Assembly: GCA_934149105.1 (NCBI GenBank)
Contig: CAKPDP010000002.1
Coordinates: 49,700-113,699, forward strand
From: an uncultured Bacilli bacterium
GTDB lineage: Bacteria > Bacillota_I > Bacilli_A > RF39 > UBA660
DNA: 64,000 bases
Direction: 5' to 3'
The translations under genes were made by a program, and so were the position numbers. Of this stretch, positions 1 through 64,000 are shown one piece after another; within the stretch, counting starts at the first letter, position 1, and the number at the start of each line of letters is the position of its first letter. Under the pieces are notes generated by a model that did not search any database, was not told the origin of the DNA, and saw nothing but the letters and a program-made list of their open reading frames with translations.

Positions 1-492
1 TTTGATAGTTTTAATAACATCATCAACATTTTTTGATTTTAATGATGAAACAGGAATTATCTCTTTAAAGTCATATAGATCTTTATATTCTGTTATTGTT
101 TTTAAGATATTTTCATAAGAAACTTTATCGATTTTATTAATTATTAATAAAACGGGAGCAGGATTATTTTTTAGACTATCAATTATATATTTATCTCCAG
201 TTCCTAAGGGTTTGGTTATATCTATAACAAAAAGAATGACATCGACATCATCTAGAGAAAAATAAGCTTCCTTATTTAAAACTCTTCCCAATTTATTTTG
301 AGCCTTATGGATCCCTGGGGTGTCAACAAAAATTATTTGACAATCATCTTTAGTATAAATACCTTTAATCATATTTCTAGTTGTTCCACTCTTATCCGAA
401 GTTATGGCAATTTTTTTATTCATAATACTATTTAGTAAGGTACTTTTACCAACATTAGGTCTTCCAACGATCGATACAAATCCACTTTTCAT
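1..492 (-). CDS. era: GTPase Era, N-terminal part (the gene runs off the window start)
   Basis: Minus-strand translation starts MKSGFVSIVGRPNVGKSTLLN with a G1 P-loop, then DTPG; the start codon complement is at 490-492; synteny with cdd and ybeY. Confidence 0.85.
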   Translation of the reverse strand, partial: MKSGFVSIVGRPNVGKSTLLNSIMNKKIAITSDKSGTTRNMIKGIYTKDDCQIIFVDTPGIHKAQNKLGRVLNKEAYFSLDDVDVILFVIDITKPLGTGDKYIIDSLKNNPAPVLLIINKIDKVSYENILKTITEYKDLYDFKEIIPVSSLKSKNVDDVIKTIK

Positions 493-505
493 TTTTCTTC
501 CTCCT

Positions 506-892
506 CTATTTTAAATTATCTTCCCCAAAAGGATGAGGACACAACTCGGCAACAGTATAGGTAGTGGTATTACCACTATAAGTATGAGAAATTATTTTAG
601 TATCAGGAGTACAGAAATCACTGATAGTATGGCGACAGATAAAACAAGGAAGGCATTCACTTTCAGTTTTACTCATGATATGAATTTCTTTGATACTATT
701 TTTAGAATAGCCTTGAGTAAAGCCAGAATATATGGCATTTCTTTCGGCACAAGTTCCAGCCGCAGGACTGGTAGTTTCAACATTAACTCCAGAAAATTCA
801 GTTCCATCTTTCATAACGACAACGGCTGCGACAGGATAATTAAAGAAGGGACTATAGGAATTATTTAATAAATTTCTTAACTTTTCATTCAT
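506..892 (-). CDS. cdd: Cytidine deaminase
   Basis: CAERNA zinc motif plus a PCxxC motif in a 128 aa protein; position matches the ybeY-cdd-era operon. Confidence 0.85.
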   Translation of the reverse strand: MNEKLRNLLNNSYSPFFNYPVAAVVVMKDGTEFSGVNVETTSPAAGTCAERNAIYSGFTQGYSKNSIKEIHIMSKTESECLPCFICRHTISDFCTPDTKIISHTYSGNTTTYTVAELCPHPFGEDNLK

Positions 893-904
893 ATTTTTTA
901 CTCC

Positions 905-1351
905 TTATCTATTGATATTATAAGCTTTTAATAATTCTTCTTGTTTAGAAAACATTATTTTTTCTTCACTTTCTATCATGTGATCATAACCTAACAAATG
1001 AAGAAGACCGTGTGTCGCCAAGAAACATACTTCTCTTAAATTAGAGTGTCCATATTCTTTAGCTTGATCATAAGCTACATCTAAGGCAATATAAATATCT
1101 CCTAAAACTCTAATCCCAGTCGCAGATAAATCATTATCTGAATTATCTTCTAGGGCAAAACTGATAACATCAGTTACTCTATCAGTATTACGATAAGTTT
1201 TATTTATGTTATGAATCTCTTCATTAGTTACAAAAATGATATTGAAAAGAGCATTTTCTAAATTTTCTTTAGTTACAACAAACTCTAAATAATTTTTCAA
1301 TTCTCCTAATTCAGGAATTTCTATTCCTCTATTATTAATTATTTCAAACAT
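905..1351 (-). CDS. ybeY: rRNA maturation endoribonuclease YbeY
   Basis: HGLLHLLGYDH metal-binding motif; 148 aa. Confidence 0.85.
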   Translation of the reverse strand: MFEIINNRGIEIPELGELKNYLEFVVTKENLENALFNIIFVTNEEIHNINKTYRNTDRVTDVISFALEDNSDNDLSATGIRVLGDIYIALDVAYDQAKEYGHSNLREVCFLATHGLLHLLGYDHMIESEEKIMFSKQEELLKAYNINR

Positions 1352-1366
1352 TTTTACTTCTCCTTT

Positions 1367-1993
1367 TTAGTCAAACCAATTAAATATATTTAAATTAAAG
1401 GAATAAATAATAACAATTAAAATGATTATGACTATTATAAAATTAACTACATTATCATTTTTAATACCATTCGGAAGATGGGATACCAGGCAACTAAAGC
1501 CATAATATAATAAGTAGCCACAGGTTCCACCCATAGTATTTAGAATAATATCATCAATATCAAAGGTTCTTCCAATATGTAATTGGACAACTTCGATGGT
1601 ACTGGAAACTAATATGGTTAGAATAATGGTCAACCACGGTTTTTTGACTTTTAAAATATCAGATACAAAATAACCATAAGGCAAAAACAATAAAATATTA
1701 CCAATTATATTCTTAAAAAATAGTCTAGTACCAAAATCATATCTAAAGATTTCTCTAAAGGGCATAAAATTAGAAGTTCCATAATTTACATCTTGAAATG
1801 TTACTACTTCGAATAAACAGAGAATATAGAGAATAAATATTAGGGCGTATAATTCTTTATATAGAACAAATTTTTTATGGCTTTTAATAAGATAAGTTAT
1901 TCTTAAAGAACAAGTTATTACAGCGATGATAATTATAACTGGTAATAAGTCTGGTATGACAGACATTATCATATTATGAACCATTTTGAACAT
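1367..1993 (-). CDS. Polytopic membrane protein, possibly VanZ-like
   Basis: 208 aa with 5-6 hydrophobic helices; occupies the ybeY-upstream slot where dgkA would sit in Bacillus. Confidence 0.35.
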   Translation of the reverse strand: MFKMVHNMIMSVIPDLLPVIIIIAVITCSLRITYLIKSHKKFVLYKELYALIFILYILCLFEVVTFQDVNYGTSNFMPFREIFRYDFGTRLFFKNIIGNILLFLPYGYFVSDILKVKKPWLTIILTILVSSTIEVVQLHIGRTFDIDDIILNTMGGTCGYLLYYGFSCLVSHLPNGIKNDNVVNFIIVIIILIVIIYSFNLNIFNWFD

Positions 1994-2004
1994 ATAATTA
2001 CCTC

Positions 2005-3417
2005 CTAAATATTCTTAATATCCCTCTTTTTAAATATAACAAATATAGTTAAAAATAGCAATAGAAAATGAATAATATATACTATCATAGAATTTACAAT
2101 TGTTACATCTACATACTTATTTAAATTACCATTTATGTAGGTCAAGAAGTCCCAATTACTAAAGATTAAATACTTAGTTATAGAATATTTACTTAAGAGA
2201 GTTAATAGAGGGTTAGACATAGTGTAAAGGCTTAGAGTAAATAATGAAGAGAAGATAGAATTTAAAAAGATGGTACTTAAAGCAAAACTAAGAGTAAGAA
2301 TTAGAATTAACTTTGGTAAAGATATGAATATTCTTAAAAACATATAGATATAGAGAGGATATTCTCTTAAAGATTTTAAGTTAAAATCATATACTACTAT
2401 AGGGATTTTCAAACTATCAATTTTAAAGATTAGACTACCTACCCATAATTCACTTATAATTAAGAAAATAATAGAGAGCAAAAGAATTATTATACAAGTT
2501 AAATATTTGCTTAAAATAATTTGAGTTCTAGAATAAGGCTTTATTAGTAGTTGTTTAATAGTTCTTTTAGAGTACTCTTCACTAATAATACTAGAAGAAA
2601 TAAAAATTATAATGATAACTAAAAATAGTTCATAATCTTCAACGATTGTTTTAAGGCACCCTCTAAGATCATTTTCTTTATTGATATTTTGCTTGGTAGT
2701 TATTATATATTTGGATAGTTGCTGTTCTTCTTTTAAATTATTAAAAGTTATTTTTTCTTCATAAGTGTAAGGAGTCGAGAGATTATTTAATTTTTGAGAA
2801 GATTGGTAATAGCCTTCTACCGCTTCATTTAAATAGGTAGTGCTATAATTAATATTATTTTTTATTCTTAAAGATAAGACTTCTTTTTGTAATAATAATT
2901 CTTTATTTTGAGGATCAACTTCTAAATCAGATTTTATTTTATCTAAATCTTGATTAATAAAATAGATATTATCATTTTGAGTAAATTTTTCTCGATACTT
3001 ATTATAAAGTTCTTGATAAGAAGCTTCTTTTAGGGAATCTGGTTCTTTATATTTATAATAATTGAGGTTATAGACGATATCATAAAAATAGTTATTTACA
3101 GTATTATATTGAAAGGAATTTGGAGGATAACTTATTTTTAATTTTAATAGGTCTAAATCAGTTAAAAGAGAAATATATTCTGAACTGTCTTGATTTAAGC
3201 CTTTTAACTTAGTTTCTAAAGCTTTAATTTCTTCCTTAGAAGTATCTTTATCATTTAGATAAAGACCATCAGTGGTGTAAGTAGTTTTATAGAGAATATT
3301 ATTTAAAACTAAAAATAATAACATAATTAGATAGAGAATATAGATCGCTTTTTTATGAAATATCTTATATAATTCATTAGTAATTAAATTAATCATTAGA
3401 GATTCCCGTCCTTTCAA
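2005..3417 (-). CDS. ABC-2 type transporter permease with a large extracytoplasmic loop
   Basis: N-terminal TM helix, a hydrophilic domain of about 250 aa, then 5-6 C-terminal TM helices; translationally coupled to the upstream ABC ATPase. Confidence 0.5.
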   Translation of the reverse strand: MKGRESLMINLITNELYKIFHKKAIYILYLIMLLFLVLNNILYKTTYTTDGLYLNDKDTSKEEIKALETKLKGLNQDSSEYISLLTDLDLLKLKISYPPNSFQYNTVNNYFYDIVYNLNYYKYKEPDSLKEASYQELYNKYREKFTQNDNIYFINQDLDKIKSDLEVDPQNKELLLQKEVLSLRIKNNINYSTTYLNEAVEGYYQSSQKLNNLSTPYTYEEKITFNNLKEEQQLSKYIITTKQNINKENDLRGCLKTIVEDYELFLVIIIIFISSSIISEEYSKRTIKQLLIKPYSRTQIILSKYLTCIIILLLSIIFLIISELWVGSLIFKIDSLKIPIVVYDFNLKSLREYPLYIYMFLRIFISLPKLILILTLSFALSTIFLNSIFSSLFTLSLYTMSNPLLTLLSKYSITKYLIFSNWDFLTYINGNLNKYVDVTIVNSMIVYIIHFLLLFLTIFVIFKKRDIKNI

Positions 3418-4267
3418 AGAATAATTGTTCTAAAGAAGATGTTTCTTTACTTATTTCATATATTTTGATGTTGTTATCTAAAAGAATTTTTAGTACTTGA
3501 TTTAAATTAGTATTATTTTTTACTAGGATAGTATTTTGATTAAGAATATTTAAGTTATAATTAGTTAAGTTTCGGCTGTCATCTACTTTAATTAGATAAT
3601 TGTTATTAAAAGCTTCTTTAAGAGAAGTATTATATAGTAACTTGCCATTTTTTATTAAACAAATATTGGTACAGAAAGTTTCTAATTCACTTAAAATATG
3701 ACTAGAGATTAGGATTGCTTTCTTTTGAGTTTGGGCTAAATTCAAAAGTAAATTTCGGATATCTTTTACACCTTGAGGATCGAGTCCATTAAAGGGTTCA
3801 TCTAATATTAGTAATTTAGGATCAGGGACTAGGGCTAGAGCGATTCCTAGGCGACCACGCATTCCTAGAGAATAAGTAGTTACTTTATTATGAATACTTT
3901 TTTCTAAGCCTACTAATTTTACAATTTCATTTAATTTATCTATAGAAACGTTATATAGTCTAGAGGCTAAGAGAAGATTTTGAAAGCCTGTTAAATACAT
4001 GTAGGTATCTGGTTCTTCGATGATAGCCCCAACTTCTTGGATAGCTTTTTTATAATTTTTAGTAATACTATTATTATTAATTAGGACAGTACCACCAGTT
4101 ATTTTAGTAAGTCCTAAAATCATTTTGATAATAGTAGTTTTACCAGCTCCATTAGGTCCAATAAAACCTAATATTTCTCCTTCAGAAATAGAAAAGGAAA
4201 CATTCTTAATAATCTCTTCTTTCTTTATTATTTTTACTAGATTACTACACTCTAATATTTTAGTCAT
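3389..4267 (-). CDS. ABC transporter ATP-binding protein
   Basis: Walker A GPNGAGKTT, signature YSLGMRGR, Walker B LLILDEP; start is probably the internal Met (MTKILE), which follows a GGAGG ribosome-binding site. Confidence 0.8.
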   Translation of the reverse strand: MTKILECSNLVKIIKKEEIIKNVSFSISEGEILGFIGPNGAGKTTIIKMILGLTKITGGTVLINNNSITKNYKKAIQEVGAIIEEPDTYMYLTGFQNLLLASRLYNVSIDKLNEIVKLVGLEKSIHNKVTTYSLGMRGRLGIALALVPDPKLLILDEPFNGLDPQGVKDIRNLLLNLAQTQKKAILISSHILSELETFCTNICLIKNGKLLYNTSLKEAFNNNYLIKVDDSRNLTNYNLNILNQNTILVKNNTNLNQVLKILLDNNIKIYEISKETSSLEQLFFERTGISND

Positions 4268-4283
4268 AGAAAACCTCCTCAAT

Positions 4284-4961
4284 TTATAAATTAGAATTTT
4301 CATAAAAACTATAATAATTGTTGTTACCAATTATCAAGTGATCTATTAAGGGAATGGAATGGAGAAGACTTATTTCCTTTATCTTTTTTGTTATTTCAAG
4401 ATCTTCTTTACTGGGAGTAGCATCTCCAGACGGATGATTATGAATACAGATTATATAGGTAGCAGATAAAAGATAAGCTTCTCTAAATATATCTCTAGGA
4501 TGAACTAAACTATAATTTATACTTCCTTTGAATAATAATTTATGAGAAAGATATTTTTTCTTATTATCAAGATAGAGAACATAAAACTCTTCTTGTTTTT
4601 TATCTTTAAAGAGATAATTAAAATATTTAATAATATTTAGGGGATTAGTACATTCAATTATGTCATCGAGATTAGTTTCAGCATATACTCTTCTTCCTAA
4701 TTCTAGAGCTGCTTGCAATTCAATGGCCTTAACAAGGCCTATTCCTTTAATACTAGTTAATTCTTTTAGAGATAGTGTTTTTAAAGATTTAATATTAGGT
4801 ATTTTTTCAAGAATTAAACAAGATAATTCTTTGACAGAACAAGATCTAGTACCAGTTTTTAAAATTATTTCAATTAATTCTTCATTAGTTAAATTTGAAG
4901 CCCCTACTTTTATTAATCGTTCTCGTGGTTTATCATTGTTAGGAATATTTTTAAAATTCAT
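4284..4961 (-). CDS. radC: RadC-family JAB/MPN domain protein
   Basis: N-terminal PRERL motif; JAMM motif HNHPSGDATPSKED. Confidence 0.8.
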   Translation of the reverse strand: MNFKNIPNNDKPRERLIKVGASNLTNEELIEIILKTGTRSCSVKELSCLILEKIPNIKSLKTLSLKELTSIKGIGLVKAIELQAALELGRRVYAETNLDDIIECTNPLNIIKYFNYLFKDKKQEEFYVLYLDNKKKYLSHKLLFKGSINYSLVHPRDIFREAYLLSATYIICIHNHPSGDATPSKEDLEITKKIKEISLLHSIPLIDHLIIGNNNYYSFYENSNL

Positions 4962-5035
4962 CTTTTTCCCCCTTCATTAGTATTATTAGAGATATTTACG
5001 GAAAAACCTTTTTTTCAGAAGAATTTATAAAAAAA

Positions 5036-5072
5036 TTAATATGATTGATTAGTCATATTAATTTTTTAAAAG
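5036..5072 (-). terminator. Rho-independent terminator hairpin (perfect 11 bp stem aattaatatga/tcatattaatt) with a T-run on the minus strand
   Basis: Inverted repeat followed by a T-tract, downstream of the hydrolase/trpS transcription unit. Confidence 0.45.
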
Positions 5073-5170
5073 TTAAAATTACTATTTAACCTATAACTAT
5101 AAAAGAAAGTAAAATGATGGTAAGGAAATAAGTAAATGAGCATAGATTATGATCATAATAATATTAATCT

Positions 5171-6514
5171 TTAGGTTAAATCTTGAACAAATTTTAAAAT
5201 ATTTTGTTGAGTTTGTTGAGAATAAATATTGCCTTTTTCTTCATAACAATGAATTAATTTAATACGAGAATGGGGATAATAATTTAAGGTATGTGGAACA
5301 TTAAGATTTGTTAACTTTTGATCTAGAGCTTGGGCTTCTTTCCAAAAGGTAGCAGTATTTCCATCAGAAATAAAGGTCTTAGGATAATTAGAATTAACAT
5401 AATTAAAGACAGAGGTTTCTTTTAGATAAGAATTATTGGTTAGATCTATTTCTTGATAATAAAGTCTACCCATATTATAAAATAACCAATCATAAAGAAG
5501 ATTATTAGTTTTACCAATATTGTTACTGCGATAAAATCCCCCTTCTAAGATTAAGCCTTTCAATTGATTTCCTTGAAGATAAGGAATTTCTTCTAAAAGG
5601 CTGGCATAATCAGGATTAGTTTCCAGATTAGTCAAGGATGAGGCTAAGTTAGCACCTGCTGACTGACCAATTAAAATGATAGAACTCATATTTAAATTTA
5701 ATTTTTCGGAATTATCTAATAGATATTTTAAGCCTTCATGTAATTGTTTAATGGGAGTTGGGTAATGATTTTGAGGGGTTAGAGCATAATCTAAAGAGAC
5801 AACATTATAATTATTGGTAATAAAAGTATAAATAGTAGAATTTTTAAAATTATTATCCATTGTTAAAGGATTACCTGGAACTTTATCACCCCAAAGGAAG
5901 CCTCCTTTATGAAGGTAGATTATAGTAGGTTTAGATAAATCAGTAGTTGTATAATAGATGTCTAGGTAACTATTAGGATAATTTTTACTATAAGTTAGAT
6001 TGGCATTAAGAGTTATATTATTACTTAGAATATGGGTTCCAGTTTCTATTATAGTGGTTGTATTTTTTATGTTATATAACTTACGAATAATTGGAAGAGT
6101 TAGACTGGGATCTATGGTAGTTATAGTTATAAATAAAGAAGGGATAATAGTTAAAGAAAAAATTATCAAACTTAGAGAATGATGGTTAACTTTTTTTAAG
6201 TATTTAAAAAATAGATAGTCCCCTACTCCTAATAAAAAGATTCCTAAGGCTACAATGAAAAGGCGATAAGGAAAGAAGAAAGAGAGTAGAGAAATGATAG
6301 TTATAAATTTAAATAAATAATTTGATTTTTGGTGAAAACAACTTAAAAAAAGAGTAAACAAAAAAGCTATTGGACTTATTATTCTGGGTATATTTATGCA
6401 GAATTGATAACTAATTCCAAATAAGATATAGATAATACCAATATAACTTAGAGATTGGTTAGAAATAAGTCTTTTTATTTTCATATTTACCTCTTTCTTA
6501 ATCAAAATAATCAA
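5171..6514 (-). CDS. Membrane-anchored alpha/beta-hydrolase (esterase/lipase fold-3 type)
   Basis: N-terminal TM segments; oxyanion-hole HKGGFLWG and nucleophile elbow GQSAGAN (GxSxG). Confidence 0.6.
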   Translation of the reverse strand: MIILIKKEVNMKIKRLISNQSLSYIGIIYILFGISYQFCINIPRIISPIAFLFTLFLSCFHQKSNYLFKFITIISLLSFFFPYRLFIVALGIFLLGVGDYLFFKYLKKVNHHSLSLIIFSLTIIPSLFITITTIDPSLTLPIIRKLYNIKNTTTIIETGTHILSNNITLNANLTYSKNYPNSYLDIYYTTTDLSKPTIIYLHKGGFLWGDKVPGNPLTMDNNFKNSTIYTFITNNYNVVSLDYALTPQNHYPTPIKQLHEGLKYLLDNSEKLNLNMSSIILIGQSAGANLASSLTNLETNPDYASLLEEIPYLQGNQLKGLILEGGFYRSNNIGKTNNLLYDWLFYNMGRLYYQEIDLTNNSYLKETSVFNYVNSNYPKTFISDGNTATFWKEAQALDQKLTNLNVPHTLNYYPHSRIKLIHCYEEKGNIYSQQTQQNILKFVQDLT

Positions 6515-7511
6515 TTTTCATAGCTTTTTTGACATTCTTTAAAGTTTCTTGGGCTCTAGTTTCAGCGGCTTTTGTTCCTTCTAAGAGAATACTTTTTACT
6601 TCTTCAGGATGATTTTCATAATAAGATCTTTTAGTACGAAAATCTTGTAAAAAGGCTGTTAAATTTTTTACTAATTCTTTTTTGCACTGAACACAACCTC
6701 TAGAACCTTTTTTACATTCTTGACATATTTTGGATAATTCAGGATTATTGGTTACTTTATGATAGTAATATACCATACAGATATCAGGATTAGCAGGATC
6801 ATCTTTTTTTATCTTGTTAGGATCGGTTACAGCACTCATGACTTTTTTATTCAATTCTTCATCACTATCTTTAAGATAAATAGCATTTCCTAGACTTTTA
6901 CCCATTTTTTCGTTACCATCTAGGCCTTTAATACGCGCTATAGGAGCTAGATAAGGTTCGGGTTCAATTAGAGTGTCACCATATATTTTATTGAATTTTC
7001 TTACTATTTCACGACACTGCTCGATTAGAGGCAATTGATCTTCACCAACGGGAATTAAGTCTCCATGCAAAGCTGTTATATCGGCAGCCTGAGAAACAGG
7101 ATAACCAACAAAACCATAGGTTACGCTTTCTCCATCGTTACCAAAAATCTTTTTCTTTTGAGCTATTTCAGTTTTGACAGTAGGATTACGATATAATCTA
7201 GCCATAGTAACTAAATTAGAATAAAAGACAGTTAGCTCGGCTATTTCTGGAAGAGAAGATTGTAAGAAAATATGAGCTTTCTTAGGATCTATTCCACACG
7301 CTAAAAGATCAATTGTTAATTCTTCGATATTTTTTCTGACTTTATCAGGATTATCAAAATTATCAGTTAAAGCTTGAACATCAGCGATTTCTATAAATGT
7401 ATCATATTTATCTTGTAGTTTTATCCAGTTAGATACAGCTCCAAAATAATGGCCTAAATGTAAATTACCAGTAGGTCTAATACCTGTTAATATTGTTTTC
7501 AATATAATCAC
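6498..7511 (-). CDS. trpS: Tryptophan--tRNA ligase
   Basis: HIGH-type motif TGNLHLGHY and KMSKS-type motif KMGKS; 337 aa; the true start may be the TTG that lies 5 nt after GAGAGGTGA. Confidence 0.9.
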   Translation of the reverse strand: MIILKTILTGIRPTGNLHLGHYFGAVSNWIKLQDKYDTFIEIADVQALTDNFDNPDKVRKNIEELTIDLLACGIDPKKAHIFLQSSLPEIAELTVFYSNLVTMARLYRNPTVKTEIAQKKKIFGNDGESVTYGFVGYPVSQAADITALHGDLIPVGEDQLPLIEQCREIVRKFNKIYGDTLIEPEPYLAPIARIKGLDGNEKMGKSLGNAIYLKDSDEELNKKVMSAVTDPNKIKKDDPANPDICMVYYYHKVTNNPELSKICQECKKGSRGCVQCKKELVKNLTAFLQDFRTKRSYYENHPEEVKSILLEGTKAAETRAQETLKNVKKAMKIDYFD

Positions 7512-7594
7512 CTCTCTAATTTTAAATTCATGAAATTAATATAATTATATCAGAACTTATCTATTTAATAAAGATATGATAAATATAAATTAAA

Positions 7595-7625
7595 AAAAAT
7601 AGATATTTCTATCTATTATAATTCA
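7595..7625 (-). terminator. Terminator hairpin (atagata-gaaa-tatctat) plus T-run, immediately after the tRNA
   Basis: Minus-strand stem-loop followed by an 8 nt T-tract. Confidence 0.4.
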
Positions 7626-7628
7626 TAT

Positions 7629-7705
7629 TGGTAGCGAGAGGGGGATTTGAACCCTCGACACCGCGGGTATGAACCGCGTGCTCTAGCCAACTGAGCTATC
7701 TCGCC
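7629..7705 (-). tRNA. tRNA-Met, elongator type, anticodon CAT (tRNA-Ile2 not excluded)
   Basis: Reverse complement gives GGCGAGATAGCTCAGTTGGCTAGAGCACGCGGTTCATACCCGCGGTGTCGAGGGTTCAAATCCCCCTCTCGCTACCA; anticodon loop TTCATAC; T-loop GGTTCAAATCC; encoded CCA. Confidence 0.8.
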
Positions 7706-7732
7706 AGAACCATTTTCCCTTGGGAACAATAT

Positions 7733-7762
7733 AATCTTATCATATTTATGATATTTTGACAA
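7733..7762 (-). promoter_or_regulatory. Sigma-A-like promoter for the tRNA-Met gene (TTGTCA-18-TAAGAT on the minus strand)
   Basis: -35 and -10-like hexamers with 18 nt spacing, about 30 nt upstream of the tRNA 5' end. Confidence 0.3.
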
Positions 7763-7840
7763 TATTTATTGTTTATTTTTTTTAGAAAATGGCTATTTAG
7801 AATAGAAAGCCAATAATTAGCAAATAATTTAAAGGGATAA

Positions 7841-8803
7841 TTATTTTTTACCACTAAAGACTTCATACCAGGATTTAATGTTATCTTTACCAATTGTTAA
7901 ATATTTTTTAATAATAGTCCAAGAAATATTAGTTTGCTTTTTAATATTAGACCAAACTTCTTTAGCTGTATCACAATAAGAATTATTGGAATTACAAATA
8001 GTAGCAGTTAATTCAAAATATTTGGCCGCTATTAAGTTTTTAACATCATGATATTTAGAAGATAATTCTTCTTTATAATCAGGAAAGAGACTATCTATTT
8101 GGTTATCAATTTTAAAAGTAATATTTAAAACTTTAAGTTTAGCAGTAGTAGATAAATCTTTAAATTTATGATTTTTAATTTCACCATCATAAAAGAGAAA
8201 ATCAACAAGAGTAATAAAAGTTGTCTTAGCTTTTTCTTTGAAGGAACTAGTGGCACTGTAAGTGGCTATTTCCTTTGAGGCAGAGTTAAAATAAGCAATA
8301 ACATCATCTTCAGTAGTTTCCTTCTCAGAGGTAATTGTTGGTTCAGAGGTTGAATTTGAAGAAGATGAAGTTTGAATCTCTGGGGAAGATGAAGATGAAT
8401 TTTCGGAATTAGAAGGAGTTTCCTTACTAGAATTAGAAGTATCTTGATAAGACTCAGTAGTGTCATTCGAGGTATTTTCTTTCTTCTTGGTAGTACTTAT
8501 TAGTTCTAAGGAGACTAAATCAATAGTACTAGGATCAGTATTATGAACTTTGCCTTTATAAGTTATATAGATAAGATCTTGTAATTTATAAGTATCTTTA
8601 GTGTAAATAATAAAACTAGAACTGGTTTTAGCTTCTTTTTCAGTTGATAAAGGAGTTACTATCAGGTAATTGTTTTTAATTTCGGTAACAGTTCCATAGA
8701 AAGAATTTAGTTGATTATTATTTTGGCGATAAATTAAGGCAATGGCAATAGTAATTATAATAATTAAAATAATTATTATTAGAGATATTTTTTTACTTTT
8801 CAT
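7841..8803 (-). CDS. Membrane-anchored or secreted hypothetical protein with a Ser/Thr-rich linker
   Basis: N-terminal signal-anchor KKISLIIIILIIIITIAIALIY and a low-complexity S/T/E-rich central region. Confidence 0.4.
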   Translation of the reverse strand: MKSKKISLIIIILIIIITIAIALIYRQNNNQLNSFYGTVTEIKNNYLIVTPLSTEKEAKTSSSFIIYTKDTYKLQDLIYITYKGKVHNTDPSTIDLVSLELISTTKKKENTSNDTTESYQDTSNSSKETPSNSENSSSSSPEIQTSSSSNSTSEPTITSEKETTEDDVIAYFNSASKEIATYSATSSFKEKAKTTFITLVDFLFYDGEIKNHKFKDLSTTAKLKVLNITFKIDNQIDSLFPDYKEELSSKYHDVKNLIAAKYFELTATICNSNNSYCDTAKEVWSNIKKQTNISWTIIKKYLTIGKDNIKSWYEVFSGKK

Positions 8804-8895
8804 ATTATTCCTCTTTTCTTGTTACAGATATTTTAGCATATTTTTAAATATTAGCAAGAGTTTGGGTAATAATTAAAAGAATATTAGGTAGAGGG

Positions 8896-9252
8896 CTAGC
8901 CCAAATATTCTTTTACGACTTTAATAATGCGATTAGTTTCCGCTACTAAATCTTCATAGTGAGTATTTATGTATTCTTGATTATGGTTTTGACTTTCTAT
9001 TTGATGATTGTAGGCTAATTCGGCAAGATGGGTAAAACCTAAGTATTTGGAATCACTTTTTAGAGCATGAACTAAGATGGCATAATTTTCAAGGTCACCT
9101 TGATTTTTATATTTTTCAATATTGGGCATTCTAGTTTCGCTTTCAGTTAGAAAATCAGCTAGGGTATCATTATACATATCTACATCCCCTAATAATTCAA
9201 TGGCTGTATCGGTATCAATATCATTATCTTGTAAAAATGTTAATTCTTGCAT
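8896..9252 (-). CDS. Stand-alone histidine phosphotransfer (HPt) domain protein
   Basis: HALKSDSKYLGFTHLAEL fits the HPt consensus HxLKGxSxxLG; 118 aa; own terminators on both sides. Confidence 0.55.
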   Translation of the reverse strand: MQELTFLQDNDIDTDTAIELLGDVDMYNDTLADFLTESETRMPNIEKYKNQGDLENYAILVHALKSDSKYLGFTHLAELAYNHQIESQNHNQEYINTHYEDLVAETNRIIKVVKEYLG

Positions 9253-9352
9253 TTTATTTCCTCCTATGATATCAGTCTAGCATTAATTGATTGATTATGC
9301 AACAAAATTATTAAAATATGAGAAAAGAAAAAAAAGAATAGCAAGGGCTATT

Positions 9353-10450
9353 CTAGAAATTATCTTTATCTCTTAGGAAAGGTGGAATATCAAAATCGGA
9401 CATGCTATCGTCGTCAGAAGAAAGATTGTTTTTATGTAAATCTTCTCTTCTAGTAGTATTCATAGAATTTATATTATGATATAGAGGTTCGGTTTTATTT
9501 TCAAAACCAGTAGCGATAACGGTTACAATTACTTCATCGTTAAGGTTTTCATTTATTACAGCTCCAAAGATAGTATTTATATCAGTATTAGCAGCACTTC
9601 TAATTATTTCAGCAGCTTCTTCTACTTCAAATAATGTTAAGGAAGAACCACCAGTAACATTGATAATGGCATCGGTTGCACCTTCGATAGAAGTTTCTAA
9701 TAATGGTGAAGATACGGCTTGTTTAGCAGCTTCAACTGCTCTACCCTCTCCAGAACCAACACCAATACCGATTAGGGCATTACCACGATCTTTCATTACA
9801 GCTTTAACGTCTGCAAAGTCTAGGTTTACTAAGCCCGCTACGGCGATTAAGTCTGATATAGATTGAACACCACGATGAAGGACATTATCTACTTCACGGA
9901 AAGCATCTAACATAGGAGTGCTTTTATCTATTAGTTCTCTTAATCGATCGTTAGGAATAACGATTAAGGTATCAACATGTTTCTTTAATTCTTCTAGGCC
10001 TTTTACGGCTTGATCCATTCTTTTCTTACCTTCAAAACTGAAAGGCTTAGTAACTATTCCAACGGTTAGAGCTCCTAAATCTTGAGCAATTTCCGCTACG
10101 ACGGGAGCAGCACCAGTACCAGTTCCACCACCCATACCACAAGTTACGAAAACCATATCGGCACCTTGAAGAGCAGCTTCAATTTCTTCTTTACTTTCTA
10201 GAGCAGCTTCTTTTCCAACTTCAGGGTTAGCACCAGCTCCTAGTCCGTTAGTTAATTCACTTCCTATTTGTAATTTTGTGGGAGCAAGTGATTTTAATAA
10301 TACTTGTGAATCGGTATTAGCAACAATAAAATCTACTCCTTTAAGGCCAGAATCTATCATTCTATTTACGGCATTATTACCGCCACCACCAATACCAATA
10401 ACCTTAATTTTGGCTAATTGATCCATTTCTAAACCGAGCATATTATTCAT
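9353..10450 (-). CDS. ftsZ: Cell division protein FtsZ
   Basis: GGGTGTG tubulin signature, NTDxQ motif, acidic C-terminal tail. Confidence 0.95.
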
Positions 10451-11700
10451 TACTTTTCCTCCTTATTACCAATAAAATTAGTAAAAATTCTACTTATAGC
10501 ATGATCCTTTTTGTTTTTTTCTGTAGGATTTATTAATTCTTCTGTTTCTGTATCGCTTATCATAGAATATAATCTTCCTCTAGTGTCCATTTTATCTATA
10601 AAATATTTTATCATTCCCAAAGCTGTTACATATTTATTATCTCTAACGCCTAGGGTATTAACAGTGTATATTATAACATTTTTATCAAATATTTCATATA
10701 TTAAATTTTTAAAGGATTTTATTTCTGTAAGACCACCTGTTATGATTAGGTAGTTCATTTCGTGTTTAGTTAGTAAAAGTATTTGCTTTTTGGCTAACTC
10801 TAATATTTCTGTAAGTCGGCTCATAACAACTTCTGATACTTCTAATTGATTTAATTTAACGAAATCTCCAAGAGTATTTTTTACTTCGTAGACGTCATTT
10901 AGTTGACAAAATCTTTTATGAGAACTAGCAAAACGTTCTTTTAAGGTTCTAGCATCAAAGACACTAACGCCAAAGACATAGGCTATATCTTTTTCAACGT
11001 TTATGCCACCCATCTGTAAGACTTCAGTATTCATTAATTTGCCTCTATTGATGATACTAACGGTAGTTGTATCATGGCCTAAGTTAATGATAGCACCGAT
11101 TTTTCCTTCTAAATTATCGGTCTTTACTTCATGATAATCAGCCATTCCAGATAAAGCAATATCTACAACATCAAGGCCAGCTTCTTCCATGATACCTAGT
11201 ACAGAATAAACACTTTTCTTGGGTACTGATATCATTATACCTTTTATTTCTAACTTTTGTCCATTTTTACCTACGGGTTTACTAATTCCTTTATTTCCAT
11301 CGATTATGAAGTCAATGGGAACAACGGTTAGTAGTTCATAGTCATCAGGAATTTTTCCATAAACGGAGTTTTTAATAACTCTATTTACATCATCAGTTGT
11401 GATTACAGAATCATCATTTTTTATATCTTGAGAGCCTGTTACTAGCATGAAGTTAACATTATAACTAGGGATATTGACAATGACTTTTTTTACAGTTATT
11501 CCTAACATGTTGTTAATTACTTTCATACCGTCTTTGATCATATTAACAGCCAAGTTAGGATCAGTTATTAAGCCTTTGCGAACACCTTTAGATTTTATAG
11601 AATGAGAAGCTAAGACATTAATTTTATTATTAAAGTACTCCCCTACTACAAATTTAGTAGTATCAGTTCCAATATCAATACTAGCTACAATTATTTTCAT
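10450..11700 (-). CDS. ftsA: Cell division protein FtsA
   Basis: Actin-like ATPase of 416 aa directly upstream of ftsZ and overlapping it. Confidence 0.9.
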
Positions 11701-11807
11701 GATACCACTCTCCTAAAATGATACAACTTAATTATACAATAAATATATTTTAATTGCAATAAGGTAAAATTAAAAAGGCTTAGAATATAAGCCCATTATG
11801 AATTTTT

Positions 11808-12767
11808 TTACATGGTATTAACTTTAGGACTACCATTTTCACAACGGTTACCCCAAGAATCTATTATTTTACCATTTTTACAGACACAAATTATTTCACA
11901 ATTATTACTACATTTTTGGCACTCGTAGCCTTTGGTTTCAAACTTGATATTATCAATTTCAAAGTCAAAAGTTTTTTCGACTGGATTTCTAGAAGAGAGG
12001 ATAGCAACGCCGAGGCAACCCATAAGATGAGAGTTTTTATCGACGATAATTTTTTCTTTAGTTATATCTTCGAAGGCTTTGATAACGCCAACATTTTTAC
12101 TCACTCCTCCTTGGAAGACAATGGGAGCACGAATTTTTTTACCTTTACCAACATTATTTAGATAGTTAGTAGCAACGGCTTTGCAGAGTCCGGCGACGAT
12201 ATCTTCTTTTTTATGACCAACTTGGGCTTTATGAACTAGATCGGACTCAGCAAAGACGGTGCAGCGAGCTGCTATGTTAGTAGGATTTTTACTGGTTAAG
12301 GCAATAGGTCCAAAGTCTTCTATTTTAATTCCTAAACGACTAGCTTGACTAGAAAGAAAAGCTCCAGTTCCGGCAGCGCATAAAGTATTCATGGCATAAT
12401 CTATAACGATACCATGATCTAAAATAATTATTTTGGAATCTTGGCCACCTATTTCAAAAATAGTATTGACATCGGGATATAAGGACGTAGTTCCGATAGC
12501 ATGAGCTGTTATTTCATTTTTAATAACATTGGCTCCTAACATAACACCAATTAATTTTCGTGCTGATCCTGTGGTTCCTACTCCTACTACTTTATATTTA
12601 GTTAAATCAAGTTGTTTTTTGAGACTTCTTATTAATTTTCTTACGGCAGCGATAGGATTTCCTTCCGTATAAAGATAATCACTAGCAAGAATTTTTTTAG
12701 ACTTATCTATTATTACTCCTTTGGTAGAAATACTACCAATATCTACTCCTAAATAGCATTTTTCCAT
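11808..12767 (-). CDS. BadF/BadG/BcrA/HgdC-type ATPase (CoA-substrate-specific enzyme activase family) with a Cys-rich C-terminal extension
   Basis: N-terminal LGVDIGSISTKGVI acetate/sugar-kinase-type fold; conserved Cys ligands; C-terminal CQKCSNNCEIICVC...C motif. Confidence 0.65.
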   Translation of the reverse strand: MEKCYLGVDIGSISTKGVIIDKSKKILASDYLYTEGNPIAAVRKLIRSLKKQLDLTKYKVVGVGTTGSARKLIGVMLGANVIKNEITAHAIGTTSLYPDVNTIFEIGGQDSKIIILDHGIVIDYAMNTLCAAGTGAFLSSQASRLGIKIEDFGPIALTSKNPTNIAARCTVFAESDLVHKAQVGHKKEDIVAGLCKAVATNYLNNVGKGKKIRAPIVFQGGVSKNVGVIKAFEDITKEKIIVDKNSHLMGCLGVAILSSRNPVEKTFDFEIDNIKFETKGYECQKCSNNCEIICVCKNGKIIDSWGNRCENGSPKVNTM

Positions 12768-12865
12768 AGATACCCCTTTCTTTTATATACTATGTTAGAA
12801 CTTTTTTATTATAACAGGAGAAAAATAAAAAGATTGTCATTTAATCTAGATAGAAAAAAACATAT

Positions 12866-14197
12866 CTAAATAGATACATTTTTATTCATTTTTTGATAAT
12901 AATTTAATTTCTTTTTTCTTTTACTTCTTCTAACTATTAGACTGATTAAAGAAATTAATATAATAAGAATAGTAATACTTATACTTACTATTAAGTAAAT
13001 AAAGAGATCATGAGCTTTATTTTTATAAATATTTATTTCGTCATCATAATATAGCTGCAAGCTTTCTTCATTTTTATTATAGGTATAATATCCTTCAGTT
13101 CCGGTAGTTAGATTGACACCATATATTAATCCCACCTTGGAGTTATTATGTAATTTGTAGATAGTAGTTTCAATATTATTTAGGGTTATGCTATAAGCTT
13201 TATAATTAGAATTTGGTAACTTAGATTTTTTTAAATATAGGGAGGTACTACCAACGGTTATTTGTTCATATTTAGTATAAGTTTTTTTAGTTTTATCATA
13301 TATATATAAGGCAATATCACCTTTACTATCTTTTAATCCTACTAAAGTTAGTTTTAATTTATCATTATAATAGGCAACAACGTCTTCTTCGCCTATTTTA
13401 ACAGTTGTTTCATCAAAGGTTTCAAGCTTTGGTAATTCAGATTTTTTTCTAATAACAGTGTATTCTTGATTATTTACTTTAGTAGTTATAGGATTTAACT
13501 CTTTAACATTGGCAACTAAATTATAGGTTTTAGTAGTTCCATCTTCGGCCGTTACAACTATTTCTAGTTTGTTAGCCCCATCTACTACGTCTCTTTCACC
13601 AGCACCTGTAATGGTAGCCTTACGATCGGCGGCAGTAGCTTTAATATTAATTTTAGTTGTAGCGGCCTCAAGATCAACCGTGTAATCTTTGGTATCAGAA
13701 TTGAATTCTGGAGATAAGGTTGTGCCTTCTACTTCAAGGCCAGAAAGATTGGCATTACTGCTTTTTGTTACAACGACTGGTTCGGTTACTTTTATAGTAG
13801 CAGTCTTAGTTGGTAAAGACAAATCATTACCATTACTATCAGAAACGGAAATCGGTTTAACAGTAATAGTAGCTGTTCCGGTGATGGTAGTTTTTAAAGA
13901 TATAGTTTCAGTACCGTTTTCACACCAAATACGTTCATCACTAACAGAGGCAACATTACTATTGGAAGAACTAATAGAATAGCCACCAGCACTATCAGTA
14001 CATTTTAAATAAAGGGTGGCACTTTTGCCTTTAGTTACAGAACTAGGACTTATAGAAATTGTATAACCAGCTGCATAAACATTACCCGCTAAGAAGGTAA
14101 AAGATATTATGGTAGTTATTAAGAGATAAAGATATTTATTTTTTTTCATGATATTCCCCTTTTCTATTCTAAGCTTGGCTAATAGAAGCTTTTCCAA
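12866..14197 (-). CDS. Cell-surface protein with Big-like and cadherin-like beta-sandwich domains and a C-terminal TM anchor
   Basis: Signal peptide; LSGLEVEGTTLSPEFNSDTKDYTV cadherin-like motif; C-terminal hydrophobic helix plus RRSKRKKK tail. Confidence 0.5.
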   Translation of the reverse strand: MEKLLLAKLRIEKGNIMKKNKYLYLLITTIISFTFLAGNVYAAGYTISISPSSVTKGKSATLYLKCTDSAGGYSISSSNSNVASVSDERIWCENGTETISLKTTITGTATITVKPISVSDSNGNDLSLPTKTATIKVTEPVVVTKSSNANLSGLEVEGTTLSPEFNSDTKDYTVDLEAATTKINIKATAADRKATITGAGERDVVDGANKLEIVVTAEDGTTKTYNLVANVKELNPITTKVNNQEYTVIRKKSELPKLETFDETTVKIGEEDVVAYYNDKLKLTLVGLKDSKGDIALYIYDKTKKTYTKYEQITVGSTSLYLKKSKLPNSNYKAYSITLNNIETTIYKLHNNSKVGLIYGVNLTTGTEGYYTYNKNEESLQLYYDDEINIYKNKAHDLFIYLIVSISITILIILISLISLIVRRSKRKKKLNYYQKMNKNVSI

Positions 14198-16259
14198 GAA
14201 TAGTATTTTTTATGATAATGTAGTCGGCAGCAGTAACACTATTACTCTTATTGCTATCAGCGGCTTCTTTGCTTATATTAGATAAGCTTATTTTCCCTAA
14301 AATATAATTTTTTATATAAATATAGTCAGAAGCAGTGATTTTGCCATCACCATTGACGTCACCATAAATTATGATATCATAACTATATTTAGTACTGCCA
14401 TCAGTGTCAGTTATAATTATTTTATCGCCAGTTTTTAACCTTTCACCATCAGAAAGTCCAGCTCCAGAAGAATTTAAGATGCTGACATTTTGAGCAGAAG
14501 ATAATTTATTTTTAATGGTTCTCACAGTAGTTCCTACAGAAAAGCCTGATAGATAGCTATTCTTTTTGACAGTAGCACTCATGCTTTTTATATAATGATC
14601 GGCTCCTTTATTGGTAACAGGTGTAGGAGTTGGTTCTGGAGCAGGTTCAGGATTTGGATTAGGTGTAGGATCTGGTGTAGGATCTGGTGTTGGCTTTGGA
14701 TCAGGATTATTATTATCGCCACTTACAGGACAAACTTTGCTATCGGTATCACTACTAGTAGTTATGACAGAGCTGTCGCCACCACTGGCATAGACTAAAC
14801 CAGCACGGATAGGACTTTCTTCACTACTGTAGGCTCCAATGTTAAAGAAATTGTAAAGCCATTTATAAGTTACACCTTTATAGGTAAAGATTTTACCAGT
14901 AGTAGCAATAGAACCATTAGTTCCAGACTCTTGTTTAGCTAGGCTAGCTAGATAAACAGGACTGACGTTATATGCCTTTCCAGCTTCAACAAAGATACTA
15001 GCATAAGATTTATTATCACAATCAGAATTTTTTTCCATGAAAGTATTATTTAAAATAGTTTGAACAACTTGTTCAGTATAATTAGAAGAATATTTTAAAC
15101 TTTCAAATTGTAAGATACCAGTATCGTTTAAGAAGTTTCTAGGATCTAGATAATACTCTGTTGTTTGGGTATTGGCTAAGTACCAACCACTTTCTGTACT
15201 AGTATAATTGCCATTAGCATCTTTTTCATAGTATATTTCATTACCATTAATAGAAGAAAGAGCTTTTTCACGGGTTACAGAATAATTAAAATCTAAATTG
15301 GTATTTAGGGCTTCAAAAGTCCAATTAGGATAAGTATTATGAAGTAATCGAAGTTTCTTTTTATAACTTTCTGGGAAACCTTGAGAATTTAATTGATTTT
15401 CAAAGTTTTGATCAGTGATATTGCTTTGACCAGAGGTATCAGTTTCTTTACCTGGTAAGGTAGTAGTTTCAGGCATATTATTATAGATAGGAATAGTAAA
15501 ACTTAAAGGTAATTTTAATAATCCATTGTTGCTGTAGGCCCTAAAGCTGGTTTTAGCTTCACTAGTAGGAGCTGCTAGATTAGCCATATATTGATGAGTA
15601 AAGACTTTGTTAGTACTATTAGGGTTTACGTTAAACTTTTTTAAATAAGATGTATATTGGCCTTTACTAATGTAAGTACTAGTTAAGAATTGGGCTCCAC
15701 CTAGAATAGCTTTACTAGGAGTAGTCCAAGGTCTTCCATAGGAAGTATCTTTCTCATTATCTTTTTTGGTAGGAGTACTAGAAAGATAGGCACTACAGAT
15801 ATAGCCAGTAACACCATCATAACTAGCTTTATACCAATTTTTTTTACAGTAACTATTGCTAGGAAGATCTTGTTCGAGAATATCGACGCCTTCAAAGCAG
15901 GCTACTTCTTTAACTTTTTGGGATTTATTGGTATCATTGTACATTATTTCTGGATCAAAATTAGTAGTACATTTTACATAACCTTTAGCTAAATCAACGT
16001 ATTCACCACAGATGCGAGCATTAGAATTTAGATAAGATATTTGATACCAATTTTTACAGACATTATCTGATCCAGCATTTACATCAATAATGGTTACGGT
16101 AGCCCCTTTATTGACTGAGCCAATAATTTTGCCAGTATTAAAATCTCTAACATTTACACCAGTTCCTGTAACAGTACCAGTAGTTTTAGCAGAAACGGGA
16201 TAAGAAAAGGTTAGAAGAGAAATTATGCTTATAATTACTAGGGAAAGCATTTTTTTCAT
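14169..16259 (-). CDS. Secreted multidomain protein: SH3b-like repeats, putative glucosaminidase/lysozyme-like region, Pro/Thr/Asp linker, C-terminal dockerin-type repeats
   Basis: Signal peptide; NWYQISY and NWYKASY SH3b motifs; PDPKPTPDPTPDPTPNPNPEPAPEPTPTP linker; GDVNGDGKITASDYIYIKNYILGK matches dockerin DxNxDGxxxxxD. Confidence 0.5.
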   Translation of the reverse strand: MKKMLSLVIISIISLLTFSYPVSAKTTGTVTGTGVNVRDFNTGKIIGSVNKGATVTIIDVNAGSDNVCKNWYQISYLNSNARICGEYVDLAKGYVKCTTNFDPEIMYNDTNKSQKVKEVACFEGVDILEQDLPSNSYCKKNWYKASYDGVTGYICSAYLSSTPTKKDNEKDTSYGRPWTTPSKAILGGAQFLTSTYISKGQYTSYLKKFNVNPNSTNKVFTHQYMANLAAPTSEAKTSFRAYSNNGLLKLPLSFTIPIYNNMPETTTLPGKETDTSGQSNITDQNFENQLNSQGFPESYKKKLRLLHNTYPNWTFEALNTNLDFNYSVTREKALSSINGNEIYYEKDANGNYTSTESGWYLANTQTTEYYLDPRNFLNDTGILQFESLKYSSNYTEQVVQTILNNTFMEKNSDCDNKSYASIFVEAGKAYNVSPVYLASLAKQESGTNGSIATTGKIFTYKGVTYKWLYNFFNIGAYSSEESPIRAGLVYASGGDSSVITTSSDTDSKVCPVSGDNNNPDPKPTPDPTPDPTPNPNPEPAPEPTPTPVTNKGADHYIKSMSATVKKNSYLSGFSVGTTVRTIKNKLSSAQNVSILNSSGAGLSDGERLKTGDKIIITDTDGSTKYSYDIIIYGDVNGDGKITASDYIYIKNYILGKISLSNISKEAADSNKSNSVTAADYIIIKNTILGKASISQA

Positions 16260-16359
16260 GGATAATCACCTCTACTCTCATATTCAAGGTAATTATAACA
16301 AATATCGACATAATATTCTAGTATTTATAAAGATTTTTTTTAAAAGTTTTTTATGTAAA

Positions 16360-17427
16360 CTATTTGGTTTTAGGGTATCTTACAAAACTGGCAATAAAAA
16401 TAGCAATTAAGAAAAAGAACATAGTTATAAGAAGGTTATTTAGGAAGATAGAGAGGAAGGCAATAAGAAAACAAGTGAGACAAAAAATTACTTCAGAAGA
16501 AAGAAGATAGGATAGGATCGGGATATCGGATGGAGAATGGTAAAAATTTTCAAGGCTAGAGACTTCAAAATTTTTAATGCCTATTCCTTCTAGGAAGGCA
16601 ATTAAATAAAGAAGAACTTTATTAGTTAGAATTAATTTAAAGAGAAGGACTATGACAAAAGAGATGTTTAAGTATTTAAATAATTTACTAGGATTAGATA
16701 TTTTTCCTAAGTAATAGGTAAATAAAAGGGAGCTTAGACCTATTAAAATATTAAAAAGACTAATATAATTTAAATTAGAATTAATATTTATATATAAATA
16801 TAAGGGTTCTAAGAGTAAGAATATGACTTTAAATTGTTCTAAAATTACAAAGAGAGGATTATTTAATTTAGTAGTGAAGAAGATTTGTTCTTGAGGAGGT
16901 GTAGTTTGAAGATTTAAAATAGGAATAATACTTAGGATAGAGAGAATAATTACTAAGATGGTAGTTAGAGTAAGGGAATAATTACTTGTAAGATAGGAAC
17001 CTAAATAACTAGATAGCATTAAGCCTAGATAAGTATAGATTAAGCTTAAGCTAACTTGAGAACGATTATTTAGATATTTTAAACCTAAATAATGACGAGT
17101 ACTATGATAAGTATAGTTAGAGATAGATAAGAGAAGTGCTAAGATAGTTAGACTTAAAAGATTATGTTTTAGGGAAGATAGATAGTAAAAGCTTAAACCT
17201 AGAAAGATACTAGAGATAATTAAGAGGATTTTATAATTATGTTTATTTAAAAATTTAAGGCTAAAGATATTTACAAAGATACTAGAAAAATAATAGATAG
17301 ATAAGTAAATAAAGATTTCTTGGAGAGAATAATTTTTATTATAGAGAATTATTAAAGAGAAAATATCTACTATGTTACGAGCCATATTAGAGAGTAATAA
17401 AAAAACATTATATTTTTTAGTAGACAT
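16360..17427 (-). CDS. Polytopic membrane protein of unknown function
   Basis: 355 aa with at least 10 predicted TM helices; low-complexity L/I/S/Y-rich composition. Confidence 0.3.
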   Translation of the reverse strand: MSTKKYNVFLLLSNMARNIVDIFSLIILYNKNYSLQEIFIYLSIYYFSSIFVNIFSLKFLNKHNYKILLIISSIFLGLSFYYLSSLKHNLLSLTILALLLSISNYTYHSTRHYLGLKYLNNRSQVSLSLIYTYLGLMLSSYLGSYLTSNYSLTLTTILVIILSILSIIPILNLQTTPPQEQIFFTTKLNNPLFVILEQFKVIFLLLEPLYLYININSNLNYISLFNILIGLSSLLFTYYLGKISNPSKLFKYLNISFVIVLLFKLILTNKVLLYLIAFLEGIGIKNFEVSSLENFYHSPSDIPILSYLLSSEVIFCLTCFLIAFLSIFLNNLLITMFFFLIAIFIASFVRYPKTK

Positions 17428-17478
17428 ATTATCACCATAATTAGTATGTCTTATTTTTTAAATATAATGTTTTAATTT

Positions 17479-20334
17479 TTAAGCTTGTTTTTTATTAACA
17501 AGATAGATAGTTGTTCCTATTCCTAGGATTCCAATAATACACAAGAAGATAACAATACTACCTCCAGAATTAGGATTTTCTTTAGCTTTATCTTTCATAA
17601 CGATTTTTTTATCCGCTACTGACTGGCCATCTTTATCATAAATATTTCCTTCTTCATCAACGGTGAAGAGAATAGATTCGGCTTCTTGATAACCTTCAGG
17701 GGCTATTTTTTCGACTAGGTAATAAGTACCACTTGGTAAGCCTTTAATAGTAGTAGGTGTTGTTCCAGAAATCCAAACAGCAGGATGGTTATTGGAAAGG
17801 ATAGCAGGAGCACAATCACCATTGTAATCGGTTACGACTACGTATTCTCCATTTTCATTTTTACTAGTTAAACAGATAGCCATGCTAGCTCCTGGTAATT
17901 CACTGCTGGTAGCCATATCTTGTTTACTAATAGATAAATCAATTAGATCATTATATAAAGTTAAAGTATTAGTATCTTTATCATAAGTGGTAGATTTTTC
18001 ACCATTGTCTACTAATTTAACAGTTCCTTCATCATCAATACTAAATTTACTAGTAGTTTTAACTTTTTTATAACCATTAGGAGCTACTTCTTCACTTAGG
18101 CAATAAGTGCCTTCAGCAAGGCCATAGATAGTAGCAGGATTTTCTGATGAGGTCCACTTCAATCCTTTAGTAGGATCGATACCAGTTATGGTTTTAGTGG
18201 TAGTTGTTTCAACGACATCATCTCCCCCTATTTCACTGCTGTCATCTTTTTTTTCATCGTCAGTGGTATCATCTTTTTTAGTGTCTGTTTTATCGTCTTT
18301 TTTATCAGTAGTGATGTTAGTTTGAGTATAGACAAAGTTTAGAGCAGTAGCTAGTTCATCAGTACATTTGCCATCTTTATCAGTTTTATAGATAGCCATC
18401 GTAGCACCTGGTATTTCAGCAGCTGTATCTTTGCCTGTCATAGACTTTTTACTGATATTAATAGTGTTCATAGCATTTTGAGCAGTAATATGGTAACTAC
18501 CATTAGTAGCACTAAAAATAGAAACAGTACGGTTAAAGTAGTCACAATTTTTATCATATTTACCAGTTCCATCAACACAGATAGTATTAGTATATGATGA
18601 CCCTTCAATGGTACTAGCTATATCGGGACTAGTACACTCAGATGTTGCTAGGTTATTGTTATTAGTAGTTCCTTTTTTAACAATGGCTTCATCAGTTTCA
18701 CGAGTTTTATGAATACAATAGTTAAGAGTTTTAACAGGGGTAGTAGTACCACCATTTTCATCATCAGTAGTAGCATTAGTAGTACAAGCAGCTTCGGTTG
18801 GATCGTACTCATACTTAGTAGTAGTAACTTCTTCATTCTGATCGTTAGTAGTTGTCTCAGTGGTTTCTTTAATACAAATAGATTTATTAGTGGTTTCAGG
18901 ACTAGTGGTAGTTGAACAAGCTCCTTTAGAAATATTAGAGTTATTTTCAACACCTTTTTGAACTTCAGAAGTTATATAATCATCACTTATTTTATCATAA
19001 ACACAATATTGTTTAGAGTCATGGTAAGCTTTATATTCGGCTTCGGTAATTTCTTTATTTTGATCATCATCTAGTTTTAGATAATATTTAGTAGTAGTAT
19101 CCCCTATTTTGATGTCAGTACAAACGGTACCAATTTTTTTATAACCTACAGGTGGTTTGTTTTCTTTATAGCATAATTTATTTCCGTTCTGGTAACCATC
19201 TTTACCATTTTCAAGGCCACTAGTACTACAATAAGATTGATTATCGCCATCAATTTTACATAATTCTTTAGTAACAGTATCTTCACTACCAATATAAAGT
19301 AGCATACTAGCACCATTTAGGTTACTACCGTGAGTGTCAACTTTATTTAAACTAGCCATGTAACTAGAAGTGTAACTGAAAGTAGTGCTACCACTAGTAC
19401 TTCTAGTAATGGTTTGAGGATTAACGTCATAAGTTGCTAATTTTTGAACGGCATCAGGAGAGTCGGCACGTTTATACATACTGATAGCAGCATATTTACT
19501 AGAGTTACTTCCACTATAACTTAAGGTTACGTTACCTCCATTATTACTATTCTTATCGGTTAAGATAACTAGGTAAATGGTTTCTCCTTCCGAGATAGTT
19601 TTAGAACTAGAACTTATATTAGTACAACTATTGGTATAAGAAGCAGTTGGGCAAGAGTAAACAGCTCCTCCGGAAGAGTTAGAAGCAGTAATACTGTAAC
19701 TGGTTCTATCGCCACCATAGGTACTAGGCATATTACTAAAGGTTATGGGTTGAGTTATATATAGGGCTTGATTCCAAGAATAATTTTGTCTAGTCATCAT
19801 ACGATTATTATTTCCAATAGTAATATTGATACTTGGTAGAGAAGTAGTCGTAGAGCCTTCGGTGAATTTATAATTACTTTCAACTTCACTCTCAGCTTTC
19901 CAAACAATATTCATAATATACTGACTAGAAGCATAGCAGGCATCAGAATAATGGCCAGAATAAGTAAAATGACAATTTAGGGCTTTTTGAATATTCATAT
20001 ATTGTTCTTTACCACTATAAGCTTCTTTAGTTAGTTCAATTATTCTGGCAGCTGCAAAGGATCCAGAACTTATCTTATTAAAAGAATTATCTTCAACATA
20101 AGTACTATTATTCTTAGGAGCCTTCATGTTTAATTGAACACAATAAGCTATATTATCATCAATAGTCTTATTATAAAAACTATATTTTCCACTACTAGTT
20201 AAGCCATCGGCATTATAATAGATCCGGTTAGAGGTACTGGTATCAACATTATAAGTAGCAGCTTTAACATTAGGAATTACTAGTAATAAGGAAAATATTA
20301 GGGTTGGTATTAAGGATTTTAATTTATATTTCAT
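17479..20334 (-). CDS. Large surface adhesin-like protein with repeated Cna-B/SpaA-type domains and a C-terminal membrane anchor
   Basis: Signal peptide; motifs VAPNGYKKV and IAPEGYQEAESILFTVDEEG (Cna B-like); ELPGASMAI repeats; C-terminus NPNSGG plus hydrophobic helix plus KKQA. Confidence 0.55.
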   Translation of the reverse strand: MKYKLKSLIPTLIFSLLLVIPNVKAATYNVDTSTSNRIYYNADGLTSSGKYSFYNKTIDDNIAYCVQLNMKAPKNNSTYVEDNSFNKISSGSFAAARIIELTKEAYSGKEQYMNIQKALNCHFTYSGHYSDACYASSQYIMNIVWKAESEVESNYKFTEGSTTTSLPSINITIGNNNRMMTRQNYSWNQALYITQPITFSNMPSTYGGDRTSYSITASNSSGGAVYSCPTASYTNSCTNISSSSKTISEGETIYLVILTDKNSNNGGNVTLSYSGSNSSKYAAISMYKRADSPDAVQKLATYDVNPQTITRSTSGSTTFSYTSSYMASLNKVDTHGSNLNGASMLLYIGSEDTVTKELCKIDGDNQSYCSTSGLENGKDGYQNGNKLCYKENKPPVGYKKIGTVCTDIKIGDTTTKYYLKLDDDQNKEITEAEYKAYHDSKQYCVYDKISDDYITSEVQKGVENNSNISKGACSTTTSPETTNKSICIKETTETTTNDQNEEVTTTKYEYDPTEAACTTNATTDDENGGTTTPVKTLNYCIHKTRETDEAIVKKGTTNNNNLATSECTSPDIASTIEGSSYTNTICVDGTGKYDKNCDYFNRTVSIFSATNGSYHITAQNAMNTINISKKSMTGKDTAAEIPGATMAIYKTDKDGKCTDELATALNFVYTQTNITTDKKDDKTDTKKDDTTDDEKKDDSSEIGGDDVVETTTTKTITGIDPTKGLKWTSSENPATIYGLAEGTYCLSEEVAPNGYKKVKTTSKFSIDDEGTVKLVDNGEKSTTYDKDTNTLTLYNDLIDLSISKQDMATSSELPGASMAICLTSKNENGEYVVVTDYNGDCAPAILSNNHPAVWISGTTPTTIKGLPSGTYYLVEKIAPEGYQEAESILFTVDEEGNIYDKDGQSVADKKIVMKDKAKENPNSGGSIVIFLCIIGILGIGTTIYLVNKKQA

Positions 20335-20418
20335 ATGGTACTCTCCTATCTATTCTTACTATAGTTCATGATATCATAAAACGAGTTATTTGGCAAGAAG
20401 GTGAAAAGAAATTATGAA

Positions 20419-20462
20419 GATAAAAAAAAACTAGATTTATTCTTTAGTAGCATCTAGTTTAT
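20419..20462 (-). terminator. Terminator hairpin (aaactagat/atctagttt) with a T-run after trmB
   Basis: 9 bp inverted repeat overlapping the trmB stop, followed by a T9 tract on the minus strand. Confidence 0.4.
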
Positions 20463-21069
20463 TTATTTTGATACCTTTAGTTACGAATTTGGCTTCATAT
20501 TCTGTCATAATGTTATCAAGGGGATTTTCTTTATGAAGATCTCTAGTTTGATAATTGATCTTGTAGCCATTGTCTACTAGGGTTTCTAGAGAATAATCAA
20601 AAAGAGGATTATTATCAGTTTTCATAATAATATGTTTAGTATCTTTAAAGATATTATCATAGATAGAGAGAAATTTAGGACTAGTTAGACGTCTTTTAGC
20701 ATGTTTAGCTTTAGGCCAAGGATCAGAAAAATTTAAATATAATAGAGATATTTCTTTAGAAAAGATATCTGATAATTGTTCAGCATCCATTCTTATTAAT
20801 TTTAAATTATTTAATTCTAGGGAATTAGATTTTTCGATAGCTCTTACGATCACACTATCAAATTTCTCAATCCCTATAAAATTAATATTAGGATACTTTA
20901 GAGCATTTTCAATAATAAAAGTACCTTTACCAATACCTATTTCAATATAGATAGGATTAGTATTATTAAACAATTTAGACCAGGATCCTTTATAAATAGT
21001 AGGATCATTTATGTAATAAGTACCTTGATTAATTATAATATCTGCATTTTTGACATGTTTTAAACGCAT
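20437..21069 (-). CDS. trmB: tRNA (guanine-N7)-methyltransferase
   Basis: The TrmB-like sequence begins at the internal Met (MRLKHVKNADIIIN...) preceded by AGGTGA; GIEIGIGKG SAM-binding motif; the 99 aa upstream of it in the ORF track look spurious. Confidence 0.8.
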   Translation of the reverse strand: MRLKHVKNADIIINQGTYYINDPTIYKGSWSKLFNNTNPIYIEIGIGKGTFIIENALKYPNINFIGIEKFDSVIVRAIEKSNSLELNNLKLIRMDAEQLSDIFSKEISLLYLNFSDPWPKAKHAKRRLTSPKFLSIYDNIFKDTKHIIMKTDNNPLFDYSLETLVDNGYKINYQTRDLHKENPLDNIMTEYEAKFVTKGIKINKLDATKE

Positions 21070-21192
21070 GATAATCACCTTCTTCTTTGTAGTTATAAGT
21101 ATAACAAAGGAAGAATGGTTAGTCAATTTATTAGAAATATTTTGTAGATATTTAGGATATTTATCATATAATGTATTAGTAAAGGAGATTAT

Positions 21193-21453
21193 ATGGATAA
21201 TAGAGATATGTTTTATGGAGGATATCAAATGATGGGTCCTGTACCTATGTATCCTAATATGGGTACTAATATGTATCCTAATATGCATAGTAGTAATAAT
21301 AATAATTATGATTATATAGATAATAAAATTAGTAGAATTGAAAATCAGATTAAATCTATTAATCAAAGGCTTAATAGGTTAGAGGCTCCTTATAATAATA
21401 AATATAATAGTAATTATAATAATGAACCTGATAATAATATGTATATGATGTAG
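21193..21453 (+). CDS. Small Asn/Tyr/Met-rich protein (possible spore-coat-like protein)
   Basis: Good RBS AAAGGAGATTAT before the ATG; repeats YPNMGTNMYPNM; central coiled segment. Confidence 0.4.
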   Translation: MDNRDMFYGGYQMMGPVPMYPNMGTNMYPNMHSSNNNNYDYIDNKISRIENQIKSINQRLNRLEAPYNNKYNSNYNNEPDNNMYMM

Positions 21454-21485
21454 AAATACTCTTATGTAAGGGTATTTCTTTTTAT

Positions 21486-24074
21486 TTAGATGGTTCTTTG
21501 TTTTTTTAGAATTTTTAAGATAAGTTTTCTTAGGATATCGATGGGAATAACGGTACTGGCAAGAATGATCATGAGAAGAAATTCTTGGGTATTTAGTCCG
21601 ATGGTTCGGAATATGGTTCCACCATAATAGATCATAAGAATTTGAATAAGGGCAATTAGAGAGATAATTAAGATAAAGATTTTGTTTTTAGTAATGTATT
21701 TAAAGATATTTAAACTAGTGGTACGAGAATTAAGACTATTAAAGATACCCATGAAGATAAAAAGGCCAAAGAAAGCGGACATAAGATGAGTGTTACTACG
21801 ATAGAAGGAATTTATAAAAGGAGACTTTAGGAAGAAGAGACAAAGAAGAGAAGAATAAAGACCTGTTATTAGGATTTCATTTAACATATAGGGATTAAGA
21901 ATAGCTTCAGTTTTAGTTTTAGGATATTCGTTCATGTAGTCTAGATCGGGTGGTTCATAGGAGAAGGCTAAACCCGCTAAGGTATCCATGACCATATTGA
22001 TCCAAAGCATTTGAATAACGGTAACAGGAGTGTCTATGCCGATAAAGGGGCCTATTATAGAGATACTGATGGCACACATGTTGATGGTTAGTTGGAAGAT
22101 TATAAATTTACGAATACTTTTAAAGACAGTTCGGCCATAGAGAATGGCTTTGGTTATAGATAAAAAATTATTATCAATTATAACGATATCACCTGCTTCT
22201 TTAGCAACATCAGTACCACTACCCATGGCAAAACCGACATCGGATTTTTTAAGGGCAGGAGCATCATTGACACCATCGCCAGTCATACCGACGACAAGAC
22301 CTTGTTCTTGAGATAATTTAACGAGGCGACTTTTATCTTGAGGAAGAGCTCGAGAGATGACTTTGAGATAAGGTAATTTTTCTTTTAGTTCGGAGTCTGA
22401 CATGTTATTTAGTTCGGAGCTGGTTAATAAAAGATCTTGAGGACTGGTGATCAAGCCTACTTCTTTGGCAATACTTTGGGCAGTATCTTTGTTATCACCA
22501 GTTATTAAGACAGTTTGAATATGGGCTTTAGTTACTAAAGCTAGAGCTTCTTTAACCTCATTTCTTATTTCATCTTTGATAGAGATTATTCCTACTAGAG
22601 TTAAATGTTTAAAAGAGGTTCTATAGAGATCACTTCCTTCTGCCACTAAGATGATACGCATACCATTTCGAGATTTATTAGTAATAATACTTTCGATTGT
22701 TTGAGGATTTTTTAAAGGTAATTTAAGTCCTTCTTCATTATAATAGAAATCACAATAAGGAAGAATTTTTTCATAAGATCCTTTAATTAGGAGCTTTTTT
22801 TCACCATTTAGATTGATAGTACAGGTAGAATATTTATTGAGACTATTGAAATTAGTTTTAGATATTATTTTGACAGAAGAACTGGGATTTAGTTTAACAA
22901 AATTTAAAAGAGCTCTATCAGTAGTGTTACCCCCTACTATCTTATCAATGGTTTTATCATAATAGGCATCATTATTATAGACAAGATTTTCGATAAAGAG
23001 CCTGCGATAGTTAGAAGGAAGTTCAGATAGATGATTATAAGTTTTGTTATTAGCAAGAGTAACTTCTACTACTTCAAGGGTTCCTTTAGTAAGAGTTCCA
23101 GTTTTATCAGTGAAAAGAATGTTAAGACTACCAGCGGTTTCTATTCCGACTAGTTTTCTGACTAAAACATTGTTGGTTAACATTCTTTTCATGTTAGAAG
23201 ATAAAACTAAAGTTATCATCATGGGAAGACCTTCGGGGACGGAGACTACGATTATGGTAACTCCTAGGGTTAGAGCATGAATTAAGTAATCAGAAATGGT
23301 TCGAAAGTTAGTGATGGTAGAAAGAATTTGGTTTTTATCAAAGTTGTTAGCTAGAACTATTTCGGCGAAAAGATAAGATAACATGACTAAGATAGCACTT
23401 ATGTAACCGATTTTACTAATAGTGGCCGCTAAGGAACTTAGACGAGTTTTCAAAGGAGACGGACTAGATTTTTCTTGAATTTCTAAGGCCATTTTGCCAT
23501 AAAAGGTTGCATTACCAATTTGGGTTACTAGGACTTTAGCGTAACCATTAGTCACTATGGTTCCGCGATAGACGGGGCTATTTAGAGTTTTTTCTTGTTC
23601 ATGGGTTTCACCATTCATAGATGATTCGTCGACTTCTAATTTTCCAGAGACTAGCAGACCATCGGCAGCGATTTTATCTCCAGACTCTAAGATCAAAATA
23701 TCATTTAAGACAACATCATCAATATTTATTTCAGTAGGAGTATTATTCCTTAAGACTTTCACTTTTATCTTGGAATATTCTTCTTGTAATCTTTCAAAAG
23801 CTTTGGCACTGCCATACTCAGAAATAGTGGAAATAGAACTTGAGACTAAGATAGCGATGACGATACCTAAAGTTTCATACCAATCAAAATCTTGAAAAAG
23901 AAAGATAGTTTTGACAGCTAGAGCAATTAAGAGGATCTTGATAATAGGATCGCCTAAAGTTTCTAAGAATAATTTAAAGAAAGAATCTTTTTTTAGAGTA
24001 GTTATGCTATTAGTTCCATATTTTTTTCGGCTTTCTAGGACTTCTTTAGTAGTTAAACCAGTTTTATGTTGCAT
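21486..24074 (-). CDS. Ca2+/cation-transporting P-type ATPase (P2 type)
   Basis: DKTGTLT phosphorylation motif, TGDN and GDGVNDAPAL motifs; 862 aa with about 10 TM helices. Confidence 0.85.
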   Translation of the reverse strand: MQHKTGLTTKEVLESRKKYGTNSITTLKKDSFFKLFLETLGDPIIKILLIALAVKTIFLFQDFDWYETLGIVIAILVSSSISTISEYGSAKAFERLQEEYSKIKVKVLRNNTPTEINIDDVVLNDILILESGDKIAADGLLVSGKLEVDESSMNGETHEQEKTLNSPVYRGTIVTNGYAKVLVTQIGNATFYGKMALEIQEKSSPSPLKTRLSSLAATISKIGYISAILVMLSYLFAEIVLANNFDKNQILSTITNFRTISDYLIHALTLGVTIIVVSVPEGLPMMITLVLSSNMKRMLTNNVLVRKLVGIETAGSLNILFTDKTGTLTKGTLEVVEVTLANNKTYNHLSELPSNYRRLFIENLVYNNDAYYDKTIDKIVGGNTTDRALLNFVKLNPSSSVKIISKTNFNSLNKYSTCTINLNGEKKLLIKGSYEKILPYCDFYYNEEGLKLPLKNPQTIESIITNKSRNGMRIILVAEGSDLYRTSFKHLTLVGIISIKDEIRNEVKEALALVTKAHIQTVLITGDNKDTAQSIAKEVGLITSPQDLLLTSSELNNMSDSELKEKLPYLKVISRALPQDKSRLVKLSQEQGLVVGMTGDGVNDAPALKKSDVGFAMGSGTDVAKEAGDIVIIDNNFLSITKAILYGRTVFKSIRKFIIFQLTINMCAISISIIGPFIGIDTPVTVIQMLWINMVMDTLAGLAFSYEPPDLDYMNEYPKTKTEAILNPYMLNEILITGLYSSLLCLFFLKSPFINSFYRSNTHLMSAFFGLFIFMGIFNSLNSRTTSLNIFKYITKNKIFILIISLIALIQILMIYYGGTIFRTIGLNTQEFLLMIILASTVIPIDILRKLILKILKKQRTI

Positions 24075-24159
24075 ATCTTATCACCTAATAAAGTGTATTA
24101 AGGAATAAGATAGTTAAGAAATAGTTTAAGGATACAAAATATAACAAAAAAAGAACAAA

Positions 24160-24780
24160 TTATTGCTCTTTAATGTTATTTCTTTTATAGAATATGATTA
24201 GAGATAATCCAAAGATAGAAATACAAGTTCCAAGAATAGTTAGCCAAGGATTTTTTAATGATAAGGTATCTACAACATTTACATCATTAGTAATACTATT
24301 ATTCGAATTAGTACTAGAACTTTGGGAATTCTCATTATACATAACTAATTTTATATCTTTATCTTTAATAGTGAATTCAACGACATCTTCATTTAATGAA
24401 TAACCCTCTGGAGCACTTTCTTGTTCTAGAGTATATTTTCCTTTAGGAATAGTATTAACTACATAACTCTCTTTAGTAGTAGTCCATCTTTCTATTACTT
24501 GACCTTTATCATTTTTAATGCTTAGAGTAAAACCTTCAATTTGATCACTGGTATTTTTATCTAATAATGATATTGTTACTTTGTAATAGTTTTGATTATT
24601 TTTGGTTTCTTCCCAATCGGTATTGTTCTTACTTTTAATGACAACATTTCTTAAAACTAAGCCAATACCAATAATAGCCAAAATTATTAGGCCATATTTT
24701 ATTACATTGCTCAAATTTATCCCTCCCTGAATGTGATTTATTTGATTATTTATACTATCACTTAGAGGGGTAAAAGTCAA
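24160..24780 (-). CDS. Small membrane protein with a single Cna-B-like domain
   Basis: N-terminal TM helix; QESAPEGYSLNEDVVEFTI; C-terminal NPWLT plus hydrophobic helix plus KRNNIKEQ. Confidence 0.4.
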   Translation of the reverse strand: MTFTPLSDSINNQINHIQGGINLSNVIKYGLIILAIIGIGLVLRNVVIKSKNNTDWEETKNNQNYYKVTISLLDKNTSDQIEGFTLSIKNDKGQVIERWTTTKESYVVNTIPKGKYTLEQESAPEGYSLNEDVVEFTIKDKDIKLVMYNENSQSSSTNSNNSITNDVNVVDTLSLKNPWLTILGTCISIFGLSLIIFYKRNNIKEQ

Positions 24781-24814
24781 TTAGAAATACGAAAAAAAGA
24801 ACTATTTTTAGTCC

Positions 24815-25372
24815 TTACTTTCTAGATACGTACTTTCCATCTTTAGTACTTACAATTATTTCTTCGCCCTCACCTATGAATAAAGGAACTTTTACTAACA
24901 TACCAGTTTCAATAATTGCATCTTTAGTAGCATTAGTAGCGGTATTTCCTTTAATTGCAGGTTCAGTATTGGTGATTTTATAATCAATTTTTTCAGGAAG
25001 TTCAATACCAAGCATTTCATTTTCAAAGAAGATTAAAACTACTTCTAAGCCTTCTTTTAAGTATTTTACTTCATCTTTTATTTGGCTTTTATCGATGTCA
25101 ACTTGTTCATAAGTTTCCATATTCATAAAGCTATAACTATCACCAGTGTTGTATAAATATTGCATTGTTATTTTACTAACATGTGCTGTAGGAATTTTAA
25201 TACCTGCATTAAAAGAATATTCGGCAATAGAACCTGTACGAAGATTTTTTAATTTTGCTTTAACAATAGCAGCTCCTTTTCCAGGCTTTACGTGTTGAAA
25301 TTCTAATACTTGGTATAAATTTCCGTCGTAATTAATAGTAACACCAGTTTTAAAATCATTAACATTTATCAT
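24815..25372 (-). CDS. efp: Elongation factor P
   Basis: KPGKGAA hydroxylysine/beta-lysylation loop; 185 aa. Confidence 0.9.
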   Translation of the reverse strand: MINVNDFKTGVTINYDGNLYQVLEFQHVKPGKGAAIVKAKLKNLRTGSIAEYSFNAGIKIPTAHVSKITMQYLYNTGDSYSFMNMETYEQVDIDKSQIKDEVKYLKEGLEVVLIFFENEMLGIELPEKIDYKITNTEPAIKGNTATNATKDAIIETGMLVKVPLFIGEGEEIIVSTKDGKYVSRK

Positions 25373-25390
25373 TTTTCTTGACCGTCCTTA

Positions 25391-25558
25391 CTATTTTTTT
25401 TCTGTATGTTCAGTTGTCTTTTGACATTTTGAGCAATATTTATTTAATTTTAACTTTTCAGTAGTGTTCTTTTTATTTTTACTAACAGTGTAGTTTTGAT
25501 TTTTACATTCACTACAAACTAAAGTTACTAATACTCTATTTTCATTCTTCTTTGCCAT
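25391..25558 (-). CDS. rpmG: 50S ribosomal protein L33 (not in the ORF track because it is under 60 aa)
   Basis: Minus-strand translation MAKKNENRVLVTLVCSECKNQNYTVSKNKKNTTEKLKLNKYCSKCQKTTEHTEKK carries the L33 CxxC...CxxC zinc ribbon; GGAGG RBS. Confidence 0.8.
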   Translation of the reverse strand: MAKKNENRVLVTLVCSECKNQNYTVSKNKKNTTEKLKLNKYCSKCQKTTEHTEKK

Positions 25559-25658
25559 AATATTCCCTCCTTCAAAGTAATCTTTACATATTATATCACA
25601 TTATCTTTAAAATTCAAATAATTTATGTATTTTTTATCTGTAGGTTTATTAGATTAAG

Positions 25659-27902
25659 TTAATTATCACCATATAATTCAAAATATTTATTAACGACGGC
25701 AGAAGATACTCGTCTATTGATACTACTAGCATAAGTGGAATTTCCATTATCTATATCAGGGCTCATGACAGCAATAGCCATTTTAGGATTGTCGTAAGGA
25801 GCATAACCGACGAAGCTGGTACTAATAGTTTCAGTATCGACTTTGCCATCACCATCGGTATCGATGAAACTTTGACTGGTTCCGGTTTTGCCAGCACTGA
25901 TATTATCGTAGTTTCCCATATAGCCATTACCAATGCCGTGGCTAACCGTCTCTCTTAGACCTTCATGAACTCTATCCATATATTTCTTTTCGACATCAAC
26001 GGTACCTTCAACTTTGGTAGAAGTAGTATAAATTTTTTCATCAAAGGAATTACCATTATCATCTGGTTTATAGACTTCTTTTAATAAGTAAGGTCTATAT
26101 CTAGTTCCTCCGTTAGCAAGAGTAGTTATGTACTGAGATATTTGAATTGGGGTATAGGTATCGTACTGACCAATAGAGAAATCTAGAAGATGACCAGGAA
26201 GAGTGCTTTTACCACTATAACCTAAACTTTCGTTAGGAAGATCAATTCCGGTTTTAACGCCTAAACCAAAGGATTTATACATATCTCTATATTTGTCGAA
26301 GGCACTAGGATCTATAGTTAAGGCTTTATCATAGACATAGTTTCCACCACCAACTTTGATGGCTATTTTGTATTGATAAACATTAGACGAGTATGCTAAA
26401 GCAGTTATATCATTGATTCTACCCATAGTACGCCAAGAACATTTTTCAGGGGTTCCTTTTATTTTTAAACATTCATCAACTTGGTATTCGCCAATAGAGA
26501 TAGCACCATATTTATAACCTACTAAAATAGAGGCTCCTTTAACAATACTACCAGGAGTTACAGAAGTGGTTACAATACCAGGTGTATAATCAATAACTTT
26601 ATATGAACCATCACTTTGAGTTACAACTTGTTTACCGGCCATGGCAAGAATTTCTCCACTATTAGGATCAGTTATAACCACAAAGGATCTATTATAATAT
26701 TCAGTATTTTTCTCTGACTTGGCAGCTAAGACTTCTTTAGTTAAAACTTCTTCTAGATATTGTTGAAGTTCAATATCAATAGTTAAAACTAGATCGTTAC
26801 CTCTTTTTCCTTCACTTACTAATTCATAACTATTATCACTTAGAACGCGATAAACCGATTTAGTTCCTTTCAAATAATTTTCATATTGATATTCTAGATA
26901 ACTTATCCCTACTCTATCATCTAGGCTATAACCATTTTTTAGATAATAATCTTTTAATTCTGAAGGTATACCTTGATTAGAACTAGAGACACTTCCTAAG
27001 ATAGATTTAAATGTGTCGCCATAATTGTAGACGCGTTCCCAATCTACTTTAGTATTAAAGCCTGGTAAGTCATCAATATGTTCAGAAATTAGAGCATATT
27101 CTTCATTACTGACATCGACGTTTTTAATTATTTTTTCAGCATAACTGTATCCTTTATTCATAAGGTAATAGATATAAGCAGCTTCTTTATCGAGATCATT
27201 ATAGATACTTAGATCTTCTTCTGTTATACGTTCATATATTAAATCTTCTAAATCATTATCATCGAATTTTCTTTCTTTGTATTTTTGTAATTCTTGAGAA
27301 GTTATTTTATTTTGGGCTTCTTCTTTATTAGAAGCATACCAGAAATCTTTAAGAATTTTATCCGTTAATTTAGAATAGTCAACTTCTATTAGATTAGCTA
27401 CTTTATAGGCTAAATCTATTTCTTCTAAACTAGTTACACCACTTACTTTTTTATAATAAATAGTTTTAACAGCTTCATTATCAACTATTAATTTATGGTT
27501 ACGATCATAAATTCGACCTCGTGGAGCACTATTTCCTTCAATAGTATTTTCGGTTGCTTTAGCTAATTCAGTGGTATAATTATCAACTTTTAAGACTTGA
27601 AGATTAAATAAGCGAGCAGAGATAATGCCAAATAATAAGAAAATTACAACGGTTATAAAGATGTAACGACCATCAATTATAGCATTTAAATAACTATTAG
27701 TAGACCTAGAATATTTATTAAAAGATAAAGGAGAACTCTTTCTGGAATACTTATATTTCTTTTTAGAGTTATTTAAAAATAATCGGGAATTAGGTTTAGA
27801 TATTTTCTTTTGTTTATGAATAGTATTAAGAGGCTTATGGCGGCCAAATAAAGTAGCATGAGATGTTAATTTTATTTTTTTATTTTTAGAAAATAGTTTC
27901 AT
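25659..27902 (-). CDS. Class B penicillin-binding protein (transpeptidase)
   Basis: SxxK (PGSIVK), SxN (YSSN) and KTG (GKTGTSQ) motifs; N-terminal membrane anchor. Confidence 0.85.
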   Translation of the reverse strand: MKLFSKNKKIKLTSHATLFGRHKPLNTIHKQKKISKPNSRLFLNNSKKKYKYSRKSSPLSFNKYSRSTNSYLNAIIDGRYIFITVVIFLLFGIISARLFNLQVLKVDNYTTELAKATENTIEGNSAPRGRIYDRNHKLIVDNEAVKTIYYKKVSGVTSLEEIDLAYKVANLIEVDYSKLTDKILKDFWYASNKEEAQNKITSQELQKYKERKFDDNDLEDLIYERITEEDLSIYNDLDKEAAYIYYLMNKGYSYAEKIIKNVDVSNEEYALISEHIDDLPGFNTKVDWERVYNYGDTFKSILGSVSSSNQGIPSELKDYYLKNGYSLDDRVGISYLEYQYENYLKGTKSVYRVLSDNSYELVSEGKRGNDLVLTIDIELQQYLEEVLTKEVLAAKSEKNTEYYNRSFVVITDPNSGEILAMAGKQVVTQSDGSYKVIDYTPGIVTTSVTPGSIVKGASILVGYKYGAISIGEYQVDECLKIKGTPEKCSWRTMGRINDITALAYSSNVYQYKIAIKVGGGNYVYDKALTIDPSAFDKYRDMYKSFGLGVKTGIDLPNESLGYSGKSTLPGHLLDFSIGQYDTYTPIQISQYITTLANGGTRYRPYLLKEVYKPDDNGNSFDEKIYTTSTKVEGTVDVEKKYMDRVHEGLRETVSHGIGNGYMGNYDNISAGKTGTSQSFIDTDGDGKVDTETISTSFVGYAPYDNPKMAIAVMSPDIDNGNSTYASSINRRVSSAVVNKYFELYGDN

Positions 27903-28044
27903 ATTACAAGCCTCCTTTTCACTTAATTATTATATCATTACCAATATTAGGATGCAACTTATTTGCAGATTATTTACACATAAAAATTAGAGCTTTTTAG
28001 CATTTTTAAATAAAGGTTACATAGAATTAGTTAGGTGAATAATA

Positions 28045-28305
28045 ATGAATATATATTTGATAGAACAGTACGTTAATAAAATTACAAAGAAAGATATAAA
28101 TAAATTTTTTCTGAATAGAGGAATTAATTTAACAAAAAGAGAATTAGACTGTTTATATGATCATTTAAAGAAAGATTATAAAACATTTATTTATGGTAAT
28201 CAGAGAGCAATAATGGATGAAATAAAAAAAGAAGTAGAGCCTAATACTTATAATCAGTTAGAAATGCTCTACTATCAATATAAAGATAAATTAAATTTTA
28301 ATTAA
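28045..28305 (+). CDS. Small hypothetical protein
   Basis: 86 aa ORF on the plus strand, divergent from the PBP; no recognisable motif. Confidence 0.3.
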   Translation: MNIYLIEQYVNKITKKDINKFFLNRGINLTKRELDCLYDHLKKDYKTFIYGNQRAIMDEIKKEVEPNTYNQLEMLYYQYKDKLNFN

Positions 28306-28890
28306 TTTTCAGAATTAACTTCGTAACCATTTTTTATTACTAGGACTAAACCTTTTAGTTTAGAGTTAGTAGTTTTAAGATTAAATTTACGATAGTCATA
28401 TTTTAAGTATTCGTCATCAGTAGTAAGATAATAGTGATCAGAAAAGACTTTTTTATCTATATCTTCTACTATTTCTTTTAAATCCATATAGCCGGTATCA
28501 TCGATCATTCCAAGACCAGATCCATCAATAATCCTTTGATAACGATAACATAAACTATTTTTTCTTCTCTTGATCCTAAATAAGTTATAGTAAAATCATC
28601 GGGTGTTCCAAGATCATATTCCATTTCTAGTTTGTCATTCTCATTTAATTTAAGATTAGTTAGTCTAGTTTTAGAAGCGTATTGATAATCAGGAAAATCT
28701 GATAAATCATTAAAACTACTGTATTTATCATTTTTATAAGTTATGTTATAAGAATGATACGCTAAGGAATTAAAGCTTGCTAAGATAGTATAGGCCAGAT
28801 CGGCAATGGTACTATTAGAATTTACTTCTATTTACGCCAAATTTTAGTTTCTAAATCTTTGATCCCAATTTCAAATAGAAAAACTTCATT
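28302..28890 (-). pseudogene. Disrupted pRiA4b ORF-3-like family gene (in-frame stop plus at least 2 frameshifts)
   Basis: Three consecutive minus-strand frames read MNEVFLFEIGIKDLETKIWRK* / EVNSNSTIADLAYTILASF...LEMEYDLGTPDDFTITYLG... / ...MIDDTGYMDLKEIVEDIDKKVFSDHYY...; the IWRK motif and the acidic DFxxxWEHEI-like segment resemble the PRiA4_ORF3 domain. Confidence 0.45.
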
Positions 28891-28988
28891 CATAATATTT
28901 TTCCTCCTTTATTATGAAATTTAGGTTAAATACTGGTTGTTGGTATTATTAAATAATAGCAAAATGAGAAAAAAGCAACTAAAAAATA

Positions 28989-29037
28989 AGTTATCGACCA
29001 CTTTTTGGTGCTTGTATGTCAAAAGTGATCGATAACT
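28989..29037. repeat. 17 bp inverted repeat (AGTTATCGACCACTTTT ... AAAAGTGATCGATAACT, one mismatch) with a 14 nt loop, flanked by A/T runs
   Basis: Read directly from the sequence; could act as a bidirectional terminator-like hairpin. Confidence 0.5.
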
Positions 29038-29240
29038 CATGCTTTTTTTATGATTTTTCAATATTTTATTTTAAATCTTCTTTATTATAAATAAAATCTA
29101 CTATATTAACATTATTTATTCCGTTTATATTTTTCTAATTGAAATTCTATAAATAACCTAAGTGTTGAATGATAATCTTTTTGTTATATTTTTTTATTAA
29201 TATTATTTATTTTTTATCGTAATACTATACAAGTTAAAAT

Positions 29241-29308
29241 ACCGGGCTGACACCGTTGGTGTTGTTCGCATTGTTGTTGTTGAAGTTGTTAGGCGAACCC
29301 GACCACCA
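29241..29308 (-). repeat. Template-repeat-like, AAC-codon-rich partial copy of the 3' end of the 29604..31403 gene (DGR TR-like; shorter than the VR)
   Basis: Minus-strand TGGTGGTCGGGTTCGCCTAACAACTTCAACAACAACAATGCGAACAACACCAACGGTGTCAGCCCGGTA aligns with the gene 3' end; most mismatches fall on adenines of this copy. Confidence 0.5.
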
Positions 29309-29603
29309 CACAAGCAGAGAGAACTCGGGATCCAGAATTTTTTTACGGTTTAATCCTAAGTTAATCTATATTAAACTACATAATTATATAGCTTAACCCA
29401 ATTTTTCTAAAAAAGTTTTCCTTTCTTTAAAATTCTAACATCTAATTCTAGCAAGTTCATTCTGAACTTGCTATCTCCCACCCGGCCACCTTTATATATT
29501 TTTATTATCTTTGTTTTTACTATGCTGTTAGTTTGCTTGCCCTCAAAGGGTTTCTCGGGCTTTTTCTCAGTCTAAAGAGTACTGGGACTTAGTTTTGATT
29601 TTT

Positions 29604-31403
29604 TTACGAAATTACGTATGGACTCGTGCTAGTTCCCGATCCTGAGGTGCCTATCCCAGGGGCTAAAGAAACGACCGGCCGAACCCCGTTGGTGGACCTC
29701 ACAGAGTCGCTATCGTAGAGGCCACCACGGGAACCCACGAACCAGGCGTACGCATAGCCGTTGCTGTTGAAGTGGGAAGGCGAACCCGGCCACCAAGAAT
29801 CGTTATTGTTTAAATAATAAGTAGAATTGTCGGACTTGTAGAAGTGGTATATTCCACCTGCATACATTACCTCATCAATTGTTATTAAACCTACAGGATA
29901 TGTAAGTTTTCCATTTCCTATACTAGAGTCTACTGTAAAGGCATCATTACTATTACTACAGTCTAGACTTGGTTTATGGGTTTCTGTTCTAGTATTACCT
30001 GCAAAAGTATTATCATCAGTACTAGAAGTATCTTTACTTAGTAAAGGTCCACTAATAATAGTTCGGTCATTGCAATAAATTGTATCTTCTAACTTATCTG
30101 TATAACTAGTCATATTAGTCTTATACCAATTATCAATTGTTGTTTTTATTTTAGAATCTGTAGTATTAGTAAACATCTTTGTTTTAGCCGTTTCAATATT
30201 ATCTCCTCCAGTTAGGGTTAAATAAGATACCCTTGAACTATTTCCAAAATAATGAATATAATAAACACTACTACAAGTAGCACTAGTACTTAGACAAGTA
30301 TAATGATATTTTGTTGCCAAAGTTTTATAATCTGTACTCCAACTACTACTAGTCATCGTATCTTTTAAGGTATATGTACCATTAGAATATGTTACATCAT
30401 TTCCATAGACATAAGTATCAGTGACACTACTCATATCTTTAAAAAATGAAACATATCTAGTTCCATACATATAGCCGACATCGGCAGGACTACTACTATA
30501 ATTATTATTAAAAGCACTAGTTCCTATTTGAGTTGCTTCTCCAGTTGTATTAGTACACTGATTATCAGTAGGTGTTCCATTGTAAATCATTTTAATGCCA
30601 CCAGTATCAGTAGTTCTGATTATTTTCCAACAAAAGCCTGCGAATAAGACATTATTGTTAGTTACAGCTCCTCTAAAATAATAAATAGGATATTGATCTG
30701 AAGCCGTACTACTTAACATGTATAATCCTTTACCATTAGTATCACTACTAATCTTTGAAAAATCAATATTATTATCTAATTCATAATCTAAAGTTACAGT
30801 ATCATCAAATAATGACACCGTACTATCTAATGGTTTAGATAAAGAGTTAGAGCCTGTATTAAATTCTACGATGCCATTAAAACTTCCTTTATCTATATCA
30901 TTTTGTTCAGTATTAGTATCATTTAAATAAACCATTATATAGTAAGTTTTACTAGATCTAGCTTTAATAGTATCTTGTTTAACTAAACTAGATCTAGACA
31001 TACCTCTTTTAGCATTCTCACTGTATGTGGTTTGAGTAGATAATTCTGTCCATTTAAGATTCTTAGAAGTACTACTAGTTAAAGTAACATAACCATCGAC
31101 ATTTACTTTAACACTACCTTCGTTATTTACAGTAATACTATAAATCTGACAAGCTGTATAGCCATTACTATCCTGACATTGGGCTTTTGCAGCATCATTT
31201 AATAAGCTTTCTTTAAGTGGTATTAATTTATCATCTTTAGTAAGTAATTTAACATTCATAGATATTTTAACATTAGCAATACTACCACTAATAGCATTAT
31301 TACTACTACTAACACTAACACTAAAATAAGCATATGTACCAGAAATAAAAGCTACTACAATAGCCATAACAAAAACTAGTAAATATAATTTTTTACCTTT
31401 CAT
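29604..31403 (-). CDS. Secreted protein with a SipW-cognate (TasA/camelysin-type) signal peptide and a DUF1566/C-type-lectin-like C-terminal domain; putative DGR variable protein
   Basis: N-terminus MKGKKLYLLVFVMAIVVAFISGTYAYFS; C-terminus ...YYLNNNDSWWPGSPSHFNSNGYAYAWFVGSRGGLYDSDSVRSTNGVRPVVSL; the last roughly 190 nt are strikingly GC-rich. Confidence 0.6.
   Translation of the reverse strand: MKGKKLYLLVFVMAIVVAFISGTYAYFSVSVSSSNNAISGSIANVKISMNVKLLTKDDKLIPLKESLLNDAAKAQCQDSNGYTACQIYSITVNNEGSVKVNVDGYVTLTSSTSKNLKWTELSTQTTYSENAKRGMSRSSLVKQDTIKARSSKTYYIMVYLNDTNTEQNDIDKGSFNGIVEFNTGSNSLSKPLDSTVSLFDDTVTLDYELDNNIDFSKISSDTNGKGLYMLSSTASDQYPIYYFRGAVTNNNVLFAGFCWKIIRTTDTGGIKMIYNGTPTDNQCTNTTGEATQIGTSAFNNNYSSSPADVGYMYGTRYVSFFKDMSSVTDTYVYGNDVTYSNGTYTLKDTMTSSSWSTDYKTLATKYHYTCLSTSATCSSVYYIHYFGNSSRVSYLTLTGGDNIETAKTKMFTNTTDSKIKTTIDNWYKTNMTSYTDKLEDTIYCNDRTIISGPLLSKDTSSTDDNTFAGNTRTETHKPSLDCSNSNDAFTVDSSIGNGKLTYPVGLITIDEVMYAGGIYHFYKSDNSTYYLNNNDSWWPGSPSHFNSNGYAYAWFVGSRGGLYDSDSVRSTNGVRPVVSLAPGIGTSGSGTSTSPYVIS
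29674..29794 (-). other. Putative DGR variable region (VR) at the 3' end of the 29604..31403 gene
   Basis: Homologous to the TR-like copy at 29241..29308; the differences sit mostly where that copy has A; a GC-rich IMH-like element GGGGTTCGGCCGGTCG lies at the 3' boundary. Confidence 0.45.
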
Positions 31404-31453
31404 AAATTAACACCTTCAAACTTATCCTATTTTAATTATATTTTACCAAAAAA

Positions 31454-31460
31454 GGGGGGG
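31454..31460. repeat. Homopolymeric G7/C7 tract in the upstream region of the putative DGR target gene
   Basis: ggggggg at 31454-31460, about 50 bp upstream of the start codon at 31403, in a genome otherwise very poor in G/C runs. Confidence 0.6.
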
Positions 31461-31597
31461 AAAAAGTAGCTTTTTAACTATAGAGTTACTCTGTTTTCTG
31501 TAAACTTCATGTTAAGGATATGACTCGTTTGTTAGCAATATTACAATTTGACAATATCAGAAGAATTTACCTATTTTAGCCTGATTTTAGATTTTTT

Positions 31598-31855
31598 TTA
31601 AGAATAGAAAAATAAAAACTCAATTGTGGTAGCTGCTATTGACGGTAAAAAAATCACTAAAAAGAAATTTAGTGACCTTCCTGCTTTTGTTAAGTACCAT
31701 TCGCCTTGTTCTTCTTTTAAAAATCCTCTGCTGTCAAAATCTCGCTCTTTTCTATCATACTCTAAGCTTCTTATTTGATCTGATGTTAATTTTATTGAGG
31801 CATCTCCCTGTCTAAAATAAACTTCATCTTTGTTAGTTCTTACAATATAATTCAT
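31598..31855 (-). CDS. Hypothetical ORF, possibly the terminal piece of a decayed gene
   Basis: No RBS; the reading frame is open upstream of the ATG; frame-shifted coding remnants continue to about 31990. Confidence 0.2.
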   Translation of the reverse strand: MNYIVRTNKDEVYFRQGDASIKLTSDQIRSLEYDRKERDFDSRGFLKEEQGEWYLTKAGRSLNFFLVIFLPSIAATTIEFLFFYS

Positions 31856-32167
31856 GGCTGGTTCAATTTTATTCCATAAGGATTAAATCCTTCGATTATA
31901 CCATCATCAGTAATTCCTACTGCTACTACTACTCCATGGCAAAGGGAGCTATTTCGTTGGCTAAATCTTGAATTGATATTTTAGCATATTTTTTTGATTT
32001 TTATTCTTTTTTTAGAAAATATTGTATAATTTGTGAACGGCTTTGAATGCAAGTGAACGCTTTAGCGTCTGGATTTCTATTCCACTTAACCGGACGGTTT
32101 CCAGTTTTCTACCCTACTTAACTGGACAGTTTTAGGATGAAGATGTAACTATTTAATAGTTAACTGA

Positions 32168-32212
32168 AGTTAAAAAAAATCATAATAATTGATTTCTTAT
32201 TATGATTTTTAA
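32168..32212 (-). terminator. Rho-independent terminator (perfect 10 bp stem atcataataa/ttattatgat) after the ABC exporter operon
   Basis: Hairpin immediately after the stop at 32215, followed by a T8 run on the minus strand. Confidence 0.55.
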
Positions 32213-32214
32213 GG

Positions 32215-34092
32215 TTATTCTAATTCAAAGGCTCCAGTATATAGTTGATAATATTGACCTTTTTGATCTATTAATTGATTATGATCTCCTCTTTCAATTA
32301 TAACTCCATTTTCTAAGACCATGATAGCTTTAGAATTTCTAACGGTTGATAATCTATGAGCTATAACAAAGACGGTTCTACCAGTCATTAATTTATCCAT
32401 ACCATTTTGAACTATTTCTTCGGTTCTAGTATCAATACTACTTGTAGCTTCATCTAAGATCATAACGGGTGGATTATCGAGAGCAGCTCTTGCAATAGAT
32501 AATAATTGTCTTTGCCCTTGGGATAAAGAGGCTCCATTACCTGTTATGATAGTATTATATCCTTCGGGAAGCATTTTGATGAAGCTATCGGCATTGGCTA
32601 GTTTAGCGGCTTCAATGCATTCTTTATTAGTAGCATTAGGTCTAGCGTAACGAATGTTATCTATTATGGTTCCTGTAAAAAGATTAGTGTCTTGGAGAAC
32701 CATTCCTAATGATTTTCTTAGAGAAGATTTTTTTATTTTATTGATATTTATACCATCATAACTTATTTTTCCATCATCTATATCATAAAATCTATTAATT
32801 AGATTAGTTATAGTAGTTTTTCCAGCTCCAGTAGCTCCAACAAAGGCTATTTTTTGGCCAGGTTTAGCATAGAGACTAATATTATGAAGAATAATTTTCT
32901 CTTTGGTATAGCCAAAGGAAACATCAAAGAAACGGACATCTCCTTTTAATTCTATATACTCTAGGGTACCATTATGATGAGGATATTTCCAAGCCCAAGT
33001 ACCAGTATAATTTTTACTTTCTTCTAATTTACCATTTTTATATTTAGCATAAACAAGAGTTACATAGCCATCATCTTTTTCACTTTCTTCATCTAAAAGC
33101 TCAAAGATACGTGAGGCTCCCGCTAAGGCCATAATAATCATATTTAATTGGGAAGTTATTTGATTTATAGGTATAATAAAGTTTTTAGTAAGTTGAAGGA
33201 AAGAAATAATTACACCTATTGTTAGGATACTACTACCTTTTATTGCTAAGGTACCACCAATAGTGGCAACGAGGATATAGACTATATTACCAATATTGGC
33301 CATGACAGGCATAATGATACTAGAATATATTCCAGCTTTGATATTATTTTCACATAATTCTTCATTTAATTTATCAAAGTCTTCTTTACTCTCTTCTTCG
33401 TGAGTAAAGACTTTGATTACTTTAGAACCATTTATCATTTCTTCAATATAGCCATTTAATTTACCTAGGGAATTTTGACCCCCAATGAAATATTTAGAAG
33501 AAATAGTAGTAATTTTTTTAGAGATTATGCTCATTAAGATGACAGAGATTATTACAACAATGGTTAGAGGGATACTTAGATATAGCATAGCGCAAAAGAC
33601 AGTTATGATAGTTATTACTGAGGATACTAATTGAGGAATACTTTGGCTTATTAATTGTCTTAGGGTATCAGTATCATTGGTATAATGACTCATAATATCA
33701 CCATTACTATGAGTATCAAAATAATTAATTGGAAGTGTTTGCATGTGAAAGAACATATTATCTCTTATATCTTTTAATACTCCTTGAGAAATATTAACAA
33801 TAGTTCTATTATAAAGATAATTACAGATAATACCTATTAAGTATACTAAAGACATTATTAAAATTAATCTTAAGAGACCATCATAAACTATATTTTGGGT
33901 TTGTAACATAGGGGTTATATAATTATCGATAACTGTTTTAATAAATAGAGAACCTAAAACACCAACTATAGCACTTATAATTATGCAGAATAAGACAAGA
34001 CAAAAGTTTAATTTATATTTTTTAGTTATATAACTTATTAATCTTTTGATAGTGTCTTTTTTAAAGTGAGGAGTATTATTCATGGTTAGCAC
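32215..34092 (-). CDS. ABC exporter, fused permease/ATPase (heterodimer partner B)
   Basis: Six N-terminal TM helices; Walker A GATGAGKTT, signature LSQGQRQ, Walker B MILDEATS. Confidence 0.85.
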   Translation of the reverse strand: MLTMNNTPHFKKDTIKRLISYITKKYKLNFCLVLFCIIISAIVGVLGSLFIKTVIDNYITPMLQTQNIVYDGLLRLILIMSLVYLIGIICNYLYNRTIVNISQGVLKDIRDNMFFHMQTLPINYFDTHSNGDIMSHYTNDTDTLRQLISQSIPQLVSSVITIITVFCAMLYLSIPLTIVVIISVILMSIISKKITTISSKYFIGGQNSLGKLNGYIEEMINGSKVIKVFTHEEESKEDFDKLNEELCENNIKAGIYSSIIMPVMANIGNIVYILVATIGGTLAIKGSSILTIGVIISFLQLTKNFIIPINQITSQLNMIIMALAGASRIFELLDEESEKDDGYVTLVYAKYKNGKLEESKNYTGTWAWKYPHHNGTLEYIELKGDVRFFDVSFGYTKEKIILHNISLYAKPGQKIAFVGATGAGKTTITNLINRFYDIDDGKISYDGININKIKKSSLRKSLGMVLQDTNLFTGTIIDNIRYARPNATNKECIEAAKLANADSFIKMLPEGYNTIITGNGASLSQGQRQLLSIARAALDNPPVMILDEATSSIDTRTEEIVQNGMDKLMTGRTVFVIAHRLSTVRNSKAIMVLENGVIIERGDHNQLIDQKGQYYQLYTGAFELE

Positions 34093-35809
34093 TTCCTTTC
34101 ACTTGGGAATTATATACTTCTTTATATATTTCATTATGTTTAAGTAAGTAATCGTGGGTTCCTATAGCATTGATGGTACCATTATCCATAACTATTATTT
34201 GGTCAGCATTTTCTACAGAAGATATTCTTTGGGCAATAATAATTTTAGTGGTATCAGGAATGTTTTTTTGGAAAGCGTCTCTGATTAGGGCGTCAGTTTT
34301 AGTATCGACGGCACTAGTAGAGTCATCAAGGATTAAGATTTTAGGGTTCTTTAAGAGAGCTCTAGCTATGCAAAGTCGTTGTTTTTGGCCACCAGAGACG
34401 TTGCTTCCACCTTGTTCAATGTAGGTATTATATTTATCAGGGAATTTTTCAATGAATTCAGAGGCTTGAGCTAGGGAGCAAACTTCTTTAATCTCGTCTA
34501 TGGTAGCATCTTTTTTACCCCATCTTAGGTTATCGATAATGGTTCCAGAGAAAAGAACATTTTTTTGTAAGACCATAGCTACAGCATCACGAAGAGATTT
34601 AAGATCATACTCTTTAACATTATGACCTCCAACAAGGACTTCGCCTTTAGTGGTATCATATAATCTAGGAATTAAATTAACAAGAGTGCTTTTACTACTA
34701 CCTATTCCTCCGATGATACCAATGGTACTTCCAGATTTTATTTCTAGATTAATATTTTTTAAACTTAATTTTTTAGGATCTTTAACATAACTAAAACTAA
34801 CGTTTTTAAATTTAATGCTACCGTCAGAAATAGTTGCTAAAGGATTTTGTGGATTAGTTAAATCAAGATTTTCATTTAATAATTCACAAATTCTTTCAGC
34901 GGAAGGTATGGCAATGATAATCATAACAAAGACCATCGATAACATCATTAGACCATTTAAGATTTGCATGGTATAAGTTATAAGGCTGGTAAGAGATCCA
35001 GTAGACATAGAACCAGAAAGAATTAAATGGGCCCCGATCCACGCTATTAAGATAGTACAAGTATAAATAGATAATTGCATTAAAGGACTATTAAAGGCTA
35101 GAATTTTTTCGGCTTTAGTAAAATTATGATAAATGTCATTAGAGACGCTATCAAATTTTTTGATTTCTTGATCTTCTTGAACATAAGATTTAACAACCCG
35201 AATACCACGAATATTTTCTTCGACGACATTATTTAATTTATCATAGGTTTTAAAGACATATTCAAAGATAGGATGGGCTTTTAGGGCAATAAAGATTAAG
35301 CCTGCTCCTAAGAAAGGAATAACGCAGACATAGATTAAGGCTATGTGAGGATTAATAACAAAGGACATAATAAGGGCAAAGATAAGAAGAAATGGGGCTC
35401 TGATAGCAATTCTAATTATCATAGCATAGGCTTCTTTAACATTGGTAACATCAGTAGTTAAACGAGTAATAATACTAGAAGATGAGAATTTATCAATGTT
35501 AGAAAAAGAATATTCTTCTACTTTATAGTACATATCTTGACGTAAATTTTTAGCAAAGCCACTACTAGCAATAGCAGCATATTTTGCAGATAAGGCTCCA
35601 AAGATAATAGCCAAGAGAGCACAGATAACTAGAATAGCACTAATTATATAAACTATTTGTAAGTTACTTTTACTAATTCCATTATCGATTAAATAAGCCA
35701 TTAAATAAGGAATTAAGACATCTAAGATAACTTCAAAGATGATAAATAAAGGTGCTAGTAAGGACGCTTTTTTATAATTTCTAATACTTTTAGTTAATTG
35801 CTTTAACAT
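34076..35809 (-). CDS. ABC exporter, fused permease/ATPase (heterodimer partner A)
   Basis: Walker A GGIGSSKST, signature VSGGQKQR, Walker B ILILDDSTSA; likely start is the internal Met (MLKQLTKS) preceded by AAAGGAGGAATCAAT. Confidence 0.85.
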   Translation of the reverse strand: MLKQLTKSIRNYKKASLLAPLFIIFEVILDVLIPYLMAYLIDNGISKSNLQIVYIISAILVICALLAIIFGALSAKYAAIASSGFAKNLRQDMYYKVEEYSFSNIDKFSSSSIITRLTTDVTNVKEAYAMIIRIAIRAPFLLIFALIMSFVINPHIALIYVCVIPFLGAGLIFIALKAHPIFEYVFKTYDKLNNVVEENIRGIRVVKSYVQEDQEIKKFDSVSNDIYHNFTKAEKILAFNSPLMQLSIYTCTILIAWIGAHLILSGSMSTGSLTSLITYTMQILNGLMMLSMVFVMIIIAIPSAERICELLNENLDLTNPQNPLATISDGSIKFKNVSFSYVKDPKKLSLKNINLEIKSGSTIGIIGGIGSSKSTLVNLIPRLYDTTKGEVLVGGHNVKEYDLKSLRDAVAMVLQKNVLFSGTIIDNLRWGKKDATIDEIKEVCSLAQASEFIEKFPDKYNTYIEQGGSNVSGGQKQRLCIARALLKNPKILILDDSTSAVDTKTDALIRDAFQKNIPDTTKIIIAQRISSVENADQIIVMDNGTINAIGTHDYLLKHNEIYKEVYNSQVKGSANHE

Positions 35810-36080
35810 ATTGATTCCTCCTTTTAATTTTAGTTGTTGCAATTGTTGCAATGCTAATTAATTTTACCACAAATTTAAGAATTTTGTTACACTTATTTGT
35901 ATATAAAAAAACAATCAAGAAAGATCTTGATAATTTCTTTATAAAAGATACTTTAATATTGCCTCTAGTAAGATGAAGAATCGGTAGTGGCTTTAGCATT
36001 GTTAATTAAGACACTATCATCAACAAATCCAACTAAACTGGTACTGATAATATCGTCAAGGTAAAATTTTTTTAGAATAA

Positions 36081-36614
36081 CTATTTCAGAAAGAAGAAAT
36101 AATGATTTTTGACTAGAAAGGTTATAGATAAATTTAGGATCAGGAAAATAGTTAGTACTTTAGTAAAATTAGGCGATAAGGTTTTAACTCTTTGATCAAA
36201 GAAAGGTTTTACAAAGTAGATGAAGAGAACACCTAGTACACCCCAAATGAGAGCTAATTCAAGGCAAATATATTTTCCAAAATGAAAAGGTTTAGAGGTA
36301 TAGTTCCACATTTCAGTATGAAAAAGATATTCAAGGATTAGACCACCAGATAACTCAGTTAGAGTTAGGATAACCATAGATGAGAGAAAAATCACTAATA
36401 ATTTTAAGAATTTATTGGTAATTTTAGAAAATAAATATTTATCTAAAAGAATTAGAAAGAGACAGCCAAAACCGTAAATGATGGTAAAAGGTCCATAAAG
36501 AATGCCACTATAATTTTTAGAAAATTTATATTTATAAAGAGAGCTTTCTAAAATAAAGCCTAAGATAGAGTAAATAATAAAAGAATTTAAATAATAAGAC
36601 ATTTTAATCACCAA
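36081..36614 (-). CDS. Small polytopic membrane protein (possibly CmpB/DUF1113-like putative ABC-transporter type IV family)
   Basis: 177 aa with 5 TM helices; LYGPFTIIYGFG motif. Confidence 0.3.
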   Translation of the reverse strand: MVIKMSYYLNSFIIYSILGFILESSLYKYKFSKNYSGILYGPFTIIYGFGCLFLILLDKYLFSKITNKFLKLLVIFLSSMVILTLTELSGGLILEYLFHTEMWNYTSKPFHFGKYICLELALIWGVLGVLFIYFVKPFFDQRVKTLSPNFTKVLTIFLILNLSITFLVKNHYFFFLK

Positions 36615-36724
36615 TATTAGTATGAAGAAGATTAAGATTTTTATGTAAAAGGAAAAAGAAATTTTCCAAAGTTTAGGAAAAATTTCTTTTTTTTATTTCA
36701 TCTATTAAATTGTTAATATCGACT

Positions 36725-37271
36725 TCAGGAATACGAGTTGTGGAATTTTGTTTTAAAAGTTGACAAGCTTTTAGGGATTAGTCCTTTCGAAATAATATTA
36801 TGTTGTGTCATTAATTTGATTATTTTTAAGGTTCTAATTACTTCAATGTTATTATTTTCAGAGCTGATTTTTAATCTGCTATCGCCAGTAGCAAGAAGAT
36901 AATCTTCTTTATCAATTTTACTCCAATCAATAACTTTGTGAAGTTCTTTTTTAAGATCATATCTAGTCAAATACAGGTGGAACACCAGTTCCTTCATGGA
37001 AGGGATGGGCAGTGTTCATTTCAACGTATTTTTTTATTATTTCTTCAAGGGTACTTTGAGGCATTTCATCTATTTTGGATAAGATATCTTTTAAATATAA
37101 AGCTGAAGCAAATCTAAAGTTACCTTTAGCTAGATTAACGGTTCTAATTTCAACGGCAAATTCAGGTATTTTGCTGGTATCAAATAATTCTAAGGCCTTT
37201 AATTTAGTAATTCGTTCTTCTTCTTTGGCCAATTCTATTTCATCATGAAGCCCTAATTTATTTTCTAACAT
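36725..37271 (-). pseudogene. Fic/Doc family protein interrupted by a frameshift inside the catalytic motif
   Basis: ORF1 ends ...[15 protein letters not shown] and ORF2 continues in the other frame as [14 protein letters not shown]...; together they give the Fic motif HPFxEG(N/T)G followed by the expected hydrophobic helix. Confidence 0.55.
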
Positions 37272-37302
37272 TTTGCCATCTCTATTTTAAAAATCTAAAT
37301 TA

Positions 37303-37893
37303 TTATTGTTTGCAACCACTGGTACTAGTAGATTTTACTATAAGATGGATAGGAACATAGTAGATGTCTGATGAGGTATTTAAAGTTGGTAATTCACTAA
37401 CATTTATGGTTATATCAAAGTAATAGTTATTTTCGTATTCATAAATATCAGAAACAGTAAAATCAAAATTATCTGTTTTTAAAGAAGAATCCATAAAATC
37501 ATCAATATTAGTTACTAAATTACCGGTAGTACTATCATTTATAACTTGATAATTTGGGGTTGATGTTTTTAAATAACTAGAATATTCGGCATCAGTATGA
37601 AAATAATTAGAAGATAGCAAAGAGACATCTTTAGAGTTTTTAGTAGTTATATCTTCTAATTCGATAGTATAACGATAAGTATAGGTGTTATTAGTGTAAT
37701 TAGTGGTATATTGCTCTTTAGAAAAGTAACTTACAACATAATAATCTGTTTGAGTAGTTTGACATTTTTTAGTGCTAAAGAGACTGACGACCCAAATTAA
37801 TAGTAATAATAGGACTGCAAAAATTATTATTTTAATGAAAAGATTTACCCAATTAACGGAATAATTTTTTTCTTCTTGACTTTCATCTAACAT
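37303..37893 (-). CDS. Membrane-anchored hypothetical protein
   Basis: N-terminal TM helix IKIIIFAVLLLLLIWVVSLF; Tyr/Thr/Asn-rich ectodomain. Confidence 0.3.
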   Translation of the reverse strand: MLDESQEEKNYSVNWVNLFIKIIIFAVLLLLLIWVVSLFSTKKCQTTQTDYYVVSYFSKEQYTTNYTNNTYTYRYTIELEDITTKNSKDVSLLSSNYFHTDAEYSSYLKTSTPNYQVINDSTTGNLVTNIDDFMDSSLKTDNFDFTVSDIYEYENNYYFDITINVSELPTLNTSSDIYYVPIHLIVKSTSTSGCKQ

Positions 37894-37911
37894 TTTTTCA
37901 CCTCACAAAAG

Positions 37912-38190
37912 CTATTTTAAGTTCAAGATAGCAATAGTATATCCTGAATTAAAGTTATCAACATAGTAATCTTGAACATACTTATTATGAGACAATTCTT
38001 CGTGAACTCCTTGTTTTACTATTCCCTCCCCTATTCCATGAATTAGTAGAATTTTAGGGTTTTTAAGATCATAGTTATCTCTTACGAAATCTTTAGTGGC
38101 GACAATAGCCATATCTTTGGTATAACCATGTAAATCTAAATAAGGAATATTTTTTAAGAATATATCGTTAATAATTATCTCTGTTTTCAT
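37912..38190 (-). CDS. Smr (small MutS-related) domain protein
   Basis: LDLHGYTKDMAIV ... LLIHGIGEGIV matches the Smr core LDLHG...IIHGKG. Confidence 0.55.
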   Translation of the reverse strand: MKTEIIINDIFLKNIPYLDLHGYTKDMAIVATKDFVRDNYDLKNPKILLIHGIGEGIVKQGVHEELSHNKYVQDYYVDNFNSGYTIAILNLK

Positions 38191-38218
38191 GAGTTAATTA
38201 TAACAAATTATTTAGATT

Positions 38219-39448
38219 TTAACAACTATATATTGGGAATTTGATAGTTACTTTGGTTCCTTTACCAAGAGTAGAATTATATTTAATACTACCATTATGG
38301 GCTTTAATTATTTCTTTAGATAGGGCTACGCCTAATCCACTACCTCTTACTTTGGTAGTGAAAAACATTTCACTTATATGATCAAGAGTATCTTTATCCA
38401 TGCCTATACCATTATCCGCTATTTCAATATAATAATTTTGAGATTTTTGATAGGTATTAATAGTAATAGTTCCAGTATTAGGGATAGCTTCAACACTATT
38501 TTTAAGAATATTAATTAAGACTTGCTTTATTCTACAATAATCGCCGTTTAAATAAATTTCATTAGTATTTTCATGATACTTAATAGTTATTCTATTATTA
38601 CAAATAGTAGATATTTCTGAGCTTACTTCTGATAGAAGCATATTTATATCCAAGATATCTTTATTTAATTTAATTTTACTAAATTCCATAAAATCAGTCA
38701 TAATATTTAGACTTCTATTTATCTCATCTTTTAAAATAGGTAAATATTTCTTGGTTTTATTTATATCATTAGGATCTAACATATCTAGATAACCTTTACA
38801 AACTGCGATAGGATTTTTAACTTCATGGGTTATTTTAAACAAGGAATTCTTTAATTGTTTATCCCTTTCCATTTCAATACTACTAGCATAGAGACTGGTT
38901 ATTTTATCAACTATTTTGAAGACTGACAATGTACATAATGGTAAAAGATAAAATAAATAAGATAGCAAGAATAATTCTAGAATTTGTCCTATTCCTGTAA
39001 AGGGATTTTTATAAAAATAATCAGCTGATAAGGCAAAGGCCTCAATTACAGAAATAATATTTATAAATTTAGTATCAGTATATTTTTTATCTTTATAATA
39101 GTAATAGAAGATAAAAATAGACAAATATTTTATAATTATTATAGAAATATTAAATTTAGAGATAGAATTTATATTTATAACAAGAAAAATACTTAATAAG
39201 ATACCGAAGAGAGTTTTTTTCTTGAGATAGGTTATTATGAGAGGAATATCTAAAAATACTAGTATTTCTTTGCGATAGCCATATTTAAAGATTAAATAGA
39301 TAGAAGTTAGAATGCAGAGACAAAAAACCAAGTTATTGTATTTTTCTTTATTACAAAGAGAAGAATATATACAATAGATGAAATAAATTAGGATAGGAAA
39401 AATCATTAAGACTAAACTTAAAATTACTTTGTTTAATATGATATTCAT
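38219..39448 (-). CDS. Sensor histidine kinase (orphan; no response regulator adjacent)
   Basis: Polytopic N-terminus; H-box HEVKNPIAVCKGYLDML; N-box; G1 DNGIGMD; G2 GSGLGVALSKEII. Confidence 0.8.
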   Translation of the reverse strand: MNIILNKVILSLVLMIFPILIYFIYCIYSSLCNKEKYNNLVFCLCILTSIYLIFKYGYRKEILVFLDIPLIITYLKKKTLFGILLSIFLVININSISKFNISIIIIKYLSIFIFYYYYKDKKYTDTKFINIISVIEAFALSADYFYKNPFTGIGQILELFLLSYLFYLLPLCTLSVFKIVDKITSLYASSIEMERDKQLKNSLFKITHEVKNPIAVCKGYLDMLDPNDINKTKKYLPILKDEINRSLNIMTDFMEFSKIKLNKDILDINMLLSEVSSEISTICNNRITIKYHENTNEIYLNGDYCRIKQVLINILKNSVEAIPNTGTITINTYQKSQNYYIEIADNGIGMDKDTLDHISEMFFTTKVRGSGLGVALSKEIIKAHNGSIKYNSTLGKGTKVTIKFPIYSC

Positions 39449-39601
39449 AAATATCTCCTTCTTTCTTAGATAATTATATATAATGGGCTTGTCTTTTTTT
39501 GTCGAATAATAATAATTAGGGAAATATCTTGTAGAAATTTAAAAAAATAAGAAGAAGAATGGAGATAAATATCTCTTACTCTACTTCTTATTTTGATATT
39601 T

Positions 39602-40060
39602 TTACTTGCAAGTGTATCCAGCTTCTTCTAAACCTTTTTCAATATCAGGAATATCGTCTTCTTTAATATTGGCTAAATCTTCTTTATCAATATCTGCTAG
39701 AGTAGCAAATTCATCGATATCCATATTGATAGTTACAATAGCACCTTTATCAGTTGGTTCTGTTTCGACACTCTTATAATCACTAAAGGCATCTTTTAAG
39801 ATGTTTACTAGATCGGAAGGTTCATATTGTCCAACATAAGCATCTGCATAGACTAATTCATTTACTAATTCAGAATTAACAAAAGTACCATCTTTGAAAG
39901 AAAACTTTAAATCCTGAGTAATGGTAAAAGATTCATCTTCACTATTTACATATCTACAATTTATGTCAGCTGTAGCGTTTTTACTGACAAGAGTGGAATT
40001 ACAGCCTGATAAGCCTAAGATAACTAGACTAAAGGCTAAAAGTTTAGTAATTTTTTTCAT
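39602..40060 (-). CDS. Lipoprotein of unknown function
   Basis: Lipobox LVILGLSGC at residues 12-20. Confidence 0.5.
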   Translation of the reverse strand: MKKITKLLAFSLVILGLSGCNSTLVSKNATADINCRYVNSEDESFTITQDLKFSFKDGTFVNSELVNELVYADAYVGQYEPSDLVNILKDAFSDYKSVETEPTDKGAIVTINMDIDEFATLADIDKEDLANIKEDDIPDIEKGLEEAGYTCK

Positions 40061-40136
40061 AACTCCTATACGGCTCCTTTCGACTTTAATTATACATTAA
40101 TAAATTTTTTTTGCAAGGTTTAGAAAAAGAAAAAGA

Positions 40137-40463
40137 CTAATTACTAGCCTTCTTTAATTCATCAATATATTTTTTTAATTGAACGGCGTTACTACCTAGA
40201 ATTATTTTTAATTGATTATCAATCTCAACAACTCCTTTAGCACCTAATTTTATAATTCCTTCTTTATTGGCTTTACTAACATCTTTTAAGGTTACTTTAA
40301 AACGGGACATTTCTACTTCTGTATCTACAATATTGTCCATGCCACCTAGAAGTGTTACTAGTTTGTTAAGTTCTAGCTTAAAGTTCTTTTTAGTGCTTTT
40401 AGCAATAGCTAAAGCTATGATTACTAAAACTGCAATAATTATTACATATTGGTATGGTTCCAT
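40137..40463 (-). CDS. Membrane-anchored PTS EIIB-like domain protein lacking the catalytic Cys
   Basis: N-terminal TM helix; LVTLLGGMDNIVDTEVEMSRFKVTLKD resembles the glucose-family EIIB fold (LGGxxNI...C[IA]TRLR) but has Ser where the phospho-Cys would be. Confidence 0.4.
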   Translation of the reverse strand: MEPYQYVIIIAVLVIIALAIAKSTKKNFKLELNKLVTLLGGMDNIVDTEVEMSRFKVTLKDVSKANKEGIIKLGAKGVVEIDNQLKIILGSNAVQLKKYIDELKKASN

Positions 40464-40489
40464 AAATTCACCTCGTATTAATTATACTA

Positions 40490-41620
40490 CTAATTATAAT
40501 TGGGAGCAACTGTTTTGGAAAAATAATATTTTTTTAAAGAGATAATTAAGAAAAGATAGAGAAAGATATTTAGAAGGATATCTCCTAGTAAAGGGTTATA
40601 ATTTAGGCTATAGAAAATATTTATAAGAGGTATAGTAAAGAGTAATTTAGTTAAGAGGCCAAAGAATAAATAATAATTTAAAAGAGAGTTAGAGGAAGAT
40701 TTTAACTTTTGATGTGAGAGATGATAATAGAGAAGATTTTCTAGAGAGATGAGAAAGATGAGAGGTTTGGATAGAGAAATAAGTAAAAGAGCAACAAGAA
40801 GAAAATAATTATATTTAGAGGGTTTAGGAGGAGAAAGAATTATTTTTAGAATGAGGATTGTTATAATGTTTAGGTAAAGATAGAAAAGAGTTAGAATGTT
40901 ACTGGTGGCATGATAACTATAATAATATCTAGTTATATAGAGATAAAAGAGATAAACTAAAGAGATATAGGTTAAGAAATAGTTATAGTTAGTTAGGATA
41001 TAGAAAGTTAGGTTATGGTTAGAGAAATAAAAATGAGAATGGGATTTGAGATGAGTAAGGGGTATCTTTTTCTTGGGGAAAGAGGATAAGAAAAAGATAC
41101 ACAGGTAGTTTAAGATACAGAGGGAAATGATTATTATTAGGATAGTATTATAGATATTTAGATTAAGGATATTAAGACTTAGATAGGTACCGATAATTAG
41201 AGTAAGAGAATTTAGAATAGTTAGAAATAATTTAGAATAGTTATATTTACTATTGGGTTTAGGAAATAATATTAGGGAGTAAAGAGTTTTAAGGGGATAT
41301 AAGAAACTTATTAATAAACAAATAATAATACTATTAGATAAGTAAAATATTTTTTCTAAAATTAGCCCTATCATTAAGGAAATTATTGTACATAAGAAGT
41401 TTAAATAAAAGATAGGGAGAAGATTTTTAGAGATAGAATTATGATTAGATATTAGGGTTGTTAGGAGGTTACTGAAAATAAGATAAAGAATTAAGGAAAC
41501 AAGGATTAGAAAGGAGTTATGATATTTTAAGAGATAATAAATAATGATAGTTGTTAAAAGATAGAGAATATTTAAATATTTATTTGACATACTAATCGCC
41601 TCGTTTATAGTATTAGCCAA
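40490..41620 (-). CDS. Polytopic membrane protein of unknown function
   Basis: 376 aa, highly hydrophobic low-complexity L/I/Y/S/N composition, about 10 TM helices. Confidence 0.3.
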   Translation of the reverse strand: MANTINEAISMSNKYLNILYLLTTIIIYYLLKYHNSFLILVSLILYLIFSNLLTTLISNHNSISKNLLPIFYLNFLCTIISLMIGLILEKIFYLSNSIIICLLISFLYPLKTLYSLILFPKPNSKYNYSKLFLTILNSLTLIIGTYLSLNILNLNIYNTILIIIISLCILNYLCIFFLSSFPKKKIPLTHLKSHSHFYFSNHNLTFYILTNYNYFLTYISLVYLFYLYITRYYYSYHATSNILTLFYLYLNIITILILKIILSPPKPSKYNYFLLVALLLISLSKPLIFLISLENLLYYHLSHQKLKSSSNSLLNYYLFFGLLTKLLFTIPLINIFYSLNYNPLLGDILLNIFLYLFLIISLKKYYFSKTVAPNYN

Positions 41621-41656
41621 ATATAATTAAATATAAGAAAAGAAATAATCAAAAGA

Positions 41657-43465
41657 CTATTTCTTGGCATCAAATTTTTTTCTTTGTTCAGTATTAAGAA
41701 TTTGTTTTCTAAGACGAATATGTTCAGGAGTTATTTCTACTAATTCGTCACTATTTATATAATCTAGAGCATATTCTAGGGTAATAGGACGAGGTCTTTT
41801 TAAGACAACGGTATGATCGCTTCCAGCTGCTCTAGTGTTAGTTAATTGCTTTCCTTTAACAACATTGATAGCTAGATCATTATCACGGTTACATTCTCCA
41901 ACAATCATTCCTTCATAAACTTCGGTAGTTGGTTCTATAAACATGGTACCACGATCTTCTAAAGCTCCTATAGCGTAGGCAGTGGCCTTACCATTTTCCA
42001 TGGAAACTAGAACTCCTAGTTTTCTTTCGCCAATATTAATATTTTCAACTGGTTCATAATCTTTAAAACTATGATTTAAGATACCATAACCTTTAGTCAT
42101 AGTCATGAAATCGGTATTGAAACCAATTAAACCTCTAGAAGGAATAGTGTAGTTTAGACGAACAAGATTATTAACATTGGACATATTCTCCATCTTAGCG
42201 CCTCTTAGACCTAGGGCTTCAATAACATTACCAACGGAGTCTTCTGGTACTTCTATTTGAACATCTTCGTAAGGTTCACAGGTAACACCATCAATTTCTT
42301 TTAAGATTACTTCAGGTTTAGATACTTGAAGTTCATAGCCTTCACGACGCATATTTTCAAGAAGAATAGATAAGTGTAATTCACCACGTCCAGAGACAGT
42401 CCAAGACTCATTACCAGATTGTTCAACTTTTAAGCTGACATCTTTTTGGGTTTCACGGAAAAGGCGATCTCCTATTTTACTGGCCGTTACGAATTTACCA
42501 TCTTGACCTACAAAAGGGCTGTTATTAGTCATGAAGGTCATTTTTAGGGTTGGTTCATCAATTCTTAGGATTGGAAGAGGATTTTCTTTACCAGGGTTAC
42601 AAACGGTTTCACCGACAGAAATATCTGCTAAACCAGCGATGGCAACGATGTCTCCGGCATGAGCTTCTTTGATTTCTACTCTCTTAAGGCCAATAAAACC
42701 AAATAATTTTTGGATACGGAACTGTTTGTGAGATCCATCTAATCTAACACAAGAAACCATTTCATTTTCTTTTAAGTGTCCGGATTTGATAAGGCCAATA
42801 CCAATTCTACCAACATAATCATTATAATCTAGTAAAGCTGGTTGGAACTGCAAATCACCATCAGGGTTTACTCTTGGTTCTGGTATTTCATTGATGATTA
42901 GGTTAAAGACGTCATCATAACTTTCTTGTTGAGTACTGATATCAGGGCTTAAACTAGCAGTTCCATTTAAAGCTGAAACATAAGCTACTTTAAAGTCTAA
43001 TTGTTCATCAGTAGCTCCTAATTCGATAAATAAATCTATTACTTCGTCTAAAACTTTTTCTATTCTAGCGGTAGGTTTATCAACCTTATTTATAATAACT
43101 AAAGGTTTAACATTAGCTTCAAGTGCTTTCTTTAAAACAAATCTAGTTTGTGGCATGGTTCCTTCATAGGCATCAACTACTAATAAAACACCATCAACCA
43201 TGTTCATGATTCTTTCTACTTCTCCACCAAAGTCAGCATGACCGGGAGTATCTAAGATATTGATGCGATAACCGTTATAGTTAATAGCGGTAGTCTTGGC
43301 TAAGATTGTAATTCCTCTTTCTCTTTCAATATCATTTGAGTCCATAACTCTTTCTTCTACTTGCTCGTTAGCACGAAAAGTACCACTCTTTTTTAACAAT
43401 TGATCTACTAAAGTAGTTTTACCATGGTCAACGTGCGCGATGATTGCTATATTACGCATTTTCAT
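41657..43465 (-). CDS. typA: Translational GTPase BipA/TypA
   Basis: AHVDHGKTT G1, DTPGH G3, NKVD G4; EF-G-like domain order; 602 aa. Confidence 0.9.
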   Translation of the reverse strand: MKMRNIAIIAHVDHGKTTLVDQLLKKSGTFRANEQVEERVMDSNDIERERGITILAKTTAINYNGYRINILDTPGHADFGGEVERIMNMVDGVLLVVDAYEGTMPQTRFVLKKALEANVKPLVIINKVDKPTARIEKVLDEVIDLFIELGATDEQLDFKVAYVSALNGTASLSPDISTQQESYDDVFNLIINEIPEPRVNPDGDLQFQPALLDYNDYVGRIGIGLIKSGHLKENEMVSCVRLDGSHKQFRIQKLFGFIGLKRVEIKEAHAGDIVAIAGLADISVGETVCNPGKENPLPILRIDEPTLKMTFMTNNSPFVGQDGKFVTASKIGDRLFRETQKDVSLKVEQSGNESWTVSGRGELHLSILLENMRREGYELQVSKPEVILKEIDGVTCEPYEDVQIEVPEDSVGNVIEALGLRGAKMENMSNVNNLVRLNYTIPSRGLIGFNTDFMTMTKGYGILNHSFKDYEPVENINIGERKLGVLVSMENGKATAYAIGALEDRGTMFIEPTTEVYEGMIVGECNRDNDLAINVVKGKQLTNTRAAGSDHTVVLKRPRPITLEYALDYINSDELVEITPEHIRLRKQILNTEQRKKFDAKK

Positions 43466-43569
43466 AAATACTACACACTCCTTTTTTTATATACCGCAAT
43501 ATTATACCACTGTTTATAAATAATTAGCAAGAAGTTTTTAAAGATTTTTTAGAGAAATTAAACTTAGAG

Positions 43570-43622
43570 TGAATTAAAAAGATGTATAAAACGGTCCTTA
43601 GAGAGGACGGTATACATCTTTT
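43570..43622 (-). terminator. Long imperfect hairpin (aagatgtata..acggtcct / aggacggtatacatctt) plus T-run after the 43625..44644 gene
   Basis: Roughly 18 bp stem immediately downstream of the stop codon, followed by TTTTTAATT on the minus strand. Confidence 0.5.
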
Positions 43623-43624
43623 GG

Positions 43625-44644
43625 TTATTTAACTTCTTTAATTTTTTTATCAAAATTCTCAACAAGAGTTTGAAATTTATGAAAATGAATTTGTAATTCT
43701 TCTTTTTTAGTAGTAAGTTTTTCTTGTTCTTTACGCTTATAATCTTCAAAATCTTTCTTTTCTTGTCTTAATTTATTTCGTTCTTCAGAAAGAGAACTGG
43801 GTAGATGATCTTCTTTTTCGATATCTTCTTTTAATTCTCTTAATTCATCTAAGTAATCATTGATATAATTGATGCGGTTAGATAGTGATTTAAAGAGAGT
43901 ATCAAAGTCAGGAGAAATATCTAGAGGTTCTGGTTCTTTTTCTAAGGGTTCTAGGTTAGTAGAGACGGTCTTTACAGGTATTGAAGATTTAGAAGATGTC
44001 TCTAATGTAGGCTTAGAAAAAGAAACATTTTTTTCATTATATTGAAGTTGATATTCTAACCATAATTGTCTTAAAGTTGATAATTGTGATTTTAAGAGAA
44101 TTCCCATTTCATTAGAACTACTTACAAAAATGGTATTAGGTAAGTTTTTGTCTAGGGGTTTAATTTGTTCTAGATCTTCATATAGGGATTTTAGGCGAGT
44201 ACGATATTCACGATTGCTTTTTATTTTTTCATCTTCAATATCTTTATACTTTTCTAAATTTTTATCTTCTCTATTGGTATTAGTTATTTTTTTATTATAG
44301 GGATTTTCAAAGAGATTTTTAGGTAACTCCAATTTTTTATTAAATTCTTTTTTCTCTTGTTTGATTTGTTCTAGATCTTCACTATAATTAAAAATCTTTT
44401 TAAGAAGAGATTTAATGGTAATTAATTCAGAATTATTATTTATATTAACTAAATAGCTATCACCATTAATAGTATCTATTTTTCCAAAATATACGACGTT
44501 ATCTTGAGGATTTTTATCGGCTATTTCTTTAGTATAGATTAAGTAATAATTTTGATAATTGGGATGTTCAAAGAAGCATAAAGGAGAGATTTTTCCAATT
44601 ATTTGGCTATCTTTAACCAAGGTTATAATTTTATCTAACTGCAT
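43625..44644 (-). CDS. Hypothetical coiled-coil protein
   Basis: 339 aa; N-terminal globular region; long K/E-rich coiled-coil C-terminus. Confidence 0.35.
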   Translation of the reverse strand: MQLDKIITLVKDSQIIGKISPLCFFEHPNYQNYYLIYTKEIADKNPQDNVVYFGKIDTINGDSYLVNINNNSELITIKSLLKKIFNYSEDLEQIKQEKKEFNKKLELPKNLFENPYNKKITNTNREDKNLEKYKDIEDEKIKSNREYRTRLKSLYEDLEQIKPLDKNLPNTIFVSSSNEMGILLKSQLSTLRQLWLEYQLQYNEKNVSFSKPTLETSSKSSIPVKTVSTNLEPLEKEPEPLDISPDFDTLFKSLSNRINYINDYLDELRELKEDIEKEDHLPSSLSEERNKLRQEKKDFEDYKRKEQEKLTTKKEELQIHFHKFQTLVENFDKKIKEVK

Positions 44645-44653
44645 TTATATCAC

Positions 44654-44935
44654 CTACTCAATATTATTTATTTTTTCTAAGATAAAATGTCGACAGTCGG
44701 GAGCACAATATTTTTTTAGATAAGTATCTACATACTTATAATTATTTAAATCTTTAACTTTTTTATTATTTTCTTTATAGAAGCCTTTTAATCTTAATTT
44801 ATTGTAGGCAATATCTCCTACTATATAATCATAATCAGAATAGAAATCAGTTAATTTAGTTTCTAATTCTTCTTTATTTAAAGCATCTCTATAGTTTAGG
44901 ATAATATTATAATTTTGATTATTGATAGTTATCAT
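44654..44935 (-). CDS. YutD-like (DUF1027) small protein
   Basis: 93 aa; DYDYIVGDIAYNKLRLKGFY resembles the DUF1027 core. Confidence 0.4.
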   Translation of the reverse strand: MITINNQNYNIILNYRDALNKEELETKLTDFYSDYDYIVGDIAYNKLRLKGFYKENNKKVKDLNNYKYVDTYLKKYCAPDCRHFILEKINNIE

Positions 44936-44977
44936 ATGTACCTCCTTTTAATAGATAATTTAGAATATTAAGAAAAT

Positions 44978-45883
44978 TTATTTGTTTAGGCCATATTTAG
45001 ATATAAAATAGAAGATGGCTACGGCACAAGCTACTATGAAAAGAATTAACAAAAGTACTTTTAGGACGTAATGATTTTTAGGCTCAGTATCATAGAAATC
45101 TTTATCAAAGTCTTTTTTAGAAAATTTGTAGGTATCGGTATAAAAAGTAGTATCTTCAGTTTCTTCTTGTTCAAGATCATCTTTTATAACATTTACTTCG
45201 TCAGTTGGAGGTAGGGCTTCAACTGTGTTTTCATTAATAGGTTTAGTTATACCAGTATCAGAATTTTCAGTAGGCTTTAAATCAGAAAGGATATCTAAGG
45301 ATAATGAAGTTGTAGAAGACATAGCAGTATTGTCATTAGGAATTATTTGATCAATACTAGGATTTATAGATATTTTCTTAGTTTGATATTTTAATTCACT
45401 AGGAGAAGGACTAGGTTCATAATCAGGAAGGGGTTCTTTAATTTCTTCTTCCCTAACCTCTTCAATTAGAGATTTATTTTCTAGGGTATGAAGTAATTTA
45501 TAATTATCGTGATCATGAGGACGATTTTGTTCTTTTAATTTATTATTTTCATTTTTAGCATATTCTAATAATTTATTTATATCGTGAATTTTATTTTCAG
45601 AATTTTCTCGTTCACGGGTTATTTGCTCTTCTAAATTAGAATATTTCATTTCCCTAGTTTTAGATAATTCATCTTCAGTTTGATGGTTCATTATTTTTTT
45701 TAATTCAGGAATATCAATTTCATTGGTATTATCTGGTATAGGTAGATTTTCTAAATTGTCATAATCTTGATATACAGAATTATATAAACTTCTATTTTTG
45801 CTACTTCTTTGCATGCTAGAATTGTTTTCGCGATAATACTTGTCCATTCTACTTTCCATAATCACAACATCCTTCACTAACAA
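44978..45883 (-). CDS. Acidic cytoplasmic-domain protein with a C-terminal TM anchor
   Basis: E/D/K-rich N-terminal region; C-terminal VLKVLLLILFIVACAVAIFYFI helix. Confidence 0.35.
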   Translation of the reverse strand: MLVKDVVIMESRMDKYYRENNSSMQRSSKNRSLYNSVYQDYDNLENLPIPDNTNEIDIPELKKIMNHQTEDELSKTREMKYSNLEEQITRERENSENKIHDINKLLEYAKNENNKLKEQNRPHDHDNYKLLHTLENKSLIEEVREEEIKEPLPDYEPSPSPSELKYQTKKISINPSIDQIIPNDNTAMSSTTSLSLDILSDLKPTENSDTGITKPINENTVEALPPTDEVNVIKDDLEQEETEDTTFYTDTYKFSKKDFDKDFYDTEPKNHYVLKVLLLILFIVACAVAIFYFISKYGLNK

Positions 45884-46000
45884 CGTCCTTTAGTTTTATA
45901 TTTATATGATATCATATTTTGAGGAGAAATAAAATATTTTTATTGATTTTTATTTTTTTTATTTATATAATATATTGAAGAAAAGGAAGGAGTTTTTATT

Positions 46001-46195
46001 ATGAAAGTAACTGTTAATAAAGAAAGATGTATTGGATGTGGGGCTTGCGTAGCAACTATTCCCGAGGTATTTGACTTTAATGATGAAGGATTTGCTTGTG
46101 TGAAATCAGAAGATATTCCAGAAGAAAAAAAAGAAGAAGTTAAAGAAATGGTAGATATGTGTGTAGGAGGAGCTATTACGACAATTGACGAGTAA
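46001..46195 (+). CDS. Small single-cluster ferredoxin
   Basis: CIGCGAC ... C motif in 64 aa; RBS AAGGAAGGAG. Confidence 0.75.
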   Translation: MKVTVNKERCIGCGACVATIPEVFDFNDEGFACVKSEDIPEEKKEEVKEMVDMCVGGAITTIDE

Positions 46196-46218
46196 TGGTT
46201 TTTCTTTTTTATTAAAGA

Positions 46219-46824
46219 TTAAAGGTTTTGCTCATATAATTTGTTTACTTTTTCATAATCAAGGAGATGATCGAGGAAATTATCGATGTAAGACTTGCGA
46301 TCGGCTTGATAATCTAGATAGTAAGCATGTTCCCAGAGATCGAGGGCAATTAAGGGAATATAATCATAACTATAGGGAGTATCTTGGTTAGAAAGAGAGA
46401 TAATTTGTAATTTTTTAGTAGGAGTTAGGACTAAAAAGGTATAACCACTACCAGGGAAATTGGTACTAGCCTTAAGAAATTCAGTTTTAAAATTTTGATA
46501 ACTACCATACTGAGTATTTATGGCATCTTTTAGTTTGCCAACAGGAGTATTATAATTATTAAGGCTCATGTTATAGAAATAAAGACCATGATTTAGGACA
46601 GCTCCTAGGTTATAGAGAATATCTCCCCTAGCGATTAAAGGAAAGATATCAAGATGTTTAACAAGATATGGTAAAGTATGATTGTAGTTGTAATTATTTT
46701 GATCTAAAAGTTTATTAAGTTTAGATAAATAGTTTTCATAGATTATTTGATAATGAAGATTTAGATTATTAAGACTAAGATAAGGAAGAAGATCAGAGTA
46801 ATCAAGAGAGATTTTTTTATACAT
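46219..46824 (-). CDS. sodA: Fe/Mn superoxide dismutase
   Basis: DLWEHAYYLDYQ SOD signature; NHGLYF; 201 aa. Confidence 0.8.
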   Translation of the reverse strand: MYKKISLDYSDLLPYLSLNNLNLHYQIIYENYLSKLNKLLDQNNYNYNHTLPYLVKHLDIFPLIARGDILYNLGAVLNHGLYFYNMSLNNYNTPVGKLKDAINTQYGSYQNFKTEFLKASTNFPGSGYTFLVLTPTKKLQIISLSNQDTPYSYDYIPLIALDLWEHAYYLDYQADRKSYIDNFLDHLLDYEKVNKLYEQNL

Positions 46825-46933
46825 AATATAAATATCACCAATATAGTATATAATTAAGAAAAGGAAAATATGAGAACTAATGATATGGGGCCAACTAGAA
46901 AATGATATAATATTTGAAAATGGAGGTTAGATA

Positions 46934-47803
46934 ATGAGGTTATTTAAGAAAAAGGAGAAAAGAAAAAAGTTAAGGATTACGGAAATTGTTAGGGATAATT
47001 ATAAAAATAACAAACGTAGTTCTTTAATTGTTTATTTTGTTTTAAGAATTTTAGTAGTTATTTGTATGATTTTACAACTTATAAGGGGTGATATTAATAA
47101 TGCTTTACTATGTTTATTGTCATTAGTATTACTATTTTTACCATTATTTATTCAGGAAAAATTAAGAATCACTCTTCCTAATACGTTGGAAATAGTTATT
47201 TATTTGTTTATTTTTTCGGCAGAGATACTGGGAGAAATAAATAATTTTTATGGGTTAATTCCTTATTGGGATGCAATTTTGCATACTTTAAATGGCTTTT
47301 TAGCAACGGCAGTAGGTTTTTCAATGGTGGATTTACTTAATACTAATAGTAAAAAATTTAACTTGTCCCCTATTTATTTGTGTATGGTAGCTTTCTGTTT
47401 TTCAATGACAATTGGAGTCTTATGGGAGTTTTTGAAATACAATGCTGATAAGTTTTTACATACGGATATGCAAAAGGATACGATTGTACAAAGGATAGAT
47501 ACAGTTTCTTTAGATGAATCTAAGAGTAATAAGGTGATAAAAGTTAAAGATATTGATAAGACAATTCTTTATGATAAGGATGGTAAGGTTATCACAACGA
47601 TTAACGGTGGATATTTAGATATTGGAATTATTGATACTATGGATGATCTGATGGTTAATTTTATTGGGGCAGTAGTATTTTGTTTCTTTGGATATTTTTA
47701 TTTGCTTAAGAATAAAGATAAAGGAATTATAAGTAATTTTGTTCCTACTAAAGGGTATAGAAATTCAGACAATAAGAGTAAAAAATTAAAGAAAAAAAGA
47801 TAA
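46934..47803 (+). CDS. Membrane protein of unknown function
   Basis: Basic N-terminus, 5 TM helices, soluble mid-domain, KR-rich C-terminus. Confidence 0.35.
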   Translation: MRLFKKKEKRKKLRITEIVRDNYKNNKRSSLIVYFVLRILVVICMILQLIRGDINNALLCLLSLVLLFLPLFIQEKLRITLPNTLEIVIYLFIFSAEILGEINNFYGLIPYWDAILHTLNGFLATAVGFSMVDLLNTNSKKFNLSPIYLCMVAFCFSMTIGVLWEFLKYNADKFLHTDMQKDTIVQRIDTVSLDESKSNKVIKVKDIDKTILYDKDGKVITTINGGYLDIGIIDTMDDLMVNFIGAVVFCFFGYFYLLKNKDKGIISNFVPTKGYRNSDNKSKKLKKKR

Positions 47804-47895
47804 AATTAAAAAGGACATATAGAGAAGTGATGATGCCAAATGGGTAGTCACTTCAGAGGTTAGGTCCTTTTATTTTCTTTAAATTTTTATTTTAG

Positions 47896-48648
47896 TTACA
47901 TTAGTAAGCCACCATCAACTTGGATAATGGTTCCAGTTGTAAAGTTGGCGTCATCACTAGCTAGATAAAGATAGGCTCCAGCGATATCTTCAGGAGTAGC
48001 AGTTTTTCTTAAAGGGGTTAGGTTTATTAACATTTTTTTCATGTCTTCAGAGACAGAGTTTTTCATCATGTCGGTTTCAACAACGCCAGGAGCAATGGCA
48101 TTTACACGAATGTTATATGGACCTAGTTCTTTGGCAAGGGATTTGGTTATGCCATTTACGGCAAATTTACTAGAAGCATAAGATACTTGATGGTTACCAC
48201 CGTTGATACCGACCATAGAGCTAGTATTAATAATACTTCCTCCAGTATTTTTCATATATTTTACTACTTCTCTAGTAGTTTTTAGTAGTCCTAGGACATT
48301 GATGTCATACATGTTAGAAAAATCAGCATCGGTAGAATCTAAAAGAGATTTAGTGGCAGTAATACCAGCATTATTTACTAAGATATCGATCTTTTGCCAT
48401 TTATTGATAGTAGTTTCTACTAGGTTTATAATACTATTTGTATCTTTCATATTGACACCAACAGGTAAAAAATTATCTTGAGGTAAGGATAATTCATTTT
48501 GAAGTTCTTGAGAGGTTGTCATGGCATGCTCGATAGTGGTACCACAAATAACTACTTTAGCACCTTCTTGGGCAAAGGCCTTGGCAATAGCCTTACCAAT
48601 TCCACGGGAACTTCCTGTTACTATGGCTACTTTTCCTAATAATTTCAT
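47896..48648 (-). CDS. SDR-family oxidoreductase (3-oxoacyl-ACP reductase-like)
   Basis: TGSSRGIGKAIA cofactor motif, NNAG, catalytic S..YASSK (YxxxK). Confidence 0.8.
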   Translation of the reverse strand: MKLLGKVAIVTGSSRGIGKAIAKAFAQEGAKVVICGTTIEHAMTTSQELQNELSLPQDNFLPVGVNMKDTNSIINLVETTINKWQKIDILVNNAGITATKSLLDSTDADFSNMYDINVLGLLKTTREVVKYMKNTGGSIINTSSMVGINGGNHQVSYASSKFAVNGITKSLAKELGPYNIRVNAIAPGVVETDMMKNSVSEDMKKMLINLTPLRKTATPEDIAGAYLYLASDDANFTTGTIIQVDGGLLM

Positions 48649-48827
48649 AAAATCATCTTCTTTCTTTATTTTTATAATTTAATTTTAGCAGATAGATATT
48701 TAACTGTCAATTTTATTCAAACTAATCTATTAGGAAAAAGAGAAAGATTTAGAAATAGAACTAGGTATCCATTATAATTTCTTTAAAAGATGATTAAATA
48801 TAATATAGTGAAAGGAGTATGGTAATT

Positions 48828-48965
48828 ATGTATGGATATCCTGGATATGGATATGGAAACTATGGATATGGTAGTGGTTTATGGATAATTATTATAGTAC
48901 TTATTATATTCTTTATTTTGTTCTGGAATAATGGTTCTAATCCTGGACCTAATCCTTGCAGATAA
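48828..48965 (+). CDS. Tiny YjcZ-like glycine/tyrosine-rich single-TM protein (missed by the ORF track)
   Basis: AAAGGAG RBS 9 nt upstream of the ATG; MYGYPGYGYGNYGYGSGLWIIIIVLIIFFILFWNNGSNPGPNPCR. Confidence 0.5.
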   Translation: MYGYPGYGYGNYGYGSGLWIIIIVLIIFFILFWNNGSNPGPNPCR

Positions 48966-49127
48966 GGAGATAGTTTTAAATAAAAAAGAAAAAGAAGGAA
49001 AGCTAAAAGGCAGAAAAATATCTGAATTTCTTCTTTTTCTTTTATACTTCTTCTTTATGTTAAATAATTGGGGTTCAATATTTTTAGAAAGTATAACGGT
49101 ATTTATACCTATATTTTCTAATTTTTG

Positions 49128-49550
49128 TTAATATTTTTGTAAATCATTGAATAATTCAACAAGAAAGGGAGAGATTTTTTCTTTTTTTAAATCCTCTAAG
49201 GTATTAATAAACTTGTATTCAGAGTGTTCTTCTTTTTGTAAAATTATATCTTCTATTGGGGATTTTAATTCACACAAATACACTAGTCTAATAAAAATTA
49301 AATTCTTAGTTTTATCAAAATTACTGTCTTCGTGTATTACTTTAGTTGGTACAATGTCTAAGCCTACTTCTTCTTTGGTTTCTCGAATTACGGCCTCTCT
49401 AGGTAGTTCTCCAAATTCTGCTAGTCCTCCTGGGATATCCCAATATTCTGGATAGGTTGTTTCTTCTTGGGATCTTTTAGTAACTAAATATCCCTTTGGA
49501 GTTTTTATTAAAGTATGAACTATTATTTTGTTACCATTCATTATAATCAC
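49128..49550 (-). CDS. NUDIX hydrolase
   Basis: Nudix box GGLAEFGELPREAVIRETKEEVGL. Confidence 0.75.
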   Translation of the reverse strand: MIIMNGNKIIVHTLIKTPKGYLVTKRSQEETTYPEYWDIPGGLAEFGELPREAVIRETKEEVGLDIVPTKVIHEDSNFDKTKNLIFIRLVYLCELKSPIEDIILQKEEHSEYKFINTLEDLKKEKISPFLVELFNDLQKY

Positions 49551-49765
49551 ACTCCCTATAATTTATTTTATCATAGATATTGCCAATTAAATAAAACGTT
49601 AAATGTAACTTTATTTAATTTAAACAATCATTAAAATAGAACTTACAAGTTGTTAAATATCTCTGTATTATAGAAACTATTATAAACTCTGATTTTTTAT
49701 AATCTTTAAACTTTATCACATATTTGTTGCCATTCTTCATTATTGTAGGAATCTACTAATATGGT

Positions 49766-50217
49766 CTAAATTTGAGGAGTTAATCTTTTTATTATTGCTT
49801 TTCTATCGCTAATTGTAGAATCTGTCCTAAGGCGATTATATTCTCTTTCAACTCTTTTATTGAAATCTGCATCTATAAATAATACTCCCAAATTATCTCC
49901 TAACTTTGAATACAAATATTTAATAGTTTTTATACCATACATAGTATCCATAATTACGATTTCTTTATCACCTGACATCTCGTCGTCTTTGACAATATAT
50001 CTATCCCACAAACTTTCAAAATTATTTTCAAATTCATAATCATACCATTCTTGAAATCCCTTTGATGATCTAGAATCTTTATATACTTCAGGAAATATAT
50101 TTCTGATTTTTAGATGTTTTATTTTATCGCCATAATTTTCTGAAAGATAATTAATTCCCCCACTTTTTCCTGACTCAGAAGATCCAGTAACAAATATAAA
50201 TTTTTTTATTTTCTTAA
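49766..50217 (-). CDS. P-loop NTPase/kinase-like protein with no canonical start codon (ATA at the expected ATG position)
   Basis: The frame is continuous from the internal Met of the ORF track upstream through FVTGSSESGKSGG (Walker A) to IKKIKKF; the only RBS (AGGAATT) sits before an ATA codon next to a 7-nt homopolymer. Confidence 0.4.
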
Positions 50218-50360
50218 TTCCTTTCTTATTATATTAATAGGATGTTTTTTTAATGTTTTAACATCCTCATTGATAAAAATTTGACTTTCAAGTTTTTATT
50301 TTGCTTATAAATATTTTATCTTATTAAAGAAATTGGTCAATGTCTTTTATTTTGAACAAA

Positions 50361-50396
50361 AAAATCAGTTCAAGGAATGAACTGATTTCTAGGTCC
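50361..50396 (-). terminator. Terminator hairpin (atcagttca/tgaactgat) plus T7 run after tRNA-Thr
   Basis: 9 bp stem followed by a T-tract on the minus strand, about 90 nt downstream of the tRNA. Confidence 0.5.
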
Positions 50397-50484
50397 AGCA
50401 GGATTCGAAGAACTCCAATTTCTTTTAGGAATTGATATTTTCTATATTAAATCCAAGACTATAAAAGTCTGGACTATTCATCTA

Positions 50485-50560
50485 TGGTGCTGGAGACAGG
50501 ATTTGAACCTGCGACCTACGCGTTACGAGTGCGTTGCTCTACCAACTAAGCTACTCCAGC
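50485..50560 (-). tRNA. tRNA-Thr (anticodon CGT)
   Basis: Reverse complement GCTGGAGTAGCTTAGTTGGTAGAGCAACGCACTCGTAACGCGTAGGTCGCAGGTTCAAATCCTGTCTCCAGCACCA; perfect 7 bp acceptor stem; anticodon loop CTCGTAA. Confidence 0.85.
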
Positions 50561-50718
50561 TTTTCTACTTTTCAGCTTTTCAAACATCAACATTTTGGAA
50601 TGTTTGATAAGATAATTTTAGCACAAGCAAAGAAAAATAGAAAGAGTTTTTCTCTAAATAATTAAATTATTACATAGATAGATATGTAACGATAAGAAGA
50701 TATTAAAAGAAGTTGCAA

Positions 50719-51288
50719 CTAAACAAACATATACTTTTTTCTGTTAGTTGTAACTTCTTCTTTTTCTACATTATTGTCGTAACCTTCTTTTAGGCAAACT
50801 TGATTTTTAGATAAACTTTTAGGAACATCAATTACTCTTTGATTTTTAGAGCCCCTAAATTTTACATCAAAACTTTTTTCTTTAAGAATAAATTTACCAT
50901 CAATTAGAACATCAATATTTGATAGTAAATCCATTATTTCTGGCTTGTTTTTAGATAATTTTAATAATTCTTCATAAGTAAAGCCCGTATAACACCAAAC
51001 ATTGAGACCTATTTCATGACAATACCTAGCTATTTCAGCACATTCTTTAGCTTGAAACATAGGATCACCACCGGATAAAGTTATTCCATCTTGGCCTTCT
51101 AAAGATTTTATTTTATCTTTTATTTTGTCAACATCAACAAGGTAGCCAGCGGTAAAGGAATGGGTAGTAGGATTATGACAACCTTCACAATTATGGGAAC
51201 ATCCTTGCGTCCAAATAACACTTCTTATTCCTTCACCGTCGACAACACTATCTCTTTGAATATCGGTAGTGGCTAATCTTATTTGCAT
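50719..51288 (-). CDS. nrdG: Anaerobic ribonucleoside-triphosphate reductase activating protein (radical SAM)
   Basis: CSHNCEGCHNP CxxxCxxC cluster motif; position directly downstream of nrdD. Confidence 0.85.
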   Translation of the reverse strand: MQIRLATTDIQRDSVVDGEGIRSVIWTQGCSHNCEGCHNPTTHSFTAGYLVDVDKIKDKIKSLEGQDGITLSGGDPMFQAKECAEIARYCHEIGLNVWCYTGFTYEELLKLSKNKPEIMDLLSNIDVLIDGKFILKEKSFDVKFRGSKNQRVIDVPKSLSKNQVCLKEGYDNNVEKEEVTTNRKKYMFV

Positions 51289-51461
51289 TATTTTTCAATA
51301 ATTCCTTCAAGGCCGTGTTTTACTCTATCTCTTTCTTCGGCTCTTTTTCCGTTGTTGAATTTATCAACAGTTCCTACTAGGTAACCAGTTATTCTTCTTA
51401 TTCTTTCAAAACCTACTCCCTCACCTATTTTCTTTTCTTCTTTAAAACTTTCTTCACGCAT
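51288..51461 (-). CDS. Separate small ORF carrying the NrdD C-terminal glycyl-radical motif
   Basis: RIRRITGYLVGTVDKFNNGKRAEERDRVKH matches the class III RNR glycyl radical region RVCGYLG...NxGKxxEV..RVKH; AAAGGAGAG RBS 7 nt before the internal ATG (MREESF). Confidence 0.5.
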   Translation of the reverse strand: MREESFKEEKKIGEGVGFERIRRITGYLVGTVDKFNNGKRAEERDRVKHGLEGIIEK

Positions 51462-51493
51462 TTTTATCTCTCCTTTTAACACTTTTATTTATA

Positions 51494-53782
51494 TTATTGA
51501 CATTTACATTCATTATATTTTTCAACGGTTATTCCTTCTCCAGTATGACGACCACAGCCTGGACAAACATCGCCAATTACTCCTACATATCCACAAACAG
51601 GATCTCTATCAACTGGATGGTTAATTGCACAATAACCCATGTTGTTTTCTTTCATAATTCTTACTATCTTTTCAAAAGCTTCTAAGTTATTAGTTGTATC
51701 TCCATCTAATTCAATATAACTAATATGACCGGCATTAGTTAATTCATGATATGGAGCTTCTTTTTTAATCTTATTGACAATAGAAATATTGTAGTAGACA
51801 GGGACATGGAAAGAATTTGTATAGTAAGCTCTATCTGTTACACCTTTAATTTTGCCATAGATTGCTTTGTCTAATCCAGTGAAACGGCCCGATAAACCTT
51901 CGGCTGGAGTAGCTAGACAAGTAAAGTTTAGGTTATATTTTTCAGAATATTCATCACATCTAGTACGCATAAATTTGATTATTTTTAAACCTAGTTCTTG
52001 GGCTTCATCACTTTCACCATGATGTTTACCAATCAAGGCTTTTAGACATTCAGCTAGGCCAATGAAACCAATACTTAAAGTTCCATGTTTTAAGACTTTT
52101 CTCAATCTATCAGTTGGTTTTAATTTTTCACTATCAATCCAAACCCCTTGTTCTAATAAGAAAGGAAAATTATAAGTTCTTTTATTGCATTGGATTTCAA
52201 ATCTTTCTAATAATTGATCTTTTACTAAATCCATTAAATCAGATAATTCCTCAAAAAAGCCATCTAAATCTGTCTTATCATTGGTAACAATACCATGTTT
52301 TATTCCTAATCTTACTAAGTTAATAGTAGTGAAAGATAAATTTCCACGTCCAGGTGTTACAGCTTTATTAGGATCAACTACATTTCCCATTACTCTAGTA
52401 CGGCAGCCCATATAGCATACTTCAGTATTATAGTCGCCTTTATAATATTGTTTATTGAAAGGAGCATCCATGAAAGAAAAGTTAGGGAATAATCTCTTAG
52501 CAGATACTTTGCAAGATAATTTAAATAAATCATAGTTAGGATCCCCTGGATTATAATTAGTTCCTTCTTTTACTTTAAAAATAGAAATTGGGAAAATTGG
52601 AGTTTCATGATGTCCCAAACCATTATCTAAGGCTAAAAGATAATTTTTCATAACCATTCTTCCTTCTGGAGAAGTATCAGTTCCAAAGTTTATAGATGAA
52701 AATGGAACTTGGGCTCCTGCTCTAGAATGCATAGTATTTAGATTATGAATAAAAGCTTCCATAGCTTGATAAGTATCACGATTAGTCTTAGCCATAGCAG
52801 TATCATATGATTTAGTGAAAATCTTTTTTAATTCACCATTTTCTTTATAAAAACTTTCAAATTTTGAGATATCAAATTCAATACTTGTTAATTTATCGAC
52901 TTCTTTGGCAACTTTATCCATATTAACAAAATCAATAAATTCTGTAAAATCTAATAGTTCATAAATAGCTTGTTTGAATTGCTTTTTGAAGGTTTTTAAG
53001 ACACCCGGTGCTAAGTAATAATCAAAGGCTGGTATACTTTGACCACCATGTTGATCATTTTGGTTGGATTGAATTGCTATAGCGGCTAAGGCACTGTAAG
53101 AGGTTATAGAATTTGGTTCTCTTAGGTGACCATGTCCGGTAGAAAAACCACCTTTAAATAATTTATTTAAATCTATTTGCATACAAGTAGTTGTTCCCAT
53201 TGGCATAAAATCCATATCATGAATATGAATATCACCATCATCGTGTGCATCAGCAAATTTCTTTTTCATTAGATAATCTTTAGAAAACTCACGAGAAACA
53301 GTTGAACCATATTGAAGCATAGTTCCCATAGCAGAATTTCCATCAATGTTAGCATTTTCTCTTTTGGCATCTTCTTCAATTGCCGATTTCATTCCTAAGT
53401 TTTCTAGTGATTTTAAGAATTTATGCATTCTTTTTTCATCTGCAAAAACTAATCTAGATTGAGCTCTTCTTTCACGATATTCAGAAAAAGATTTGAAAAC
53501 ATCTTCATATTTTCCTTTTAATAAAGCATCTTCAATTAAATCTTGAATTTCTTCTATTTTTATTTTTTCGGCATCCTTATAATCTTTTTCTATTCTTTTT
53601 AAAACAGTTTGGTAAACTTTTTGAATATCTTTTTCACTGTATTTATTAATTTCACTTTCAGTATTTTCAACACTATCAAAGCCTTTTTTAATAGCCATAG
53701 CTATTTTAGCTCCATCAAAATCTACTTTTCTTCCATTTCGTTTTACTACTTTTAATGTAGTTATTTCTTCTATATTTATCAT
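51494..53782 (-). CDS. nrdD: Anaerobic ribonucleoside-triphosphate reductase catalytic subunit (class III), ending just after the zinc ribbon
   Basis: N-terminal ATP-cone VVKRNGRKVDFDGAKIAMAIKK; core class III RNR; C-terminal CGYVGVIGDVCPGCG Zn ribbon; stops before the glycyl-radical segment. Confidence 0.9.
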   Translation of the reverse strand: MINIEEITTLKVVKRNGRKVDFDGAKIAMAIKKGFDSVENTESEINKYSEKDIQKVYQTVLKRIEKDYKDAEKIKIEEIQDLIEDALLKGKYEDVFKSFSEYRERRAQSRLVFADEKRMHKFLKSLENLGMKSAIEEDAKRENANIDGNSAMGTMLQYGSTVSREFSKDYLMKKKFADAHDDGDIHIHDMDFMPMGTTTCMQIDLNKLFKGGFSTGHGHLREPNSITSYSALAAIAIQSNQNDQHGGQSIPAFDYYLAPGVLKTFKKQFKQAIYELLDFTEFIDFVNMDKVAKEVDKLTSIEFDISKFESFYKENGELKKIFTKSYDTAMAKTNRDTYQAMEAFIHNLNTMHSRAGAQVPFSSINFGTDTSPEGRMVMKNYLLALDNGLGHHETPIFPISIFKVKEGTNYNPGDPNYDLFKLSCKVSAKRLFPNFSFMDAPFNKQYYKGDYNTEVCYMGCRTRVMGNVVDPNKAVTPGRGNLSFTTINLVRLGIKHGIVTNDKTDLDGFFEELSDLMDLVKDQLLERFEIQCNKRTYNFPFLLEQGVWIDSEKLKPTDRLRKVLKHGTLSIGFIGLAECLKALIGKHHGESDEAQELGLKIIKFMRTRCDEYSEKYNLNFTCLATPAEGLSGRFTGLDKAIYGKIKGVTDRAYYTNSFHVPVYYNISIVNKIKKEAPYHELTNAGHISYIELDGDTTNNLEAFEKIVRIMKENNMGYCAINHPVDRDPVCGYVGVIGDVCPGCGRHTGEGITVEKYNECKCQ

Positions 53783-54228
53783 TTTACACTCCTCTACTAA
53801 ATTTCTGATTTAATTATAACATCTGAAATATAAAAGTCAATACTTTTTGTTCGCTTTTATCTTTTTTACTTTTGATTTTTTAAGCTTTTTTTAATAAAAT
53901 GACAATCCCTTATTTTTAAAGGATCGCCATTTTTAAAATGTTTTTTCAATAATTATCAGAGAGAGTATTTTGGAGTTATTCCTTTATTTTATATGGTTTT
54001 ATCATTATTTACATCAATTTTACAGTCTGAATATTTTAGGAGTAATTTTGAATTTTAGAAAAATTATAAATTTTAAAAATAATATTTTTTAAATAATTTT
54101 ATTTTGATGATAGTGTTCGCTTTTTGATAATATTTCACTAGTTAATTATATTGGATAAAGCCTCTATATTAACATTATTTTCTAAGATTAAACTAGAGGT
54201 TTTTTCGAACAGGAAGAAAAAAAGGTTA

Positions 54229-54283
54229 GAAAGGAAAAAAAGAAGAAGCCAATATTATCTGGAGACTTCTTCTTTATACAGTT
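54229..54283 (-). terminator. Terminator hairpin (aaagaagaag/cttcttcttt) overlapping the pflA stop codon, with a T-run
   Basis: 10 bp inverted repeat around the stop codon, followed by T7 on the minus strand. Confidence 0.5.
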
Positions 54284-54983
54284 TCATAAAACTAGCAAAT
54301 AATTTATCACATTCTTCTTTATCCATGGCCGGTAAATTTTTATAGCAATAGTCTAGTCCTAATTTTTTATACTTTTCAACCCCAAGGGTATGGTATGGGA
54401 GAAAAGTTATATTTTCAATATTTTTTATTTGTTTTAAGAATTTAGCTAAGCCTTGGATATAGGTATTATTATCCATTTGACCTGGAACAATTACTTGCCT
54501 TATCCAAACTTTTTTACCAGATCTATTTAAAGCTTCAATAAACTTTAGACTTTCATCCATGGTATGAGAAGTTAGATCTAGATAAGCTTCTTTGGTTATT
54601 TGTTTGATATCAAAGAGAACGAGATCAACATATTTTAGTATTTCATCATAATTACCAGTTCCAACACCACAGGTATCTAAGGCAATATGAATATTTTCTT
54701 GTTTTAAGATTTTAGATGTTTCAATAATAAATTCACTTTGGAGTAGTGGCTCACCCCCTGAGAAGGTTACTCCCCCACTATTTCTTGTAAAATAAGGTTT
54801 GTTACGAATTATCTTTTTAGCTAATTCTTCGGGAGTGGTATTAAGTTCTTGAAGATGCCACATTTCAGGGTTATGGCAATATTTACATCTTAATTGGCAG
54901 CCATTTAGGAAAACAACAGTGCGAATCCCTGGACCATCAACAAGTCCAAAGGATTCAATAGAATTAACAGAACCTTTAGTCAT
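54255..54983 (-). CDS. pflA: Pyruvate formate-lyase activating enzyme
   Basis: CQLRCKYCHNPE radical-SAM motif; 242 aa; immediately downstream of pflB. Confidence 0.9.
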   Translation of the reverse strand: MTKGSVNSIESFGLVDGPGIRTVVFLNGCQLRCKYCHNPEMWHLQELNTTPEELAKKIIRNKPYFTRNSGGVTFSGGEPLLQSEFIIETSKILKQENIHIALDTCGVGTGNYDEILKYVDLVLFDIKQITKEAYLDLTSHTMDESLKFIEALNRSGKKVWIRQVIVPGQMDNNTYIQGLAKFLKQIKNIENITFLPYHTLGVEKYKKLGLDYCYKNLPAMDKEECDKLFASFMKLYKEEVSR

Positions 54984-57220
54984 TACATTTTATCATGGAA
55001 GGTTCTAGAAATTACTTCTTCTTGTTGTTTTCTAGTTAATTTATTAAATCTTACAGCATAACCTGATACTCTTATAGTTAATAATGGATATTTATCAGGA
55101 TTATTCATAGCGTCAATTAACACTTCACGATTTAAAACATTGACATTTAGGTGGTGTGCTCCCTGAACAAAGTAACCATCTAGTAAAGAAACTAAATTTT
55201 CTATTTGTTGTGATTTATCAGTTCCTAAAGAATTTGGTACTATGGAGAAGGTGTTGGAAATACCATCTTTGCAGCAACTACCATATTCTAATTTAGCTAC
55301 GGAATTTAATGAGGCAATGGCACCACTTTCATCTCTTCCATGCATTGGATTAGCACCAGGAGCGAAAGGAACACCAGCTTTTCTGCCATCAGGAGTACTA
55401 CCAGTTTTAGCTCCATATACGACATTAGAAGTAATCGTTAATACAGATAGAGTTGTTTCGGCATTTCGATAAGTTTTATGACTTTTTAGAGCTGTAAAGA
55501 TTTTTTCAAGGATTTCTTTAGCAATATCGTCTACTCTATCATCATCATTACCATATTTAGGGAAGTCACCTTCAATTTCAAAATCAATGGCCATGCCTTC
55601 TTCATTACGAATAGGTTTTACTTTAGCATATTTAATAGCGGATAAGGAATCACAGGCTACAGAAAGGCCTGCTACTCCGTAAGCCATATATCTATGAACA
55701 TCAGTATCATGTAAAGCCATTTGACCAGCTTCATAAGCATATTTATCATGCATATAGTGAATTATATTCATGGCGTCACTATAAACTTTAGCTACTTTAT
55801 CCAGAACATTAAAGTAAGCTTTTTTAACGGTTTCATAATCTAAATACTCATCAGTTATTTTAGGAACATTATCAAAAACTTTAACATTTTTCATTTCATC
55901 GATACCACCATTAATGGCATATAATAATGATTTAGCAAGATTACAACGTGCTCCAAAGAATTGCATATCTTTACCAATACGCATAGCTGAAACACAGCAC
56001 GCTATGGCATAATCATTACCATATATTGGACGCATAATATCATCATTTTCATATTGAATAGCATCAGTATCGATAGACATTTTAGCACAATATTTCTTCC
56101 AATTTTCTGGTAATTTAGTACTCCAAAGGATAGTCATATTAGGTTCTGGGGAAGTATTTAAATTAGTTAGAGTATTGACAATACGATAAGATGTTTTGGT
56201 TACCATATTTTTACCAGACTCAGATATTCCTCCTAGGGAACAAGTAACCCAAGTAGGATCTCCTGTAAATAATTCATCATATTCAGGAGTTCTTAGATGT
56301 CTAACCATACGTAATTTAATAACAAAATTATCGATCATTTCTTGAGCTTCAGCTTCGGTTATTAAACCAGCTTCTAGATCTCTAGTGATATAAATATCAA
56401 AGAAATCATCGACACGACCTAGACTCATAGCGGCTCCATTATTTTCTTTTACGGCTGCTAAGTAAGCAAAATAAGTCCATTGAATAGCTTCTTTAGCAGT
56501 AGTAGCGGGTTTACTAATATCAAAGCCATACTTACTAGCCATTTTCTTTATTTCATCTAGGGCTCTATATTGCATAGATATTTCTTCACGGATACGAATT
56601 AATTCTTCAGACATATCACCATTAGATTGATAGCCATATTCCCATTCATTTTTTTTCTGTTCCATTAAGTAATCAATACCATATAAGGCTACACGACGAT
56701 AGTCACCAATAATTCTACCACGGCCGTAGGCATCTGGTAATCCTGTTAATAGACCAACATGTCTAGCAGTTCTAATTTCTTTAGTATAAGCATCAAAAAC
56801 ACCTTGGTTATGAGTCTTTCTAAAAGCATTAAAATATTTATCAACTTCAGGATTCATTTTATAGCCATAAGCATCTAATTCTTGGTAAACCATTCTAATA
56901 CCACCATAAGGGTTAATTATTCTTTTAAAGGGAGCATCAGTCTGTAAACCAACAATTACATCATCATCTTCACAGATATAACCTGGTTCAAAATTATTAA
57001 TACCAGACATGTTATCGACATCAATATCTAAAACATGTTTTTTAGCTTCTTCTTGATATAATTCTTCATATTTGTCGGCAATTTTCTTAGTTTTAGCAGT
57101 TGGTCCTACTAAAAATGTTTCATCACCTTCATAAGGAGTATAGTTTTTCATAATGAAATCTTTAACATTAATTTCATTACACCATTCTCCTTCTGTAAAA
57201 TTTTTCCATTCTTCTCTCAT
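54983..57220 (-). CDS. pflB: Formate C-acetyltransferase (pyruvate formate-lyase)
   Basis: 745 aa; C-terminal glycyl radical motif RVSGYAV; active-site CC dyad ([12 protein letters not shown]). Confidence 0.95.
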
Positions 57221-57440
57221 TATCTTACCTCCATTATTAATTTTAACACTTTGATTTTTTTAATTCAATAAAATTATACTAATAGTTTTCTTGTTTCCTT
57301 AGATGTGTAAAATAGAGGCGAAGAAAGAGAGAAATGGAAATTCATCTAGAAAAAACTTCCATCTCTAATTGATACTTAGAGGTGGAAGTTTGATAACTTT
57401 TTCTATTTTAAGATTATATAGTCCTTTAATCTAATGATTT

Positions 57441-58664
57441 TCAATAATTTAAAGGAAATTTAGCAGTAAGATCTAAAACTTGAGTTTGAAGCTCTTTTAA
57501 TTTAGCTTCATTGTCAATATTCTTTAAAGCAGCGACAATAATATGGCCTATTTGTTCAAATTCTGGTTCTTTTAAACCTCTAGTAGTCATGGCAGGGCTA
57601 CCTAAACGAATACCACTAGTTTTAAATGGTGACTCTTCGTCAAAAGGAATGGTATTTTTATTGACAGTTATATTTATTTTATCTAATACTTGTTCTGCAT
57701 CTTTTCCAGTTATATTGAAAGTTGACTTGACATCTACTAAAAGAAGATGATTATCTGTTCCTCCAGTTACGACTCTTAGTCCTTCTTTGGTTAAGACGTT
57801 AGCTAGGGCTTGAGAATTTTTTAGCACTTGCTCTTGATATTGCTTAAAGCTTGGTTGAAGGGCTTCATAGAAGCATTGAGCCTTAGCGGCGATAACATGC
57901 ATTAAAGGGCCGCCTTGAATACCAGGGAAAATAGTTTTATTTATTTTCTTGGCTATTTCTTCATTGTTAGTTAAAATAATTCCACCGCGAGGTCCACGAA
58001 GAGTTTTGTGGGTTGTCGATGTTACAACGTCGGCATAAGGAATTGGAGAAGGATGAAGGCCAGTGGCAACTAAGCCAGCAATGTGAGCCATATCAACCAT
58101 TAAATAGGCTCCGCACTTATCAGCGATGTCTCTAAATCTTTTAAAATCAATTATTCTAGAGTAAGCACTGCCACCAGCGATTATCATCTTAGGTTTTTCT
58201 TTCATGGCTAAAGCTTCCAATTCATCATAGTCAATCATTTCTGTATCTTTATTAACATTATAGCTTACAATATCATATTCTAAGCCACTAAAATTAATGG
58301 GATGGCCATGAGTAAGATGACCACCATGACTTAGGTTCATACCCATTACTTTATCTTTATGTTGTAATAAAGCTTTATAAACGGCCATGTTAGCACTACT
58401 TCCACTATGAGGTTGAACATTAGCATATTGGCAATTAAATAATTGGCAAACATACTTTATAGCAAGATTTTCAAAAATATCTATGTATTGGCAGCCTCCA
58501 TAATATCTTTTTCCTGGATAGCCTTCGGCATATTTGTTGGTAAGAATACTTCCTTGAAGTTGTAAAATACTTTTAGAGACGTAATTCTCACTTGCGATTA
58601 ATTCAATATTATTTTGTTGTCTTTGAGTTTCTAATTCTAAGGCTTTTTCTAATTCTTTGTCCAT
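57441..58664 (-). CDS. glyA: Serine hydroxymethyltransferase
   Basis: PLP-lysine motif [13 protein letters not shown]; 407 aa. Confidence 0.95.
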
Positions 58665-58773
58665 TATGTTATCCTCCTTTTCAGGATAGCTAAATAATAA
58701 AAAAGAAGTGGCCTATAGACCACTTTCCTCTTATATAAATAATACTCTATTGTTCAATTAGAGTTAAATTCAC

Positions 58774-58847
58774 TGGCAGGGGATGAGAGAATCGAACTCC
58801 CAACAGTGGTTTTGGAGACCATTATTATACCATTTAACTAATCCCCT
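58774..58847 (-). tRNA. tRNA-Trp (anticodon CCA)
   Basis: Reverse complement AGGGGATTAGTTAAATGGTATAATAATGGTCTCCAAAACCACTGTTGGGAGTTCGATTCTCTCATCCCCTGCCA; perfect acceptor stem; anticodon loop CTCCAAA. Confidence 0.85.
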
Positions 58848-58947
58848 AATAAATAGAACAATTATAATTTATCATAAATCAAGAAAAAATTCAACCATTT
58901 TTTAGAATTATTGTAAATTTATGCATATATTATAATGGTGATATAAG

Positions 58948-59376
58948 ATGGGAGTTGTTAAATATACGGATAAAGAGCTTCAACTTTTAGCACGTTTAAT
59001 GCGTGCTGAGGCGGTGGGAGAAGGAAACTTAGGAATGTTAATGGTGGGAAATGTGGGAATTAATAGAGTTTTAGCAGATTGTTTAGTATTTAAAGATATT
59101 AATTCTATTTCACAAATGATCTTTCAAAATCCGGGAGGTTTTTCTGGAACGTCTAGTAGTCTATTTTATGGAAATCCTACGGAAAAAGAAAGAAATTTGG
59201 CAACGAGAGTTATAAGGGGGGAATATTATCATCCCGCTACTAATGCTTTATGGTTTTATGCTCCCACTAGTGGAGATAGTTGTAAGAGTACTTGGTGGGA
59301 GCAAGATTTTGCGGGAAGATATAAAAATCATTGTTTTTACAAGCCAAAAGCTAATGTATGTAAGAAACTTCATTAA
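58948..59376 (+). CDS. SleB/CwlJ-family cell-wall hydrolase (Hydrolase_2 domain)
   Basis: LLARLMRAEAVGEG ... GNVGINRV matches the spore-cortex-lytic enzyme catalytic domain. Confidence 0.65.
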   Translation: MGVVKYTDKELQLLARLMRAEAVGEGNLGMLMVGNVGINRVLADCLVFKDINSISQMIFQNPGGFSGTSSSLFYGNPTEKERNLATRVIRGEYYHPATNALWFYAPTSGDSCKSTWWEQDFAGRYKNHCFYKPKANVCKKLH

Positions 59377-59430
59377 CTAGCAGTATATATTGAACTATTT
59401 AGGACTTTTTATTATATAATAGAGGCAAAT

Positions 59431-60048
59431 ATGAGAGGTGATAAGAAAGAGATGGGAAATTTATTTCGCATAACTCAAGATTTTAAGACGCCAAATGTTG
59501 TTGAAGGGTATTTTTTTGCAGATATTCATGATAAAAGAGAGATTGCTATTAGCCCTAATACCGAGGAACTACAGGATAAGGTTTTTTATAGAAATATATT
59601 TTTTACTAAAGATGATTCAGGAAAAGTAGTAAAGATTGGAAAATTGGAAACGGTATTTATTCCTTATGGTATTGATATGCTTCCTGGTTCTTTTAATAGT
59701 TTATGTGTTGATGATATATTTTTAGGAACGGGTGTACCTGTAAAAACTAGAGATAGAATTGAATTTGTGGTTTATGATCCTGAGAAGGTTCATTATGGTA
59801 AAAATAGAAAGGGAAAATTAGGATTAGTTCCCCTATTCTCTATTTCCTATCCTGTTAATAAAGTTCGAAATTTTTGTGATGATTATTATTCAATAATGCG
59901 ATGTCAGTTTAAGCCTTTAATTTATAATATCGGAGGGAATGTTAAGGTTGAAGCTTATAATGGATTTGTTTTTGAGAAAAAAAACAAAGTGTTAGGTAAG
60001 TATCGCAAAAGTTATTTTGGTTGGAGTGACACTAAAGATAGCAAATAA
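59431..60048 (+). CDS. Hypothetical protein, co-oriented with the SleB-like gene
   Basis: 205 aa ORF with no recognisable motif; followed by a terminator-like hairpin with a T-run at about 60078-60116. Confidence 0.3.
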   Translation: MRGDKKEMGNLFRITQDFKTPNVVEGYFFADIHDKREIAISPNTEELQDKVFYRNIFFTKDDSGKVVKIGKLETVFIPYGIDMLPGSFNSLCVDDIFLGTGVPVKTRDRIEFVVYDPEKVHYGKNRKGKLGLVPLFSISYPVNKVRNFCDDYYSIMRCQFKPLIYNIGGNVKVEAYNGFVFEKKNKVLGKYRKSYFGWSDTKDSK

Positions 60049-60207
60049 TAATGTGGGAGATATTTAATTAGAGACAGGACTGCTCAATGGTTGGAGCGGT
60101 CTTTTCCTTTAAAAAAATTGGTTTAAAAAGAGAATTAGGAAGTCTAGGATTGGTTGACGGTGGCAGGAAAAAATGATATCATGAAGGGGTAATGGAAGTG
60201 ATTATTA

Positions 60208-61074
60208 ATGAAGGAGAAAAAGCAATCTTGGCAGGTAGTGAGGAAGGCTATGTTGGTGGATTTTTTGGGTGAAGTTAAGACCGATGTTAGCAGGAAAGAT
60301 TTGAAAAATTATATAAAATACGAAATGGTAACGGTGAATGGAAAGACGGTTACCCGAGCAACACAGGAGGTTACTGCTGGTGATGAGGTCTCTTTATTTT
60401 ATCAGAAAGTTGTGATGCCAGAATTTAATTTAAGGATTTTGTATGAGGATAAGGATCTAATTGTTATCGATAAACCTGGTGGGCTGTTGTCTATTAGTAA
60501 TGATAAGGAAAAAGAGATTACGGCTTTTAAGATGGTTAGGAGTTATGTGAGAAAGAAGGATCCAAAGTGTTTTTTATTTGCTATTCATAGGTTGGATCAG
60601 GAAACATCAGGGGTATTAATGTTTGGAAAGAATCCCGCTATTAAGGAAAAGTTGCAGGAAAATTGGAATGAAATAGTAAAAAAGAGGGGGTACTGGGCAA
60701 TTGTTCCTGGGACTTTACAAAAAAAGAAGGGCCGTTTTGCTTCTTATCTTAAGGAAGATAGGACGGGAAGAGTTTATTCAGCAAGGGATAAACATGGAAA
60801 ATATGCTATTACGAATTATGAGGTTTTGAGAAGTAATGGGAAATATAGTTTGTTAGATGTGAATATCGAAACAGGAAGGAGAAATCAGATCAGAGTTCAT
60901 CTTAGTGAGGCTGGATTCCCTATTGTGGGCGATAAGAAATATGGCTCTAAGGATAATGGTATGGGGAGATTGGCTTTGCATGCGTATGAGTTGGATTTGA
61001 TTGATCCTAGGAACGGAGAACTGATGAAGTTTAGGAGTGAGAGGCCACAGGAATTTGATGAGTTTGTTAGATAG
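60208..61074 (+). CDS. RluA-family 23S rRNA/tRNA pseudouridine synthase with an S4 domain
   Basis: HRLDQETSGVLMFGKN catalytic Asp motif; N-terminal S4-like region. Confidence 0.8.
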   Translation: MKEKKQSWQVVRKAMLVDFLGEVKTDVSRKDLKNYIKYEMVTVNGKTVTRATQEVTAGDEVSLFYQKVVMPEFNLRILYEDKDLIVIDKPGGLLSISNDKEKEITAFKMVRSYVRKKDPKCFLFAIHRLDQETSGVLMFGKNPAIKEKLQENWNEIVKKRGYWAIVPGTLQKKKGRFASYLKEDRTGRVYSARDKHGKYAITNYEVLRSNGKYSLLDVNIETGRRNQIRVHLSEAGFPIVGDKKYGSKDNGMGRLALHAYELDLIDPRNGELMKFRSERPQEFDEFVR

Positions 61075-61335
61075 ATATAGAGATAAAAGAAGAAATAAGG
61101 AAAACCACATTCAAAAAATTTGATGTGGTTTTTAGGTTGATATTAGATTTTTGTGAATGTTTTTATGATGTAATGATGTTGGCAATTATTTTTTTATTGT
61201 CATTTTTCTAGGTTAACGATTTTTCTCTTGAGATTTTTTTCTGAGCTGGTGATTATTTTTTTATTGATATTTCCTTCTAAATTGATGTTTCTTCTTTTGC
61301 CGATATTTTATTTTTAGGATCTATTTTTTAGAAAT

Positions 61336-62340
61336 TTATTTTATTTTTAGAGTTTGGCCGATGGTTAGGGTGTTAGTTGTTAGGTTGTTGAGATTTTTTA
61401 ATTCTGAGACTGTTAGTCCGTACTTGTTGGCTATGGAGTATAGAGTATCACCACTTTTAACGGTATAGGTTGTATTAGAAGTAGTGGTGCCATCGGTGGT
61501 AGATGGAACTTTGATCACTTGACCGATACTTAGAAGATTGCTGGTTAAATTATTTAGGTTTTTTAGGGTAGTTATGTTGGTATTGTATTTGTTAGCGATG
61601 GAATATAAGGTATCACCACTTTTGACTGTGTAGGTTGTAGTAGAAGTAGGTTGAGTTGTGGCGGTTGGTTTTATTTTTAGAACTTGACCAATGGTTAGAG
61701 TATTGGTTGTCAGGTTGTTGAGATTTTTTAATTCTGAGACTGTTAGTCCGTACTTGTTGGCTATGGAATATAGACTATCACCACTTTTGACTGTATATGT
61801 TGCGATGTCAGGTTGATTAGTAGTTGGGGATTCTGATTCGTTTGGCAATTCAATGGTATCTATTGGTAGGCGTAGTTTTTGGCCCTGTTTAAGAGTAGTG
61901 CTGGTGAGGTTATTTAAATTAATTATTTCTTCTTGGGTAAGGCCGTAAGCTTTGGCGATGGATTCTAAGGTATCACCTGATTTGACGATATAGGTTATTA
62001 CTTCACTCACTTCGGTTGGGCCAACAGTGGTTGTAGTAGGAATTTTTAGGACTTGACCGATGTTTAGAGTGTTGCTTGTAAGGTTATTTAGGGATTTTAA
62101 ATTATTAACTGTTGTATTGTATTTGGTGGCTATGGAGTATAGGGAGTCACCTTTTTTGACGGTATAGGTTGTGGTTGATGTGGAATTTTGGTAACCTGGT
62201 AACTTTAGAACTTGACCGATTGAGAGGTTATTTGATGTGAGATTATTGAGATTTTTTAGAGTGGCGACAGTGGTGTTATACTTGGTGGCTATGGAGTATA
62301 AGGAGTCGCCTTTTTTGACGGTATACGTTGTGGTAGTGCT
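61336..62340. repeat. Intragenic near-identical DNA repeats encoding the LysM modules
   Basis: For example, 61336-61470 and 61676-61810 are about 90-95% identical. Confidence 0.6.
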
Positions 62341-62931
62341 AGAGGTAAAGGGAGATGTATATTTTATTCCTTTATATTCGGAGACGGCTTTGATGACGGC
62401 TTCGGCTAGTTGTTTATAGTTATCGTTTAGGAATTTGGCATTTTCTGGAGTGTCGTCAATGAAGCCGTATTCTACTATTAGGCTTTCGGTGTCACCGGTG
62501 TTACGGTGCATAAAGTAATAGTCTTTACTGGTATCACTAGGAAGGCGACGTTGATAGTATTTTCTGGTGCTTTGGCCAGTGGCTCTGATGTTTTCGAGGA
62601 TTTTGCTGGCAAGGGTTGGGTTGTTGCGGAGGGCGTAGATTACTTCGGCGCCTGTACCACCTCCGGCATTCAAGTGATTAGATATCACTATAACATTGGG
62701 ATTATTTCCATAAGCTGATAAAACTTTATTTACTCTTTCCGTCGGAGTTAGGCTTGTATCACTATCTCTAGTTAAAGTTACTGGTATTCCTAATTCTTTA
62801 AAGCGATCATACATGTATTTACTTATTTTTAAAGTATAATCTTTTTCGTATTGATTATTACCTGTAGCTCCACTATCAGTTCCTCCATGTCCTGGATCAA
62901 TTACAACTCCAACTAAGTTATTATTATTCAT
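61336..62931 (-). CDS. N-acetylmuramoyl-L-alanine amidase (Amidase_3) with six LysM repeats
   Basis: VIDPGHGGTDSGA Amidase_3 motif; repeated YTVKKGDSLYSIA...GQVLKIP LysM modules. Confidence 0.85.
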   Translation of the reverse strand: MNNNNLVGVVIDPGHGGTDSGATGNNQYEKDYTLKISKYMYDRFKELGIPVTLTRDSDTSLTPTERVNKVLSAYGNNPNVIVISNHLNAGGGTGAEVIYALRNNPTLASKILENIRATGQSTRKYYQRRLPSDTSKDYYFMHRNTGDTESLIVEYGFIDDTPENAKFLNDNYKQLAEAVIKAVSEYKGIKYTSPFTSSTTTTYTVKKGDSLYSIATKYNTTVATLKNLNNLTSNNLSIGQVLKLPGYQNSTSTTTYTVKKGDSLYSIATKYNTTVNNLKSLNNLTSNTLNIGQVLKIPTTTTVGPTEVSEVITYIVKSGDTLESIAKAYGLTQEEIINLNNLTSTTLKQGQKLRLPIDTIELPNESESPTTNQPDIATYTVKSGDSLYSIANKYGLTVSELKNLNNLTTNTLTIGQVLKIKPTATTQPTSTTTYTVKSGDTLYSIANKYNTNITTLKNLNNLTSNLLSIGQVIKVPSTTDGTTTSNTTYTVKSGDTLYSIANKYGLTVSELKNLNNLTTNTLTIGQTLKIK

Positions 62932-62985
62932 AAATTATCACCTAAAATAGCTTATGATTAATATCTATTTTTGTTAATGTTCTAG

Positions 62986-63417
62986 CTATTTTTCTTCCCA
63001 CTCATCTGTTACTAACTCATCATCATCTCTTTCTTCTGCTTCGACATAATCGGCTGGACTCATTCTTTCTTCTTTAGCTATTCTTTTATCTTCTTCTGAT
63101 AACCCCCACAACTTGGCTTCTCTATCGAAGCTACTTTCAAAATTATTTTTCTTAGTACTGTTAGTACTAAAAGATTTTGACGAAGAACTTTTCTTATGAA
63201 AAGGATTGATGATTTTAAAATCAGGGTAATTAAAATATATTTTACCATGACCAAACTTGTTATAAACTAATTGAAAGAGCATTAGAAATAAAGAGAAGAT
63301 GATTTTGCCAAAAATAAAACAAAAATAAAAAGTAATGACCATTAGATAAAAAGTTAGTTTTAACATATAATACATAAGAATAAAAGGAAAGAAAATTAAA
63401 TATAATAGCTCTTTCAT
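62986..63417 (-). CDS. Small membrane protein with an acidic C-terminus
   Basis: Two TM helices; C-terminal EERDDDELVTDEWEEK. Confidence 0.3.
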   Translation of the reverse strand: MKELLYLIFFPFILMYYMLKLTFYLMVITFYFCFIFGKIIFSLFLMLFQLVYNKFGHGKIYFNYPDFKIINPFHKKSSSSKSFSTNSTKKNNFESSFDREAKLWGLSEEDKRIAKEERMSPADYVEAEERDDDELVTDEWEEK

Positions 63418-63443
63418 AATATCACTTTCTCGTATAATAATAT

Positions 63444-64000
63444 TTACTGAAAAGGTTTATAGATTTTAGCTAAGGATTCAGCTATTTTGATACCGTCGAT
63501 AGCGGCACTAGTTATTCCTCCGGCATAACCAGATCCTTCGCCACAAGGATATAAACCAGAGATAGAGCTTTCACCTTGGGAATTTCTTGGAATTCGAAGT
63601 GGTGAAGAAGTTCTGCTTTCAACGGCTTGAATGATAGCATCTGGATCAGCATAGCCAGGAATTATTTTATCGAAATGTTGGATAGCTTCTTTTAAAGAGA
63701 TGTTTATATAGTCTGGGAAAAGGGAATTTAGATTTGTTAGAGTATAGTTTCCTTTGGTTATAGGATTAATGTGGCCAAATTTAGTAGTAGAAACATTTTC
63801 TAAATAATCTTTAAAAGTTTGAGTAGGAATTAGACCGTTACCTAATAGATAGGCTTTAGTTTCTAGAGCCTGTTGGAATTTGACACCATCTAGAGGGTTT
63901 AAGCCAAAATCTTTAGGAGAGATAGTTACTATTAAAGCACTATTAGCATTTAGGGTATTTCTAGCATAATTACTCATACCATTTATACATAATTTTCCTG
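63444..64000 (-). CDS. FAD-dependent oxidoreductase (COG2509/HI0933-like), C-terminal part; the gene continues past the window end
   Basis: C-terminal LYPCGEGSGYAGGITSAAIDG motif; the frame is open to position 64000. Confidence 0.5.
   Translation of the reverse strand, partial: GKLCINGMSNYARNTLNANSALIVTISPKDFGLNPLDGVKFQQALETKAYLLGNGLIPTQTFKDYLENVSTTKFGHINPITKGNYTLTNLNSLFPDYINISLKEAIQHFDKIIPGYADPDAIIQAVESRTSSPLRIPRNSQGESSISGLYPCGEGSGYAGGITSAAIDGIKIAESLAKIYKPFQ

What the first reader, a model, noticed from the sequence alone, without database searches (positions are those of the whole stretch)
29236..29830. Diversity-generating retroelement (DGR)-like VR/TR pair on a SipW-secreted DUF1566/CLec-like protein, with no reverse transcriptase in the window
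The 3' end of the 599-aa secreted protein gene (29604..31403, minus strand) encodes ...DSWWPGSPSHFNSNGYAYAWFVGSRGGLYDSDSVRSTNGVRPVV.... About 300 bp downstream of the stop, at 29241..29308, lies a second, shorter copy of this segment. In gene sense it reads TGGTGG TCG GGT TCG CCT AAC AAC TTC AAC AAC AAC AAT GCG AAC AAC ACC AAC GGT GTC AGC CCG GTA, so it is built almost entirely of AAC/AAT codons. In the aligned 5' block, six of the seven mismatches to the gene copy fall on adenines of this downstream copy (AAC to TCC, CAC, AGC; AAT to TAT; AAC to TAC). That is the adenine-specific mutagenesis signature of a DGR template repeat versus its variable region. The few non-A mismatches cluster at the 3' boundary, in a GC-rich element (GGGGTTCGGCCGGTCG in the gene versus GGTGTCAGCCCGGTAT in the copy). 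This is where a DGR has its IMH and IMH* elements, which differ by design. The protein C-terminus (WW.SP...AYAW.V...G......VRPVV) resembles the DUF1566/C-type-lectin scaffold that DGRs classically diversify. Both copies are more than 55% GC in a roughly 27% GC genome. Two things do not fit a functional DGR. The TR-like copy lacks about 54 nt that are present in the VR, and no RT or avd gene lies within the 64 kb window. So this is either a DGR fossil or the target locus of a DGR whose TR-RT module sits elsewhere in the genome.
Basis: partly seen in the sequence, partly recalled or inferred. Interest (0 to 1): 0.85.

Follow-up and report, generated by a model that had tools for sequence, protein, structure and literature searches.

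The report
Decayed diversity-generating retroelement with frozen target
This is the wreck of a diversity-generating retroelement: a surface-protein gene keeps the hypervariable end the element once wrote, and a shortened template copy lies beside it, but the reverse transcriptase is gone and the variable end no longer changes between strains.

Summary
The 3' end of the 599-aa gene (VR, 29669-29795, minus strand) has a shorter, AAC-rich copy about 360 nt downstream (29236-29308). Mismatches fall mainly on adenines of that copy: 10 of 21 A sites versus 4 of 48 non-A sites (p=5e-4).

The copy is a true DGR template repeat. It matches the TRs of intact cassettes in other gut Firmicutes (33 nt at 100%). 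It also follows a spacer that is colinear with theirs. Those cassettes read target-spacer-TR-avd-RT.

The window copy lacks about 51 nt of the TR interior. It differs from its VR by a 3-nt indel and four non-A mismatches. Unrelated AT-rich DNA and a pseudogene follow it, not avd-RT.

No RT, Avd or second TR was found in the 64-kb window or within 10 kb of five other paralogs in related assemblies. Across 72 distinct homologous proteins there are only seven VR alleles. None varies inside the VR (0 of 39-42 columns), while 38-259 columns vary outside it.

Verdict: a fossil DGR home locus with a frozen VR. The scaffold is DUF6273-like and C-type-lectin-like, not DUF1566. An RT elsewhere in the genome was not excluded directly. 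This is a new member of a known kind, of modest interest.

The parts
29604..31403 (-). Target gene, 599 aa. It has an N-terminal TM/SipW-like signal (GTYAYFS), a beta-sandwich domain, a conserved middle domain and a C-terminal DUF6273-like (C-type-lectin-like) domain that carries the VR.
29669..29795 (-). Variable region (WWPGSP...GVRPVV, codons 537-578; the block runs one codon past GVRPVV). It is GC-rich (62%) and carries one codon (GGC) more than every intact TR and every other VR aligned.
   Evidence: It is identical in 9 distinct proteins and in 3 independent DNA sources.
29669..29694 (-). 3' GC-rich end of the VR, with the boundary where VR and TR diverge (GGTC|GTTTCTTTAGCC in the VR, GGTA|TTTTAAC in the TR). 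This is the expected place of IMH and IMH*.
   Evidence: Intact cassettes diverge at the same point. Here three extra non-A mismatches lie upstream of the boundary.
29309..29603 (-). Non-coding spacer between the target stop codon and the TR. It is colinear with the spacer of the intact cassettes L009, L003 and L007. It includes the conserved motif GGGTTAARCTA...ATATAGATTAACTTAGGA. The GC hairpins after the stop codon are degraded here.
   Evidence: Alignment A4, blastn, no Rfam match.
29450..29472 (-). Hairpin AGCAAGTTCA-gaa-TGAACTTGCT inside the spacer. Each intact cassette has a hairpin of different sequence at the equivalent position.
   Evidence: Read. Not tested for covariation.
29236..29308 (-). 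Template-repeat remnant, 73 nt, with 11 AAC/AAT codons. It has an internal deletion of about 51 nt relative to intact TRs.
   Evidence: Identity to the L003/L007 TR is 100% over 33 nt. Mismatches to the VRs of all six paralogs concentrate at its adenines.
29256..29266 (-). Deletion junction inside the TR remnant (GCGAAC|AACACCAAC). It lies within AAC repeats, so the exact breakpoint is ambiguous. This is consistent with slippage or microhomology deletion.
   Evidence: Alignments A1. The mechanism is inferred.
28911..29235 (-). AT-rich non-coding DNA (13-28% GC in 100-nt windows inside it) that occupies the place of avd-RT. It has no similarity to the TR-avd leader, to avd or to RT of the intact cassettes. 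It contains an inverted repeat at 28981-29045.

Best explanation
The locus is the degenerate 'home' cassette of a diversity-generating retroelement.

Inferred history: an ancestor carried target(VR)-spacer-TR-avd-RT here, the layout that related gut Firmicutes still have. RT/Avd copied the TR RNA with adenine-specific errors. The cDNA replaced the VR of this gene and of several paralogous surface-protein genes elsewhere in the chromosome.

Shown: in the lineage of the window, avd and RT have been lost from downstream of the TR. The TR itself has lost about 51 nt between AAC repeats. TR and VR have since drifted apart by a 3-nt indel and four non-A substitutions.

Shown at the population level: the VR still carries the adenine-mutagenesis imprint but is now an ordinary, fixed coding sequence. 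The protein remains an intact, probably secreted, lectin-like binding protein with one frozen specificity.
For: 1. The repeat pair is strongly A-biased: 10 of 21 A sites versus 4 of 48 non-A sites.

2. The downstream copy is a bona fide TR. A degenerate TR pattern retrieved intact cassettes L003 and L004 and L007 and L008. An RT look-up retrieved L009-L012. In these, a homologous TR of about 120-125 nt is followed by avd and by an RT:
- bAvd PF22296 scores 1e-6 and NF033474 scores 2e-5, both below their curated cutoffs.
- RVT_1 scores 1e-17, and the RT carries IGAMxSQ and YMDD motifs.
- The RT is about 30% identical to phage RTs; matching records include Bordetella and Faecalibacterium phages and phage nd12.
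- Control: L003 TR versus L007 VR gives 19 of 35 A sites and 3 of 84 non-A sites mismatched.

3. The window spacer is colinear with the spacers of those cassettes. The TR remnant is 100% identical to their TR over 33 nt.

4. The remnant lacks the central ~51 nt of every intact TR.

5. No Avd or RT similarity exists in the window. None was found within 10 kb of five other paralog loci recovered from related gut metagenome assemblies. No TR was found there either, apart from the remnant in the window, L005 and L006. Shared contigs link the paralogs in two sets; one genome for all six is inferred.

6. The VR is frozen:
- A 1551-nt stretch spanning the 3' end of the gene (with the VR), the remnant and the downstream DNA is 100% identical in two other samples, including a Hadza metagenome.
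- The 72 distinct proteins carry only 7 VR alleles.
- Variable columns inside the VR number 0 of 39-42, against 38-259 outside it.

7. The intact L009 cassette belongs to a different species: PFL genes are 75% identical at nucleotide level and GC is 25% versus 30%. Its TR is not cognate to this VR.
Against: - The whole genome of the source organism could not be searched, so an RT-TR module elsewhere is not directly excluded.
- Assembled consensus sequences cannot show low-frequency VR variants.
- The three DNA sources with identical VRs are also identical across 1.5 kb and so may be near-clonal. The protein comparison across divergent backbones covers this only partly.
- VR lengths differ among paralogs by multiples of 3 nt. 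A single ancestral TR therefore cannot explain all VRs without later indels or more than one TR.
- L004, which has an intact RT, also shows 14 of 85 non-A mismatches. Non-A mismatches alone therefore do not prove decay.
Confidence: 0.8

Rival explanations
1. Remote target of a living DGR. A functional RT-avd-TR module sits elsewhere in the same genome and still diversifies this VR and its paralogs. The truncated TR beside the gene is an irrelevant relic.
For: - Multi-target DGRs with remote targets are established (Wu et al. 2018, PMC5758913).
- The family has at least 6 dispersed paralogs with DGR-imprinted VRs.
- The adjacent TR is clearly not the present template of this VR.
- The whole genome was not searchable.
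Against: - Every VR allele is invariant across 9-14 distinct protein backbones and across cohorts, while the rest of the gene varies.
- No RT, Avd or TR lies within 10 kb of any of six paralog loci or in the 64-kb window.
- None of the 120 listed RT homologues shares a contig with genes of the window species; the single equal contig length (2082) cannot hold both genes.
- VR lengths differ between paralogs, which does not fit one active TR.
Confidence: 0.12
2. Minimal functional TR. The 73-nt copy is itself still used as a template, with an RT supplied in trans, for example by a phage. It would rewrite only the flanks of the VR.
For: - The copy keeps both ends of a TR, including the 3' boundary where TR and VR diverge.
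- A promoter-like site lies upstream of it at 29411-29383.
Against: - Homing from this template would give a VR shorter by 51-54 nt. No homologue has such a VR.
- Three non-A mismatches lie in the GC-rich 3' block, which is identical between VR and TR in the intact cassettes.
- The sequence downstream of the TR, present in the intact cassettes before avd, is absent here.
- The VR is frozen.
Confidence: 0.03
3. Not a DGR element. The downstream copy is a decayed fragment of a paralogous gene end, or a chance low-complexity match.
For: Paralogs are numerous and appear to recombine.
Against: - The copy consists of AAC/AAT codons exactly where the VRs vary.
- It matches independent TRs better than any VR (33 nt at 100%).
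- It follows a spacer homologous to VR-TR spacers.
- Divergence from all six VRs is A-biased, with p from 6e-7 to 2e-4 in five of six.
Confidence: 0.02

Closest known systems
Avd-containing DGR cassettes with a MutS-like (MSL) accessory, 'Architecture D' of Wu et al. 2018 (PMC5758913), as seen here in L009-L012, L003, L007 and L004
   Same: - A homologous target family.
- The VR lies at the C-terminal end of the gene.
- The VR-TR spacer is homologous.
- The TR is homologous, with AAC-rich codons and the same 5' and 3' ends.
- The order is target, then TR.
   Different: - The window has no avd, no RT and no MSL.
- Its TR lacks about 51 nt.
- TR and VR differ by an indel and by non-A substitutions.
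- The VR does not vary in the population.
Bordetella phage BPP-1 DGR (mtd-avd-TR-brt), the reference system
   Same: - Adenine-specific TR-to-VR differences.
- The VR sits at the 3' end of a gene for a C-type-lectin-like binding domain.
- A GC-rich 3' VR end is followed by the point where TR and VR diverge.
   Different: - The gene order in the relatives is target-TR-avd-RT, not target-avd-TR-RT.
- The setting is a chromosomal surface protein, not a phage tail fibre.
- The scaffold is DUF6273-like, not Mtd.
- The element here is defunct.
DUF6273 DGR targets of gut phages: tentaclins of phages nd4/nd12 (PMC10743442) and Faecalibacterium prophage targets (PMC11792537)
   Same: - The RT of the related intact cassettes is about 32% identical to the region of phage nd12 that it matches.
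   Different: - Here the domain is the C-terminus of a ~600-aa chromosomal protein with a SipW-like signal.
- The Pfam match is only marginal: 2 of 51 family members at E<=0.01.
- No phage genes lie nearby.
N-terminal DUF6273 domain of the Thomasclavelia ramosa IgA peptidase (PDB 9qa6; PMC12402451)
   Different: - Identity is 13-14%.
- No peptidase domain is present here.
- Nothing retrieved here links the IgA peptidase to a DGR; this is the annotator's own assessment.

Membership tests
Diversity-generating retroelement (functional cassette) | A DGR-clade reverse transcriptase encoded with or near the TR | tested here: not met
   No YxDD ORF in the 64 kb. tblastn with the L003 and L004 RTs gives best E 0.48. 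None within 10 kb of five other paralog loci. The rest of the genome was not searchable.
Diversity-generating retroelement (functional cassette) | A TR/VR repeat pair whose differences are at TR adenines | tested here: met
   10 of 21 A sites versus 4 of 48 non-A sites mismatched, p=5e-4. The same bias holds against five of the six paralog VRs.
Diversity-generating retroelement (functional cassette) | TR and VR are colinear and of equal length, with essentially no non-A mismatches | tested here: not met
   A 51-nt gap plus a 3-nt gap, and 4 non-A mismatches.
Diversity-generating retroelement (functional cassette) | An accessory gene (avd or equivalent) | tested here: not met
   tblastn with the L003 and L004 Avd gives best E 0.85. 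Avd is present in all intact relatives.
Diversity-generating retroelement (functional cassette) | A GC-rich 3' VR end identical in the TR, followed by diverging IMH and IMH* | tested here: inconclusive
   The divergence point is conserved (GGTC|GTTTC in the VR, GGTA|TTTTA in the TR). However, 3 non-A mismatches lie in the GC block, which is identical in the L004 and L009 pairs.
Diversity-generating retroelement (functional cassette) | VR hypervariability between strains or within populations | tested here: not met
   0 of 42 VR columns vary among 9 distinct proteins with this allele, while 206 of 591 columns outside it vary. The result is the same for the five other allele groups of 9-14 proteins; a seventh allele has only 4 proteins. 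The DNA is 100% identical in L005 and L006. Read-level data were not available.
Diversity-generating retroelement (descent from one) | Homology of spacer and TR to cassettes that do encode avd and RT | tested here: met
DUF1566 (PF07603, Lcl C-terminal domain) | A Pfam model match | tested here: not met
   [not shown]
DUF6273 (PF19789) | A Pfam model match covering the VR-bearing C-terminus | tested here: inconclusive
   [not shown]
C-type-lectin-like fold (DGR target scaffold) | Structural similarity of the VR domain to CTLD, FGE or TvpA structures | tested here: inconclusive
   [not shown]
SipW-dependent signal peptide proteins (TIGR04088) | A model match at the N-terminus and a cognate sipW gene | tested here: inconclusive
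   17.2 bits against a cutoff of 19, E 0.004, on the first 60 aa. There is no SipW homologue in the window. L004 does have sipW and a BsaA-like gene beside its cassette.

The most novel reading that the evidence does not exclude
After losing its reverse transcriptase, this lineage may have kept a fixed library of at least seven DGR-written VR alleles. These are spread over six or more paralogous surface-protein genes. The lineage may now vary its surface by recombination or gene conversion between paralogs rather than by retro-mutagenesis.

The hints are these:
- The same VR allele occurs on different N-terminal backbones.
- One Hadza contig (L006) joins the upstream half of one paralog locus to the downstream half of the window locus.

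Assembly chimeras across the conserved middle of the genes would give the same picture.
Probability: 0.15. Interest if true: 0.55.

Novelty: new member of a known kind. Interest (0 to 1): 0.3.

Why it matters
The locus is a clean, datable example of how a DGR dies. The RT/avd module is removed, the TR is eroded by deletion between its own AAC repeats, and the VR is left as a frozen record of the last round of mutagenesis.

There are two practical consequences. First, DGR finders that need an RT will miss such loci. Second, finders keyed on A-biased repeats alone would wrongly call this one active. The population test used here, VR invariance against variation in the rest of the gene, separates the two cases.

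The locus also documents a large family of DUF6273-like surface proteins (over 3000 homologues) in uncultured low-GC gut Firmicutes. These are, or were, DGR targets.

Nothing about the mechanism itself departs from what is known of DGRs.

Tried and rejected
- Pfam and NCBIfam on the whole protein gave no hits.
- A profile search of solved structures by sequence gave only noise.
- Foldseek with the full model returned only generic beta-sandwich matches, presumably to the N-terminal sandwich domain.
- Rfam on 28300-29900 gave nothing relevant.
- The terminator scan found none.
- The viral-contig scan for the TR pattern gave 0 hits.
- Exact-sequence look-ups failed for the window protein, P0004 and P0006.
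- I tried to place an RT in the same genome by comparing 'longest contig' lengths between RT homologues and target paralogs. There was no true match; the single equal value (2082) cannot hold both genes.
- I tested the L009 TR as the cognate template of the window VR and rejected it: there are many non-A mismatches, and the host is a different species.
- I considered the downstream copy as a paralog pseudogene fragment and rejected it.
Full report
**Observation**

On the minus strand, ORF 29604..31403 encodes a 599-aa protein. Its last ~60 codons include WWPGSPSHFNSNGYAYAWFVGSRGGLYDSDSVRSTNGVRPVV. This stretch lies at 29669-29795 and is 62% GC, in a window of 29.9% GC.

About 360 nt downstream of this region, at 29236-29308, lies TGGTGGTCGGGTTCGCCTAACAACTTCAACAACAACAATGCGAACAACACCAACGGTGTCAGCCCGGTATTTT.

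- The repeat finder pairs the two as a 36-nt block (86%) and a 26-nt block (77%). Their spacings differ by 54 nt.
- A gapped alignment gives one 3-nt gap and one 51-nt gap.
- In the aligned 69 nt, 10 of 21 adenines of the downstream copy are mismatched, against 4 of 48 other bases (Fisher p=5e-4).

Only small numbers are off: the genome is 30% GC rather than 27%, and the short copy is 49% GC.

**What the short copy is**

A degenerate pattern for the 5' part of the copy (WW.GSPNNFNNN) found two loci in one-genome-per-species GTDB contigs and two in metagenomes.

L004 comes from an uncultured Bacilli MAG. L003 comes from a 2.4-kb contig binned as Oribacterium. Both read: 3' end of a homologous target gene with a VR, then a spacer of ~250-300 nt, then a TR of about 120-125 nt, then ~240-260 nt, then a 122-aa Avd-like gene, then a 444-494-aa RT.

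- The RTs match RVT_1 (1e-17) and carry IGAMxSQ and YMDD motifs.
- The Avd genes give sub-threshold bAvd / DivGenRetAVD hits.
- The RT is ~30% identical to phage RTs; matching records include Bordetella and Faecalibacterium phages and phage nd12.

An RT homologue search followed by a context look-up gave the same cassette in long chromosomal contigs, L009-L012.

These pairs behave as DGRs should. L003 TR against L007 VR has 19 of 35 A sites and 3 of 84 non-A sites mismatched.

The window's short copy aligns to these TRs at both ends and is 100% identical to the L003/L007 TR over 33 nt. The window's VR-to-TR spacer is colinear with theirs and includes the conserved motif GGGTTAARCTA...ATATAGATTAACTTAGGA. 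The copy is thus a genuine TR at its canonical place in a cassette of known architecture. It is not a paralog fragment.

**What is wrong with it**

- Every intact TR has ~51 nt between GCGAAC and the last AAC...GG codons. The window copy lacks them, and the junction lies within AAC repeats.
- The window VR carries one codon more than any TR or any other VR.
- In the intact L004 and L009 pairs the GC-rich 3' block is identical in VR and TR, and divergence starts just after it. In the window, three non-A mismatches lie inside that block. The divergence point itself is conserved.
- Downstream of the remnant, homology to the intact cassettes stops. There is AT-rich DNA, an inverted repeat, and then a frameshifted PRiA4_ORF3 pseudogene.
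- tblastn with both Avd and both RT proteins finds nothing in the 64 kb. No ORF has a YxDD motif.

**Is an RT acting from elsewhere?**

The protein belongs to a large family of 3331 hits. Its closest relatives fall into a few groups that differ chiefly in the VR.

Genomic look-ups place these paralogs in six different housekeeping neighbourhoods: window/L005, L001, L002, L013, L014 and L015/L016. Shared contigs link them in two sets, and one genome for all six is inferred. None has an RT, an Avd or a TR within 10 kb. Only the window locus, with its copies in L005 and L006, has the TR remnant and a ~1.1-kb non-coding gap.

The remnant's mismatches to all six VRs are concentrated at its adenines. 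The flanks of the L001 VR match it better than the adjacent VR does. The window locus therefore looks like the former home of a multi-target DGR.

The intact L009 cassette is not from this organism. The PFL genes shared by L009 and the window are 75% identical at nucleotide level, GC is 25% against 30%, and the L009 TR is not cognate to this VR.

**Population test**

A 1551-nt stretch was compared across sources. It spans the 3' end of the gene (with the VR), the spacer, the remnant and the downstream DNA. It is 100% identical in a second cohort sample (L005) and in a Hadza metagenome (L006).

Seventy-two distinct protein sequences were compared, drawn from six 90%-identity clusters plus close hits. 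They carry only seven VR alleles.

- Six allele groups have 9-14 distinct proteins each. Within each, no VR column varies (0 of 39-42). The seventh allele (4 proteins) was not scored for columns outside the VR.
- In those six groups, 38-259 columns outside the VR vary, including whole N-terminal swaps.

This is the opposite of what an active DGR produces. VR lengths also differ between paralogs by multiples of 3 nt, which one active TR could not maintain.

**The protein**

- Pfam and NCBIfam give no whole-protein hit.
- The first 60 aa score 17.2 bits on the SipW-type signal model, against a cutoff of 19. No sipW gene is in the window.
- The last 220 aa give a sub-threshold DUF6273 hit exactly over the VR (18.4 bits against 23.5). 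One paralog passes the threshold (24.7 bits).
- DUF1566 and FGE-sulfatase are never hit.

The literature already describes DUF6273 as a DGR target domain. It is reported as C-type-lectin-like (PMC10743442), with the VR at its C-terminal end (PMC11792537).

**Conclusion**

Three things are shown:
- a TR/VR pair of DGR origin;
- a truncated TR, with avd and RT absent locally;
- a VR that is fixed in the sampled population.

Three things are inferred:
- the order of events (loss of RT, then erosion of the TR);
- the microhomology mechanism of the deletion;
- that the six paralogs were once served by this cassette.

Not excluded: an RT-TR module elsewhere in the genome that is silent or rarely active.

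This is a new, decayed member of a known kind of element. It is useful as a worked example of DGR death and of a test that separates imprint from activity, but it is not mechanistically new.

Noticed in passing
window 28302-28910 (-): A frameshifted PRiA4_ORF3-like pseudogene lies directly after the empty avd-RT position. The reading frame breaks after ...KIWRK (about 28846). The frameshift-corrected translation hits PF07929 at 4.6e-16. The sequence is identical in L005 and L006.
   Followed up: partly
L006 4597-6459 compared with L013 and window 29604-31403: A Hadza contig joins the upstream flank and N-terminal half of the L013 paralog to the C-terminal half and downstream flank of the window gene. 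The same VR allele also occurs on different N-terminal backbones in other assemblies. This is either real recombination between paralogs or an assembly chimera across the conserved middle of the genes.
   Followed up: partly
L009 6563-6931; L004 1645-3129 (RT residues ~358-400); L003 1040-2374: The intact relatives carry a MutS-domain-I-like module. In L009 and L007 it is a stand-alone 122-aa ORF upstream of the target (PF01624, 20.8 bits). In L004 the RT has a C-terminal extension that hits PF01624 at 24.6 bits; the L003 RT has a similar-looking C-terminal extension with no Pfam hit. This corresponds to the 'MSL' accessory of Wu et al. 2018. In L009-L012 the RT C-terminal extension is frameshifted (387 aa against 444 aa).
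   Followed up: partly
L009 6165-6428 and 11449-12375: The ~5-kb L009 cassette (MSL-target-TR-avd-RT) is bracketed by a PDDEXK_2 gene downstream and by 96-97%-identical fragments of that gene upstream. This suggests the cassette sits in, or moved with, a duplicated PDDEXK_2 (Rpn-like) element.
   Followed up: no
L007 3111-3268: A second, independent TR lesion. The TR of this L003-like cassette is identical to L003 for 68 nt. It then continues into unrelated AT-rich sequence up to the contig end, although its VR shows a clean A-only pattern against the L003 TR.
   Followed up: no
window 29450-29472 (-) and equivalent positions in L003, L004, L007, L009: Each cassette has a strong hairpin of different sequence at the same place in the VR-TR spacer, ~140-180 nt upstream of the TR. 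The stems are of 7-15 bp. This may be a structural element of the cassette or a terminator of the target gene. Covariation was not tested.
   Followed up: no
window 31598-31855 (-) and 36963-37271 (-): Small ORFs near the target look like gene fragments. One is an 85-aa ORF with no family hit, just upstream of the target. The other is a 102-aa Fic-domain fragment (NF046029, 4e-28, far below the full-length cutoff).
   Followed up: no
L009 1013-2500: A 495-aa ORF a few kb upstream of the L009 cassette shares ~69% nucleotide identity with the conserved middle domain of the target family. It may be a paralog without a VR.
   Followed up: no

What the first reader, a model, noticed from the sequence alone, without database searches (positions are those of the whole stretch)
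29236..29830. Sharp GC-rich islands (over 55% GC) inside an approximately 27% GC genome
Two patches, 29640-29810 (the last roughly 60 codons of the secreted-protein gene) and 29241-29330 (intergenic), are strongly GC-rich against an extremely AT-rich background. There are further short GC-rich motifs at 29470-29495 (CTCCCACCCGGCCACC) and 29545-29575 (GCCCTCAAAGGGTTTCTCGGGC, able to form a hairpin). This compositional discontinuity argues for horizontally acquired or sequence-constrained DNA (for example, sequence propagated by retrohoming), not native coding drift.
Basis: seen in the sequence. Interest (0 to 1): 0.5.

Follow-up and report, generated by a model that had tools for sequence, protein, structure and literature searches.

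The report
Fossil DGR repeats cause GC islands
The two GC-rich patches are the variable repeat and a shortened template repeat of a diversity-generating retroelement whose reverse transcriptase is missing from this window, so this is a known mutagenesis system seen in decayed form.

Summary
The GC islands are real. The patch at 29640-29810 is 58.5% GC and the patch at 29241-29330 is 53.3% GC, in a window of 29.9% GC. The first is the strongest GC outlier in the 64 kb.

They are the variable repeat (VR, 29676-29795, minus strand; last 40 codons but 23 of a 599-aa secreted protein with a C-type-lectin-like fold) and a template repeat (TR, 29243-29308) of a diversity-generating retroelement (DGR). 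In the 5' block, 8 of 9 TR/VR mismatches fall on TR adenines.

Seven related loci from low-GC MAGs carry full-length TRs of the same family, each followed by a reverse transcriptase. Five of them (L003, L004, L006, L007, L010) also show a conserved hairpin after the TR, and a small accessory ORF was read in L004 and L007. They show the same GC spikes at TR and VR, while the surrounding DNA of each locus, including the RT gene, is AT-rich.

The composition is therefore imposed by the template (AAC codons, adenine-free scaffold codons, A-to-N randomisation). It does not come from a GC-rich donor.

Here the element is decayed. The TR lacks 18 codons, its 3' end has diverged from the VR, and the post-TR hairpin, accessory gene and RT are absent from the window. 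The VR is identical in three assemblies.

This is a known kind of system and of modest interest.

The parts
29604..31403 (-). Target (variable-protein) gene, 599 aa. It has an N-terminal hydrophobic helix, a beta-sandwich region, and a C-terminal region with a C-type-lectin-like fold.
29676..29795 (-). Variable repeat (VR): 40 codons, WWPGSP...GVRP. This is the main GC island (GC 0.633, GC3 0.775, A 0.13).
   Evidence: Among the 7 closest homologues, the block at residues 543-572 is 27% identical while the rest of the protein is 87% identical.
29667..29693 (-). 3' boundary of the TR/VR homology (IMH-like): ACCAACGGGGTTCGGCCGGTCGTTTCT.
   Evidence: It aligns to 29234-29260 of the TR. The mismatches there are not adenine-specific.
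29604..29675 (-). Gene tail after the VR (VVSLAPGIGTSGSGTSTSPYVIS and stop). GC is 0.50-0.52. It lies outside the TR homology.
   Evidence: Amino-acid content alone predicts GC 0.45. GC3 is 0.435, moderately raised. No significant DNA hairpin (z = +0.93).
29449..29603 (-). 3' untranslated flank of the target gene. It is shared with a paralogue that has no TR (L009). It holds the motif at 29539-29560, a third copy of the VR 5'-end 11-mer at 29480-29490, and a perfect 9-bp hairpin at 29450-29472.
   Evidence: The blastn match to L009 extends down to 29449. Sequences compared. The 11-mer occurs 3 times against 0.03 expected.
29383..29411 (-). Promoter-like site (TTTAGA, 17 nt spacer, TATAAT) just upstream of the TR leader.
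   Evidence: Consensus scan, 10 of 12 matches. This is a consensus match only.
29346..29399 (-). TR leader: a stem-loop (29355-29399) overlapping the box TTAGGATTAAACCG (29346-29359). It is homologous to the element upstream of every TR in the intact relatives.
   Evidence: Alignment A2. Upstream sequences of 8 loci, with compensatory stem changes in L006 and L012.
29243..29308 (-). Template repeat relic (TR): 22 codons, WWSGSPNNFNNNNANNTNGVSP, with 8 AAC and 1 AAT codons. GC 0.53. It lacks 18 codons present in the VR and in full-length family TRs.
   Evidence: Full-length TRs of 37-39 codons in L003-L007, L010 and L012.
28900..29242 (-). The place where the post-TR hairpin, the accessory ORF and the RT lie in the full cassette (as read in L004 and L007). 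Here it is AT-rich sequence with none of them.
   Evidence: No GGTGAAATTTRGC motif. No YxDD motif in an RT context. tblastn with the L004 and L007 accessory proteins and RTs gives E > 0.6 over the whole window.

Best explanation
The GC islands are the two repeats of a diversity-generating retroelement (DGR). In an intact member of this family the gene order, seen complete in L007, is: target gene with VR, spacer, leader hairpin, TR, hairpin, small accessory ORF, RT.

How the mechanism works (established for DGRs generally, inferred for this family). The RT copies the TR RNA and misreads adenines. The resulting cDNA replaces the VR at the 3' end of the target gene.

Why this makes GC islands. 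The TR is built of AAC codons at diversified positions and adenine-free codons at scaffold positions (Trp, Gly, Ser, Pro, Ala, Val, Arg). It is therefore GC-rich whatever the host's bias. Each homing event writes that composition into the VR, and A-to-N randomisation raises GC further. This is why the VR (63% GC) is richer than the TR (53% GC).

State of this locus. The element is a relic. The TR has lost 18 codons inside its AAC runs. Its 3' end has drifted from the VR at non-adenine sites. Everything downstream of the TR (hairpin, accessory gene, RT) has been lost from this position. The VR is most likely frozen and is kept only as ordinary coding sequence.

Shown here: repeat identity, adenine-specific mismatches, family membership of the TR, absence of the RT and accessory gene from the window, and the composition pattern across relatives.

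Inferred: that the local TR was the former donor, that deletion caused the loss, and that homing has ceased.
For: TR/VR relationship. Direct repeats lie at 29236-29261 / 29669-29694 and at 29273-29308 / 29760-29795. In the 5' block, 8 of 16 TR adenines are changed against 1 of 32 other bases (Fisher p = 2.5e-4).

Family of intact elements. A TR-derived pattern found 5 genome loci and 3 metagenome loci. Seven carry full-length TRs (WWxGSPNNFNNNNAN...NNNNVNN..GVRP) with an RT (YMDD) 1.2-1.4 kb downstream. The small ORF between TR and RT was read in L004 and L007. L007 has the full cassette with its target gene immediately upstream. In L007, 18 of 20 TR/VR mismatches fall on adenines (p = 3e-9).

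The RT is of DGR type. The best match among solved structures is a 328-aa reverse transcriptase (8ub7, E 1.4e-28), far ahead of group II intron RTs (1e-12). Its phage matches include DGR-carrying phages such as nd12, ANMV-1, Bordetella phages and Faecalibacterium phages.

The TR leader of the window aligns with those of the intact loci.

Composition. In all 5 target genes analysed, VR GC3 is 0.71-0.81 against 0.14-0.18 in the gene body. GC spikes at VR and/or TR are the top outliers in L001-L007. In TRs, AAC outnumbers AAT 95 to 23, while hosts use AAC for 0-20% of Asn codons. Among degenerate adenine-free TR codons, 77 of 123 end in G or C against 36 expected.

Decay. The TR has a 54-nt shortfall. 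Four non-adenine differences lie in the 3' GC segment, which is identical between TR and VR in L006 and L007. No RT or accessory gene is present. VR, spacer and TR are identical in L008, and VR and spacer in L013, whose contig ends at the TR.
Against: Only 64 kb of the genome is visible, so an RT with a full-length TR may exist elsewhere. Related target genes in L001, L002 and L009 have GC-rich VRs but no TR or RT within 10 kb, so action in trans seems normal in this clade.

The three assemblies with identical VRs are nearly the same strain: the flanks are identical over 9.8 kb. VR identity is therefore weak evidence of inactivity.

A one-codon indel between TR and VR also occurs in the intact L007 cassette, so not every TR/VR irregularity means decay.

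TRs of the family are related sequences, so the p-values overstate independence.

The small ORF between TR and RT has no Pfam, NCBIfam or PDB sequence match. Calling it Avd-like rests on position and size only.
Confidence: 0.82

Rival explanations
1. The VR is still being diversified, by a complete DGR (RT plus full-length TR) elsewhere in the same genome. The local short TR is only a leftover of a duplicated or broken cassette.
For: Paralogous and orthologous target genes in L001, L002 and L009 have strongly GC-rich, hypervariable VRs with no TR or RT nearby. The 3' end GTCGTTTCTTTAGC is shared by the VRs of the window, L001, L002, L009 and L014, so one trans-acting element could recognise them all.
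Against: The VR is identical in three assemblies from different samples, although these are near-clonal. No RT is present in 64 kb. Nothing in the available data shows within-population variation.
Confidence: 0.2
2. The islands are DNA recently acquired from a GC-rich donor.
For: The compositional break is sharp. Wu et al. 2018 (PMC5758913) use atypical GC content as a sign of DGR transfer in about 20% of cases.
Against: The break coincides with the 40 VR codons inside a gene whose other 536 codons are host-like (GC 0.29, GC3 0.14). The same pattern is seen in loci of 21-31% GC whose remaining sequence, RT gene included, is AT-rich. The paralogue L009 shares both gene body and 3' flank.
Confidence: 0.03
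3. The GC-richness merely reflects the amino-acid content (Trp, Gly, Pro, Ala, Arg, Ser) of the C-terminal domain.
For: Amino-acid content with host codon usage predicts GC 0.45 for the VR and 0.45 for the tail, well above the 0.31 coding average. This accounts for most of the tail's 0.52.
Against: Observed VR GC is 0.63 and GC3 is 0.775, against 0.21 for the host. Synonymous sites carry most of the excess. This rival also cannot explain the non-coding TR island.
Confidence: 0.03
4. The intergenic GC patch and spacer motifs are a structured non-coding RNA or a regulatory element unrelated to a DGR.
For: The 381-nt spacer plus TR folds somewhat better than shuffles as RNA (z = -2.4). A conserved stem-loop precedes every TR.
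Against: No Rfam family matches in the window or in the related loci. The conserved stem-loop always accompanies a TR followed by an RT in the relatives, so it belongs to the DGR. The motif at 29539-29560 does not fold better than chance.
Confidence: 0.02

Closest known systems
Diversity-generating retroelements (prototype: Bordetella phage BPP-1 mtd-avd-TR-brt; surveys by Wu et al. 2018, PMC5758913, and Roux et al. 2021, PMC8144416)
   Same: There is a TR/VR pair with adenine-specific differences. The VR lies at the 3' end of a gene for a C-type-lectin-fold protein. The TR is rich in AAC codons. GC-rich constant segments flank the mutagenised part, as Wu et al. describe for DGRs in general. 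The 3' boundary has non-identical TR and VR sequences.
   Different: There is no RT and no accessory gene in the window. The TR is 54 nt shorter than the VR. The post-TR RNA element found in relatives is missing. No GC-rich hairpin with a GRNA loop lies downstream of the VR (Guo et al. 2011, PMC3240598). In the intact relatives the order is target, TR, accessory ORF, RT, and the TR has its own conserved leader hairpin.
Treponema denticola TvpA and Legionella Lcl/LdtA-type cellular DGR targets; DUF6273 C-lec targets of gut phage DGRs (tentaclins, PMC10743442)
DGRs with remote (trans) targets, and inactive DGRs (Roux et al. 2021)
   Same: Relatives show VR-bearing genes far from any RT. Roux et al. 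note that remote targets exist and classify some DGRs as inactive from population data.
   Different: Here a physically truncated TR remains beside its target while the enzymatic module is gone. This is a decay intermediate, not a remote target. A second, independently truncated TR was found in L011.

Membership tests
Diversity-generating retroelement (DGR) | A DGR-clade reverse transcriptase encoded next to the TR | tested here: not met
   No RT anywhere in the 64 kb: no YxDD in an RT context, and tblastn with two family RTs gives E > 0.6. The feature is met in relatives L003-L007 and L010.
Diversity-generating retroelement (DGR) | A TR/VR repeat pair whose differences fall on TR adenines | tested here: met
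   In the 5' block, 8 of 16 adenines are changed against 1 of 32 other bases, p = 2.5e-4.
Diversity-generating retroelement (DGR) | TR and VR colinear and of equal length, so that cDNA can replace the VR | tested here: not met
   The VR has 40 codons and the TR 22. The gaps are 1 and 17 codons. Full-length family TRs have 37-39 codons.
Diversity-generating retroelement (DGR) | IMH in the VR and IMH* in the TR: a GC-rich shared segment followed by divergent sequence at the 3' end | tested here: inconclusive
   A 3' homology block exists and its mismatches are not adenine-specific. However, the GC segment that is identical between TR and VR in L006 and L007 differs at 4 sites here.
Diversity-generating retroelement (DGR) | An accessory variability determinant (Avd or another accessory gene) | tested here: not met
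   tblastn with the 119-122-aa ORFs of L004 and L007 finds nothing in the window. Even in the relatives the ORF has no Pfam, NCBIfam or PDB sequence match.
Diversity-generating retroelement (DGR) | The VR lies at the C-terminus of a variable protein with a C-type lectin (or Ig) fold | tested here: met
   [not shown]
Diversity-generating retroelement (DGR) | A GC-rich hairpin or cruciform shortly downstream of the VR (present in about a third of DGRs) | tested here: not met
   The 81 nt after the VR fold no better than shuffles (z = +0.93). The spacer motif gives z = -0.12.
Diversity-generating retroelement (DGR) | Ongoing diversification of the VR within or between populations | tested here: inconclusive
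   The VR is identical in the window, L008 and L013, but these are near-clonal. Across the family the block is hypervariable: 27% identity against 87% elsewhere. Read-level data were not available.
Pfam DUF6273 (PF19789) | A match to the family profile above Pfam's gathering score | tested here: not met
   The window protein has no hit at E <= 0.01. The L007 target scores 21.8 bits against a cut-off of 23.5. Precomputed weak hits exist for P0003, P0015 and P0018.

The most novel reading that the evidence does not exclude
Two readings are not excluded.

(a) The extreme synonymous GC enrichment of TR and VR in hosts of 21-30% GC exceeds what adenine avoidance and amino-acid content predict. AAC is used for 80% of Asn codons against 0-20% in hosts, and G/C-ending adenine-free codons are twice as frequent as expected. 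This could reflect a thermodynamic requirement of DGR homing (stability of cDNA-target or RNA-cDNA duplexes) that has not been measured and is visible only in very AT-rich genomes.

(b) The short TR, which keeps its promoter-like site and leader hairpin, may still be transcribed and used in trans by an RT elsewhere. That would produce VRs of variable length.
Probability: 0.1. Interest if true: 0.45.

Novelty: new member of a known kind. Interest (0 to 1): 0.25.

Why it matters
The result explains a striking compositional anomaly by a known mechanism, so the region should not be annotated as foreign DNA or as a new RNA gene.

It gives a practical rule for very AT-rich genomes. A jump in third-codon-position GC (GC3) confined to about 40 codons at a gene's 3' end marks a DGR target even when no RT is nearby, as in L001, L002 and L009.

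It records a decay intermediate of a cellular DGR: target and VR intact, TR internally deleted, enzymes gone. A second independently truncated TR was found in a relative.

It shows that GC enrichment of the TR goes beyond adenine avoidance. That could be tested in reconstituted DGR systems.

Tried and rejected
Searches that found nothing
- Rfam on the window (gathering threshold, and E <= 1 on 29150-29900) and on five related loci gave only tRNAs and chance-level snoRNA matches.
- A search for an RT by YxDD motif and by tblastn with family RTs and accessory proteins was negative.
- Pfam and NCBIfam on the target protein gave no hit.
- A PDB sequence search with a 36-sequence profile gave only chance hits.
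- The viral-contig scan with the TR pattern gave 0 hits.
- Exact-sequence look-ups of the window protein, P0004 and P0006 were not on record.

Analyses that were uninformative or had to be redone
- MAFFT's first TR/VR alignment placed the TR against the second half of the VR with many non-adenine mismatches. I rejected it in favour of the two-block alignment supported by the repeat finder and by the family TRs.

Inference weakened
- VR identity between the window and L008 was first taken as a sign of a frozen VR. It was then weakened, because the two are identical over 9.8 kb apart from one mosaic patch.
Full report
**Observation**

The window is 29.9% GC. No other stretch of that length in the 64 kb reaches this value. 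The second patch, 29241-29330, is 53.3% GC (z = 3.4), just under the stated 55%.

The highest 100-nt GC in the window (0.63) lies at 29581-29835. The other local peaks are tRNA genes or lie inside the ftsZ, glyA and amidase/LysM genes.

GC3 of the last 60 codons is 0.63 for this gene and 0.21 +/- 0.07 for the other 46 ORFs. The richest 40-codon GC3 window of any gene (0.78) begins exactly at codon 537, the first VR codon.

The motif CTCCCACCCGGCCACC is at 29475-29490. The motif GCCCTCAAAGGGTTTCTCGGGC is at 29539-29560, not at 29545-29575.

**What the islands are**

On the minus strand, gene 31403-29604 encodes a 599-aa protein. Its codons 537-576 (29795-29676) read WWPGSPSHFNSNGYAYAWFVGSRGGLYDSDSVRSTNGVRP.

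About 370 nt downstream, in non-coding DNA, 29308-29243 reads in the same sense WWSGSPNNFNNNNANNTNGVSP. It has eight AAC codons and one AAT codon.

The repeat finder links the two regions in two blocks whose spacing differs by 54 nt. In the 5' block, 8 of 16 adenines of the downstream copy are changed in the gene copy, against 1 of 32 other bases (p = 2.5e-4). In the 3' block the differences are not adenine-specific.

This is the signature of a DGR template repeat (TR) and variable repeat (VR) with an IMH/IMH*-like 3' boundary.

**Related loci**

A pattern taken from the TR 5' part found five loci in species-representative genomes and three in metagenomes. All are low-GC contigs labelled as uncultured Bacilli, Mycoplasma and similar.

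Seven of them carry full-length TRs of 37-39 codons (WWxGSPNNFNNNNAN..N.NS.G...NNNNVNN..GVRP). In L003, L004, L006, L007 and L010 the TR is followed by a conserved hairpin (GCTAAATTT...AAATTTAGC or a close variant). An ORF with the YMDD motif lies downstream of the TR in L003-L007 and L010. It is a 487-498-aa RT in the two loci whose ORFs I read, L004 and L007, and those two also have a 119-122-aa ORF between TR and RT.

L007 shows the whole cassette in the order target gene with VR, spacer, TR, small ORF, RT. Its TR/VR differences are 18 of 20 on adenines (p = 3e-9). L006 shows the 3' end of a target gene with its VR upstream of the TR.

The RT matches RVT_1. Its best solved relative is a 328-aa reverse transcriptase, 8ub7 (E 1.4e-28), far better than group II intron RTs. 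From memory, 8ub7 is the Bordetella phage DGR enzyme; I could not confirm this with the tools. Its phage relatives are DGR-carrying phages: nd12, ANMV-1, Bordetella phages and Faecalibacterium phages.

The window's TR leader (a stem-loop plus the box TTAGGATTAAACCG, 29346-29399) aligns with the leaders of these loci. The window's short repeat is therefore a member of this TR family.

**The target protein**

Close homologues have weak DUF6273 hits. DUF6273 has been described as a C-lec-like DGR target domain (PMC10743442).

Among the seven closest homologues, residues 543-572 are 27% identical to the window protein while the rest is 87% identical. This is the hypervariability expected of a DGR target family.

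**Why the repeats are GC-rich**

In the five target genes analysed (window, L001, L002, L007, L009), VR GC3 is 0.71-0.81 against 0.14-0.18 in the gene body. VR adenine content is 0.10-0.17 against 0.37.

In L001-L007, GC spikes at the VR and/or the TR are the strongest outliers, while the rest of each locus, which includes the RT gene, averages 21-31% GC. This speaks against import from a GC-rich donor and for a constraint carried by the template.

The excess has several components.

- Amino-acid content alone predicts GC 0.45 for the window's VR.
- Restricting codons to adenine-free synonyms adds 3-4 points. The observed value is 0.63.
- TRs use AAC 95 times and AAT 23 times, where hosts use AAC for 0-20% of Asn codons.
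- Among degenerate adenine-free TR codons, 77 of 123 end in G or C against 36 expected. The TRs are related, so those p-values are inflated.
- The third-position C of AAC is copied faithfully into the VR. A-to-N randomisation replaces adenines by about half G or C. This explains why the VR (0.63) is richer than the TR (0.53).

Wu et al. 2018 already describe GC-rich constant segments on both sides of the mutagenised part of TR and VR.

The gene tail after the VR (GC 0.52) is mostly explained by its Gly/Ser/Thr/Pro/Ala content (0.45 expected), with a modest unexplained surplus.

**State of this copy**

- The TR lacks 18 of the VR's 40 codons: one codon in the first AAC run and 17 codons between two AAC runs.
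- The GC-rich 3' segment is identical between TR and VR in L006 and L007. Here it differs at four non-adenine positions.
- After the TR there is no family hairpin, no accessory ORF and no RT. None of these is anywhere in the 64 kb.
- Downstream lies AT-rich sequence and a frameshifted PRiA4_ORF3 pseudogene.
- VR, spacer and short TR are identical in L008, and VR and spacer in L013, whose contig ends at the TR. Both come from other samples. These strains are almost clonal, so this is only weak evidence that the VR is frozen.
- A second, independently truncated TR exists in L011.

I conclude that this is a decay intermediate of a cellular DGR.

**What remains open**

Related target genes in L001, L002 and L009 have GC-rich VRs with no TR or RT within 10 kb. 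Action in trans therefore seems common in this clade, and an intact element elsewhere in this genome cannot be excluded.

**The spacer motifs**

The stretch 29603-29449 is the target gene's own 3' flank. It is shared with paralogue L009, which has no TR.

The motif at 29539-29560 does not fold better than chance, and its outer stem is not kept in L009.

The motif at 29475-29490 contains GGTGGCCGGGT, an exact third copy of the VR's 5' end. It occurs 3 times in the window against 0.03 expected. L009 has GATGATGAGGA at that place. I cannot explain this copy. A small conversion from the VR or an aberrant homing event are both possible.

**Verdict**

The retrohoming reading is correct in the historical sense, and the horizontal-transfer reading is not supported. 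The system is a known kind (a DGR), seen here as a relic in a little-studied low-GC lineage. Interest is modest.

Noticed in passing
window 28302-28895 (-): Pseudogene of a PRiA4_ORF3-family protein (PF07929, E 5e-20 when three reading frames are joined). It is interrupted by two frame changes and lies just beyond the place where the RT module would be.
   Followed up: partly
window 30827-31317 (target gene, N-terminal beta-sandwich part): All differences between the window and L008 (33) lie at 30120-31185, all but one of them at 30873-31185. All in-gene differences from L013 (44) lie at 30827-31317. The remaining roughly 9.5 kb shared with L008 is identical. Three alleles of this segment are shuffled among paralogues P0001-P0010. 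This looks like gene conversion among paralogues.
   Followed up: partly
window 29480-29490 (-): Exact 11-nt third copy of the VR 5' end (GGTGGCCGGGT) in the target gene's 3' flank, directly before a perfect 9-bp hairpin (29450-29472). Paralogue L009 has GATGATGAGGA there. Origin unexplained.
   Followed up: partly
L013 1-2470: The same target gene, with identical VR and spacer, sits in a different upstream context (a cadherin-like ORF in place of the ABC-transporter genes). Homology to the window starts 49 nt before the start codon.
   Followed up: no
L004 1372-2835 and L007 3175-4671: The family's RTs have a C-terminal extension with a MutS_I (mismatch-binding domain) match (E about 1.6e-5). 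Wu et al. 2018 reported this for only three DGR RTs.
   Followed up: no
L003-L007, L010-L012, and window 29346-29399: A conserved stem-loop followed by the box YTAGGATTATGYCG lies 30-60 nt upstream of every TR. The stem has compensatory changes in L006 and L012. A second conserved hairpin (GCTAAATTT...AAATTTAGC) follows several of the intact TRs (L003, L004, L006, L007, L010). Neither matches any Rfam family.
   Followed up: partly
L007 2126-2245 against 2531-2650: In an otherwise intact cassette the VR lacks the TTC codon of its TR. A one-codon indel between TR and VR therefore occurs without obvious decay.
   Followed up: partly
L011 3111-3268: A second, independent TR truncation. The TR (nearly identical to that of L005) breaks off after 24 codons and continues into unrelated sequence.
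   Followed up: no
[not shown]
   Followed up: no
window 60208-62931: Two neighbouring genes have GC3 of 0.35-0.37 against the usual 0.21. One of them is the amidase/LysM gene 61336-62931. Codons 85-125 of the amidase reach GC3 0.60, and 62521-62709 is 57% GC.
   Followed up: no

Follow-up and report, generated by a model that had tools for sequence, protein, structure and literature searches.

The locus lies on the minus strand of a 64-kb window (the whole stretch of DNA analysed here) and carries the gene for a class III ribonucleotide reductase (RNR) in two pieces. Inspection of the open reading frames (ORFs) and profile searches confirmed that NrdD is split into a catalytic protein and a separate 57-aa radical-glycine peptide, both encoded on the minus strand. 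Such a split had been proposed in an earlier, sequence-only reading, and it is borne out by the way in which the two ORFs tile NrdD models. The features are as follows.

53813..53840, minus strand: promoter-like site, TTGACT-16 nt-TATAAT with an extended -10 TG, 30 nt 5′ of the nrdD start codon
51494..53782, minus strand: nrdD large subunit, 762 aa, with ATP-cone, ten-stranded barrel core and zinc site, without the glycyl-radical loop
53462..53752, minus strand: ATP-cone (allosteric activity site), residues 11-107 of the large subunit (PF03477, E=1.4e-15)
51548..51619, minus strand: zinc-site segment HPVDRDPVCGYVGVIGDVCPGCGR, residues 722-745 of the large subunit, first half of the glycyl radical domain
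51518..51541, minus strand: linker copy GEGITVEK, residues 748-755 of the large subunit (duplicated linker)
51497..51517, minus strand: C-terminal tail YNECKCQ of the large subunit, ending in Cys-x-Cys, variable among relatives
51462..51493, minus strand: spacer of 32 nt from the stop of the large ORF to the ATG of the small ORF, containing the Shine-Dalgarno sequence AAAGGAGAG
51288..51461, minus strand: small subunit, 57 aa, MREESFKEEKKIGEGVGFERIRRITGYLVGTVDKFNNGKRAEERDRVKHGLEGIIEK, glycyl-radical loop with the C-terminal helix and tail of NrdD
51402..51425, minus strand: linker copy GEGVGFER, residues 13-20 of the small subunit (duplicated linker)
51381..51404, minus strand: glycyl-radical motif RIRRITGY, residues 20-27 of the small subunit, with the Gly26 codon GGT at 51386-51384
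50719..51288, minus strand: nrdG, radical-SAM activase, 189 aa (TIGR02491, 149.7 bits against a cut-off of 126.1)

The promoter-like site, with 11 of 12 consensus positions matched, ranks top in the region as a consensus match only, and the same scan found neither a promoter-like nor a terminator-like site between the large and small ORFs. The large ORF terminates in CPGCGRHTGEGITVEKYNECKCQ, just past the zinc site, as first read. The ribosome-binding site ascribed to the small ORF is present at 51476-51468 and is followed by 6 nt and then the ATG; the sequence-only reading had put this spacing at 7 nt, and had counted 30 nt rather than 32 nt between the stop and the ATG. It had also placed nrdG immediately after the small ORF, and the nrdG ATG indeed starts on the last base of the small-ORF stop codon (TAATG overlap). 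Promoter, nrdD-large, small ORF and nrdG probably constitute one operon, encoding a formate-type class III RNR that is split within its glycyl radical domain.

Two proteins that together span NrdD

All family models tested assign the large ORF, which scores above the curated NrdD cut-offs, to class III RNR. Its Pfam matches are the ATP-cone and NRDD (PF13597, E=1.2e-189; profile positions 1-531 of 562), and it reaches 1010.9 bits against NCBIfam NF005497 (cut-off 764; positions 3-714 of 746). The best match in the PDB is the NrdD of Prevotella copri (8P23, E=3e-177), residues 11-747 aligning with residues 8-706. In a residue-by-residue alignment to 8P23, with P. copri numbering taken from PMC11226230, Cys416, Cys171, Asn435, Glu581 and the NxN flap (ENAN) are all kept, so that the thiyl-radical Cys of the finger loop, the Cys of the first β-strand, the formate-type Asn, the Glu and the flap are all present in the large subunit. 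The glycyl radical domain of the P. copri enzyme extends from 676 to 739 and comprises the Zn site, the Gly loop and the tail (PMC11226230); the zinc-site segment aligns with residues about 680-706 of that enzyme. The C-terminal radical motif RxxGY is missing from the barrel polypeptide, whose match to the model ends at position 714 of 746.

The small ORF, which runs from the ATG at 51461 to the stop at 51288, matches only the last 33 or so positions of NrdD models (NF005497 711-744/746, E=1.8e-11; NF011292 585-617/618, E=6e-12; Pfam NRDD 533-562/562). These matches are far above chance and correspond to the exact segment absent from the large ORF, so that NF005497 is tiled end to end by positions 3-714 and 711-744. 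P. copri NrdD is likewise tiled, by the large ORF over 8-706 and by residues 19-49 of the small subunit over 708-738 (PDB chain index). Gly26 and Tyr27 of the small subunit correspond to Gly711 and Tyr712 of P. copri NrdD (PMC11226230 numbering), and Arg719 to Lys34, which is Arg in most homologs. The sole Pfam match of the small ORF is PF13597; PF01228 is not matched at E<=0.01. No autonomous fold is predicted for the small peptide, and a structure model of the concatenated large and small proteins reached a mean pLDDT of 57.8, the alignment being too shallow.

Conservation of the split and the duplicated linker

The exact 57-aa peptide is found on 100 contigs and the exact large protein on 56. 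More than 120 free-standing homologs of the small protein (53-83 aa) show 74-100% identity, and the best 150 of the 652 clusters (50% identity) found at E<=1e-10 are all free-standing (45-196 aa). Homologs of the large subunit (120 clusters) are 82-100% identical and 758-769 aa long except for two (711 and 727 aa). In the related loci the C-terminal tail of the large subunit measures about 8 to 45 residues depending on the clade, and many tails end in CxC or CC. The comparison with relatives that the sequence-only reading had called for gave the same split: of 81 related loci, taken from Bacilli and Clostridia species genomes of GTDB with 25-66% GC, 79 are divided at the same point. The relatives are not all intact fusions: at least 79 species genomes of gut Firmicutes share the split. 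The spacer ranges from 1 to 174 nt among these loci, with all three relative frames represented, and in most of them a purine-rich, Shine-Dalgarno-like stretch of the GGAG/GAGG type lies 5′ of the small-ORF ATG; beyond it, no conserved sequence was found in the spacers. nrdG is directly 3′ of the small ORF in 72 of the 81 loci, and in one genome the small gene does not adjoin nrdD. A fused nrdD occurs neither in the window nor in any of the 7-kb loci.

Purifying selection on the small ORF is strong. In genomes whose GC content spans 25-66%, its 37-codon core has a pN/pS of 0.12 and a dN/dS of about 0.08, and it is identical to the window at 90% of amino acids and 42% of third codon positions. 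RIRRITGY is invariant in 31 aligned small proteins. In the alignment of the small proteins G13, G15, G17, F18, E19 and R20 are also invariant, and conservation of E14 and V16 is 90% or more. A set of 150 more divergent homologs shows no variation at F18, R20, R23, T25, G26 and Y27, and at least 90% conservation at R22 and I24.

The end of the large ORF and the start of the small ORF had been described as diverged duplicates of about 27 nt. Taken alone the two segments of the window are weak evidence, with 17 of 27 positions identical, but the duplication is clear in family-wide profiles. A single linker, CGR-xE-DGVxFE-RIRRITGY, is present in close fused relatives (65-80% identity to a 92-aa query covering the zinc site and the Gly loop), and 120 fused relatives share one xE-DGVxFE linker of 8-11 aa, its length measured in the 117 that match a strict CxxC[GH]R; the remaining three are also fused. 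In the split form the linker appears twice, as GEGVx(V/I)E(K/R) in the large protein and as GEGVGFER in the small one, each copy colinear with the fused linker. The large pieces (n=80) have, at positions +3 to +10 after CxxCGR, G (74%), E (96%), G (56%), V/I (100%), S/P, V/I/L, E (84%) and R/K (88%). The linker copy of the small pieces (n=81) has G (100%), E (75%), G (95%), V (94%), G (89%), F (100%) and E (94%), followed by R. Because fused relatives have one linker and each split piece has a copy, the idea of a short duplication behind the split is supported family-wide; the 8-residue linker that joins the zinc site to the Gly loop (G-E-G-V-x-hydrophobic-E-R/K) would have been duplicated to give the two pieces. 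Speculatively, the two conserved copies may help to dock the pieces. On the question of a single origin of the split, a 70-aa neighbor-joining tree needs nine changes of state.

Uncultured gut Bacilli (RF39-like, Erysipelotrichaceae) and Oscillospiraceae commonly have the split form, and automatic annotation of these bacteria therefore gives a "complete" NrdD that lacks the radical site, with the small gene overlooked. Species of the split type include Agathobaculum hominis, Merdimmobilis hominis and Massiliimalia timonensis.

A probable two-subunit enzyme and its alternatives

The locus probably encodes a class III RNR made of two obligate subunits, the smaller of which would carry the radical; assembly of the subunits, activation in trans and catalysis would follow from homology to fused NrdD. 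Of the two possibilities offered in the sequence-only reading, the comparative data decide for the functional two-piece enzyme and against a frameshift or pseudogene: 79 of 81 loci are split, the best 150 clusters are free-standing, the small ORF is under purifying selection, and a Shine-Dalgarno-like stretch precedes most small ORFs although spacers and frames vary. "Obligate" is meant here for the locus; elsewhere in the cell a second nrdD, of the fused kind, or another class of RNR may be encoded.

In fused class III NrdD with its NrdG (P. copri 8P23; phage T4 1H78/1H79; PDB 9D3X), the domain order is the same (ATP-cone, barrel, zinc site, glycyl-radical loop and C-terminal tail), as are the formate-type catalytic residues and the nrdD-nrdG operon logic. 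The split form differs in that it is cut between the zinc site and the Gly loop, within the glycyl radical domain, so that the radical glycine resides on a 57-aa protein that is translated from a start codon of its own; the split form has the 8-residue linker twice and gains a tail of about 15 residues on the large piece and a head of about 18 residues on the small piece. Two consecutive ORFs, a few nt apart and conserved in clades, are also known for class II NrdJa/NrdJb (Pseudomonas aeruginosa, Thermus phage phiYS40) and class I alpha-a/alpha-b (Aeromonas phage Aeh1), but these are other RNR classes with other cut points, and neither piece is a short peptide with a stable protein radical. 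nrdD itself occurs in more than one piece in phages (the T4 group I intron; fragmentation in Aeromonas phage phiAS4; PMC3653736). In those single phages the breaks are due to introns or homing endonucleases or are unexplained, and they are spliced back or of unknown function, whereas the split NrdD has no intervening element and both of its products are conserved as separate proteins.

Phage T4 Y06I is an autonomous glycyl radical cofactor for pyruvate formate-lyase (PFL), and GrcA/YfiD of Escherichia coli is, like Y06I, a small free-standing glycyl-radical-loop protein. The likeness that the sequence-only reading had drawn to GrcA stands as an analogy of mechanism: the small NrdD peptide is presumably activated by the partner's activase and would act in trans on a large barrel, and phage-encoded versions of both exist, those of the NrdD type being found in IMG/VR. 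The likeness does not extend to descent, since the small ORF is derived from NrdD and is not homologous to GrcA (PF13597 only, no PF01228), nor to size and fold, as its 57 aa are about half the size, without a predicted autonomous fold. It might nevertheless serve as GrcA serves PFL, with a complete NrdD also in the cell, the peptide only rescuing oxygen-cleaved enzyme and the truncated large ORF mimicking the cleaved form. The phage-borne and unlinked small genes, which could be deployed separately, would suit this explanation, but it is unlikely: 79 of 81 loci place the small gene between a large gene devoid of the Gly loop and nrdG, in a layout that suggests stoichiometric expression, the large subunit is highly conserved and not a decaying copy, and neither the 64-kb window nor the 7-kb loci contain a fused nrdD. 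Because the large partner at the locus has no glycyl loop of its own, the small peptide is better regarded as an obligate subunit than as a spare part.

It is quite improbable that the large protein dispenses with the glycyl radical, by means of another radical source or in a role other than that of an RNR, and that the small ORF is regulatory or vestigial. Unusual radical sites do exist in the glycyl radical superfamily, in the aminoacyl radical enzymes (PMC11528403), and these are a precedent, with no direct evidence here. However, the full radical motif and the residues contacting the flap and the substrate network are kept in the small peptide (150 homologs), nrdG is retained and translationally coupled to the small ORF, and the large subunit keeps the thiyl cysteine and a formate-type active site.

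Programmed recoding by frameshift, read-through or ribosomal bypass, which is known from other bacterial and phage genes, could yield one fused NrdD polypeptide from ORFs that lie near each other. This is very improbable. The small frame opens at a TAA (51491-51489) that lies downstream of the TAA ending the large frame (51496-51494), so that a single frameshift is unable to join the ORFs, and the spacer holds three more frame-0 stops, making four before the ATG. Moreover, spacers of 1-174 nt in three frames share no conserved sequence except the Shine-Dalgarno sequence, and the small gene lies away from nrdD in one genome and alone in 47 viral loci. Lastly, the frameshift or pseudogene that had been offered as an alternative, namely a sequencing or assembly error or a recent indel in an ordinary fused nrdD, would fit two adjacent pieces in different frames just 32 nt apart but is scarcely credible, since the contigs bearing the exact proteins (100 and 56) are independent, different species share the architecture in 79 of 81 loci with differing spacers and frames, dN/dS is about 0.08, a Shine-Dalgarno sequence and ATG have evolved before the small ORF, and the duplicated linker is conserved on both pieces. 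A pseudogene or assembly artefact was accordingly rejected, the split being neither confined to one assembly or lineage nor under relaxed selection.

A proposed separate radical carrier in bacteria and phages

In the two-subunit enzyme, the small subunit would be translated independently from its own ribosome-binding site, and NrdG with S-adenosylmethionine would abstract hydrogen from its Gly26. The peptide would then place the Gly loop inside the large-subunit barrel, beside the finger-loop cysteine. Its C-terminal helix and tail would extend over the barrel top and the NxN flap, an arrangement known from fused P. copri NrdD, and the radical would pass from Gly via Cys to the substrate, as it does in NrdD enzymes generally. 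The docking mode and the part played by the duplicated strand are suggested by homology and some guesswork. Two results with PFL make such a scheme plausible by analogy: GrcA brings back formate production in PflB G734A in vivo (PMC12338860), and a 7-mer peptide receives the radical from PFL activase (PMC13450708). Oxygen cleavage at the glycyl radical would cost a 6.6-kDa peptide and not the 88-kDa enzyme, so that the carrier would be cheaply replaceable. This economy of repair may be the advantage of the split, but a neutral split that was merely fixed accounts for the bacterial data equally well.

At 47 of 61 IMG/VR loci the small gene occurs without nrdD or nrdG within 3.5 kb, and three of four sampled viral loci have phage hallmark genes nearby (terminase at two, major tail protein at one). 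Phages could also supply a radical carrier to the host enzyme. We suggest, tentatively and at somewhat less than even likelihood, that in many gut Bacillota the stable RNR radical resides on a small, exchangeable and consumable "radical cartridge", which is charged by NrdG and docks into the large subunit, and that the cartridges of their phages, which come without nrdD or nrdG, recharge or boost the host enzyme.

No earlier description of a split NrdD, or of gut phages carrying the small piece alone, was found in the literature and family databases, and Pfam, NCBIfam and PHROGs have no model for the small protein. Class III RNR is a textbook glycyl radical enzyme with its radical domain within the catalytic chain. 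If the proposal is correct, the enzyme would be the first glycyl radical enzyme with an obligately separate radical subunit and the first NrdD-type counterpart to PFL-GrcA and T4 Y06I, and the stand-alone phage copies point to auxiliary metabolic genes of a new type. The split bears on how the buried radical domain leaves the barrel to reach the activase and on how cells cope with irreversible cleavage of the whole protein by oxygen. A radical-loop peptide of 57 residues would give a minimal, chemically tractable substrate for NrdG, and the split enzyme would let activation and docking be separated experimentally and would provide a direct test of cheap carrier replacement as an adaptation to transient oxygen in the gut.

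Organization of the nrd operon in the window

The class III ribonucleotide reductase (RNR) gene of the window is divided into two ORFs, a large one for a 762-aa NrdD that lacks the glycyl-radical loop and a small one for a 57-aa peptide that carries it, followed by the gene of the radical-SAM activase NrdG. The elements of the locus are those described in the sequence-only reading, apart from two spacings that are each 1-2 nt off: the spacer measures 32 nt and not 30, and the distance between the Shine-Dalgarno sequence and the ATG is 6 nt by sequence and not 7.

Features of the nrd operon and its surroundings (window coordinates)
53782-51494, minus strand: nrdD large ORF, 762 aa, with ATP-cone and NRDD domain and the C-terminal end CPGCGRHTGEGITVEKYNECKCQ before the stop codon
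32 nt, minus strand: spacer between the large and small ORFs, holding AAAGGAGAG (51476-51468) and then 6 nt before the ATG
ATG at 51461, stop at 51290-51288, minus strand: small ORF, 57 aa, glycyl-radical motif RIRRITG26Y
Start on the last base of the small-ORF stop codon (TAATG), minus strand: nrdG, 189 aa, TIGR02491 above cut-off
Just before nrdD, minus strand: strong promoter-like site, TTGACT-16-TATAAT with upstream TG
54255-57220, minus strand: pyruvate formate-lyase (PFL, 745 aa) and the PFL activase (242 aa), adjoining the nrd operon on its upstream side
50488-50560, 7632-7705 and 58777-58847, minus strand: three tRNA genes (Rfam), one of them ~160 nt downstream of nrdG

The two ORFs match complementary parts of the same models. 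The NCBIfam equivalog NF005497 scores 1010.9 bits against the large ORF, over profile positions 3-714 of 746 only, and the small ORF matches nothing in the databases except the last ~33 positions of NrdD models (NF005497, 711-744 of 746, E=1.8e-11; NF011292, 585-617 of 618, E=6e-12), which correspond to the glycyl-radical motif. A single frameshift cannot join the ORFs, because the large frame has already closed, at a TAA (51496-51494), before the TAA at 51491-51489 from which the small frame is open; a further three stops lie in frame 0 ahead of the small-ORF ATG. Neither a promoter-like site nor a terminator was found between nrdD, the small ORF and nrdG. Rfam detected no riboswitch in the window, the tRNA genes being its only matches in 64 kb, and inspection by eye revealed no obvious NrdR box upstream of nrdD. 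The neighboring PFL has an intact PF01228 glycyl radical domain, according to the annotation of the near-identical metagenomic locus L001 and the ORFs of the window, and thus the other glycyl radical enzyme of the organism is not split.

Conservation of the split and selection on the small ORF

Identical copies of the 57-aa protein are encoded on 100 contigs, and those of the 762-aa protein on 56. A word-indexed search retrieved more than 120 free-standing small-protein homologs (53-83 aa, 74-100% identity). HMMER, run exhaustively over 1.84 billion cluster representatives, gave 2058 matches, 652 of them at E<=1e-10, the best 150 all being 45-196 aa long. When one genome per GTDB species was searched, at least 595 stretches were found to encode a relative; the best 80 were inspected together with L001. 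In 79 of these 81 loci a short ORF with the radical motif lies downstream of the end of an nrdD ORF that bears the zinc site; L075, outside this count, is likewise split according to its ORF listing. The genomes range from 25 to 66% GC and are labeled as Bacilli, 'Tenericutes', Erysipelotrichaceae, Oscillospiraceae and Lachnospiraceae MAGs, with the cultured species Agathobaculum hominis, Merdimmobilis hominis and Massiliimalia timonensis, and Clostridium sp. CAG:417, also included. The nearest named relatives of the window sequence are 'Bacilli bacterium' and 'uncultured Tenericutes' gut MAGs, and the best small-protein identity to the window among the genome loci is 77%.

The spacer between the ORFs varies from 1 to 174 nt, with all three relative frames represented; a GGAG/GAGG-type site precedes the small-ORF ATG in most loci, and the small ORF is followed directly by nrdG in 72 of the 81. 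Over a 37-codon gapless core of the small ORF, pN/pS is 0.12 (Nei-Gojobori) and dN/dS, from unsaturated pairs, is ~0.08; mean identity of the core to the window is 90% for amino acids and only 42% for third codon positions. The large subunit is also conserved, with 82-100% identity over the 120 best clusters and a length of 758-769 aa except in two shorter entries. NrdG of split systems (158-197 aa) showed nothing diagnostic in a comparison that included very few fused forms.

The comparison of relatives therefore bears out the observation that NrdD is split, through the separate ORFs, the recurrence in 79 of 81 loci and purifying selection on the small ORF. Three other explanations are excluded by the same data: programmed recoding by the spacers of 1-174 nt in all three frames, a pseudogene by the conserved split, the dN/dS of ~0.08 and the conserved large subunit, and an assembly error by the contig counts, the conservation of the locus, the variety of spacers and frames and the selection data.

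Two irregular entries were encountered. One is L005, the 1.46-Mb MAG chromosome CP091726.1 labeled 'Bacilli bacterium', where the large nrdD ORF ahead of the small gene reaches only 488 aa; an interrupted gene or a sequencing error in this single MAG could account for the length. In L005, nrdG was not detected immediately downstream of the small gene. The cluster representative P0252 (175 aa) reads in a circularly permuted order, a small-subunit sequence coming ahead of the last 130 residues of a large subunit; it is probably an assembly or gene-calling chimera.

Position of the cut and retention of catalytic residues

The nearest solved structure is that of the fused NrdD of Prevotella copri (8P23), on which the large subunit corresponds to chain positions 8-706 and the small subunit to 708-738. 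The glycyl radical domain of this enzyme comprises residues 676-739, with a structural zinc site, a buried Gly711 loop, a short helix and an extended tail (PMC11226230), and the split therefore runs through the domain, leaving the zinc site with the barrel on the large piece and the Gly loop, helix and tail on the small subunit.

A chimeric 92-aa query, built from the zinc site and the small subunit, retrieved 120 proteins, each of them a fused form (82-100% query coverage, 65-80% identity), from Clostridia, Oscillospiraceae, Synergistaceae and Kiritimatiellia metagenome bins. Under a strict pattern, 117 fused relatives have a single linker of 8-11 residues between CxxCGR and RIRRITGY, typically x-E-x-D-G-V-x-F-E, and profiles indicate that each split piece has a colinear copy of it. 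The large-subunit copy, after CxxCGR, reads G (74%), E (96%), G (56%), V/I (100%), S/P, V/I/L, E (84%), R/K (88%), and the small-subunit copy, ahead of RIRRITGY, reads G (100%), E (75%), G (95%), V (94%), G (89%), F (100%), E (94%). Both are directly visible in alignment A3 (19 paired concatenations, four fused viral NrdDs and unpaired locus rows). The two segments of the window are identical at 17 of 27 nt, which alone is unconvincing; the family-wide profiles give good support to the earlier proposal that a short duplication created overlapping ends, a stop codon and a start site. Conservation of both copies implies that both are functional, and it is an attractive if speculative idea that the two strands may pair to dock the subunits. 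As to a single origin of the split, a neighbor-joining tree of 70 aa required 9 state changes vs 49 with shuffled labels; the split forms cluster, without clean monophyly.

In the zinc site of the window (51548-51619, HPVDRDPVCGY...CPGCGR), the first of the usual four cysteines is replaced by aspartate (DRDPVCGY). This replacement is common to fused and split members of this NrdD subfamily, whereas P. copri has the usual cysteine (NRCLDCGY...CPKC); three cysteines remain, with Asp727 or His722 as a possible fourth ligand. The large-subunit tail ends in a cysteine pair (ECKCQ, 51497-51505), as do many homolog tails (CKCQ, NSCNC, NCCK, TCCGR, CDCR, CGCE), and pairs are also found in some small-subunit tails (KTCC, ECAC, CSCSE, TTCC). 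In a formate-type NrdD, such pairs are reminiscent of the redox-active cysteines paired at the C terminus of class I and class II RNRs.

Residue-level alignment to 8P23, in the numbering of PMC11226230, indicates that the large subunit keeps the thiyl-radical Cys416 (MGCRTR), Cys171 (TTTC), Glu581 (TPAEG) and the NxN flap (RENAN), and that Asn435 stands in place of the third cysteine, which assigns the enzyme to the formate-dependent type. The small subunit keeps Gly711 (G26), Tyr712 (Y27) and the Arg719 position (K34 here, R in most homologs); in the P. copri structure, Tyr712 is hydrogen-bonded to Glu581 and Arg719 contacts the flap (PMC11226230). Among 150 small proteins, F18, R20, R23, T25, G26, Y27, L28, G30, N36 and E42 are invariant. 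No required residue is missing, so that the two chains together hold the parts list of a working class III RNR.

AlphaFold2 gave a mean pLDDT of 57.8 and a pTM of 0.47 for the concatenated subunits, too low for a usable model, from a shallow alignment (A2) in which all large-subunit homologs are at least 82% identical and MAFFT set the small-protein heads on the large-subunit tail. The small subunit alone (150 homologs) was predicted at pLDDT 55 with one short helix, residues 37-44, which corresponds to P. copri helix 723-730. No stable fold is predicted for the free small subunit, a weak hint that it may fold on docking to the large one.

Free-standing copies and proposed mode of action

The small gene also occurs away from nrdD, in one bacterial MAG and in many viral loci.

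Small genes away from nrdD (coordinates within each ~7-kb locus)
L070, 3501-3662: unlinked small gene of a Candidatus Crickella equi MAG, between the next two ORFs
L070, 2808-3488: 226-aa ORF, Crp/Fnr-type regulator-like by eye
L070, 3683-4270: 195-aa ORF, rubrerythrin-like by eye
L110:3474-3623, L091:3510-3662, L096:3495-3629: examples of stand-alone viral small genes, among L082-L140
L101-L103, L107, L112, L120-L125, L127-L129, L132, L139; e.g. L124:3348-3614: viral long form

No nrdD lies within 3.5 kb of the small gene in L070, a location that may have to do with oxygen stress. The small-protein profile, run against IMG/VR, yielded 61 viral loci. About 14 have NrdD-large sequence nearby (five ordinary fused forms of 769-799 aa, one split in the bacterial style and several interrupted), and in the other 47 a short radical-motif ORF stands alone, tblastn having matched neither the large subunit nor NrdG within 3.5 kb. 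Four stand-alone loci were sampled against PHROGs, and phage hallmark genes lie near the small gene in three: a large terminase in L102, a major tail protein in L124 and a small terminase in L110, which also has an exonuclease and a PAPS-reductase-like gene; L099 matched families of unknown function only. The viral short form (44-62 aa) has a GxGVGFE head like that of the bacterial small subunit. In the long form (88-123 aa) the GEGVGF head is replaced by a conserved N-terminal domain (consensus M.VEVIGG.I...E..AYI......I.KI.I..DGDFVDL....PF.RIRRITGY) that has no Pfam match, only the NrdD C-terminal match being found there; PHROGs gave one marginal match, to the unknown-function family phrog_36074 (E=0.009). 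Among deposited phage genomes, matches were confined to two groups: fecal 'Bacteriophage sp.' records that carry no annotation, and phages of Clostridioides difficile in which nrdD is fused. The stand-alone viral copies point to use of the radical peptide as a separable module, and the viral gene may be a new auxiliary metabolic gene, the NrdD counterpart of T4 Y06I and GrcA.

In six viral loci (L113, L114, L117, L118, L134 and L141), the NrdD-large tblastn matches fall into two blocks set apart from each other; in L113, for instance, these cover large-subunit residues 197-460 and 460-754 and lie ~1 kb apart. This arrangement suggests insertions, such as introns or homing endonucleases, as in cultured phages, in which nrdD genes broken by these elements are on record (PMC3653736). 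Split RNRs have likewise been recorded in class II (NrdJa/NrdJb) and class I (phage Aeh1), and the cut points of all these genes are unlike that of split NrdD. We found no class III RNR divided at the glycyl loop described in the open-access literature, broad RNR phylogenies and reviews included; according to a 2026 review, formate lyases are alone among glycyl radical enzymes in having known spare-part proteins. The small protein has no model in Pfam, NCBIfam or PHROGs.

The parent family is fused NrdD/NrdG, whose features the split enzyme has throughout except for a glycyl motif on the catalytic chain. The mode of action of the small peptide would be similar to that of GrcA/YfiD, a free-standing glycyl radical protein for PFL, and to that of T4 Y06I. 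The peptide is not homologous to GrcA (no match to PF01228), and the large partner has no radical loop to be replaced.

From the sequence comparisons, the locus is predicted to encode a class III RNR whose radical is borne by a small subunit of its own, a form widespread in gut Bacillota. Conservation, selection and the retention of catalytic residues support the two-piece RNR favored by the sequence-only reading, and the enzyme is probably functional. What the sequences show is the layout and order of the genes in the operon, separate translation signals, conservation, selection and the presence of the catalytic residues. In the mode of action proposed, NrdG would abstract hydrogen from Gly26 of the small subunit, the loop of which would then enter the barrel next to the finger-loop cysteine, with the helix and tail lying, like those of P. 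copri NrdD, over the NxN flap and the top of the barrel; subsequent catalysis would proceed as in fused NrdD. Action in trans is plausible because GrcA restores in vivo activity of PflB with a mutated radical glycine (PMC12338860) and a glycyl radical activase accepts a 7-residue peptide (PMC13450708).

The split may be neutral and have simply become fixed. A functional advantage can also be proposed for the two-piece enzyme. In glycyl radical enzymes oxygen cuts the chain at the radical glycine, and exposure of the split form would cost the cell a 6.6-kDa peptide rather than an 88-kDa enzyme. More tentatively, the small subunit might serve as a replaceable cartridge that phages resupply.
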